Source: Bugula neritina (lineage: Eukaryota; Animalia; Bryozoa). From it: a DNA stretch of 64,000 bases. The notes under the pieces were generated by a model that did not search any database, was not told the origin of the DNA, and saw only the letters and a program-made list of their open reading frames with translations. Shown here one piece after another: positions 1 to 64,000 of this stretch. The DNA is taken from positions 17,886,259 through 17,950,258 of the forward strand of contig OZ037767.1 in assembly GCA_964035545.1 (NCBI GenBank). The letters run 5' to 3'. How positions within the stretch are numbered: the first letter of the stretch is position 1; the number at the start of each line of letters is the position of its first letter. Both the position numbers and the translations under genes were made by a program.

Positions 1-1180
1 CACTTTTAGCACATTTAGGCACATTTAGGCACTGTTTAGCACATTTAGGCACTTTTAGGCACTTTCCCGGACGTTTGGGCACTTTGAGCACATTTAGTCA
101 CATTTAGGCACTTTTTAGCACATTTAGGCACTTTTTAGCACATTTAGGCACTTTTTAGCACATTTGGGCACTTGTAGCGCATTTAGGCACTTTTAGGCAC
201 CTTTTAGCACATTTGGGCACTTTTCAGCACATTTAGGCACATTTAGGCACTGTTTAGCACATTTAGGCACTTTTAGGCACTTTCCAGCACATTTGGGCAC
301 TTTTAGCACATTTAGGCACTTTTAGCACATTTAGGCACTGTTTAGCACATATAGGCACATTTAGGCACTTTTTAGCACATTTGGGCACTTTTCAGCACAT
401 TTAGGCACATTTAGGCACTTTTTAGCACATTTGGGCACTTTTCAGCACATTTAGGCGCTTTTAGCACATTTAGGCACTTTTTAGCACATTTAGGCGCTTT
501 TTGGCACATTTAGGCACTTTCAGCACATTTAGGCACATTTAGGCACATTTAGGCACTTTTTAGCACATTTGGGCACTTTTCAGCACATTTAGGCACTTTT
601 AGCACATTTAGGCACTTTCAGCACATTTAGGCACATTTAGGCACCTTTTAGGACATTTGGGCACTTTTCAGCACATTTAGGCGCTTTTAGCACATTTAGG
701 CATAGTTAGGCACTGTTTAACACATTTAGGCACTTTCCAGCACATTTAGACACTTTTTAGCGCATTTGGGCACTTTTTAGCACATTTAAGCACTTTTTAG
801 AGCATTTAGTCACTTTTCAGCACTTTTAGGCACTTTTAGGCACTGTTTAGCAAATTTAGGCACTTTCTAGCACATTTGGGCACTTTTTAGCTTTTTTAGG
901 CACTTTCTAGCAGATTTAGGCACTTTCAGCACATTTAGGCAAATTTAGGCACTTTTTAGAACATTTGCGCACTTTTCAGCACATTTAGGCACTTTTAGCA
1001 CATTTAGGCACATTTAGGCACTGTTTAGCACATTTAGGCACTTTTAGGCATTTTCCAGCTCATTTGGGCACTTTTAGCCCATTTAAGCGCTTTTAGCACA
1101 TTTAGGCACTTTTTAGCACATTTGGGCACTTTTTAGCACATTTAGGCACATTTAGGCACTTTTTTGCACATTTGTGCACT
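1..1180 (-). repeat. Satellite A array, left arm (9-10 bp monomers; plus strand reads CACATTTAGG / CACTTTTAG), open at window start
   Basis: Continuous tandem degenerate repeats such as cacatttagg-cacttttag-cacatttagg from base 1 to 1180; this is the reverse complement of the array type at 3751-6030. Confidence 0.97.
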
Positions 1181-3750
1181 CACAGTTGGTTTAAGGTCAT
1201 ACTTTTCATTTTCTGGCTCTTTGCCAGGTGCTTTATGTTCTATATGAACAATGTTCCACTGATAGCTCGAACAGGTTGAATGTCACAGGAACAAAAAAAA
1301 TATAAAAAGATAAATAAACTTATGTTCTCCAATATACTTTTTTATTTTTTTCAAAAGCCAATTCATGTTTAAGTTATAGCTTGTTGAAAAACATAGTCCC
1401 CCTTCCACATTCTTTTCAATTTATACGCTCCTGACTTGTTATTGTGTCTCAATATGCCTTGTATTTGAGTGCTTGTTAGTCTCGCTTCACTAACTTTGCC
1501 TATACTTCACAAGTGTCAGTGCTGCTGGCTCAAAAGCTAAATGTTATAAACTGTCAGCTAAAACCCAATCTTGTATTCCTAGGTTGGTTGGCCTAAATAA
1601 AACAATAGTCAAATCATGATTTCATGTTTTAAAAATTTACTCTATTCTAACCTGCTGCCTAGCTAGTTCTATTTTTGATGTATAATTACAAAGTTTGTGA
1701 TACATTTTTTTGGCAACCATGTAATTTATAAAATGCAGTAATGGTACTTATAATATTATATTATTATCATTATAATACATTATATAGTATTATGTGTGTT
1801 TTTATTATCCTGCATAATATCTAATTTATTATTGTTGTTGTGCAAACAAGTGCAATTAACCTAGTTTTCAAAATGTACCTCTATATTATCAGAATATCAG
1901 TTTAGATATTTTCATGCTTTGTTAGGTAAACCTAAAAAAAGAGGCTGTATTCCCAAAGTAAAGGGTGTTGAACTATGAACTATATTAGATTAGCCACTCT
2001 GCTACCAAGTGCATCAGTATAATATTATATGAATAGCTCTGATGCTTTGTCTCCGGTGGCTGGCTGCGATATGATAACTTGGCCAACTTCCAAGAGTTTA
2101 AAATTGGCGCAATTATTCAAGAGGTTACATACTGCACAGAGCTAGCAGTGATAGTAACCTTGCTATTGGCAGTACTTATTACAACTGCCAGCATATAAGC
2201 TGCATTGTAGAATGCCGTTGGGGTAGGCTAGTAAAACCAAATTCTGCTCTCTAATATACCTTAGACACAATGCAGCAACATAATTGTTCATTTCAAATTA
2301 CATTGCCACCCTTACATGAGCTGTGGGCTTCATAAAGATTCATATGATTAGAGATTTATGCTATAGGCCCTATCTGTGCTAGTGTATGATGAAAATAACA
2401 CACCATTGTCAAAGTTAACTTCAAGTATGTTGTTTTCCAGAAACTCAGTAATGTCCATTTATCTCTCGCATACAAATACTTATGTAATAGCATACAGTTT
2501 AAGTTTTATTCTAGAGCACATCTGCAAACTCTACAATAAGAGCTTGCTTTACCAGTCTATTTCAGACCTGTTTTTGTAGCTAGTAATACGCAAGCTACTT
2601 ATTTTTAAACTTTTGGGTTATTTGTTCAAAACCATTAGCTTTGCTAGTAACCCGAGACTATTGCAACAGTTGACTGCTATCAACATGAATTGACAGCCTA
2701 ATAATTATAACCCTTTTGCGCGCGAAATATTTATGTAATGATAGTTACTCATATAGTGCGCGTCTTATTAACGATGACTGCGTGGTCTAGAGGTTAGAGG
2801 CGTCAGCGAGGAGTTAGTTGGTTATGGTTCAACCCTGTTTTGTCGCAATTTTTTTTGTCAACTTATGCAAATCCTACGCATGTATAATAAATATGGCTAT
2901 AATTGTAAAGTTTTTTTTAACTTTTGTTCAACAGTAAGACAACATACATGCATAATAATTAGATACTGAACACTGGACTAAACCTTAAATTGATCTTATA
3001 GAATACAATGTACTTAAAATAATCATATGTGAATTAGAGAAACTGAAAGTACACCTGCTGCTCTATAGACAGACATTTACTGACAAGACTGCAAAGTGAA
3101 GTGATTTAGCTGAAATTAACTCTGCCAAACAAACAAAGAATTATGTTGTGCTGAGGCATTTTCAATATATTATTGTAACATAGTGAGATGATTCAGCTAA
3201 GTGCTAATGTAAAACAGGGAACATTATATTGGCAGAAATCCAATAGACTGCCAATTTGTGCGAGAGGGTACTATATGTTATTGTGATAGCGCAGAGCGGC
3301 AAACGTACTAGGAATGTTATAGTCACAGGAGCGTAGCTAGAACCACCATATGAAGAATTTAGAAAATTGCAGTGAAACTTGCAAAATGGTGTATGTTTTT
3401 ACCAAATTGTGAAGAGCATGAACAGAATTTCAAAAAACAAAGAAAGTATATTAGAGAAAACATATCAAGGAATGTCAAGTTTAACTTTTATACTTTATAA
3501 AATGAATCCCCTGTGCTACAGCAGTGGAACATGGAGGGTGTAAAATTTTACTTATTATGCAACAACTTTCTCAGAAAAAATTTTATTGAAAAATTAAAAA
3601 AGTATATGAAAGAGGAATGCAAGAGCTATCTTTTCATGTAAAAGTTGTTAATGTGAGACAAAAACTGTTCGAGCTATCCCCTGGAAACCGTTTATATATA
3701 ACATAAAGCAGTGCCTGAATCTGGAAAGTAATGACCTTAAACCAACTGTG
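1181..3750. mobile_element. Putative non-autonomous DNA transposon (element 1, 2570 bp), CACAG-terminated, CMC/EnSpm-like
   Basis: Perfect 20-bp terminal inverted repeat CACAGTTGGTTTAAGGTCAT (1181-1200) / ATGACCTTAAACCAACTGTG (3731-3750). Imperfect subterminal inverted repeat with identical spacing: tgctttatgttctatatgaac 1229-1249 vs 3690-3710, gatagctcgaacag 1261-1274 vs 3665-3678, aaaagata 1305-1312 vs 3627-3634. No long ORF and no TSD (flanks CT | TG). Superfamily assignment is inferred. Confidence 0.78.
2776..2856 (+). ncRNA. Degenerate tRNA-like RNA polymerase III unit (tRNA pseudogene or SINE head) inside element 1
   Basis: A-box-like TGGTCTAGAGG (2783-2793) starts at tRNA position 8. 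B-box-like GGTTCAACCC (2826-2835) lies within a weak T-arm. The body is ~72 nt and is followed by a T8 terminator (2849-2856). Acceptor and anticodon stems are decayed, so it is not a functional tRNA. Confidence 0.55.
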
Positions 3751-6030
3751 TGCCTAAATGTGCTAAAAAGTGCTTGAATGTGCCTAAATGTGCCAAAAGT
3801 GCTTAAATGTGCCAAAAGTGTTTAAATGTGCCTAAAAGTGCCTAAATATGCCTAAATGTGCTAAAAGTGCCTAAATGTGCTAAAAAGTGTCTAAATGTGC
3901 CTAAATGTGCTAAAAGTACCTAATTGTCCTGAAAAGTGCTTGAACGGGCCTAAATGTGCTAAAAGTGCCTAAATGTGTTAAAAAGTGCCTATATGTGCTT
4001 AAATGTGCCAAAAGTGCCTAAAAGTGCCTAAAAGTGCCTAAATATGCCTAAATGTGCTGAAAGTGCCTAAATGTGCTAAAAAGTGCCAAAATGTGCTGAA
4101 AAGTGCTTAAATGTGCTAAAAAGTGCTAAAAATTGCCTAAATGTGCTAATAGTGCTTAAATGTGCCTAAATGGGCTTAAAGTGCCTAGATGTGCTAAAAA
4201 GTGCGTAAAAGTGCCTAAATGTGCCTAAATGTGCTAAAAGTGCATAAATGTGCTAAAAAACGGCTAAATGTGCCTAAATGTGCTTAAAGTGCCTAAATGT
4301 GCTAAAAAGTGCCTAAATGTGCTAAAAAGTGCCTAAACGTGCCTAAAGGTTCTAAAAGTGCCTAAATGCGCTAACAGTGCCTAAATGTGCTTAAAGTGCC
4401 TAAATGTGCTAAAAAGTGCCTAAAAGTGCCTAAATGTGCTAAAAGTGCCTTATAGTGCCTAAATGTGCCTAAATGTGCCAAAAGTGCCTAAATGCGCTAA
4501 AAAGTGCTTAAAAGTGCATAAAAGTTCCTAAATATGCCTAAATGTGCTAAAAGTGCCTAAATGTGCTAAAAAATGGTTAAATGTGCCTAAATGTGCTAAA
4601 AGTGCCTAAATGTGCTAAAAAGTGCCAAAATGGGCTAAAAAGTGCTTAAATGTGCTAAAAAGTGCTTAAATAAGCCTAAATGTGCTAAAAGTGCCTAAAT
4701 GTGCCTAAATGCGCTAAAAGTGCCTAAATGTGCTAAAAAGGTCCTAAAAGTGCCTAAATGTGCTAAAAAGTGCTTGCATGTGCCTAAATGTGCTAAAAGG
4801 TCCTAAATGTGCCTAAATGCGCTAAAAGTGCCTAAATGTGCTAAAAAGTGCCTAAATGTGCTAAAAAGTGCCTATATGTGCTAAAAGGGCCTAAATGTGC
4901 TAAAAAGTGCCTAAAAGTGCCTAAATGTGCCTAAATGTTCTAAAAGTGCCTAAATGTGCTAAAAGTGTTTAAATGTGCTAAAAAGTGCCTAAATGTGCTA
5001 AAAAGTGCCTAAATAAGCTTAAATGTGCTAAAAGTGCCTAAATATGCCTAAATGCGCTAAAAGTGCCTAAATGTACTAAAAAGGTCCTAAAAGTGCCTAA
5101 ATGTGCTAAAAAGTGCTTGAATGAGCCTAAATGTGCAAAAAGTGCCTAAATGCGCCTAAATGCGCTAAAAGTGCCTAAATGTGCTAAAAAGGTCCTAAAA
5201 GTGCCTAAATGTGCTAAAAAGTGCTTGAATGTGCCTAAATGCGCCAAGAGTACTTAAATGTGCCAAAAGTGTTTAAATGTGCCTAAAAGTGCCTAAATAT
5301 GCCTAAATGTGCTAAAAGTGCCTAAATGTGCTAAAAAATGTCTAAATGTGCCTAAATGTGCTAAAAGTACCTAATTGTCCTGAAAAGTGCTTGAACAGGC
5401 CTAAATGTGCTAAAAGTGCCTAAATGTGCTGAAAGTGCCTAAATGTGCTAAGAAGTGCCTAAATGTGCCTACAAGTTCTAAAAGTGCCTAAGTGTGCTAA
5501 AACGTGCCTAAAAGTGCCTTAATGTGCCTAAATGTACCTAAATATGCCAAAAGTGCTTAAATTTGCTAAAAAGTGCCTAAATGTGCCTAAATGTGCTAAT
5601 AGTGCCTAAATGTGCTAAAAAGTGCCTAAATGTGCTAAAAGTGCTTAAATGTGCTAAAAGTGCTTAAATGTGCCTAAGTGTTCTAAAAGTGCCTAAATGT
5701 GCTAAAAAGTGCCTAAATGTGCCTAAATGTGCCTAAATGTGCCAAAAGTGCCTAAATGTGCTAAAAAGTGCCTAAATGTGCTTAAATGTGCTAATAGTGC
5801 CTAAATGTGCTAAAAAGTGCTTAAATGTGCTAAAAAGTGCCTAAATAAGCCTAAATGTAATAAAAGTGCCTAAATGTGCCTAAATGCGCTAAAAGTGCCT
5901 AAATGTGCTAAAAAAGTCCTAAAAGTGCCTAAATGTGCTAATAGTGCTTAAATGTGCCTAAATGTGCTAAAAGGGCCTAAATGTGCTAAAAGTGCTTAAA
6001 TGTGCTGAAAAGTGCCTAAATGTGCTAAAA
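3751..6030 (+). repeat. Satellite A array, right arm (AAATGTGCT / AAAAGTGCCT / AAATGTGCCT, ~19-20 bp dimeric period)
   Basis: Continuous tandem repeats gtgcctaaatgtgctaaaa from the end of element 1 to an abrupt junction with satellite B at 6030/6031. Confidence 0.97.
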
Positions 6031-6031
6031 C

Positions 6032-6293
6032 CACTGTAACATACTGAAATACACTGCAACATACTGCAACATACTGAAATACACTGTAACAAACTGAAAT
6101 ACACGGCAACACATTGGAATATACTGCAACATACCCTAATATATTGTAATATACTGAAATATACTGCAACATACCGCAACATACTGAAATACACTGTAAC
6201 AAACTGAAATACACTGCAACACATTGGAATATACTGCAACATACCCTAATATATTGTAACATACTGAAATACACTGCAACATACTGCAACATA
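6032..6293 (+). repeat. Satellite B, first segment (10-bp monomers, local 110-bp sub-period)
   Basis: actgtaacat-actgaaatac-actgcaacat monomers; 6071-6180 and 6181-6290 are near-identical 110-bp units. Confidence 0.95.
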
Positions 6294-6341
6294 ACTAGCT
6301 GGATAGGGACAGTGATATCTATAAAATCGTTATCTTGAATC

Positions 6342-7052
6342 ATGGTTCGTAGAGCTAAATCAGCCACTAGTTCAACTAGTGAATCTACACCCGATTCATC
6401 TATCCATGGAAAGTTAGATCAGATCTTAGCAAGACTAAATGACTTTGATAGTAGGTTGAAGAAAGTAGAAATTGAACAGGCTGAAGTAATTAAAACCTGC
6501 AAATTTTTGAGCAAAGAATTTGATGATATCAAGTTACTAAGAAATGAAATGAAGTGTTTCCTAAAAGATTTTCCAGATGTGAAAGACCGTGTGGATCAAC
6601 TAGAATTCCAAGATCGTAAAAAACAGTTGACATTAAATGGAATACCACAAAAATCTGGAGAGAACTTATTACATGCCATGAAAGTTATGAGTGAAAAACT
6701 AAAATGCGAACTTCAACCCTACCATGACATAGACTCAATTTTTAGAGTCAAGACATCTGACAAAGTTATAATTAAATTTATTCACGCTCATAAACGTGAC
6801 AAGTTCTTTGGATCATTTAGAAAAAACCCTCTAAATGCAACAGACTTAGGTTTTAAAGACAACTCTAAGCTCTACATAAATGAAGTGCTGAGCAAACCTC
6901 AAGCTGCTCTTTTTCATGAGACTCGCATGTTCAAAAAAGAACATAAATACCGTTTTGCATGGACATCAAACCAAAGAATCTTCCTAAGGAAAGACAGTGA
7001 TAGTAATGCAATACAGATCAATTCGACAGATGATTTAGATGACCTCGCTTAA
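6342..7052 (+). CDS. LINE ORF1p (coiled coil + RRM-like + C-terminal domain, L1-ORF1/FP-protein-like)
   Basis: 236 aa. Heptad-rich N-half (LDQILARLNDFDSRLKKVE...VDQLEFQDRKKQLTLNGIP), then IDSIFRV...VIIKF and LYINEVLS...YRFAWTSNQRIFLRK, the motif pattern typical of CR1/L2-group ORF1. Lies directly upstream of an APE-RT ORF. Confidence 0.85.
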   Translation: MVRRAKSATSSTSESTPDSSIHGKLDQILARLNDFDSRLKKVEIEQAEVIKTCKFLSKEFDDIKLLRNEMKCFLKDFPDVKDRVDQLEFQDRKKQLTLNGIPQKSGENLLHAMKVMSEKLKCELQPYHDIDSIFRVKTSDKVIIKFIHAHKRDKFFGSFRKNPLNATDLGFKDNSKLYINEVLSKPQAALFHETRMFKKEHKYRFAWTSNQRIFLRKDSDSNAIQINSTDDLDDLA

Positions 7053-7114
7053 ACACATGATTACTCCATATCCTCTGATTTTTAATTTCTGTAACTATAT
7101 TTTTTTTCAAATTC

Positions 7115-10024
7115 ATGGAAGCACACCTAAACTGTGATCAATACACGCCAGAACAGTTTAGAAATAATATAAAAAATAATTCCAATTCTCTTACTATTTT
7201 GAATGTTAATGTACAAAGCCTTCGTAAAAATTTTGATTCCCTAGAAACATTTATGTTTAGTGTTCCTAAACCTTTTGATGTTGTTTGTATTACTGAAAGT
7301 TTTCTTTATGATAATGAAGTACATAATTTTCCCATAAATGATTATGTTTTTATAGGTAATCAGAGACAGAGTAAAGGAGGTGGTGTCGGGGCCTATGTGC
7401 GCAGTAGTGCTGTGGCTGAAGTCAAGGAAAGTCGAGCACTTTTTGCAGGCAGTGAATCTTTACATTTGGAGCTAAAGGGTGGTCTCTTTGGGTGCTTTAG
7501 GAGTGGTCTTCACCTCACAATCATTTACAGGCAACCATCGGCGGACATTGGAGCTTTTCTCTCTGACCTGGAGCAGTACATCAGTTCTTCTAATTTTCCA
7601 CATCATGTCATACTAGGTGATATCAATATCGACACTCTTAAATCCGATCCTGTGAGTACATCTTACCTCAACATCCTATCCTGCTCTCATTTTATAAATT
7701 CAATTCAGATTCCTACACGATACAATTCTTGCTTAGATCATATAAATGTTAATTTTTATGATAAATTCTTAACATCTGGAACAATAACAACAAGCATAGC
7801 AGATCACTTGCCTACTTTTATCAAAATAGAAAATTTAACTAACTATTTTAATATAACTAAATCTACAAACATTAGAAATTATAAGAAAATAAATGAAGAA
7901 CTATTTTTGAAAGATCTTTCTAAAGTAGACTGGAACTCCAAAGTATATGCCAAGAAAGATGTGAATTCTAGGTATGACAGTTTCTTTAAAATATTTATGG
8001 ATTTATGCAATAAACATGCTCCATTAGTAAAATTCTCAACAAATTGGCCACGCAAACTTAAAACAAATAAAAGACCCTGGATTAGTGTTGAATTAATTAA
8101 GCTGATGAACAAAAGGGATTATGTTTATAGACAATCCTTAAATTCCCCTCTAAACTTGAAACTTAAATTTAAACATAAAACTCTAAAAAATTTAGTTACG
8201 AAGAATTTGCGTAGATCCAAGACTTTATATTTTGAATCTTTTTTTGAAAATACTTCAGATTCTAGTAAATGTTGGAAAGTCATAAACGAACATCTAGGAA
8301 AAAATCGATCAAAGAGATTAAATGCTCCTAAAAGTTTAACATCTGAAAATATTACACTAACTGAAAATAAGGACATAGCAAACAGTTTTAATAAATACTT
8401 TACTTCCATAGGAACAACGTTATCAAAGGAATTCACTGACGACAATTTTGATTTTACAGCTCAGAAGTCAGATAAAAAACTTGATGAACAGTTTAGCTTT
8501 ACAAATATTGAAAGCACAGTCATTGAAAGCTTACTTAAAGATGTAAACCCAGCCAAAGCTGCAGGATTAGATTTAGCTCCCACCAACCTAATAAAAATAT
8601 CTGCATCTCATCTTTCAAAGCCTTTAGCTTACATTATAAACACAATTATCAATGATGGCGCTTTTCCAAATGAACTAAAAAAAGCTAAAGTTGTTCCTCT
8701 ACACAAAAAAGGCATAGCTACTGATGTAAGTAATTACCGCCCAATTTCTATACTACCTGTTTTCAGTAAGATAGCTGAAAAGATTTTAAATAAGCAAATA
8801 GTAGATTTTCTAGAAAGCAAAAATTATTTAACTGATAAGCAGTACGGCTTTAGACGAAATAGAAACACAAATATTGCCTTAATTAATCTAACAAATAAGG
8901 TTTTAAATGCCATGAACAATGGTAATTCTGTAGCTGGAATTTTCCTCGATTTTAGTAAGGCCTTTGACACAATAAATCATGAAATCTTATTAGCTAAATT
9001 AAAAATGCTCCACTTTTCAAGTCACAGTGTGAAGCTAATTAAAAATTATCTGTCCAATCGTCAACAGTCTACTATTATTAACAACACATATTCTGACTTT
9101 ATTCATATCACATGTGGAGTACCACAAGGATCCATACTTGGTCCCACACTATTCCTAATTTATATAAATGATCTTCCAGATGTGACTATGCATTTAGACC
9201 CTATATTATTTGCCGATGATACGAACCTCTTCTTTGAATCAAAAAATCTATTAAACAATATGGACGTCATAAACTGTGAATTAAAGAAAATTGAAAATTG
9301 GTGCAATAAAAATAAATTAACTGTAAATATGAGTAAAACAAACTATATGATAATCAAAACAGCGCAAAATAAACAAGATTTAAATGGCTTTGCCTTAGAA
9401 ATGTTTAACAAAAAATTAGTGGAAGTAAAATCAACTACCTTCTTAGGTATTATAATAGATTCACATCTTTCTTGGCAACAACATTGCAGCAAACTTTGTC
9501 AAAACCTAAGGCCCTTAGTAGGCTTGATAAGTAAATGTTCCAATCACCTACCTAGAAAAATTCTAATACAAATATATAACTCTTTTGTAAATTCTAAATT
9601 AACATATTGCCTAGAATCGTGGGGTAATGCAGCAAACATTTATCTTGAACCACTACATTTACTGCAAAAGAAAATACTGAGAATTATATATAAAAAGCAT
9701 CACCTTTCCCCATCTAAACCACTGTTTCTTAGTTCTTCAATCATGCCTATTCACACTCTACACAAATTCAAATTAATACTGCTCTCACATAAACTTTACT
9801 ATTCTCAACTAACACATCTCACACATAACTATCCCACAAGATTTTCAGAGTTCAGCCTACAAACTCCTCCATCATCAACTGCTGCAGGTCAACGAAGAGT
9901 GGAATTCCAATGTTCGTCGCTATGGAATAAATTGCCTAGTTCTATTCGTGCTGTGGAGAGGGAGGCTGGTTTCAAACTTGCCCTGAGAGACCATCTAATG
10001 GCAAATTTCCAGATAAAAAAATAA
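7115..10024 (+). CDS. LINE ORF2p: apurinic-like endonuclease + reverse transcriptase
   Basis: 969 aa, uninterrupted. APE motifs NVNVQSL, CITES, GGGVGAYV, IYRQP, LGDINID, PTR, LDHI, ADHLP. RT motifs NYRPISILP, QYGFR, LDFSKAFD, GVPQGSILGPTLF, FADDT, FLGIIID. Confidence 0.97.
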   Translation: MEAHLNCDQYTPEQFRNNIKNNSNSLTILNVNVQSLRKNFDSLETFMFSVPKPFDVVCITESFLYDNEVHNFPINDYVFIGNQRQSKGGGVGAYVRSSAVAEVKESRALFAGSESLHLELKGGLFGCFRSGLHLTIIYRQPSADIGAFLSDLEQYISSSNFPHHVILGDINIDTLKSDPVSTSYLNILSCSHFINSIQIPTRYNSCLDHINVNFYDKFLTSGTITTSIADHLPTFIKIENLTNYFNITKSTNIRNYKKINEELFLKDLSKVDWNSKVYAKKDVNSRYDSFFKIFMDLCNKHAPLVKFSTNWPRKLKTNKRPWISVELIKLMNKRDYVYRQSLNSPLNLKLKFKHKTLKNLVTKNLRRSKTLYFESFFENTSDSSKCWKVINEHLGKNRSKRLNAPKSLTSENITLTENKDIANSFNKYFTSIGTTLSKEFTDDNFDFTAQKSDKKLDEQFSFTNIESTVIESLLKDVNPAKAAGLDLAPTNLIKISASHLSKPLAYIINTIINDGAFPNELKKAKVVPLHKKGIATDVSNYRPISILPVFSKIAEKILNKQIVDFLESKNYLTDKQYGFRRNRNTNIALINLTNKVLNAMNNGNSVAGIFLDFSKAFDTINHEILLAKLKMLHFSSHSVKLIKNYLSNRQQSTIINNTYSDFIHITCGVPQGSILGPTLFLIYINDLPDVTMHLDPILFADDTNLFFESKNLLNNMDVINCELKKIENWCNKNKLTVNMSKTNYMIIKTAQNKQDLNGFALEMFNKKLVEVKSTTFLGIIIDSHLSWQQHCSKLCQNLRPLVGLISKCSNHLPRKILIQIYNSFVNSKLTYCLESWGNAANIYLEPLHLLQKKILRIIYKKHHLSPSKPLFLSSSIMPIHTLHKFKLILLSHKLYYSQLTHLTHNYPTRFSEFSLQTPPSSTAAGQRRVEFQCSSLWNKLPSSIRAVEREAGFKLALRDHLMANFQIKK

Positions 10025-10090
10025 TACTTTTTTAAGTTGCTAAAACTTCCAAAAACCTAAACAAAAATCTTATATAACTGTCAACCATTC

Positions 10091-10210
10091 ATGGCTCGGT
10101 GCCCCGACTAGCTACAGTGCTATTGCGCCATAGGCCCTGTCATTTTGTTTATTTTTTTTCTCAATTAATTTTTTCCCGACTATGACAAAATAAAAAACAA
10201 ACAAACAAAC
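10091..10210 (+). other. LINE 3' UTR stem-loop region, poly(A)-like signal and (AAAC)n tail
   Basis: ATGGC (10091-95) / GCCAT (10127-31) encloses two hairpins, TCGG-tgcc-CCGA and TAGC-tacagt-GCTA. A second pairing TGTCAT (10138-43) / ATGACA (10182-87) follows, then AATAAA and (AAAC)4. Confidence 0.6.
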
Positions 10211-10422
10211 ATACTGAAATACACTGTAACAAACTGAAATACACGGCAACACATTGGAATATACTGCAACATACCCTAATATATTGTAATATACTGAAAT
10301 ATACTGCAACATACCGCAACATACTGAAATACACTGTAACAAACTGAAATACACTGCAACACATTGGAATATACTGCAACATACCCTAATATATTGAAAT
10401 ATACTGAAATATACTGCAACAT
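10208..10422 (+). repeat. Satellite B, second segment (between LINE and element 2)
   Basis: 10208-10396 matches 6068-6256 base for base by eye and continues the 110-bp sub-period. Confidence 0.95.
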
Positions 10423-11986
10423 CACAGCATAGTTAAGGTCATCCCCAGTGAAATATCATCTCATAATCTAGTCTCAGTTCCTAGTTGCTATTGCTCTGTG
10501 GGCGGCATGCGTGTTGCCTACTTGTCATAATTTAGCATGAGGTTGAACAATTGCCAACAGACCATCAAAGTAGCTAGGGCTGCACCTGTTCATATTACAA
10601 CCATCGCTACAACAATCTATTGAGCAAGTATGTGGTCATGGCAAGCCTCAGCATCACCTCATTATTATTATTATTACAACAAACCAGTGGTTCGTTTCAT
10701 GTGCAATGTACTTGATGTACAAAGGAAGATAATTTTTGTAACTTCTTTTTCAACTAACCTTGTAAAACTCTTTCAGATTCAGATTCAAATGCTAAAGCTA
10801 ACTCAATATTTATCCATTTGCCTAGTCTAATAAAGTTGTTAATAATTACAGGCTTGACTACAACTTAACAAATAATTTAGAGATGCTCTTCTCTCAAAGC
10901 ATACTGTTTTTATGCTAGACTAATAATCTATCTATTCACTACCATTGACTAACTTAAAGCCAAAATTACCTTCACCATTAAAATCCTCTTCTAGTTGCAA
11001 AAACACTTCTCATTGCTAAACTATTACAATCAGTTACAGACTCTGCACAATAGTTTAGATTAGTGAAGAGACTTGCATATAGGTCAGATAGTCATGTGTG
11101 AGATTTTGTTGGTAGCTGTAAAGATCAGTTATGCAGACTTTTGTGTGGCCACTTTGAGTTTAGATGGTTTGGGTAAAGCATTTTATTGCTGCAAGTTTCT
11201 AATATAGCTAGTAGGTACTTTTGTGGTTCCATTGTACATTAGTATAAGCATTAATCAGCACTTATTGAAGTGAGTTGGAACTTGGAACTATATAAAAGGT
11301 TAGACCGTGAGCCTGTGCTTTAAATATATTCTATTCGCTCTCTGTTGTATACAGTCTAAACTTTAAAAGGTCCATTCAACCTTAAATTGCTACTAGCTAA
11401 ATGTCCAAAAATTGGCTATGAGCTGTATCTTGCTGCCTTGCACTGAGAAATAAATTTGAGGCCAGCAAACAACTGGGCTCCTTTGTACTCCTGGCAGCTA
11501 CTATCAATAGTTGGTTATCATAGCTGCGCAGTGTTCACTCAAGCATGATATCATCGGCTTGCTGTATACCAACTCAGAGCCAAGATTATCAACTATTTTA
11601 TGTTTCTAAATTTAGCATCTAATAGAAAAAGCTGCGTCTAGTTAGACTGACTGACGCTATGCTTGCCTGAGTGAGAAATCCAAGATGAACAGTTTTAATC
11701 TTAGCTAGACAAGAATTGAGAATTTGAAGAGAAAACCTCCTTAAGATAAAAGAAGATGTCAAGTGAATTTAGTTTTGTTTCCGGCCTGATAGGTGTCAGT
11801 TAATCAGCTCAGATATAACTAGCAATGCATTTTCCATTATTCTGATGCTGCAGTTATAATATTCCATAACAAGAATTGACTTAATAATTTAGGCATATGC
11901 ACCAAATTAACCAGTTTTATTCAAGTTAACACCAGATAGCCATTGCTAAAGATCAAAACGAAAATCAGTGTGGATTTTCAAACATA

Positions 11987-11992
<6 letters not shown>

Positions 11993-12042
<50 letters not shown>
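11993..12042. repeat. (TA)n microsatellite, ~25 units
   Basis: Pure TA run. Confidence 0.97.
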
Positions 12043-12045
<3 letters not shown>

Positions 12046-13687
12046 GTATGGTCAGGCATAGAAGTAGCAAGTTCAATAAATAATGCAAACATGCAGAAGG
12101 TGTAACAGCTGTGTACTTTTGTGAAGGAATAAGTCAGGGCTTTTTTATAGCAATACATCCTATAAGTATCTTACAAACATGGGGGAAATAATAGGTTAGT
12201 TCTCTAATTACTTTTCTTAAACATACATTACAATAGTGAATGTAAAAACCGATTTTGTAAAAAAGCAGAATCTATAAAAATTCAACCTGCAAAAGCCTAA
12301 CTAAAAGGCACATTGCTGGGGTGATTAGTCCTGTCAGTTATTAATAATTTTAGTTTTTATATCCGTTGATAAAAGTACTACTTTTGCAGGTAGATTCTTG
12401 ATATATAGGTGTCAGTTGTAGAGTATTATGCTTTTTAAACATAGAAATATATCGTCTTGCAAGAGTAGAGAATCTAAAGATCCTAAGAGCTGATGCTGAC
12501 ATAGAAAGGATGTGCTGAGTACACATGCTATAGCATTTCTTTGACAAAACCTAATCATCTAGTAGCCCACTTGTCTTTGGAACTCAATCTAAAAATATAA
12601 AAGGCAGTTTTCTCAATACATTGAAAAGTAATTTGCAACATTTTGAATTTGAATTAAATTGTTCATACACCACAGTTAGTACTAGAGTAGGCTAATCTAT
12701 ATTCTGTAAAATCTACCTATACGGTAATCAGATCAAAGCTGCCAGCTGGTAACTTTTTAAAAAACACAGCTCATAATTACAATTACTATTAGGTTGGATG
12801 CTCCCTTGAAATTGTATTTTTCAAATAATTTCTTAGTAGATATGATTGCCATGATGACTCCAATTCTTTTGAAACATATGCTTATAATGTATTTTAAGTT
12901 GGTCACTCACAGTAAATGTAGTTTGGTATGCAAGTAGTAGTTCAATGAGAGTTACTAAAGAGAAGATTTTTAGTGCAAAACTATATTTTCTATGAGCCTA
13001 CTCAACTACAGTACTCTAAATAATTGGAGAAAAAAAGTGAGTCAATAATAAATTTGGCTGTTTTTCTTACATAATGATAAAATGAACTCTGACAATTTTG
13101 ATCTAGTCTTACAGTCTTAGTAATAGTTCTACCATCAATGCATTCTTATTATACCATGCCTTTTTTATGAATATAAAACTCAATTTTGAAGTTTAGTTAT
13201 ACTATAATAATAATAATAATATGAATATGAATATAATATTAATAATAGATATAATACGCAGTATAGGTCTACTGTAATACTAATAGTACAACTATAGAAA
13301 TCCTATAAAATTAATAAAAAATAAATATAGGCTACTATTGCTTGAAAGCAATATGAAATATGCGAATTTGCTGAAGGAAGCAGTGGTACTCACTTACCCT
13401 TGAAGTTAAACTCTTAAAGTTAATCAAAGTACACTCTTTCATCCTAGGTTTGAGAGGTAAAAGACATTTTTCACTCCATTTTGAAATGATATTCCCACCG
13501 CCAGTTGGCAAGTTCACTTCACAGATTGCGTTTTAACATCGAATTTTTTATTTACCGAGCTAGCTTTTACTAGTAACATATCCAATCGGGCAAGATAAGT
13601 AACGCTTACAGCTACGTATGATATTATGCAGAGCAATTTGTTTGAGGACAGTGCACCGCAGCTGCGGAATGACTAGGGTAGGTTTTC

Positions 13688-14492
13688 GGGGGAGGGGGGG
13701 TGAATGTAAATTATAAACGTTCTATGTGCTTTTTTGAAAGCATTATGATAGCATACGCTTTAGTCATTTATATGTAAAATATAACCTATTGTTTTATAAA
13801 TTATAATTTACTTATTTATTTATTTTATTATTGTTTTAAAAACTTGATAAAACTTTGAACACCCCTCATAATACCACAACCACACTCCACTCCTTTAGTT
13901 ATAACCTAATTAGATTAGAAGTCACATCTTCAATACAAACAAGCTATTCCGATTGGGGGGGGGGAGGGGGTGAATGTAAATTATAAACGTTCTATGTGCT
14001 TTTATGAAAGCATTATGATAGCATATGCTTTAGTCATTTATATGTAAAATAAAACCTATTGTTTTATAAATTATAATTTACTTATTTATTTATTTTACTA
14101 TTGTTTTAAAAACTTGATAAAACTTTGAACACCCCCTCATAATACCACAATCCACTCCACTCCTTTAGTTATAACCTAATTAGATTAGAAGTCACATCTT
14201 CAATACAAACAAGCTATTCCGATTGGGGGGGGGGAGGGGGTGAATGTAAATTATAAACGTTCTATGTGCTTTTATGAAAGCATTATGATAGCATATGCTT
14301 TAGTCATTTATATGTAAAATAAAACCTATGGTTTTATAAATTATAATTTACTTATTTATTTATTTTACTATTGTTTTAAAAACTTGATAAAACTTTGAAC
14401 ACCCCTCATAATACCACAATCCACTCCACTCCTTTAGTTATAACCTAATTAGATTAGAAGTCACATCTTCAATACAAACAAGCTATTCCGAT
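13688..14492 (+). repeat. Tandem repeat, 3 x ~270 bp, each unit headed by a poly-G tract, inside element 2
   Basis: tgaatgtaaattataaacg recurs at 13701, 13971 and 14241; each unit ends aagctattccgat; the copies differ at only a few positions. Confidence 0.95.
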
Positions 14493-16020
14493 GTCTGCTG
14501 CTGTCATTAGCTTGAAACTGCAGTGAAGCTCTTATAACTGAGCTATATAGTAGGCTGAAAGTGCACTACCTATAGTTAGCTACCAATGTTATGAATTGGT
14601 GTAAGCAGTAAAGGAAATGAGTAGTATATGTGTACAGAAACTTGTACTCAAATGCTTATAGAACCCCATAGTTACGGTTATTTGAGATTCAGTCAGGTCC
14701 AAAAGAAATTGTGAAATTAAATACCCATTTATATTACATCATGCTGAATCTGGTCACATAATTGGCTATTTAAAGCTAATTGTAATTAAAACCATATTGC
14801 AATATAAAATGACCTGCCTAAGTTGCTCCTTATTGACGAGTAGTCTAGTTGGGCATTTAAGTTCAAACCATGAGCTCATTTCAGCTAAAAATAGCAGCAC
14901 CTTGTCACTGCCTATGAATGCTTGCATGGTCACTTGCCAGAGCCATTAGCAAAATGGCTTACTGCTATTGCAAGCCTGCTACATACAATCCTCCTACGTG
15001 CAAGCACTATTTATCAACCAGAAACTACTTATTTAATTGTAAGCTACCAGAATTTTAATACTATAATATTATAAAAAAAAGTTGTCTGGTAGGTGCGATA
15101 TAAGCAGAAAAGCTTAAACAGCCTAAATTCTTATTTTTTTTTAAGAAATTCTAATTTGGTAACATGTCGGAATTCTCTCTAAACTTCTTAAGCTGCATCT
15201 CACCGCCTGTAATAGGCCCAATAATACGAAATGCAAGGTTTAATTTCTCAATGCCCTCATCACTGCACATACCTCATACTTATTATACTTAGCTGATAAA
15301 ACTTTACTACTATTGTTGAAAGAAAGTTATGCAGTTACTATTCAATTGACTAAGAATTCTCTCCAACAATTTTGTAGATTCTGAAAAAAAAGTTAATGTT
15401 TTAAAAAAACAATACAGTGAGTTTGGTTACAGATATATTATTAGTATAATTTAGATTACTCTACAGAACAACAAATTTGCATTGAAACCACACACAAAAG
15501 GCATAAAATTTAGTGGCCTTAACTCTCACTAGCATCCTAAGATGTCTGGGTTATCATACAGGCTGTATTACTAAACTGCTTTGCACTAGAAAGAAACAAG
15601 TCAAAGCAAGAAATGTACGCAGGCTTCAGAAACTGCTTCATATAAATACAACTAAAATCTAGATTCAGGGTAGATTGCGCATTGTACAGCCTCGCGTCTA
15701 TATTCTATGGGCAGTACAACAATATTGCAACCACCAAGATTCCAACTACTAGCTACTGTAATAAAATAACCAGCCTCATACCGCGTTTTACTCATACCGC
15801 AGTTTACTGCAGAGATGAACTTTAACCCTTTGGTTTAGCGCGCACAACATGAATCGTAGGCCGCATTAGCTCCCTGTAATCATTATGATAGCTACAATGC
15901 AGCGCAGCTCTACCATGTTCAGCCAAGCGTGCAGACTAAGCGAGATGTAAAATTTTTAATAAAATCAGTGTATAAATTACACGTTTACACCAATTCTATT
16001 GAGGTTATCTGAAAACTTTA

Positions 16021-16292
16021 AAAAGCCTCTAATAGACAAATATCTTATAACACTATATTTTTATTTTTGCAGAGATTTGTTGCTTGGGAATTGAATAATT
16101 CGTGGGGCACTGAGACCATGTTTTTTTATGCGAAAATGGATTATTCTTGACTGTTTTTGGAGCATAAAAATGCAACGGGTTGAGTAGGTAGAGATTTTAA
16201 AAAAGCCTCGAATAGAGCAGCATAATATTTACAAGATGGTTTTTGATTTTTGATTCTAGTTTAAAATTAGTCGAGTTATGAGTGGGGCACTG
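16021..16292 (+). repeat. Diverged 180-bp subterminal direct repeat at the right end of element 2
   Basis: aaaagcctc(t/g)aataga at 16021 and 16201, and gtggggcactg at 16102 and 16282; both offsets are exactly 180 bp. Confidence 0.7.
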
Positions 16293-16362
16293 TTTCATAT
16301 ATAATTATAATGGAGCAATGAAATTACTGATTCAGTAGAAGGATGACCTTAATCAAGCTGCG

Positions 16363-19300
16363 ATACCGCAACATACTGAAATACACTGTAACAAACTGAA
16401 ACACACTGCAACACATTGGTATATACTGCAACATACCCAAATATATGGTAATATACTGAAATATACTGAAATACATTGTAAAACACTTAAAAATACTGCA
16501 ACATACTGAAAGACACTACAACTCACTGAAGTATAGTGTAATATACGGAAATGTACTGTAACATACTGATATTTACTGTAACACACTGAAATATACTGCA
16601 ACATACTGAAATACACTGTAACGTACCGAAATAAACTGCAACATACTGCAACATACTGAATTACACTGTAACATAATGAAATAAACTGCAACATACTGCA
16701 ACATACTGAAGCACACTGTAAAATATTGAAATACACTGCAAGACATTGGAATATACTGCAACACACTGAAATATACTGCAACACACTGAAATATACAGCA
16801 ACATACTGCAACATACTGAAATACACTGTACCATACTGCAACATACTGAAATACACACATTGGAATATACTGCAACACACTGAAATATACTGCAACATAC
16901 TGAAGTATACTGCAACATACTGTAACGTACTGAAACACTGCAACAAACTGCAACATACTGAAGTACACTGTACATATTGAAAAACACTGCAACACACTGA
17001 AATATACAGCAACACACTGAAATATACTGCAAAAATACTGAAATATACTTCGACATACTGCAACATACTGAAAGACACTACAACCCACTGAAGTATAGTG
17101 CAATATACAGAAATGTACTGTAACATACTGATATTTACTGTAACACACTGAAATATGCTGCAACATACTGAAATGCACTGTAACATGCCGGAATAAGCTG
17201 CAACATACTGCAACATACTGAAATAAACTGTAACATACTAAAATACCCTGCAACATACTAAAATACACTGCAACATTTTGCAACATACTTCAACATACTG
17301 AAATACACTGTAACATAATAAAATACACTGCAACACATTGAAACATACTGCAACAAACCCAAATATATTGTAATATACTGAAATATACTGCAACATACCG
17401 CAACATACTGAAAAACACTGTAACAAACTGAAATACGCTGCAACACATTGGAATATACTGCAACATACCCAAATAAATGGTAATATACTTAAATATACTG
17501 AAATACACTGTAACACATTGAAAAATACTGCAACATACTTAAATACACTACAACTCACTGAAGTATAGGGTAATATATGGAAATGTACTCTAACATACTG
17601 ATATTTACTGCAACACGCTGAAATATACTGCAACATACTGAAATACACTGTAACATACCAAAATAAACTGCAACATACTGCAACATAGTGAAATACACTG
17701 TAACATAATGAAATACACTGCAACACATTGAAATATACTGCAACATACTGAAATGTACTGCAACATACTGAAATACACTGCAACATATCGAAGTATATCG
17801 TAATATACGGACATGTACTGTAACATACTGAAACATACTGAAACATACTGAAAAATACTGAAAAATACTGAAACATACTGAAATACACTGCAACATACTA
17901 AAATACACTGCAACATTCTGCAACATACTTCAACATATTGGAATACACTGTAACATACTGAAATACACTGCGGCATACTGCAACATACTGAAGTACACTG
18001 TAAAATATTGAATTACACTGCAACACATTGGAACATACTGCAATACACTGAACTATACTGCAACAAACTGAAATATACTGCAACATACTGCAACATACTG
18101 AAATACACTGTAACATACTGTAACATACTGAAATACACTGCAACAAACTGCAACATACTGAAGACACTGAACATATTGAAAAACACTGCAACACACTGAA
18201 ATATACTGCAACACACTGAAATACACTGCAAAATACTGAAATATACTTCAACATACTGCAACATACTGAAAGACACTACAACTAACTGAAGTATAGTGCA
18301 ATATACAGAAATGTACTGTAACATACTGATATTTACTGTAACACACTTAATTATACTGCAACATACTGAAATACACTGCAACATACTAAAATACACTGCA
18401 ACATACTAAAATACACTGCAACATTCTGCAACATACTTCAACATACTGAAATACACTGTAACATAATGAAATACACTGCAACACAATGAAATATACTGCA
18501 ACAAACTGAAATATACTGCAACATACTGAAATGTAGTGCAACATACTGAAATACACTGCAACATATCGAAGTATATCGTAATATACGGACATGTACTGTA
18601 ACATACTGAAACACACTGAAACATACTGAAACATACTGAAACATACTGAAACATACTGAAATACACTGCAACATGCTGCAACATGCTGCAACATATTAAA
18701 GTACACTGTAACATATTGAAATACACTGCAACACATTGAAATATACCGCAACACACTGAAATATACTGCAACGCATCCAAGTACATCGTATTATACGGAC
18801 ATGTACTGTAACATACTGAAACATACTGAAACATGCTGAAACAAATTGAAATATACTGTAACACACTGAATAATACTGCAAAATGCTGAAATTTACTGTA
18901 ACACAGTGAAGTATACTGCAAAATTCTGAAATTTACTGTAACATACTGAAATTGGCCTCAACATACTCAAATATACTGCAAGATACTGCAACATACGTAA
19001 ATACACTGTAACATATTGAAATACACTGCAACATACTGCAACATACTGAAGTTCACTGTAAAATAATGAAATACACTGCAACACATTGGAATATACTGCA
19101 ACACACTGAAATATACTGCAACAAGCTAGAATACACTGCAACATTCTGCAACATACTTCAACATATTGAAATACACTGTGACATAATAGAATACACTGCA
19201 ACACATTGAAATATACTGCAACAAACCCAAATATATGATAATATACTGAAATAGACTGCAACATACCGCAACATACTGAAAAACACTGTAACAAACTGAA

Positions 19301-22300
19301 ATACGCTGCAACACATTTGAATATACTGCAACATACCCAAATAAATGGTAATATACTGAAATATACTGAAAAAAACTGTAACACACTGAAAAATACTGCA
19401 ACGTACTTAAAGACACTACAACTCACTGAAGTATAGAGTAATATATGGAAATGTACTGTAACATACTGACATTTACTGCGACACACTGAAATATACTGCA
19501 ACATACTGAAATACACTGTAACATACCAAAATAAACTGCAACATACTGCAACATAGTGAAATACACTGTAACATAATGAAATACACTGCAACACATTGAA
19601 ATATACTGCAACATACTGAAATGTACTGCAACATACTGAAATACACTGCAACATATCGAAGTATATCGTAATATACGGACATGTACTGTAACATACTGAA
19701 ACATACTGAAACATACTGAAACATACTGAAAAATACTGAAACATACTGAAATACACTGCAACATACTAAAATACACTGCAACATTCTGCAACATACTTCA
19801 ACATATTGGAATACACTGTAACATAATGAAGTACACTGCAACACATTGAAATATACCGCAAGACACTGAAATATACTGCAACACATCCAAGTACATCGTA
19901 ATATACGGACATGTAATGTAAGATACTAAAACATACTGAAACCTAGTGAAAAAAAATGAAATATACTGTAACACACTGAATAATAGTGCAACATGCCGAA
20001 ATATACTGTAAAACAGTGAAGTATACTGCAAAATTCTAAAACATACTGTAACATACTGAAACATGAGCAATATACTGAAAAAAGCCTCAACATACTCAAA
20101 TACACTGCAAGAAACTGCAACATACGTGAATACACTGTAACATACTGAAATACACTGCAGCATACTGCAACATACTGAAGTACACTGTAAAATATTGAAT
20201 TACACTGCAACACATTGGAATATACTGCAATACACTGAACTATACTGCAACAAACTGAAATATACTGCAACATACTGCAACATACTGAAATACACTGTAA
20301 CATACTGTAACATACTGAAATACACTGCAACAAACTGCAACATACTGAAGTACACTGTACATATTGAAAAACACTGCAACACACTGAAATATACTGCAAC
20401 ACACTGAAATACACTGCAAAATACTGAAATATACTTCAACATACTGCAACATACTGAAAGACACTACAACTAACTGAAGTATAGTGCAATATACAGAAAT
20501 GTACTGTAACATAATGATATTTACTGTAACACACTTAATTATACTGCAACATACTGAAATACACTGCAACATACTAAAATACACTGCAACATACTAAAAT
20601 ACACTGCAACATTCTGCAACATACTTCAACATACTGAAATACACTGTAACATAATGAAATACACTGCAACACAATGAAATATACTGCAACAAACTGAAAT
20701 ATACTGCAACATACTGAAATGTAGTGCAACATACTGAAATACACTGCAACATATCGAAGTATATCGTAATATACGGACATGTACTGTAACATACTGAAAC
20801 ACACTGAAACATACTGAAACATACTGAAACATACTGAAACATACTGAAATACACTGCAACATGCTGCAACATGCTGCAACATATTAAAGTACACTGTAAC
20901 ATATTGAAATACACTGCAACACATTGAAATATACCGCAACACACTGAAATATACTGCAACGCATCCGAGTACATCGTATTATACGGACATGTACTGTAAC
21001 ATACTGAAACATACTGAAACATGCTGAAACAAATTGAAATATACTGTAACACACTGAATAATACTGCAAAATGCTGAAATTTACTGTAACACAGTGAAGT
21101 ATACTGCAAAATTCTGAAATTTACTGTAACATACTGAAATTGGCCTCAACATACTCAAATATACTGCAAGATACTGCAACATACGTAAATACACTGTAAC
21201 ATATTGAAATACACTGCAACATACTGCAACATACTGAAGTTCACTGTAAAATAATGAAATACACTGCAACACATTGGAATATACTGCAACACAGTGAAAT
21301 ATACTGCAACATGCTAGAATACACTGCAACATTCTGCAACATACTTCAACATACTGAAATACACTGTGACATAATAAAATACACTGCAACACATTGAAAT
21401 ATACTGCAACAAACCCAAATATATGATAATATACTGAAATAGACTGCAACATACCGCAACATACTGAAAAACACTGTAACAAACTGAAATACGCTGCAAC
21501 ACATTTGAATATACTGCAACATACCCAAATAAATGGTAATATACTGAAATATACTGAAATACACTGTAACACATTGAAAAAAACTGCAACATACTTAAAG
21601 ACACTACAACTCACTGAAGTATAGAGTAATATATGGAAATGTACTGTAACATACTGACATTTACTGCAACACACTGAAATATACTGCAACATACTGAAAT
21701 ACACTGTGACATACCAAAATAAACTGCAACATACTGCAACATACTGAAATACACTGTAACATACTGAAATACACTGCAACAAACTGCAACATACTGAAGT
21801 ACACTGTACATATTGAAAATCACTGCAACACACTGAAATATACTGCACCACACTGAAATATACTGCAAAATACTGAAATATATTTCAACATACTGCAACA
21901 TACTGAAAGACACTACAACTAACTGAAGTATAGTGCAATATACAGAAATGTACTGTAACATACTGATATTTACTGTAACACACTTAAATATACTGCAACA
22001 TACTGAAATACACTGTAACATACCGAAATAAGCTGCAACATACTGCAACATACTGAAATACACTGCAACATACTAAAATACACTGCAACATACTAAAATA
22101 CACTGCAACATTCTGCAACATACTTCAACATACTGAAATACACCGTAACATAATGAAATACACTGCAACACATTGAAATATAGTGCGACAAACTGAAAAA
22201 TACTGCAACATACTGAAATGTACTGCAACATACTGAAATACACTGCAACATATCGAAGTATATCGTAATATACGGACATGTACTGTAACATACTGAAACA

Positions 22301-25300
22301 CACTGAAACATACTGAAACATACTGAAACATACTGAAACATACTGAAATACACTGCAACATGCTGTAACATATTAAAGTACGCTGTAACATATTGAAATA
22401 CACTGCAACACATTGAAATATACCGCAACACACTGAAATATACTGCAACACATCCAAGTACATCGTATTATACGGACATGTACTGTAACATACTGAAACA
22501 TACTGAAACATACTGAAACAAATTGAAATATACTGTAACACACTGAATAATACTGCAAAATGCTGAAATTTACTGTAACACAGTGAAGTATACTGCAAAA
22601 TTCTGAAATATACTGCAACACACTGAGATATACTGAAAAACACTGAAATATACTTCAAACTACTGTAACATACTGAAATAGGCCTCAACATACTCAAATA
22701 AACTGCAAGATACTGCAACATACGTAAAGACACTGTAACATATTGAAATACACTGCAACATACTGTAACATACTGAAATACACTGAAAAATCTTGAATTA
22801 CACTGCATCAAATTGGAATATACTGCAATACGCTGAACTATACTGCAACAAACTGCAATATACTGCAACATACTGCAACATACTGAAATACACTGTAACA
22901 TACTGTAACATACTGAAATACACTGCAACAAACTGCAACATACTGAAGTACACTGTACATATTGAAAAACACTGCAACACACTGAAATATACTGCAACAC
23001 ACTGAAATACACTGCAAAATACTGAAATATACTTCAACATACTGCAACATACTGAAAGACACTACAACTAACTGAAAATAGCGCAATATACAGAAATGTA
23101 CTGTAACATACTGATATTTACTGTAACACACTTAAATATACTGCAACTAACTGAAATACACTGTAACATACCGAAATAAGCTGCAACATACTGCAACATA
23201 CTGAAACACACTGCAACATACTGAAACACACTGCAATATACTAAAATACACTGCAACATTCTGCAACAAACTTCAACATACTAAAATACACCGTAACATA
23301 ATGAAATACACTGCAACACATTGAAATATACTGCAACAAACTGAAATATACTGCAACATACTGAAATGTACTGTAACATACTGAAATACACTGCAACATA
23401 TCGAAGTCTATCGTAAAATACGGACATGTACTGTAACATACTGAAACACACTGAAACATACTGAAACATACTGAAACATACTGAAACATACTGAAATACA
23501 CTGCAACATGCTGCAACATACTGAATCACACTGTAACATATTGAAATACACTGCAACACATTGAAATATACCGCAACACACTGAAATATACTGCAACACA
23601 TCCAAGTACATTGTATTATACGGACATGTACTGTAACATACTGAAACATACTGAAACATACTGAAACATACTGAAACAAATTGAAATATACTGTAACACA
23701 CTGAATAATACAGCAAAATGCTGAAATTTAAGGTAACACAGTGAAGTATACTGCAAAATTCTTAAATATACTGTAACATACTGAAATAGGCCTCAACATA
23801 CTTAAATATCCTGCGAGACACTGCAACATACGTAAAGACACTGTAACATATTGAAATACACTGCAACATACTACAACATACTGAAGTACACTGTAAAATA
23901 TTGAAAAACACCGCAACACATTGGAATATACTGCAACACACTGAAATTTAGTGCAACATACTGAAATACACTGCAACATACTAAAATATACTGCAACATT
24001 CTGCAACATACTTCAACATACTGGAATACACTGTAACATAATGAAAGACACTACAACTAACTGAAGTATAGTGCAATATACAAATATGTACTGTAACATA
24101 CTTATATTTACTGTACCACACTTAAATATACTGCATCATACCGAAATAAGCTGCAACATACTGCAACATACTGAAATACACTGCAACATACTAAAATACA
24201 CTGCAACATACTAAAATACACTGCAACATTCTGCAACATACTTCAACATACTGAAATACACCGTAACATAATGACATACACTGCAACACATTGAAATATA
24301 CTGCAACAAACTGAAATGTACTGCAAAATACTGAAATACACTGCAACATATCAAAGTCTATCGTAATATACGGACATGTACTGTAACATACTGAAACACA
24401 CTGAAACATACTGAAACATACTGAAACATACTGCAACATACTGAAATACACTGTAACATACTGTAACATACTGAAATACACTGCAACAAACTGCAACATA
24501 CTGAAGTACCCTGTACATATTGAAAAACATTGCAACGCACTGAAATATACTGCAACACACTGAAATACACTGCAAAATACTGAAATATACTTCAACATAC
24601 TGCAACATACTGAAAGACACTACAACTAACTGAAGTATAGTGCAATATACAGAAATGTACTGTAACATACTGATATTTACTGTAACACACTTAAATATAG
24701 TGCAACACACTGAAATATACTGCAACATACTGAAATATACTGCAACATACTGCAACATACTGAAATACACTGTAACATACTGTAACATACTGAAATACAC
24801 TGTAACATACTGTAACATACTGAAATACACTGCAACAAACTGCAACATACTGAAGTACCCTGTACATATTGAAAAACATTGCAACGCACTGAAATATACT
24901 GCAACACACTGAAATACACTGCAAAATACTGAAATATACTTCAACATACTGCAACATACTGAAAGACACTACAACTAACTGAAGTATAGTGCAATATACA
25001 GAAATGTACTGTAACATACTGATATTTACTGTAACACACTTAAATATAGTGCAACACACTTAAATATACTGCAACATACTGAAATATACTGCAACATACT
25101 GCAACATACTGAAATACACTGTAACATACTGTAACATACTGAAATACACTGCAACAAACTGCAACATACTGAAGTACACTGTAAAATTATGAAATACACT
25201 GCAACACATTACAATATAGTGCAACACACTGAAATATACTGTAACATACCTAAATAAACTGCAGCATACTGCAACATACTGAAGTACACTGTAAAATTAT

Positions 25301-28300
25301 GAAATACACTGCAACACATTGGAATATAGTGCAACGCACTGAAATATACTGTAACATACCTAAATAACCTGCAACATTCTGCAACATACTTCAACATACT
25401 GAAATGCACTGTAACATAATTAAATACACTGCAACATACTGCAACATATTGAAGTACACTGTAAAATATTGAAATACACTGCAACACATTGGAATATACT
25501 GCAACACACTGAAATATACTGCAACATACTGAAATATACTGCAACATACTGCAACATACTGAAATACACTGTAACAAACTGAAATACACTGCAACACATT
25601 GGAATATTCTGCAACATACCCAAATAAATGGTAATATACTGGAATATACTGAAATACACTGTAACACATTGAAAAATACTGCAACATACTGAAATACACT
25701 GTAACATACTGAAATACACTGCAACATACTGAAATACCCTGCTACATACTGAAATATACTGCAGGATACTGCAACATACTGAAATACAGTGTAACATACT
25801 GAAAAACACTGCAACATACTGCATTATACTGATGTACACTGGAACATATTGAAATACACTGCAACAAATTGAAGTATACTGCAACACACTGAAACATACG
25901 GCAACATACTCAAATATACTGCAACATACTGAAATACACTGCAACATACTGCATTATACTGACATACACTGAAACATATTGAAAAACACTGCAACACATT
26001 GAAATATACTGCAACACACCGAAACATACGGCAACATACTGAAATATGCTGTAGCATACTGAAATACACTGCAACACACTGAAGTATACTGTAATATAGA
26101 GAAATGTACTGTAACAAACTGAAACATCTGTCAACATACTGAAATACACTGCCACATACTGAAATATACTGCAAGATACTGCAACATACTGAAATACAGT
26201 GTAACATACTGAAATACACTGCAACATACTGCATTATACTGACATACACTGGAACATATTGAAATACACTGCAACAAATTGAAGTATACTGCAACACACT
26301 GAAACATACGGCAACATACTCAAATATACTGCAACATACTGAAATACACTGCCACATACTGAAATATACAGCAACATACTGCAACATTCTTACATACGCT
26401 GTAACATACTGAAATACACTGCAACATACTACAACATATTGAAATACACTGCAACACATTGGAATATACTGCAACATACTGAACTATACTGCAAGATACT
26501 GCAATATACTGAAATACACTGTAACATACTGAAATACACAGCAACATACTGCATTATATTGACATACACTGAAACATACTGAAATACACTGCAACAAATT
26601 AAAGTATACTGCAACACACTGAAACATACGGCAACATGCTGTAATATACTGTCACACATTGAAAAACACTGCAAAATACTGAAAAATGCTGTAGCGCACT
26701 AAAATACACTGTAACATATTGAAATACACTGCAACATACTGCAACATACTGAAGTTCACTGTAAAATAATGAAATACACTGCAACACATTGGAATATACT
26801 GCAACACAGTGAAATATACTGCAACATGCTAGAATACACTGCAACATTCTGCAACATACTTCAACATACTGAAATACACTGTGACATAATAAAATACACT
26901 GCAACACATTGAAATATACTGCAAGAAACCCAAATATATGATAATATACTGAAATAGACTGCAACATACCGCAACATACTGAAAAACACTGTAACAAACT
27001 GAAATACGCTGCAACACATTTGAATATACTGCAACATACCCAAATAAATGGTAATATACTGAAATATACTGAAATACACTGTAACACATTGAAAAAAACT
27101 GCAACATACTTAAAGACACTACAACTCACTGAAGTATAGAGTAATATATGGAAATGTACTGTAACATACTGACATTTACTGCAACACACTGAAATATACT
27201 GCAACATACTGAAATACACTGTGACATACCAAAATAAACTGCAACATACTGCAACATACTGAAATACACTGTAACATAATGAAATACACTGCAACACATT
27301 GAAATATACTGCAACATACTGAAATGTACTGCAACATACTGAAATACACTGCAACATACTGCAACATACTGAAATACACTGTAACATACTGTAACATACT
27401 GAAATACACTGCAACAAACTGCAACATACTGAAGTACACTGTACATATTGAAAATCACTGCAACACACTGAAATATACTGCACCACACTGAAATATACTG
27501 CAAAATACTGAAATATATTTCAACATACTGCAACATACTGAAAGACACTACAACTAACTGAAGTATAGTGCAATATACATAAATGTACTGTAACATACTG
27601 AAATACACTGTAACATACCGAAATAAGCTGCAACATACTGCAACATACTGAAATACACTGCAACATACTAAAATACACTGCAACATACTAAAATACACTG
27701 CAACATTCTGCAACATACTTCAACACACTGAAATACACCGTAACATAATGAAATACACTGCAACACATTGAAATATAGTGCAACAAACTGAAAAATACTG
27801 CAACATACTGAAATGTACTGCAACATACTGAAATACACTGCAACATATCGAAGTATATCGTAATATACGGACATGTACTGTAACATACTGAAACACACTG
27901 AAACATACTGAAACATACTGAAACATACTGAAGCATAATGAAATACACTGCAACATGCTGTAACATATTAAAGTACGCTGTAACATATTGAAATACACTG
28001 CAACACATTGAAATATACCGCAACACACTAAAATATACTGCAACACATCCAAGTACATCGTATTATACGGACATGTACTGTAACATACTGAAACATACTG
28101 AAACATACTGAAACATACTGAAACAAATTGAAATATACTGTAACACACTGAATAATACTGCAAAATGCTGAAATTTACTGTAACACAGTGAAGTATACTG
28201 CAAAATTCTGAAATATACTGCAACACACTGAGATATACTGAAAAACACTGAAATATACTTCAAACTACTGTAACATACTGAAATAGGCCTCAACATACTC

Positions 28301-31300
28301 AAATAAACTGCAAGATACTGCAACATACGTAAAGACACTGTAACATATTGAAATACACTGCAACATACTGCAACATACTGAAGTTCACTGTAAAATATTG
28401 AAATACACTGCAACACACTGAAATCTACTGCAACACACTGAAATATACTGCAAAAATACTGAAATATACTTCAACATACTGCAACATACTGAAAGACACT
28501 ACAACTCACTGAAGTATAGTGCAATATACAGAAATGTGCTGTAACATACTGATATTTACTGTAACAAACTGAAATATGCTGCAACATACTGAAATGCACC
28601 GTAACATAGCGAAAAAAGCTGAAACATACTGCAACATACTGAAATACACTGTAACATACTAAAATACACTGCAACATACTAAAATACCCTGCAACATTTT
28701 GCAACATACTTCAACATACTGAAATACACTGTAACATAATAAAATACACTGCAACACATTGAAATATACTGCAACAAACCCAAATATAAGGTAATATACT
28801 GAAATATACTGCAACATACCGCAACATACTGAAATGTACTGCAACATACTGAAATACACTGCAACATATCGAAATATATCGTAATATACGGACATTTACT
28901 GTAACAAACTGAAACATACTGAAACATACTGAAATACACTGCAACATACTAAAATACACTGCAACATTCTGCAACATACTTCAACATACTGGAATACACT
29001 GTAACATAATGAAATACACGGCAACACATTGAAATATACCGCAACACACTGAAATCTACTGCAGCACATCCAAGTACATCGTAAAGTACGGACATGTACT
29101 GTAACATACTAAAACATACTGAAACATATTGAAACAAAATGAAATATACTGTAACACACTGAATAATACTGCAAAATACCGAATTATACTGTAACACAGT
29201 GAAGTATACTGCAAAATTCTGAAACATACTGTAACATACTGAAACATGAGCAATATACTGAAAAATGCCTCAACATACTCAAATACACTGCAAGAAACTG
29301 CAACATACGTGAATACACTGTAACATACTGAAATACACTGAAAAATCTTGAATTACACTGCAACAAATTGGAATATACTGCAATACGCTGAACTATACTG
29401 CAACAAACTGCAATATACTGCAACATACTGCAACACACTGAAATACACTGCAAAATACTGAAATATACTTCAACATACTGCAACATACTGAAAGACACTA
29501 CAACTAACTGAAGTATAGTGCAATATACAGAAATGTACTGTAACATACTGATATTTACTGTAACACACTTAAATATAGTGCAACACACTGAAATATACTG
29601 CAACATACTGAAATATACTGCAACATACTGCAACATACTGAAATACACTGTAACATACTGTAACATACTGAAATACACTGCAACAAACTGCAACATACTG
29701 AAGTACACTGTAAAATTATGAAATACACTGCAACACATTGGAATATAGTGCAACACACTGAAATATACTGTAACATACCTAAATAAACTGCAGCATACTG
29801 CAACATACTGAAGTACACTGTAAAATTATGAAATACACTGCAACACATTGGAATATAGTGCAACGCACTGAAATATACTGTAACATACCTAAATAACCTG
29901 CAACATTCTGCAACATACTTCAACATACTGAAATGCACTGTAACATAATTAAATACACTGCAACATACTGCAACATATTGAAGTACACTGTAAAATATTG
30001 AAATACACTGCAACACATTGGAATATACTGCAACACACTGAAATATACTGCAACATACTGAAATATACTGCAACATACTGCAACATAGTGAAATACACTG
30101 TAACAAACTGAAATACACTGCAACACATTGGAATATTCTGCAACATACCCAAATAAATGGTAATATACTGAAATATACTGATATACACTGTAACACATTG
30201 AAAAATACTGCAACATACTGAAATACACTGTAACATACTGAAATACACTGCAACATACTGAAATACCCTGCTACATACTGAAATATACTGCAGGATACTG
30301 CAACATACTGGAATACAGTGTAACATACTGAAATACACTGCAACATACTGCATTATACTGATGTACACTGGAACATATTGAAATACACTGCAACAAATTG
30401 AAGTATACTGCAACACACTGAAACATACGGCAACATACTCAAATATACTGCAACATACTGAAATACACTGCAACATACTGCATTATACTGACATACACTG
30501 AAACATATTGAAAAACACTGCAACACATTGAAATATACTGCAACACACCGAAACATACGGCAACATACTGAAATATGCTGTAGCATACTGAAATACACTG
30601 CAACACACTGAAGTATACTGTAATATAGAGAAATGTACTGTAACAAACTGAAACATTTGTCAACATACTGAAATACACTGCCACATACTGAAATATACTG
30701 CAAGATACTGCAACATACTGAAATACAGTGTAACATACTGAAATACACTGCAACATTCTGCAACATACTGAAATACACTGTAACATACTGAAATACACTG
30801 CAACATACTACAACATACTGAAATACACTGTAACATATTGAAATACACAGCAACACATTGAAATATACTGGAACACACTGAAACGCACGGCAACATGCTG
30901 AAATATACTGCGACACATTGCAATATACTGCAAGAAACTGCAACATACTGAAATACAGTGTAACATACTGAAATACGCTGCAACATACTGCATTATACTG
31001 ACATACACTGGAACATATTGAAATACACTGCAACAAATTGAAGTATACTGCAACACACTGAAACATACGGCAACATACTCAAATATACTGCAACATACTG
31101 AAATACACTGCAACATACTGCATTATACTGACATACACTGAAACATATTAAAATACACTGCAACGAATTGAAGTATACTGCAACACACTGAAACATACAG
31201 CAACATGCTGTAATATACTGTAACACATTGAAAAACACTGCAAAATACTGAAAAATGCTGTAGCGCACTAAAATACACTGTAACATATTGAAATACACTG

Positions 31301-34300
31301 CAACATACTGCAACATACTGAAGTTCACTGTAAAATAATGAAATACACTGCAACACATTGGAATATACTGCAACACAGTGAAATATACTGCAACATGCTA
31401 GAATACACTGCAACATTCTGCAACATACTTCAACATACTGAAATACACTGTGACATAATAAAATACACTGCAACACATTGAAATATACTGCAACAAACCC
31501 AAATATATGATAATATACTGAAATAGACTGCAACATACCGCAACATACTGAAAAACACTGTAACAAACTGAAATACGCTGCAACACATTTGAATATACTG
31601 CAACATACCCAAATAAATGGTAATATACTGAAATATACTGAAATACACTGTAACACATTGAAAAAAACTGCAACATACTTAAAGACACTACAACTCACTG
31701 AAGTATAGAGTAATATATGGAAATGTACTGTAACATACTGACATTTACTGCAACACACTGAAATATACTGCAACATACTGAAATACACTGTGACATACCA
31801 AAATAAACTGCAACATACTGCAACATACTGAAATACACTGTAACATAATGAAATACACTGCAACACATTGAAATATACTGCAACATACTGAAATGTACTG
31901 CAACATACTGAAATACACTGCAACATACTGCAACATACTGAAATACACTGTAACATACTGTAACATACTGAAATACACTGCAACAAACTGCAACATACTG
32001 AAGTACACTGTACATATTGAAAATCACTGCAACACACTGAAATATACTGCACCACACTGAAATATACTGCAAAATACTGAAATATATTTCAACATACTGC
32101 AACATACTGAAAGACACTACAACTAACTGAAGTATAGTGCAATATACAGAAATGTACTGTAACATACTGATATTTACTGTAACACACTTAAATATACTGC
32201 AACATACTGAAATACACTGTAACATACCGAAATAAGCTGCAACATACTGCAACATACTGAAATACACTGCAACATACTAAAATACACTGCAACATACTAA
32301 AATACACTGCAACATTCTGCAACATACTTCAACATACTGAAATACACCGTAACATAATGAAATACACTGCAACACATTGAAATATAGTGCAACAAACTGA
32401 AAAATACTGCAACATACTGAAATGTACTGCAACATACTGAAATACACTGCAACATATCGAAGTATATCGTAATATACGGACATGTACTGTAACATACTGA
32501 AACACACTGAAACATACTGAAACATACTGAAACATACTGAAACATACTGAAATACACTGCAACATGCTGTAACATATTAAAGTACGCTGTAACATATTGA
32601 AATACACTGCAACACATTGAAATATACCGCAACACACTGAAATATACTGCAACACATCCAAGTACATCGTATTATACGGACATGTACTGTAACATACTGA
32701 AACATACTGAAACATACTGAAACATACTGAAACAAATTGAAATATACTGTAACACACTGAATAATACTGCAAAATGCTGAAATTTACTGTAACACAGTGA
32801 AGTATACTGCAAAATTCTGAAATATACTGCAACACACTGAGATATACTGAAAAACACTGAAATATACTTCAAACTACTGTAACATACTGAAATAGGCCTC
32901 AACATACTCAAATAAACTGCAAGATACTGCAACATACGTAAAGACACTGTAACATATTGAAATACACTGCAACATACTGCAACATACTGAAGTTCACTGT
33001 AAAATATTGAAATACACTGCAACACACTGAAATCTACTGCAACACACTGAAATATACTGCAAAAATACTGAAATATACTTCAACATACTGCAACATACTG
33101 AAAGACACTACAACTCACTGAAGTATAGTGCAATATACAGAAATGTGCTGTAACATACTGATATTTACTGTAACAAACTGAAATATGCTGCAACATACTG
33201 AAATGCACCGTAACATAGCGAAAAAAGCTGAAACATACTGCAACATACTGAAATACACTGTAACATACTAAAATACACTGCAACATACTAAAATACCCTG
33301 CAACATTTTGCAACATACTTCAACATACTGAAATACACTGTAACATAATAAAATACACTGCAACACATTGAAATATACTGCAACAAACCCAAATATAAGG
33401 TAATATACTGAAATATACTGCAACATACCGCAACATACTGAAATGTACTGCAACATACTGAAATACACTGCAACATATCGAAATATATCGTAATATACGG
33501 ACATTTACTGTAACAAACTGAAACCTACTGAAACATACTGAAATACACTGCAACATACTAAAATACACTGCAACATTCTGCAACATACTTCAACATACTG
33601 GAATACACTGTAACATAATGTAATACACGGCAACACATTGAAATATACCGCAACACACTGAAATCTACTGCAGCACATCCAAGTACATCGTAAAGTACGG
33701 ACATGTACTGTAACATACTAAAACATACTGAAACATATTGAAACAAAATGAAATATACTGTAACACACTGAATAATACTGCAAAATACCGAATTATACTG
33801 TAACACAGTGAAGTATACTTCAAAATTCTGAAACATACTGTAACATACTGAAACATGAGCAATATACTGAAAAATGCCTCAACATACTCAAATACACTGC
33901 AAGAAACTGCAACATACGTGAATACACTGTAACATACTGAAATACACTGAAAAATCTTGAATTACACTGCATCAAATTGGAATATACTGCAATACGCTGA
34001 ACTATACTGCAACAAACTGCAATATACTGCAACATACTGCAACATACTGAAATACACTGTAACATACTGTAACATACTGAAATACACTGCAACAAACTGC
34101 AACATACTGAAGTACACTGTACATATTGAAAAACACTGCAACACACTGAAATATACTGCAACACACTGAAATACACTGCAAAATACTGAAATATACTTCA
34201 ACATACTGCAACATACTGAAAGACACTACAACTAACTGAAAATAGCGCAATATACAGAAATGTACTGTAACATACTGATATTTACTGTAACACACTTAAA

Positions 34301-37300
34301 TATACTGCAACTAACTGAAATACACTGTAACATACCGAAATAAGCTGCAACATACTGCAACATACTGAAACACACTGCAACATACTGAAACACACTGCAA
34401 TATACTAAAATACACTGCAACATTCTGCAACAAACTTCAACATACTAAAATACACCGTAACATAATGAAATACACTGCAACACATTGAAATATACTGCAA
34501 CAAACTGAAATATACTGCAACATACTGAAATGTACTGTAACATACTGAAATACACTGCAACATATTGAAGTCTATCGTAAAATACGGACATGTACTGTAA
34601 CATACTGAAACACACTGAAACATACTGAAACATACTGAAACATACTGAAACATACTGAAATACACTGCAACATGCTGCAACATACTGAATCACACTGTAA
34701 CATATTGAAATACACTGCAACACATTGAAATATACCGCAACACACTGAAATATACTGCAACACATCCAAGTACATTGTATTATACGGACATGTACTGTAA
34801 CATACTGAAACATACTGAAACATACTGAAACATACTGAAACAAATTGAAATATACTGTAACACACTGAATAATACAGCAAAATGCTGAAATTTAAGGTAA
34901 CACAGTGAAGTATACTGCAAAATTCTTAAATATACTGTAACATACTGAAATAGGCCTCAACATACTTAAATATCCTGCGAGACACTGCAACATACGTAAA
35001 GACACTGTAACATATTGAAATACACTGCAACATACTACAACATACTGAAGTACACTGTAAAATATTGAAAAACACTGCAACACATTGGAATATACTGCAA
35101 CACACTGAAATTTAGTGCAACATACTGAAATACACTGCAACATACTAAAATATACTGCAACATTCTGCAACATACTTCAACATACTGGAATACACTGTAA
35201 CATAATGAAAGACACTACAACTAACTGAAGTATAGTGCAATATACAAATATGTACTGTAACATACTCATATTTACTGTACCACACTTAAATATACTGCAT
35301 CATACCGAAATAAGCTGCAACATACTGCAACATACTGAAATACACTGCAACATACTAAAATACACTGCAACATACTAAAATACACTGCAACATTCTGCAA
35401 CATACTTCAACATACTGAAATACACCGTAACATAATGACATACACTGCAACACATTGAAATATACTGCAACAAACTGAAATGTACTGCAAAATACTGAAA
35501 TACACTGCAACATATCAAAGTCTATCGTAATATACGGACACGTACTGTAACATACTGAAACACACTGAAACATACTGAAACATACTGAAACATACTGCAA
35601 CATACTGAAATACACTGTAACATACTGTAACATACTGAAATACACTGCAACAAACTGCAACATACTGAAGTACCCTGTACATATTGAAAAACATTGCAAC
35701 GCACTGAAATATACTGCAACACACTGAAATACACTGCAAAATACTGAAATATACTTCAACATACTGCAACATACTGAAAGACACTACAACTAACTGAAGT
35801 ATAGTGCAATATACAGAAATGTACTGTAACATACTGATATTTACTGTAACACACTTAAATATAGTGCAACACACTGAAATATACTGCAACATACTGAAAT
35901 ATACTGCAACATACTGCAACATACTGAAATACACTGTAACATACTGTAACATACTGAAATACACTGCAACAAACTGCAACATACTGAAGTAAACTGTAAA
36001 ATTATGAAATACACTGCAACACATTGGAATATAGTGCAACACACTGAAATATACTGTAACATACCTAAATAAACTGCAGCATACTGCAACATACTGAAGT
36101 ACACTGTAAAATTATGAAATACACTGCAACACATTGGAATATAGTGCAACGCACTGAAATATACTGTAACATACCTAAATAACCTGCAACATTCTGCAAC
36201 ATACTGAAATACACTGTAACAAACTGAAATACACTGCAACACATTGGAATATTCTGCAACATACCCAAATAAATGGTAATATACTGAAATATACTGAAAT
36301 ACACTGTAACACATTGAAAAATACTGCAACATACTGAAATACACTGTAACATACTGAAATACACTGCAACATACTGAAATACCCTGCTACATACTGAAAT
36401 ATACTGCAGGATACTGCAACATACTGAAATACAGTGTAACATACTGAAATACACTGCAACATACTGCATTATACTGACGTACACTGGAACATATTGAAAT
36501 ACACTGCAACAAATTGAAGTATACTGCAACACACTGAAACATACGGCAACATACTCAAATATACTGCAACATACTGAAATACACTGCAACATACTGCATT
36601 ATACTGACATACACTGAAACATATTGAAAAACACTGCAACACATTGAAATATACTGCAACACACCGAAACATACGGCAACATACTGAAATATGCTGTAGC
36701 ATACTGAAATACACTGCAACACACTGAAGTATACTGTAATATAGAGAAATGTACTGTAACAAACTGAAACATCTGTTTACATACTGAAATACACTGCCAC
36801 ATACTGAAATATACAGCAACATACTGCAACATTCTTGCATACGCTGTAGCATACTGAAATACACTGCAACATACTACAACATTTTGAAATACACTGCAAC
36901 ACATTGGAATATACTGCAACATACTGAACTATACTGCAAGATACTGCAATATACTGAAATACACTGTAACATACTGAAATACACAGCAACATACTGCATC
37001 ATATTGACATACACTGAAACATATTGAAATACACTGCAACAAACTAAAGTATACTGCAACACACTGAAACATACGGCAACATACTGAAATACACTGTAAC
37101 ACATTGAAAAACCCTGCAACATTCTGCAACATACTGAAATACACTGTAACATACTGAAATACACTGCAACATACTACAACATACCGAAATACACTGTAAC
37201 ATATTGAAATACACAGCAACACATTGAAATATACTGGAACACACTGAAACGTACGGCAACATGCTGAAATATACTGCGACACATTGCAATATACTGCAAG

Positions 37301-40300
37301 ATACTGCAACATACTGAAATACAGTGTAACATACTGAAATACGCTGCAACATACTGCATTATACTGACATACACTGGAACATATTGAAATACACTGCAAC
37401 AAATTGAAGTATACTGCAACACACTGAAACATACGGCAACATACTCAAATATACTGCAACATACTGAAATACACTGCAACATACTGCATTATACTGACAT
37501 ACACTGAAACATATTAAAATACACTGCAACAAATTGAAGTATACTGCAACACACTGAAACATACAGCAACATGCTGTAATATACTGTAACACATTGAAAA
37601 ACACTGCAAAATACTGAAAAATGCTGTAGCGCACTAAAATACACTGTAACATATTGAAATGCACTGCAACACATTGAAATATACTGCAACACCTTGAAAT
37701 ATACTGCAACACACTGCAACTTACTGAAATACACTGTAACATACTGAAATACACTGCAAAATACTACAACATTCTGAAATAGACTCTAACATATTGAAAT
37801 ACACTGCAACACATTGAAATATATTGCAACATACCGAAATATATGGTAAACTACTGAAATATACTGTAACACACTGAAATACACTGCAACATACTCAAAT
37901 ATACTGCAACACATTGAAATATACTGCAACATACTGAATATAATGCACGATACTGCAACATACCGAAATACACTGTGACATACTGAGATACACTGCAACA
38001 TACTGCAACATACTGCAACACACGGAAGTTTGCTGTAACATATTGAAATGCACCGCAACATACTGAAATACACTGCAACTTATTGAAATATACTGCAACA
38101 TACCGAAATATATGGTAAACTACTGAAATATACTGTAACACATAGAAAAATACTGCAATATACTGAAATATACTGTAACACACTGAAATATACTGCAACA
38201 TACTGAAATACACTGTAACATACTGAAACATACTGCAACATACTGAAACACACTGCAACATACTACAACATATTGAAATACACTGCAACACACTGAAATA
38301 TACTGCAACATACCTAAAAATACGATAATATACTGAAATATACTGTAAAACATTGAAAAATACTGCAACATACTGGAGTATACTGCAAGATACCGCAACA
38401 TACTGAATTGCACTTTAACATACTGAAATACACTGCAACATACTGACTTATACTGACATACACTGGAACATATTGAAATACACTGCAACAAATTGAAGTA
38501 TACTGCAACACACTGAATTACGGTGTAACATATTGAAATACACTGCAATACATTGGAATATACTGCAACACACTGAAACATACTGCAACATACTGAAATA
38601 TACCGCAACATATCGAAGTATATGGTAATATTTGGACATGTACTGTAACGTACTGAAACATACTGAAACATACTAAAATATACTGGAACATACCGAAACA
38701 AACTGCAACATAATGAAATATACTGTACCACACTGGAATATACAGCAAAATACTGAAATATACTTCAACACACTGAAATATACCGCAACATATCGAAGTA
38801 TATCGTAATATAAGGACATGTACTGTAACATACTGAAACATACTGAAATATACTGAAACATACTAAAATATACTGGAACATACCGAAACACACTGCAGCA
38901 TAATGACATATACTGTACCACACTGAAATGTACGGCAAAATACTGAAATACACTGTAACATACTGAAACATACTGCAACATAGTGAAATACACTGCAACA
39001 TACTACAACATATTGAAATACACTGCAACACATTGAAATATACTGCAACATACCTAAATATACGATAATATACTGAAATATACTGTAACACATTGAAAAA
39101 TACTGCAACATACTGGAATATACTGCAAGATACTGCAACACACTGAAATACACTTTAACATACTGAAATACACTTCAACATACTGACTTATACTGACATA
39201 CACTGGAACATATTGAGATACACTGCAACAAATTAAAGTATACTGCAACACACTGAAACATACGGCAAATTGCTGAAATATACTGCGACACATTGAAATA
39301 TACTGCAACATACTGCAATATACTGGAATATAATGCAAGATACTGCAACATACTGAAATACACTGTGACATACTGAGATACACTGCAACATACTGCAACA
39401 TACTGCAACATACTGAAATACACTGTAACATATTGAAATACACTGCAATACATTGAAATATACTGCAACACACTGAAACATACTGCAACATACTGAAATT
39501 TACCGCAACATATCGAAGTATATCGTAATATACGGACATGTACTGTAACATACTGAAACATACTGAAACATACTAAAATATACTGGAACATACCGAAACA
39601 TACTGCAACATAATGAAATATACTGTACCACCAAATGTACTGTAACATATTGGAATATACTGTAACACACTGAAATATACTGCAACATATTGAAATACAC
39701 TGTAACATAATGAAATATACTGCAACATACTGCAACATACTGCAACATACTGAAATACACTGCAACATATCGAAGTCTATCGTAAAATACGGACATGTAC
39801 TGTAACATACTGAAACACACTGAAACATACTGAAACATACTGAAACATACTGAAATACACTGCAACATGCTGCAACATACTGAATCACACTGTAACATAT
39901 TGAAATACACTGCAACACATTGAAATATACCGCAACACACTGAAATATACTGCAACACATCCAAGTACATTGTATTATACGGACATGTACTGTAACATAC
40001 TGAAACATACTGAAACATACTGAATAATACAGCAAAATGCTGAAGTTTAAGGTAACACAGTGAAGTATACTGCAAAATTCTTAAATATACTGTAACATAC
40101 TGAAATAGGCCTCAACATACTTAAATATCCTGCAAGACACTGCAACATACGTAAAGACACTGTAACATATTCAAATACACTGCAACATACTACAACATAC
40201 TGAAGTACACTGTAAAATATTGAAAAACACTGCAACACATTGGAATATACTGCAACACACTGAAATTTACTGCAACATACTGAAATACACTGCAACATAC

Positions 40301-43300
40301 TAAAATACACCGCAACATTCTGCAACATACTTCAACATACTGGAATACACTGTAACATAATGAAAGACCTTACAACTAACTGAAGTATAGTGCAATATAC
40401 AAAAATGTATTGTAACATACTTATATTTACTGTACCACACTTAAATATACTGCATCATACCGAAATAAGCTGCGACATACTGCAACATACTGAAATACAC
40501 TGCAACATACTAAAATACACTTCAACATACTAAATTACACTGCAACATTCTGCAACATACTTCAACATACTGAAATACACCGTAACATAATGACATACAC
40601 TGCAACACATTGAAATATACTGCAACAAACTGAAATGTACTGCAACATACTGAAATACACTGCAACATATCGAAGTCTATCGTAATATACGGACATGTAC
40701 TGTAACATACTGAAACACACTGAAACATACTGAAACATACTGAAACATACTGAAACATACTGCAACATACTGAAATACACTGTAACATACTGTAACATAC
40801 TGAAATACACTGTAACTTATTGAAATACACTGCAACACATTGAAATATACTGCAACACACCGAAACATACGGCAACATACTGAAATATGATGTAGCATAC
40901 TGAAATACACTGAAACACACTGAAGTATACTGTAATATACACAAATGTACTGTAACAAACTGAAACATACGTCAACATACTGAAATGTACTGCACCATAC
41001 TGAAATACACTGTAATTTACTGTAACATACTGAAATACACTGCAACAAACTGCAACATACTGAAGTACCCTGTACATATTGAAAAACACTGCAACACACT
41101 GAAATATACTGCAACACACTGAAATACACTGCAAAATACTGAAATATACTTCAACATACTGCAACATACTGAAAGACACTACAACTAACTGAAGTATAGT
41201 GCAATATACAGAAATGTACTGTAACATACTGATATTTACTGTAACACACTTAAATATAGTGCAACACACTGAAATATACTGCAACATACCGAAATATACT
41301 GCAACATACTGCAACATACTGAAATACACTGTAACATACTGTAACATACTGAAATACACTGCAACAAACTGCAACATACTGAAGTACACTGTAAAATTAT
41401 GAAATACACTGCAACACATTGGAATATAGTGCAACACACTGAAATAAACTGTAACATACCTAAATAAACTGCAGCATACTGCAACATACTGAAGTACACT
41501 GTAAAATTATGAAATACACTGCAACACATTGGAATATAGTGCAACGCACTGAAATATACTGTAACATACCTAAATAACCTGCAACATTCTGCAACATACT
41601 TCAACATACTGAAATGCACTGTAACATAATTAAATACACTGCAACATACTGCAACATATTGAAGTACACTGTAAAATATTGAAATACACTGCAACACATT
41701 GGAATATACTGCAACACACTGAAATATACTGCAACATACTGAAATATACTGCAACATACTGTAACATACTGAAATACACTGTAACAAACTGAAATACACT
41801 GCAACACATTGGAATATTCTGCAACATACCCAAATAAATGGTAATATACTGAAATATACTGAAATACACTGTAACACAATGAAAAATACTGCAACATACT
41901 GGAGTATAGTGTAATATACGGAAAAATACTGCAACATACTGAAATACACTGTAACATACTGAAATACACTGCAACATACTGAAATACCCTGCTACATACT
42001 GAAATATACTGCAGGATACTGCAACATACTGAAATACAGTGTAACATACTGAAATACACTGCAACATACTGCATTATACTGACGTACACTGGAACATATT
42101 GAAATACACTGCAACAAATTGAAGTATACTGCAACACACTGAAACATACGGCAACATACTCAAATGTACTGCAACATACTGAAATACACTGCAACATACT
42201 GCATTATACTGACATACACTGAAACATATTGAAACACACTGCAACACATTGAAATATACTGCAACACACCGAAACATACGGCAACATACTGAAATATGCT
42301 GTAGCACACTGAAATACACTGCAACACACGGAAGTATACTGTAATATAGAGAAATGTACTGTAACAAACTGAAACATCTGTCAACATACTGAAATACACT
42401 GCCACATACTGAAATATACAGCAACATACTGCAACATTCTTACATACGCTGTAACATACTGAAATACACTGCAACATACTACAACATATTGAAATACACT
42501 GCAACACATTGGAATATACTGCAACATACTGAACTATACTGCAAGATACTGCAATATACCGAAATACACTGTAACGTACTGAAAGACACAGCAACATACT
42601 GCATTATATTGACATACACTGAAACATATTGAAATACACTGCAACAAATTGAAGTATACTGCAACACACTGAAACATACGGCAACATACTGAAATAGACT
42701 GTAACACATTGAAAAACCCTGCAACATTCTGCAACATACTGAAATACACTGTAACATACTGAAACACACTGCAACATACTACAACATACTGAAATACACT
42801 GTAACATATTGAAATACACTGCAACACATTGAAATATACTGGAACACACTGAGACATACGGCAACATACTGTAATATACTGTAACACATTGAAAAACCCT
42901 GCAACATTCTGCAACATACTGAAATACACTGTAACATACTGAAATACACTGCAACATACTACAACATACTGAAATACACTGTAACATATTGAAATACACT
43001 GCAACACATTGAAATATACTGCAACACACTGAAACATACGGCAACATGCTGAAATATACTGCGACACATTGCAATATACTGCAAGATACTGCAACATACT
43101 GAAATACAGTGTAACATACTGAAATACACTGCAACATACTGCATTATACTGACATACACTGGAACATATTGAAATACACTGCAACAAATTGAAGTATACT
43201 GCAACACACTGAAACATACGGCAACATACTCAAATATACTGCAACATACTGAAATACACTGCCACATACTGAAATATACAGCAACATACTGCATTATTCT

Positions 43301-46300
43301 TACATACGCTGTAGCATACTGAAATACACTGCAACATACTACAGCATTTTGAAATACACTGCAACACATTGGAATATACTGCAACATACTGAACTATACT
43401 GCAAGATACTGCAATATACTGAAATACACTGTAACATACTGAAATACACAGCAACATACTGCATCATATTGACATACACTGAAACATATTGAAATACACT
43501 GCAACAAACTAAAGTATACTGCAACACACTGAAACATACGGCAACATACTGAAATACACTGTAACACATTGAAAAACCCTGCAACATTCTGCAACATACT
43601 GAAATACACTGTAACATACTGAAATACACTGCAACATACTACAACATACTGAAATACACTGTAACATATTGAAATACACAGCAACACATTGAAATATACT
43701 GGAACACACTGAAACGTACGGCAACATGCTGAAATATACTGCGACACATTGCAATATACTGCAAGATACTGCAACATACTGAAATACAGTGTAACATACT
43801 GAAATACGCTGCAACATACTGCATTATACTGACATACACTGGAACATAATGAAATACACTGCAACAAATTGAAGTATACTGCAACACACTGAAACATACG
43901 GCAACATACTCAAATATACTGCAACATACTGAAATACACTGCAACATACTGCATTATACTGACATACACTGAAACATATTAAAATACACTGCAACAAATT
44001 GAAGTATACTGCAACACACTGAAACATACAGCAACATGCTGTAATATACTGTAACACATTGAAAAACACTGCAAAATACTGAAAAATGCTGTAGCGCACT
44101 AAAATACACTGTAACATAATGAAATGCACTGCAACACATTGAAATATACTGCAACACATTGAAATATACTGCAACACACTGCAACTTACTGAAATACACT
44201 GTAACATACTGAAATACACTGCAAAACACTACAACATACTGAAATAGACTCTAACATATTGAAATACACTGCAACACATTGAAATATACTGCAACATACC
44301 GAAATATGTGGTAAACTACTGAAATATACTGTAACACATAGAAAAACACTGCAATATACTGAAACATACTGTAACACACTGAAATATACTGCGACATACT
44401 GAAAAACACTGTAACATACTCAAATATACTGCAACACATTGAAATATACTGCAACATACTGAATATAATGAACGATACTGCAACATACCGAAATACACTG
44501 TGACATACTGAGATACACTGCAACATACTGCAACATACTGCAACACACGGAAGTTTGCTGTAACATATTGAAATGCACCGCAACATACTGAAATACACTG
44601 CAACTTATTGAAATATACTGCAACATACCGAAATATATGGTAAACTACTGAAATATACTGTAACACATAGAAAAATACTGCAATATACTGAAATATACTG
44701 TAACACACTGAAATATACTGCAACATACTGAAATACACTGTAACATACTGAAACATACTGCAACATACTGAAACACACTGCAACATACTACAACATATTG
44801 AAATACACTGCAACACACTGAAATATACTGCAACATACCTAAAAATACGATAATATACTGAAATATACTGTAAAACATTGAAAAATACTGCAACATACTG
44901 GAGTATACTGCAAGATACCGCAACATACTGAATTGCACTTTAACATACTGAAATACACTGCAACATACTGACTTATACTGACATACACTGGAACATATTG
45001 AAATACACTGCAACAAATTGAAGTATACTGCAACACACTGAATTACGGTGTAACATATTGAAATACACTGCAATACATTGGAATATACTGCAACACACTG
45101 AAACATACTGCAACATACTGAAATATACTGCAACATATCGAAGTATATGGTAATATTTGGACATGTACTGTAACGTACTGAAACATACTGAAACATACTA
45201 AAATATACTGAAACATACTAAAATATACTGGAACATACCGAAACATACTGCAGCATAATGACATATACTGTACCACACTGAAATGTACGGCAAAATACTG
45301 AAATACACTGTAACATACTGAAACATACTGCAACATAGTGAAATACACTGCAACATACTACAACATATTGAAATACACTGCAACACATTGAAATATACTG
45401 CAACATACCTAAATATACGATAATATACTGAAATATACTGTAACACATTGAAAAATACTGCAACATACTGGAATGTACTGCAAGATACTGCAACACACTG
45501 AAATACACTTTAACATACTGAAATACACTTCAACATACTGACTTATACTGACATACACTGGAACATATTGAGATACACTGCAACAAATTGAAGTATACTG
45601 CAACACACTGAGACATACGGCAAATTGCTGAAATATACTGCGACACTTTGAAATATACTGCAACATACTGCAATATACTGGAATATAATGCAAGATACTG
45701 CAACATACTGAAATACACTGTGACATACTGAGATACACTGCAACATACTGCAACATACTGCAACATACTGAAATACACTGTAACATATTGAAATACACTG
45801 CAATACATTGAAATATACTGCAACACACTGAAACATACTGCAACATACTGAAATTTACCGCAACATATCGAAGTATATCGTAATATACGGACATGTACTG
45901 TAACATACTGAAACATACTGAAACATACTAAAATATACTGGAACATACCGAAACATACTGCAACATAATGAAATATACTGTACCACCAAATGTACTGTAA
46001 CATATTGGAATATACTGTAACACACTGAAATATACTGCAACATATTGAAATACACTGTAACATAATGAAATATACTGCAACATACTGCAACATACTGCAA
46101 CATACTGAAATACACTGTAACATACTGAAATACACTGCAACATACAACATAGTGAAATACACTGCAACATACTGAAATATACTGTGACACACTGAAAGAG
46201 ACTGCAACACACTGAAATACACTGTAACATACTGAAATACACTGCAACATACTGAAATACCCTGCTACATACTGAAATATACTGCAAGATAATACATCAT

Positions 46301-49300
46301 ATTGAAATACACTGCAACACATTGAAATATACTGCAACATACCTAAATATATGGTAATATACTGAAATATACTGTAACATACTGAAATATACTGCAAGAT
46401 ACTGCAACATACTGAAATGCACTTCAACATACTGAAATACACTGCAACATACTGACTTATACCAACATACACTGGAACATATTGAAATACACTGCAACAA
46501 ATTGAAGTATGCTGCAACACACTGAAACATACGGCAACATGCTGAAATATACAGCGACGCATTGAAATATACTGCAACATACTGCAATATACTGAAATAT
46601 AATGCAAGATACTGCAACATACTGAAATACACTGTGACATACTGAGATACACTGCAACATACTGCAACATACTGAAATACACTGTAACTTATTGAAATAC
46701 ACTGCAACACATTGAAATATACTGCAACACACCGAAACATACGGCAATATACTGAAATATGATGTAGCATACTGAAATACACTGCAACACACTGAAGTAT
46801 ACTGTAATATACACAAATGTACTGTAACAAACTGAAACATACGTCAACATACTGAAATGTACTGCACCATACTGAAATACACTGTAATATACTGAATTAC
46901 ACTGCAACATACTGCAACATACTGAAATACGCTGTAACATATTGAAATACACTGCAACACATTGAAATATACTGTAACTCAATGAAATATAGTGTAATCA
47001 ACGGAAATGTACTGTAACATACTGAAACATACTAAAATATACCGGAGCATACCGAAACGTACTGCAACATACTGAAATATACTGCGAGATACTGCAACAT
47101 ACTGAAATACACTGTAACATACTGAAATACACTGCAACATACTGCAACATACTGAATTACAGTGTAACATATTGAAATACACTGCAATACATTGAAATAT
47201 ACTGCAACACGCTGAAACATACTGCAGCATACTGAAATATACTGCAACAGATCGAAATGTATCGTAATATACGGACATGTACTGTAACATACTGAAACAT
47301 AACGAAACATACTAAAATATACTGGAACATACCGGAACATACTGCAACATAATGAAATATACTGTACCACACTGAAATATACGGCAAAATACTGAAATAT
47401 ACTTCAACATACTGAAATATACTGCAACATACTGCAACACACGGAAGTTTGCTGTAACATGTTAAAATGCACGGCAACATACTGAAATACACTGCAACAA
47501 ACCTAAATATATGGGAATATACTGAAATATACTGTACTACGTTGAAAACCCTGCAACATTCTGCAACATACTGAAATACACTGTAACATACTGAAATACA
47601 CTGCAACATACTACAACATACTGAAATACACTGTAACATATTGAAATACACTGCAACACATTGAAATATACTGCAACACACTGAAACATACGGCAACATG
47701 CAGAAATATACTGCGACACATTGCAATATACTGCAAGATACTGCAACATACTGAAATACAGTGTAACATACTGAAATACACTGCAACATACTGCATTATA
47801 CTGACATACACTGGAACATATTGAAATACACTGCAACAAATTGAAGTATACTGCAACACACTGAAACATACGGCAACATACTCAAATATACTGCAACATA
47901 CTGAAATACACTGCAACATACTGCATTATACTGACATACACTGAAACATATTGAAACACACTGCAACAAATTGAAGTATACTGCAACACACTGAGACATA
48001 CAGCAACATGCTGAAATATACTGTAACACATTGAAAAACACTGCAAAATACTGAAAAATGCTGTAGCGCACTAAAATACACTGTAACATATTGAAATGCA
48101 CTGCAACACATTGAAATATACTGCAACACATTGAAATATACTGCAACACACTGCAACTTACTAAAATACACTGTAACATACTGAAATACACTGCAAAATA
48201 CTACGACATACTGAAATACACTGTAACATTCTGCAACATACTTCAACATACTGAAATACACCGTAACATAATGAAATACACTGCAACACATTGAAATATA
48301 CTGCAACAAACTGAAATATACTGCAACATACTGAAATGTACTGCAACATACTGAAATACACTGCAACGTATCGAAGTCTGACGTAATACACGGACATGTA
48401 CTGTAACATACTGAAACACACTGAAACATACTGAAACATATTGAAACATACTGAAACATACTGCAACATACTGAAATACACTGTAACATACTGTAACATA
48501 CTGAAATACACTGCAACAAACTGCAACATACTGAAGTACCCTGTACATATTGAAAAACACTGCAACACACTGAAATATACTGCAACACACTGAAATACAC
48601 TGCAAAATACTGAAATATACTTCAACATACTGCAACATGCTGAAAGACACTACAACTAACTGAAGTATAGTGCAATATACAGAAATGTACTGTAACATAC
48701 TGATATTTACTGTAACACACTTAAATATAGTGCAACACTGAAATATACTGCAACATATTGAAATATACTGCAACATACTGCAACATACTGAAATACACTG
48801 TAACATACTGTAACATACTGAAATACACTGCAACAAACTGCAACATACTGAAGTACACTGTAAAATTATGAAATACACTGCAACATTCTGCAACATACTT
48901 CAACATACTGAAATGCACTGTAACATAATTAAATACACTGCAACATACTGCAACATATTGAAGTACACTGTAAAATATTGAAATACACTGCAACACATTG
49001 GAATATACTGCAACACACTGAAATATACTGCAACATACTGAAATATACTGCAACATACTGCAACATACTGAAATACACTGTAACAAACTGAAATACACTG
49101 CAACACATTGGAATAATCTGCAACATACCCAAATACATGGTAATATACTGAAATATACTGCAACATACCACAACATACTGAAAAAAACTGTAACAAACTG
49201 AAATACGCTGCAACACATTGGAATATGTTACAACATACCCAAATAAATGGTAATATACGGAAATATACTGAATTACACTGTAACACATTGAAAAATACTG

Positions 49301-52300
49301 CAACATACTGAAGTACAGTGTAATATATGGAAATATACTGCAACATACTGAAATACACTGTAACATACAGAAATACACTGCAACATACTGAAATACCCTG
49401 CTACATACTGAAATATACTGCAGGATACTGCAACATACTGAAATACAGTGTAACCTACTGAAATACACTGCAACATACTGCATTATACTGACGTACACTG
49501 GAACATATTGAAATACACTGCAACAAATTGAAGTATACTGCAACACACTGAAACATTTGGCAACATACTCAAATATACTGCAACATACTGAAATACACTG
49601 CAACATACTGCATTATACTGACATACACTGAAACATATTGAAAAACACTGCAACACATTGAAAAATACTGCAACACACCGAAACATACGGCAACATACTG
49701 AAATATGCTCTAGCATACTGAAATACACTGCAACACACTGAAGTATACTGTAATATAGAGAAATGTACTGTAACAAACTTAAACATCTGTCAACATACTG
49801 AAATACACTGCCACATACTGAAATATACAGCAACATACTGCAACATTCTTACATACGCTGTAACATACTGAAATACACTGCAACATACTACAACATATTG
49901 AAATATACTGCAACACATTGGAATATACTGCAACATACTGAACTATACTGCAAGATACTGCAATATACTGAAATACACTGTAACATACTGAAATACACAG
50001 CAACTTACTGCATTATATTGACATACACTGAAACATATTGAAATACACTGCAACAAATTGAAGTATACTGCAACACACTGAAATATACGGCAACATACTG
50101 AAATATACTGTAACACATTGAAAAACCCTGCAACATTCTGCAACATACTGAAATACACTGTAACATACTGAAATACACTGCAACATACTACAACATACTG
50201 AAATACACTGTAACATATTGAAATACACTGCAACACATTGAAATATACTGGAACACACTGAGACATACGGCAACATACTGAAATATACTGTAACACATTG
50301 AAAAACCCTGCAACATTCTGCAACATACTGAAATACACTGTAACATACTGAAATACACTGCAACATACTACAACATACTGAATAACACTGCAACATACTG
50401 CATTATACTGACATACACTGGAACATATTGAAATACACTGCAACAAATTGAAGTATACTGCAACACACTGAAACATACGGCAACATACTCAAATATACTG
50501 CAGCATACTGAAATACACTGCAACATACTGCATTATACTGACATACACTGAAACATATTGAAATACACTGCAACAAATTGAAGTATACTGCAACACACTG
50601 AAACATACAGCAACATGCTGAAATATACTGTAACACATTGAAAAACACTGCAAAATACTGAAAAATGCTGTTGCGCACTAAAGTACAGTGTAACACACTG
50701 AAACATACTGAAACACACTGCAACATACTGCAACATACTACAACATACTGCAACATACTGCAACATACTGAATTACAGTGTAACATATTGAAATACACTG
50801 CAAAATACTACAACATACTGAAATACACTGTAACATATCGAAATACACTGCAACACATTGAAATATACTGCAACATACCGAAATATATGGTAAACTACTG
50901 AAATCTACTGTAACACATAGAAAAACACTGCAATATACTGAAATATACTGTAACACACTGAAATACACTGCAACATACTCAAATATACTGCAACACATTG
51001 AAATATACTGCAACATACTGAAATATAATGCACGATACTGCAACATACTGAAATACACTGTGACATACTGAGATACACTGCAACATACTGCAACATACTG
51101 CAACACACGGAAGTTTGCTGTAACATATTGAAATGCACCGCAACATACTGAAATACACTGCAACTCATTGAAATATACTGCACAATACCGAAATATATGG
51201 TAAACTACTGAAATATACTGTAACACATAGAAAAATACTGCAATATACTGAAATATACTGTAACACACTGAAATATACTGCAACATACTGAAATACACTG
51301 TAACATACTGAAACATACTGCAACATACTGAAATACACTGCAACATACTACAACATATTGAAATACACTGCAACACACTGAAATATACTGCAACATACCT
51401 AAAAATACGATAATATACTGAAATATACTGTAAAACATTGAAAAATACTGCAACATACTGGAGTATACTGCAAGATACCGCAACATACTGAATTGCACTT
51501 TAACATACTGAAATACACTGCAACATACTGACTTATACTGACATACACTGGAACATATTGCAATACACTGCAACAAATTGAAGTATACTGCAACACACTG
51601 AAGTATACTGTAATATACAGAAATGTACTGTAACAAACTGAAATACACTGCAACACACTGAAGTATACTGTAATTTACAGAAATGTACTGTAACAAACTG
51701 AAAGATACGTATACATACTGAAATACACTGCCACATACTGAAATACACTGCTACATACTGAAATTTACTGCAACATACTGCAACATACTGAAATACACTG
51801 CAACATACTACAACATATTGAAATAGACTGCAACACATTGAAATATACTGCAACATACTTAAATATACGATAATATACTGAAATATACTGTAAAACATTG
51901 AAAAATACTGCAACATACTGGAGTATACTGCAAGATACCGCAACATACTGAAATACACTTTAACATACTGAAATACACTTCAACATACTGACTTATACTG
52001 ACAAACACTGGAACATATTGAGATACACTGCAACATACTGCAACATACTGCAACATGCTGGATTACGGTGTAACATATTGAAATACACTGCAATACATTG
52101 GAATATACTGCAACACACTGAAACATACTGCAACATACTGAAATATACCGCAACATATCGAAGTATATCGTAATATACGGACATGTACTGTAACATACTG
52201 AAACATACTGAAACATACTATAATATACTGGAACATACCGAAACATACTGCAACATAATGAAATATACTGTACCACGAAATGTACTGTAACATATTTGAA

Positions 52301-55300
52301 TATACTGTAACACACTGAAATATACTGCAACATATTGAAATACACTGTAACATAATGAAACATACTGCAACATAGTGAAATACACTGCAACATACTACAA
52401 CATATTGAAATACACTGCAACACATTGAAATATACTGCAACATACCTAAATATACGGTAATATACTGAAATATACTGTAACACATTGAAAAATACTGCAA
52501 CATACTGGAATATACTGCAAGATACTGCAACACACTGAAATACACTTTAACATACTGAAACACACTTCAACATACTGACTTATACTGACATACACTGGAA
52601 CATATTGAGATACACTGCAACAAATTGAAGTATACTGCAACACACTGAAACATACGGCAAAATGCTGAAATATACTGCGACACATTGAAATATACTGCAA
52701 CATACTGCAATATACTGGAATATAATGCAAGATACTGCAACATACTGAAATACACTGTGACATACTGAGATACACTGCAACATACTGCAACATACTGCAA
52801 CATACTGAAATACACTGTAACATATTGAAATACACTGCAATACATTGAAATATACTGCAACACACTGAAACATACTGCAACATACTGAAATTTACCGCAA
52901 CATATCGAAGTATATCGTAATATACGGACATGTACTGTAACATACTGAAACATACTGAAACATACTAAAATATACTGGAACATACCGAAACATACTGCAA
53001 CATAATGAAATATACTGTACCACGAAATGTACTGTAACATATTGGACTATACTGTAACACACTGAAATATACTGCAACATATTGAAATACACTGTAACAT
53101 AATGAAAAATACTGCAACATACTGCAACATACTGCAACATACTGAAATACACTGTAACATACTGAAATACACTGCAACATACTACAACATAGTGAAATAC
53201 ACTGCAACATACTGAAATATACTGTGACACACTGAAAGAGACTGCAACATACTGAAATACACTGTAACATGCTGAAATACACTGCAACATACTGAAATAC
53301 CCTGCTACATACTGAATTATACTGCAAGATACTACATCATATTGAAATACACTGCAACACATTGAAATATACTGCAACATACCTAAATATATGGTAATAT
53401 ACTGAAATATACTGTAACATACTGAAATATACTGCAAGACACTGCAACATACTGAAATGCACTTTAACATACTGAAATACACTGCAACATACTGACTTAT
53501 ACCAACATACACTGGAACATATTGAAATACACTGCAACAAATTGAAGTATGCTGCAACACACTGAAACATACGGCAACATGCTGAAATATACAGCGACAC
53601 ATTGAAATATACTGCAACATACTGCAATATACTGAAATATAATGCAAGATACTGCAACATACTGAAATACACTGTGACATACTCAGATACACTGCAACAT
53701 ACTGCAACATACTGAAATACACTGTAACTTATTGAAATACACTGCAACACATTGAAATATACTGCAACACACCGAAACATACGGCAACATACTGAAATAT
53801 GATGTAGCATACTGAAATACACTGCAACACACTGAAGTATACTGTAATATACACAAATGTACTGTAACAAACTGAAACATACGTCAACATACTGAAATGT
53901 ACTGCACCATACTGAAATACACTGTAATATACTGAATTACACTGCAACATACTGCAACATACTGAAATACGCTGTAACATATTGAAATACACTGCAACAC
54001 ATTGAAATATACTGTAACTCACTGAAATATAGTGTAGTCAACGGAAATGTAGTGTAACATACTGAAACATACTGAAACATACTAAAATATACTGGCGCAT
54101 ACCGAAACGTACTGCAACATACTGAAATATACTGCGAGATACTGCAACATACTGAAATACACTGTAACATACTGAAATACACTGCAACACACTGCAACAT
54201 AATGAAATATACTGTACCACACTGAAATATACGGCAAAATACTGAAATATACTTGAACATACTGAAATATACTGCAACATACTGCAACACATTGAAGTTT
54301 GCTGTAACATGTTAAAATGCACGGAAACATACTGAAATACACTGCAACAAACCAAAATATATGGGAATATACTGAAATATACTGTACTACGTTGAAAAAC
54401 CCTGCAACATTCTGCAACATACTGAAATACACTGTAACATACTGAAATACACTGCAACATACTACAACATACTGAAATACACTGTAACATACTGAAATAC
54501 ACTGCAACACATTGAAATATACTGCAACACACTGAAACATACGGCAACATGCAGAAATATACTGCGACACATTGCAATATACTGCAAGATACTGCAACAT
54601 ACTGAAATACAGTGTAACATACTGAAATACACTGCAACATACTGCATTATACTGACATACACTGGAACATATTGAAATACACTGCAACAATTTGAAGTAT
54701 ACTGCAACACACTGAAACATACGGCAACATACTCAAATATACTGCAACATAATGAAATACACTGCAACATACTGCATTATACTGACATACACTGGAACAT
54801 ATTGAAAAACACTGCAACAAATTGAAGTATACTGCAACACACTGAAACATACAGCAACATGCTGAAATATACTGTAACACATTGAAAAACACTGCAAAAT
54901 ACTGAAAAATGCTGTAGCGCACTAAAATACACTGCAACTTACTGAAATACACTGTAACTTTACTGAAATACACTGCAAAATACTACGACATACTGAAAAA
55001 CAGTGTAACATAATTAAATACACTGCAACACATTGAAATATACTGCAACATACCGACAAATATGGTAAACTACTGAAATATACTGTAACACATAGAAAAC
55101 ACTGCAATATACTGAAATATACTGTAACACACTGAAATACTTTGCAACATACTCAAATATACTGCAACACATTGAAATATACTGCAACATACTGAAATAT
55201 AATGCACGATACTGCGACATACTGAAATGCACTGTGACATACTGAGATACACTGCAACATACTGCAACATACTGCAACACACGGAAGTTTGCTGTAACAT

Positions 55301-58300
55301 ATTGAAATGCACCGCAACATACTGAAATACACTGCAACTTATTGAAATATACTGCAACATACCGAAATATATGGTAAACTACTGAAATATACTGTAACAC
55401 ATTGAAAAATACTGCAATATACTGAAATATACTGTAACACACTGAAATATACTGCAACATACTGAAATACACTGTAACTTACTGAAACATACTGCAACAT
55501 ACTGAAATACACTGCAACATACTACAACATATTGAAATACACTGCAACACACTGAAATATACTGCAACATACCTAAAAATACGATAATATACTGAAATAT
55601 ACTGTAAAACATTGAAAAATACTGCAACATATTGGAGTATACTGCAAGATACCGCAACATACTGAATTGCACTTTAAGATACCGAAATACACTGCAACAT
55701 ACTGACTTATACTGACTTACACTGGAACATATTGAAATACACTGCAACAAATTGAAGTATACTGCAACACACTGAAGTATACTGTAATATACAGAAATGT
55801 ACTGTAACAAACTGAAACATAGGTATACATACTGAAATACACTGCCACATACTGAAATACACTGCTACATACTGAAATTTACTGCAACATACTGCAACAT
55901 ACTGAAATACACTGCAACATGCTACAACATATTGAAATAGACTGCAACACATTGAAATATACTTCAACATACTTAAATATACAATAATATACTGAAATAT
56001 ACTGTAAAACATTGAAAAATACTGCAACATACTGGAGTATACTGCAAGATACCGCAACATACTGAAATACACTTTAACATACTGAAATACACTTCAACAT
56101 ACTGACTTATACTGACAAACACTGGAACATATTGAGATACACTGCAACATACTGCAACATACTGCAACATACTGCAACATACTGAATTACGGTGTAACAT
56201 ATTGAAATACACTGCAATACATTGGAATATACTGCAACACACTGAAACATACTGCAACATACTGAAATATACCGCAACATATCGAAGTATATCGTAATAT
56301 ACGGACATGTCCTGCAACATACTGAAACATACTGAAACATACTGAAATATACTGGAACATACCGAAACAAACTGCAACATACTGCAATATACTGGAATAT
56401 ATTGCAAGATACTACAACATAGTGAAATACACTGCAACATACTGAAATATACTGTGACACACTGAAAGAGACTGCAACATACTGAAATACACTGTAACAT
56501 ACTGAAATAGACTGCAACATACTGAAATACCCTGCTACATACTGAAATATACTGCAAGATACTACAACATATTGAAATACTTTGCAACACATTGAAACAT
56601 ACTGCAACATACCTAAATATATGGTAATATACTGAAATATACTGTAACATACTGAAATATACTGAAATATAATGCAAGATACTGCAACATACTGAAATAC
56701 ACTGCAACACACTGAAGTATACTGTAATATACACAAATGTACTGTAACAAACTGAAACATAGGTCAACATACTGAAATGTACTGCACCATACTGAAATAC
56801 ACTGTAATATACTGAATTACACTGCAACATACTGCAACATACTGAAATACGCTGTAACATATTGAAATACACTGCAACACATTGAAATATACTGTAACTC
56901 ATTGAAATATAGTGTAATCAACGGAAATGTACTGTAACATACTGAAACATACTGAAACATACTAAAATATACTGGAGCATATCGAAACGTACTGCAACAT
57001 ACTGAAATATACTGCGAGATACTGCAACATACTGAATTACAATGTAACATACTGAAATACACTGCAACATACTGCAACATACTGCAACATACTGAATTAC
57101 AGTGTAACATATTGAAATACACTGCAATACATTGAAATACACTGCAACACACTGAAACATACTGCAGCATACTGAAATATACTGCAACATATCGAAGTGT
57201 ATCGTAATATACGCACATGTACTATAACATACTGAAACATAACGTAACATACTAAAATATACTGGAACATAGCGGAACATACTGCAACATAATGAAATAT
57301 ACTGTACCACACTGAAATATACGGCAAAATACTGAAATATACTTCAACATACTGAAATATACTGCAACATACTGCAACACACGGAAGTTTGTTGTAACAT
57401 GTTAAAATGCACGGCAACATGCTGAAATACACTGCAACAAACCTAGATATATGGGAATATACTGAAATATACTGTACTACGTTGAAAAACACTGCAACAT
57501 ATTGAAATATGCTGTAGCACAATGAAATACACTGCAACTCACTGAAATATAGTGTAATATGCCGAAATGTACTGTAACATACTGGAATATACTGTAACAC
57601 ACTGAAATGTACTGCAACATACTGAAATACACTGTAACGTTTTAAAATATACTGCAACATACTGAAACACACTGCAAAAAACTACAACATACTGAAATAC
57701 ACTGCAACATACTGAAATATACTGTGACACACTGAAATATACTGCAACATACTGAAATACACTGTAACATACTGAAATACACTGCAACATACTGAAATAC
57801 ACTGCTACATACTGAAATATACTGCAAGATACTGCAACATACTGAAATACAGTGTAACATACTGAAATACACTGCAACATGCTGCATTATACTGACATAC
57901 ACTGGAACATATTGAAATACATTGCAACACATTGAAATATACTGCAACACACCGAAACATACAGCAACATATTGAAATATGCTGTAGCATACTGAAATAC
58001 ACTGCAACACACTGAAGTATACTGTAATATACAGAAATGTACTGTAACAAACTAAAACATACGTCAACATACTGAAATACACTGCCACATACTGAAATAT
58101 ACTGCAAAATACTGAAATATACTGCAACACACTACAACTTACTGAAATACACTGTAACATACTGAAATACACTGCAAAATACTACAATATACTGAAATAC
58201 ACTGTAACATATTGAAATACACTGCAACACATTGAAATATACTGCAACATACCGACATATATGGTAAACTACTGAGATATACTGTAACACACAGAAAAAT

Positions 58301-61300
58301 ACTGCAATATACTGAAATATACTGTAACACACTGAAATATACTGCAACATACTGAAATACACTGAAACATACTGAAACACACTGCAACATACTGCAACAT
58401 ACTACAACATACTGCAACATACTGCAACACACGGAAGTTTGCTGTAACATATTGAAATGCACCGCAACATACTGAAATACACTGCAACTTATTGAAATAT
58501 ACTGCACAATACCGAAATATATGGTAAACTACTGAAATATACTGTAACACATAGAAAAATACTGCAATATACTGAAATATACTGTAACACACTGAAATAT
58601 ACTGCAACATACTGAAATACACTGTAACATACTGAAACATACTGCAACATACTGAAATACACTGCAACATACTACAACATATTGAAATACACTGCAACAC
58701 ACTGAAATATACTGCAACATACCTAAAAATACGATAATATACTGAAATATACTGTAAAACATTGAAAAATACTGCAACATACTGGAGTATACTGCAAGAT
58801 ACCGCAACATACTGAATTGCACTTTAACATACTGAAATACACTGCAACATACTGACTTATACTGACATACACTGGAACATATTGCAATACACTGCAACAA
58901 ATTGAAGTATACTGCAACACACTGAAGTATACTGTAATATACAGAAATGTACTGTAACAAACTGAAATACACTGCAACACACTGAAGTATACTGTAATAT
59001 ACAGAAATGTACTGTAACAAACTGAAACATAGGTATACATACTGAAATACACTGCCACATACTGAAATACACTGCTACATACTGAAATTTACTGCAACAT
59101 ACTGCAACATACTGAAATACACTGCAACATGCTACAACATATTGAAATAGACTGCAACACATTGAAATATACTTCAACATACTTAAATATACAATAATAT
59201 ACTGAAATATACTGTAAAACATTGAAAAATACTGCAACATACTGGAGTATACTGCAAGATACCGCAACATACTGAAATACACTTTAACATACTGAAATAC
59301 ACTTCAACATACTGACTTATACTGACAAACACTGGAACATATTGAGATACACTGCAACATACTGCAACATACTGCAACATACTGCAACATACTGAATTAC
59401 GGTGTAACATATTGAAATACACTGCAATACATTGGAATATACTGCAACACACTGAAACATACTGCAACATACTGAAATATACCGCAACATATCGAAGTAT
59501 ATCGTAATATACGGACATGTCCTGCAACATACTGAAACATACTGAAACATACTGAAATATACTGGAACATACCGAAACAAACTGCAACATACTGCAATAT
59601 ACTGGAATATATTGCAAGATACTACAACATAGTGAAATACACTGCAACATACTGAAATATACTGTGACACACTGAAAGAGACTGCAACATACTGAAATAC
59701 ACTGTAACATACTGAAATAGACTGCAACATACTGAAATACCCTGCTACATACTGAAATATACTGCAAGATACTACAACATATTGAAATACTTTGCAACAC
59801 ATTGAAACATACTGCAACATACCTAAATATATGGTAATATACTGAAATATACTGTAACATACTGAAATATACTGAAATATAATGCAAGATACTGCAACAT
59901 ACTGAAATACACTGCAACACACTGAAGTATACTGTAATATACACAAATGTACTGTAACAAACTGAAACATAGGTCAACATACTGAAATGTACTGCACCAT
60001 ACTGAAATACACTGTAATATACTGAATTACACTGCAACATACTGCAACATACTGAAATACGCTGTAACATATTGAAATACACTGCAACACATTGAAATAT
60101 ACTGTAACTCATTGAAATATAGTGTAATCAACGGAAATGTACTGTAACATACTGAAACATACTGAAACATACTAAAATATACTGGAGCATATCGAAACGT
60201 ACTGCAACATACTGAAATATACTGCGAGATACTGCAACATACTGAATTACAATGTAACATACTGAAATACACTGCAACATACTGCAACATACTGCAACAT
60301 ACTGAATTACAGTGTAACATATTGAAATACACTGCAATACATTGAAATACACTGCAACACACTGAAACATACTGCAGCATACTGAAATATACTGCAACAT
60401 ATCGAAGTGTATCGTAATATACGCACATGTACTATAACATACTGAAACATAACGTAACATACTAAAATATACTGGAACATAGCGGAACATACTGCAACAT
60501 AATGAAATATACTGTACCACACTGAAATATACGGCAAAATACTGAAATATACTTCAACATACTGAAATATACTGCAACATACTGCAACACACGGAAGTTT
60601 GTTGTAACATGTTAAAATGCACGGCAACATGCTGAAATACACTGCAACAAACCTAGATATATGGGAATATACTGAAATATACTGTACTACGTTGAAAAAC
60701 ACTGCAACATATTGAAATATGCTGTAGCACAATGAAATACACTGCAACTCACTGAAATATAGTGTAATATGCCGAAATGTACTGTAACATACTGGAATAT
60801 ACTGTAACACACTGAAATGTACTGCAACATACTGAAATACACTGTAACGTTTTAAAATATACTGCAACATACTGAAACACACTGCAAAAAACTACAACAT
60901 ACTGAAATACACTGCAACATACTGAAATATACTGTGACACACTGAAATATACTGCAACATACTGAAATACACTGTAACATACTGAAATACACTGCAACAT
61001 ACTGAAATACACTGCTACATACTGAAATATACTGCAAGATACTGCAACATACTGAAATACAGTGTAACATACTGAAATACACTGCAACATGCTGCATTAT
61101 ACTGACATACACTGGAACATATTGAAATACATTGCAACACATTGAAATATACTGCAACACACCGAAACATACAGCAACATATTGAAATATGCTGTAGCAT
61201 ACTGAAATACACTGCAACACACTGAAGTATACTGTAATATACAGAAATGTACTGTAACAAACTAAAACATACGTCAACATACTGAAATACACTGCCACAT

Positions 61301-64000
61301 ACTGAAATATACTGCAAAATACTGAAATATACTGCAACACACTACAACTTACTGAAATACACTGTAACATACTGAAATACACTGCAAAATACTACAATAT
61401 ACTGAAATACACTGTAACATATTGAAATACACTGCAACACATTGAAATATACTGCAACATACCGACATATATGGTAAACTACTGAGATATACTGTAACAC
61501 ACAGAAAAATACTGCAATATACTGAAATATACTGTAACACACTGAAATATACTGCAACATACTGAAATACACTGAAACATACTGAAACACACTGCAACAT
61601 ACTGCAACATACTACAACATACTGCAACATACTGCAACACACGGAAGTTTGCTGTAACATATTGAAATGCACCGCAACATACTGAAATACACTGCAACTT
61701 ATTGAAATATACTGCACAATACCGAAATATATGGTAAACTACTGAAATATACTGTAACACATAGAAAAATACTGCAATATACTGAAATATACTGTAACAC
61801 ACTGAAATATACTGCAACATACTGAAATACACTGTAACATACTGAAACATACTGCAACATACTGAAATACACTGCAACATACTACAACATATTGAAATAC
61901 ACTGCAACACACTGAAATATACTGCAACATACCTAAAAATACGATAATATACTGAAATATACTGTAAAACATTGAAAAATACTGCAACATACTGGAGTAT
62001 ACTGCAAGATACCGCAACATACTGAATTGCACTTTAACATACTGAAATACACTGCAACATACTGACTTATACTGACATACACTGGAACATATTGCAATAC
62101 ACTGCAACAAATTGAAGTATACTGCAACACACTGAAGTATACTGTAATATACAGAAATGTACTGTAACAAACTGAAATACACTGCAACACACTGAAGTAT
62201 ACTGTAATATACAGAAATGTACTGTAACAAACTGAAACATAGGTATACATACTGAAATACACTGCCACATACTGAAATACACTGCTACATACTGAAATTT
62301 ACTGCAACATACTGCAACATACTGAAATACACTGCAACATGCTACAACATATTGAAATAGACTGCAACACATTGAAATATACTTCAACATACTTAAATAT
62401 ACAATAATATACTGAAATATACTGTAAAACATTGAAAAATACTGCAACATACTGGAGTATACTGCAAGATACCGCAACATACTGAAATACACTTTAACAT
62501 ACTGAAATACACTTCAACATACTGACTTATACTGACAAACACTGGAACATATTGAGATACACTGCAACATACTGCAACATACTGCAACATACTGAATTAC
62601 GGTGTAACATATTGAAATACACTGCAATACATTGGAATATACTGCAACACACTGAAACATACTGCAACATACTGAAATATACCGCAACATATCGAAGTAT
62701 ATCGTAATATACGGACATGTCCTGCAACATACTGAAACATACTGAAACATACTAAAATATACTGGAACATACCGAAACAAACTGCAACATACTGCAATAT
62801 ACTGGAATATCTTGCAAGATACTACAACATAGTGAAATACACTGCAACATACTGAAATATACTGTGACACACTGAAAGAGACTGCAACATACTGAAATAC
62901 ACTGTAACATACTGAAATAGACTGCAACATACTGAAATACCCTGCTACATACTGAAATATACTGCAAGATACTACAACATATTGAAATACTTTGCAACAC
63001 ATTGAAACATACTGCAACATACCTAAATATATGGTAATATACTGAAATATACTGTAACATACTGAAATATACTGAAATATAATGCAAGATACTGCAACAT
63101 ACTGAAATACACTGCAACACACTGAAGTATACTGTAATATACACAAATGTACTGTAACAAACTGAAACATAGGTCAACATACTGAAATGTACTGCACCAT
63201 ACTGAAATACACTGTAATATACTGAATTACACTGCAACATACTGCAACATACTGAAATACGCTGTAACATATTGAAATACACTGCAACACATTGAAATAT
63301 ACTGTAACTCATTGAAATATAGTGTAATCAACGGAAATGTACTGTAACATACTGAAACATACTGAAACATACTAAAATATACTGGAGCATATCGAAACGT
63401 ACTGCAACATACTGAAATATACTGCGAGATACTGCAACATACTGAATTACAATGTAACATACTGAAATACACTGCAACATACTGCAACATACTGAATTAC
63501 AGTGTAACATATTGAAATACACTGCAATACATTGAAATACACTGCAACACACTGAAACATACTGCAGCATACTGAAATATACTGCAACATATCGAAGTGT
63601 ATCGTAATATACGCACATGTACTGTAACATACTGAAACATAACGTAACATACTAAAATATACTGGAACATAGCGGAACATACTGCAACATAATGAAATAT
63701 ACTGTACCACACTGAAATATACGGCAAAATACTGAAATATACTTCAACATACTGAAATATACTGCAACATACTGCAACACACGGAAGTTTGCTGTAACAT
63801 GTTAAAATGCACGGCAACATGCTGAAATACACTGCAACAAACCTAGATATATGGGAATATACTGAAATATACTGTACTACGTTGAAAAACACTGCAACAT
63901 ATTGAAATATGCTGTAGCACAATGAAATACACTGCAACTCACTAAAATATAGTGTAATATGCCGAAATGTACTGTAACATACTGGAATATACTGTAACAC
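16363..64000 (+). repeat. Satellite B main array (10-bp monomer, consensus ACTGHAAYAY), >47 kb, open at window end, with higher-order repeats
   Basis: Uninterrupted tandem 10-mers (actgcaacat, actgaaatac, actgtaacat, attgaaatat). The 10-bp phase is kept for kilobases with only occasional small indels. No non-satellite sequence was seen. Confidence 0.98.
55761..64000 (+). repeat. Near-perfect 3210-bp higher-order repeat of satellite B (~2.6 copies)
   Basis: Identical translated ORFs recur at offset 3210 (55973/59183, 56817/60027, 57097/60307, 58529/61739). Marker aggtatacat occurs at 55821, 59031 and 62241. The third copy loses single 10-mers (offset becomes 3200). Confidence 0.93.

Follow-up and report, generated by a model that had tools for sequence, protein, structure and literature searches.

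Two otherwise dissimilar islands, each embedded in satellite DNA of the bryozoan Bugula neritina, carry the same short motif at all four of their ends. This raises the question of what the islands are, which enzyme might move them, and whether they are directed to satellites. The window, a stretch of 64,000 nucleotides from contig OZ037767.1, opens with satellite A (CACATTTAGG/CACTTTTTAG, 10-bp period), which occupies positions 1-1173 on the plus strand as the left flank of island 1 (1181-3750) and lies in the opposite orientation, on the minus strand, to its right (3749-6030). Island 2 (10423-16362) is hosted by satellite B, an array of ACTGCAACAT/ACTGAAATAT type with a 10/20-bp period that runs on the plus strand from 16363 to 64000 and appears in the same orientation at 6033-6293 and 10207-10422.

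The signature CRCAG-N5-TTAAGGTCAT was found four times in the window, precisely at both ends of islands 1 and 2 (0 expected). Searched as the pattern CRCAGNNNNNTTAAGGTCAT, it matched at 1181-1200 (+), 3731-3750 (-), 10423-10442 (+) and 16343-16362 (-); these were all the matches in the window, and 100 dinucleotide shuffles of the window contained none. An earlier sequence-only reading had assigned one CRCAG-N5 signature to the four island ends, with satellite directly outside each, and both observations were reproduced: satellite abuts CRCAG at every island end, and the spacers in window order are TTGGT, TTGGT, CATAG and CTTGA, as had been read. The termini have the form CAC...GTG, every end starting with CACAG bar the fourth end in the window, which is mutated to CGCAG. 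The order of conserved block, variable 5-bp spacer and conserved block also recurs elsewhere: three end types share it, and a second autonomous lineage shows it with two changes.

A genome-wide search gave 481 instances of the signature and none of the reversed control; most form pairs that face inward and are separated by 2.55 kb or ~5.3 kb. Among independent copies without contact with satellite A, 24/24 are flanked by a 2-bp target duplication of varied sequence (GT, TT, TG, AA, AC, TC, GA, CA, AT, TA). Tc1/mariner elements were ruled out, as the duplications include many dinucleotides besides TA. A paralogous empty site in a subtelomere (n=1) confirms both the element boundaries and the size of the duplication. 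Paired, duplication-flanked copies are present elsewhere in the genome, and the proposal of two non-autonomous families is borne out, as DNA transposons with CAC...GTG ends and 2-bp target duplications. Both islands are real non-autonomous cut-and-paste DNA transposons, young and gene-less.

Island 1 is a member of a 2.55-kb family of ~200 copies, is 95-98.6% identical to other copies and contains no open reading frame of at least 80 aa. Copies lie 0.4-2.7% from the consensus, indicating that the family is young. The left terminal inverted repeat (1181-1207, +) spans 27 nt and is 89% complementary to the right one (3724-3750, -). The shared signature, CACAG + TTGGT + TTAAGGTCAT, makes up its first 20 nt; the right repeat carries the same 20-nt signature, and weaker inverted similarity extends beyond the left repeat to ~1355. 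The two islands had been described as having dissimilar interiors and no transposase. The interiors indeed show no blastn similarity and no long open reading frame, but the ends are related over ~110 nt: both ends of island 1 have weak but significant similarity of that length to the right end of island 2 (z 3.7-6.0 vs shuffles), whereas the same shuffle comparison gave no such subterminal similarity to its left end. The islands are therefore not wholly unrelated, and this similarity explains the looser motif order previously remarked on at their right ends.

Island 2 is a copy of a 5.3-5.9-kb non-autonomous family with 79 ends in the genome. Its left signature (10423-10442, +) consists of CACAG, the spacer CATAG and TTAAGGTCAT; the right one (16343-16362, -) reads inward as CGCAG, the spacer CTTGA and TTAAGGTCAT. 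The target duplication AT is present on the left at 10421-10422, within satellite B, and on the right at 16363-16364. The right end departs from almost every other copy at position 2, where A is mutated to G, and it has therefore probably lost its capacity to be cleaved. Internally, a 270-bp tandem repeat is present in three copies (13688-14492) that align to a single stretch in other family members; the extra length of this copy is thus due to tripling of the repeat. No transposase and no long open reading frame were found in the interior. Approximately 1.3 kb on the left and ~1.5 kb on the right are homologous (70-78%) to a 12.4-kb autonomous element, and the first 60 nt of each end are near-identical to the corresponding end of that element, with few changes on the left. 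The 2.55-kb family, for its part, has in common with the autonomous element just the 20-mer and ~110 nt of weak subterminal similarity.

The 12.4-kb element (C6:7085149-7097590) matches island 2 in both of its end types and is flanked by a 2-bp duplication, TT. A search for long copies encoding a DDE transposase had been proposed, and this element combines the shared end signature with the CMC/Transib motif order. On its plus strand, 13 stop-free collinear segments cover positions 6-810 of an 829-position profile built from full-length homologues, the exons of the element itself having deliberately not been joined. The segments keep the motifs WHDHSD, FFSGDNPARQ, C-I-C, EPLHD, H-CLTV-H and AESAER. 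Hallmarks of the clade are CAC/CA..TG ends, 2-5-bp duplications and C(2)C, LH and H(3-4)H motifs (PMC4079192, PMC12730594). The LH, H(4)H and E features of the CMC/CMCT clade are present in the collinear segments as EPLHD, H-CLTV-H and AESAER. The cysteine pair lies at the expected place after the second D; in the element and the family profile alike it takes the form C-x-C (PCICG), compared with C(2)C in the literature. A search with one exon retrieved 426 homologues at E<=1e-3, among them proteins predicted in a scallop and a lancelet. Only one copy of the 12.4-kb lineage keeps the tested exon intact.

The structural evidence comes from an AlphaFold model (pLDDT 85) of a homologue ~37% identical in one exon, rather than of Bugula neritina's own protein. 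Its matches in the PDB were RAG1, BbRAGL and HzTransib, with no other convincing hit; Foldseek returned RAG1 chains at E 1e-8 to 1e-7, BbRAGL at 1.7e-5 and HzTransib at 1.7e-4, with TM scores by target of 0.46-0.53. In the ESM Atlas the homologue model adjoins plant and cnidarian Transposase_21 (CACTA) clusters as well as RAG1 clusters. Likeness to named CMC members is confined to the level of fold and language-model features. At E<=0.01, ten full-length homologues and single exons matched neither Transposase_21, Plavaka, DUF1258 nor any other Pfam family, no Pfam model matched the N-terminal open segment of 324 aa, and a profile of 13 homologues did not find RAG1 among PDB sequences. A search of the genome with PF12940 gave no match, but its controls were equally silent. 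The protein is thus placed by its motifs and fold, and sequence homology to a named superfamily plays no part in the assignment. The earlier suggestion of a CMC-like transposase is upheld by the motif order and by the RAG1/CACTA-like fold of the homologue, but not by any Pfam match to Transposase_21, Plavaka or DUF1258. From these motifs and the modelled fold, we take the islands to be non-autonomous members of the known CACTA/Mirage/Chapaev-Transib clade, inside which the predicted transposase appears to fit.

We consider it probable that the islands represent two non-autonomous families that have kept the end signature of an autonomous CMC-Transib ('CMCT') lineage with an intron-rich DDE transposase gene. 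In this model the transposase would be supplied by the 12.4-kb element elsewhere in the genome, would recognise the conserved 10-mer at end positions 11-20 and would cut at the conserved CAC(AG) tip. Reinsertion would proceed via a 2-bp staggered cut, with the target sequence carrying little weight. Island 2 would be a gutted relative of the 12.4-kb element, and the 2.55-kb family may have derived both of its ends from the right-end type. The outer end block may serve as cleavage site and the inner one as binding site; we infer these roles of cut and bound block, along with the cleavage chemistry and the 12.4-kb transposase as mover of the 2.55-kb family.

The claim that the islands favour satellites stood only in part. 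At least 72/481 ends are flanked by satellite B, which makes up ~5-6% of the genome, giving an enrichment of at least 2.6-fold; for the island 2 family, 20/79 ends lie in satellite B. About 10 ends fall in satellite A, ~0.03-0.06% of the genome and hence enriched roughly 30-80-fold, the genome fractions of both satellites being rough k-mer extrapolations. Enrichment is therefore modest in B and strong in A on ~10 ends, but at least 80% of signature ends are in non-satellite DNA. Insertion preference and relaxed removal of copies would both be compatible with such a pattern. An active preference of the transposase for satellite or heterochromatic targets, with the islands aimed there, would fit this enrichment, the presence of one copy inside a telomeric repeat array and, in a small sample, the finding that satellite copies are as young as others. 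We nevertheless regard it as unlikely. Besides the preponderance of ends outside satellites, nine copies sampled from the first 10 Mb of C1 all lie in unique DNA, and insertion points vary within the satellite unit. Several satellite copies have identical flanks, which indicates that segmental duplication of the array, and not insertion, raised their number. Moreover, the array in the window also houses an intact LINE, and LTR elements are nested in satellite-resident copies, which argues for a general tolerance of insertions. The simplest explanation of the abundance in arrays is that insertions are tolerated where repeat DNA is gene-free, possibly with a mild insertion bias on top. The islands are ordinary transposon biology, their presence in satellites just a moderate enrichment.

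A different source of transposase is offered by the second autonomous lineage, which is 11.0 kb long, has ends of the form CACAG-GATAG-TTAAGGGCA and shares 70% amino-acid identity with the 12.4-kb lineage in the tested exon. Five of its copies score identically in that exon and are free of stops, suggesting that this lineage is probably the most recently active. Such copies, together with ends that differ from the signature at 1 or 2 positions of the 10-mer, could mean that the second lineage, or a lost relative, moves the 2.55-kb family and that common descent is all the shared 20-mer reflects. We judge this improbable. The 10-mer of the 2.55-kb family matches the 12.4-kb lineage at 10/10 positions but the second lineage at 8-9/10, and the family's subterminal 110 nt are similar to the right end of the 12.4-kb lineage (z 3.9-6.0), compared with z -1.3 to 1.8 for the second-lineage ends. 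Mobilisation by the 12.4-kb lineage is the reading we retain.

The surroundings of island 1 are unusual, as it has no target duplication (flanks ct / tg) and its satellite A flanks are inverted relative to one another. It might be suspected that this context is an assembly error near a contig end rather than biology. A 200-N assembly gap directly precedes the window, 1,180 bases from island 1; on the other side of the gap, the sequence terminates in a telomere-like array bearing a 1-kb poly-G artefact, and a repeat of ~200 copies is a place where an assembler can join falsely. We find this explanation doubtful, however, because the duplication is also missing from three more copies in contact with satellite A, all situated deep within their scaffolds. 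In total, 4/6 copies touching satellite A have no target duplication vs 0/24 elsewhere, which suggests a real tendency to rearrangement at such copies. The duplication-less copies are located exactly at orientation switches or A/B boundaries; they include two directly oriented copies that lie 23 kb apart in satellite B with satellite A on the inner side of each. More speculatively, and with a probability that we put quite low, copies of this RAG1-fold transposon could be breakpoints that reshuffle the CAC-rich satellite A and neighbouring satellite B. The cause could be aberrant transposition using satellite CAC motifs as cryptic ends, by analogy with the cryptic RSSs that serve RAG as stand-in ends; it could equally be recombination between copies. 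If true, a RAG1-like transposon would be remodelling centromere-like satellite arrays.

The two satellite A arms beside island 1 are 86-87% similar, no higher than other satellite A stretches (82-90%), and so do not represent a recent palindromic duplication. It is extremely improbable that island 1 and these arms form a Foldback-like element with the CACAG signature internal to it: the arms do lie in opposite orientations and in nearly equal repeat register, but they are no more alike than random stretches, satellite A also switches orientation on C1 without any element, and Foldback-like long terminal repeats are contradicted by dozens of dispersed copies with unique, unrelated DNA directly outside CACAG and 2-bp duplications.

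In summary, the islands belong to a transposon system of an invertebrate that is young and probably still active, comprising an autonomous element, a RAG1-fold transposase and at least two parasitic families. The picture of transposon classes is unchanged, and the satellite association is the sole part that could exceed the routine. In practical terms, the families can be used to annotate repeat-rich, centromere-like regions of the assembly.

Compared with known systems, the elements resemble the CMC/CMCT clade (which adds Transib, Plavaka and others) in their CAC...GTG ends and short target duplication, in the order of transposase features (D, D, Cys pair, LH, H(4)H, E), in abundant non-autonomous derivatives, in subterminal similarity between ends, and in the Transposase_21 (CACTA) clusters among the structural neighbours of the homologue model. 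They differ in the lack of a Pfam match (Transposase_21, Plavaka, DUF1258), in the C-x-C form of the cysteine pair and, unlike the CMC systems compared, in a gene of at least 13 coding segments. The 2-bp duplication is that of Mirage, as against 3-4 bp in Chapaev (PMC4079192) and 3 bp in CACTA. Chapaev proteins are also characterised by an N-terminal 'Chapa' zinc-finger domain. The islands also recall MITEs and cross-mobilised derivatives such as dSpm with En/Spm or Ds with Ac, being gene-less with the ends of the autonomous partner kept; as in MITE-like derivatives, copy number is higher in the shorter family, and in one family both ends are of a single type. Their lengths of 2.55 kb and 5.3-5.9 kb, however, far exceed typical MITE size, and their interiors are mostly unrelated to the autonomous element.

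Among solved structures, the homologue model finds its best matches, and almost its only ones, in Transib, the RAG-like systems (ProtoRAG/BbRAGL) and RAG1, and the elements have in common with this group the CAC tip, two conserved blocks with a spacer, and Cys and His zinc-site motifs. In an RSS (heptamer-spacer-nonamer), as at the island ends, a conserved block starting with CAC lies at the cut site, a putative one in the islands, and a second conserved block lies further inward, across a spacer fixed in length and variable in sequence. The island ends differ in having 5- and 10-nt blocks and a 5-nt spacer with equal spacing at both ends; there is no 12/23 asymmetry and no RAG2-like gene. The target duplication is 2 bp here compared with 5 bp in Transib and RAG-like elements, and HMM profiles detect no sequence similarity to RAG1. 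With its clear two-block end signature and 2-bp footprint, this documented system offers a useful comparison point for the co-evolution of ends and enzyme in RAG/Transib-type recombinases.

Within the window, which lies at C3:17886259-17950258, the pattern CRCAG-N5-TTAAGGTCAT (a 5-bp tip, a 5-bp spacer and a 10-mer) matched exactly the four ends of two islands, island 1 at 1181-3750 and island 2 at 10423-16362, and was absent from all of 100 shuffles. This confirms as written the sequence-only reading that the four ends bear one signature. Island 1 is bordered by satellite A, a tandem array with a 10-bp period, on its left (1-1173) and, in the opposite orientation, on its right (3749-6030). 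Satellite B, with a 10/20-bp period, occupies 6033-6293 and 10207-10422 and runs for 47.6 kb from island 2 to the window end. Inserted in satellite B at about 6294-10206 is a non-LTR retrotransposon (LINE) with both reading frames open: ORF1 (6342-7052; 236 aa, Baculo_FP_2nd-like) and ORF2 (7115-10024; 969 aa, RVT_1). A tRNA-like stretch near 2780 was ruled out as a tRNA because tRNA and Rfam scans of 1-17000 gave no match.

The pattern was then searched across the assembly (216 Mb, eukaryotic DNA), giving 481 matches (241 forward, 240 reverse; none in a reversed-sequence control), most of which form inward-facing pairs. About 402 ends, spaced 2.55 kb apart, carry the spacer TTGGT, TTAGT or TTCGT; these constitute the family of island 1 (the short family, roughly 200 copies). 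Copies with the spacer CTAGT, one base from TTAGT, probably belong here too, judging from this similarity. The other 79 ends, with a spacer not beginning in T, represent the family of island 2, nearly all with CATAG on one side and CTTGA on the other, at a typical separation of 5.3-5.4 kb. Most longer pairs of this end type are 5.3-kb copies carrying nested LTR retrotransposons. Island 2 itself contains a 270-bp unit three times (13688-14492), all aligning to one stretch in the other compared copies, and this internal minisatellite expansion accounts for its extra length. Directly beyond the CACAG tip, copies differ in their flanks, which are unique sequences without relation to one another. 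Short-family copies diverge from their consensus by 0.4-2.7%. Identity between island 2 and its closest relatives is 92-97%, against about 80% for a second subfamily. Nesting was also observed: at C1:14962344-14967480 (C1 and the like denote genome scaffolds) a short-family copy (14962668-14965227, duplication TA) lies within another (duplication AC), itself in satellite B. A full-text search of the literature with the end sequences matched only unrelated primers. The two islands are real but ordinary: both are non-autonomous DNA transposons belonging to a known clade.

Flanks were tabulated for 28 copies, 26 of them independent and 2 repeats or near-repeats. Every tabulated copy away from satellite A has a 2-bp target duplication (GT, TT, TG, TA, AA, AC, TC, GA, AT or CA), and a single apparent 3-bp duplication is attributable to chance. 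Paired, duplication-flanked copies thus do occur elsewhere in the genome. At island 2 the duplication is AT, and the phase of satellite B continues across the insertion. Two short-family copies lie in opposite orientations at C2:7257-13322, the first within a telomeric repeat array (duplication AA) and the second about 75 bp into the subtelomere (duplication TC). An empty paralogous site for the second copy exists in the C3 subtelomere and has a single TC, which fixes both the element ends and the 2-bp size of the duplication. Telomere addition at an element end, considered for the C2 copy beside (CCCCAAA)n, was rejected given two separate copies, their normal duplications (AA and TC) and the empty paralogous site.

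The same repeat is found directly upstream of the window (C3:17876259-17886258), where an array of (TTTGGGG)n about 7 kb long gives way to about 1 kb of near-pure G, then to a short further (TTTGGGG)n run and to a 200-N gap ending at the window's first base. Because scaffold C2 opens with 7.4 kb of (CCCCAAA)n, this is probably the telomere repeat of the organism. The internal position of such an array, at 17.88 Mb of C3, points to a scaffolding join or a chromosome fusion; the poly-G resembles a sequencing artefact.

The sequence-only reading also proposed a transposase that favours satellite DNA or elements that are retained in it. Extrapolating from the density of an exact 19-mer in this window and C1, satellite B totals roughly 10-12 Mb (about 5-6% of the genome) and satellite A about 55-130 kb. 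By strict flank patterns, satellite B abuts at least 72 of the 481 ends and satellite A about 10, corresponding to enrichments of about 2.6-fold or more and roughly 30-80-fold, respectively; one copy lies within telomeric repeats. Active targeting of satellites by the transposase appears doubtful. In a small sample, copies in satellites are no older than the rest and so are not merely old survivors, which is in keeping with targeting. Against it, the bulk of copies sit outside satellites, the position of insertion inside the repeat unit is not constant, and the same array hosts the intact LINE. Moreover, several satellite copies have identical flanks and hence multiplied together with their array. 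On most large scaffolds the satellite-flanked copies concentrate in mainly one region, which would be centromere-like. We also considered satellite A as a degenerate end signature: both contain CAC and a TTTAGG/TTAAGG word, but on inspection the register differs, and the resemblance was not counted as evidence.

Island 1 departs from the duplication pattern, being flanked by satellite A in opposite orientations and having no duplication. Three further copies touching satellite A likewise lack one. Two of these, short-family copies at C1:15433332-15435877 and 15458877-15462748 (together spanning 15433332-15462748), lie in direct orientation 23 kb apart within satellite B, each bordered by satellite A on the side facing the other copy and by satellite B on the far side; the third is at C3:12326839-12329404. 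Overall, the duplication is missing from 4 of 6 satellite A copies and from none of 24 elsewhere (exact probability about 5e-4). Recombination between copies is one possible cause and aberrant transposition another; for island 1 alone, the assembly may also have been falsely joined near the contig end, as the window begins right after the 200-N gap. A Foldback-type element with satellite A as part of island 1 was rejected because dispersed copies have unique flanks and the two arms show no special similarity. Nor do the arms form a recent palindrome. Satellite A can also flip where there is no transposon: at C1:14685800-14688000, near position 2000, its orientation reverses at a near-palindromic junction, ahead of which the array passes gradually into a longer variant of the repeat, roughly 110 bp in size.

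Two long pairs differ from the 5.3-kb copies, namely C6:7085149-7097590 (12.4 kb) and C4:15502832-15518728 (15.9 kb), which are 98.6-99.3% identical to each other. Their homology with island 2 is confined to about 1.3 kb on the left and 1.5 kb on the right (70-78% identity), and the first 60 nt of each end are nearly the same. Searches used unjoined transposase exons, taken one at a time, by reference or in the form of stop-free segments. A profile built from 13 full-length homologues was run against all stop-free segments of the 12.4-kb element, and 13 collinear segments on the + strand span profile positions 6-810 of 829. They retain the motifs WHDHSD, FFSGDNPARQ, a C-I-C pair, EPLHD, H-CLTV-H and AESAER, in the order D, D, Cys pair, LH, H(4)H, E, so that a long copy encoding a DDE transposase was indeed found. 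Searching the genome with an exon of this lineage detected one intact copy, a damaged exon copy in the 15.9-kb element and a further copy, 84% identical, with a stop codon. It also detected a second lineage with 70% amino-acid identity to the first in that exon, represented by an 11.0-kb element (C1:13964138-13975164; ends CACAG-GATAG-TTAAGGGCA, duplication AT). Five of its exon copies score identically and lack a stop, suggesting that this second autonomous lineage was active very recently.

For the largest core exon, 426 homologues were recovered at E<=1e-3, among them proteins predicted in Argopecten irradians and Branchiostoma lanceolatum. A search for the end motif around two homologues, one from a scallop chromosome and the other from a 5.7-kb contig of an NCBI assembly, found no inverted repeats and no TTAAGG block. 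Pfam gave no relevant match from single exons or ten full-length homologues, one exon and the 13-sequence profile reached no RAG1 among PDB sequences, and PF12940 had no match in the whole genome, where controls were equally silent. An AlphaFold model of one homologue (1011 aa, 41-sequence alignment; pLDDT 85, pTM 0.75) matched in the PDB, at E<=0.001, only RAG1 chains (E about 1e-8), BbRAGL or HzTransib. In the ESM Atlas it adjoins plant and cnidarian Transposase_21 (CACTA) clusters and RAG1 clusters (TM by target 0.55-0.65).

Four end types were compared: the two of the short family, and the left one and the right one of the 12.4-kb lineage and island 2. Positions 1-5 and 11-20 do not vary among them, and most of the five spacer positions do; in the second lineage the 10-mer differs at one or two positions. 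Past position 20, the 12.4-kb lineage has a left end unrelated to its right end. Both ends of the short family are similar to this right end for about 110 nt (z 3.7-6.0), so the short family is a right-end/right-end derivative.

A gene-bearing element whose ends carry the same signature fits the proposal that one CMC-like transposase mobilised both islands. The motif order is that given for CACTA, Mirage, Chapaev and Transib transposases and RAG1 (PMC4079192, PMC12730594), and because of this order and the predicted fold of the homologue we place the system in the CMC-Transib clade, sequence comparison reaching no named superfamily. By analogy with RAG/Transib and CACTA biology, the tip may reasonably be taken as the cut site and the 10-mer as the binding site. 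Unlike RAG-type ends, these give no sign of a 12/23 asymmetry, and in footprint, with its 2-bp duplication, the system is closest to Mirage.
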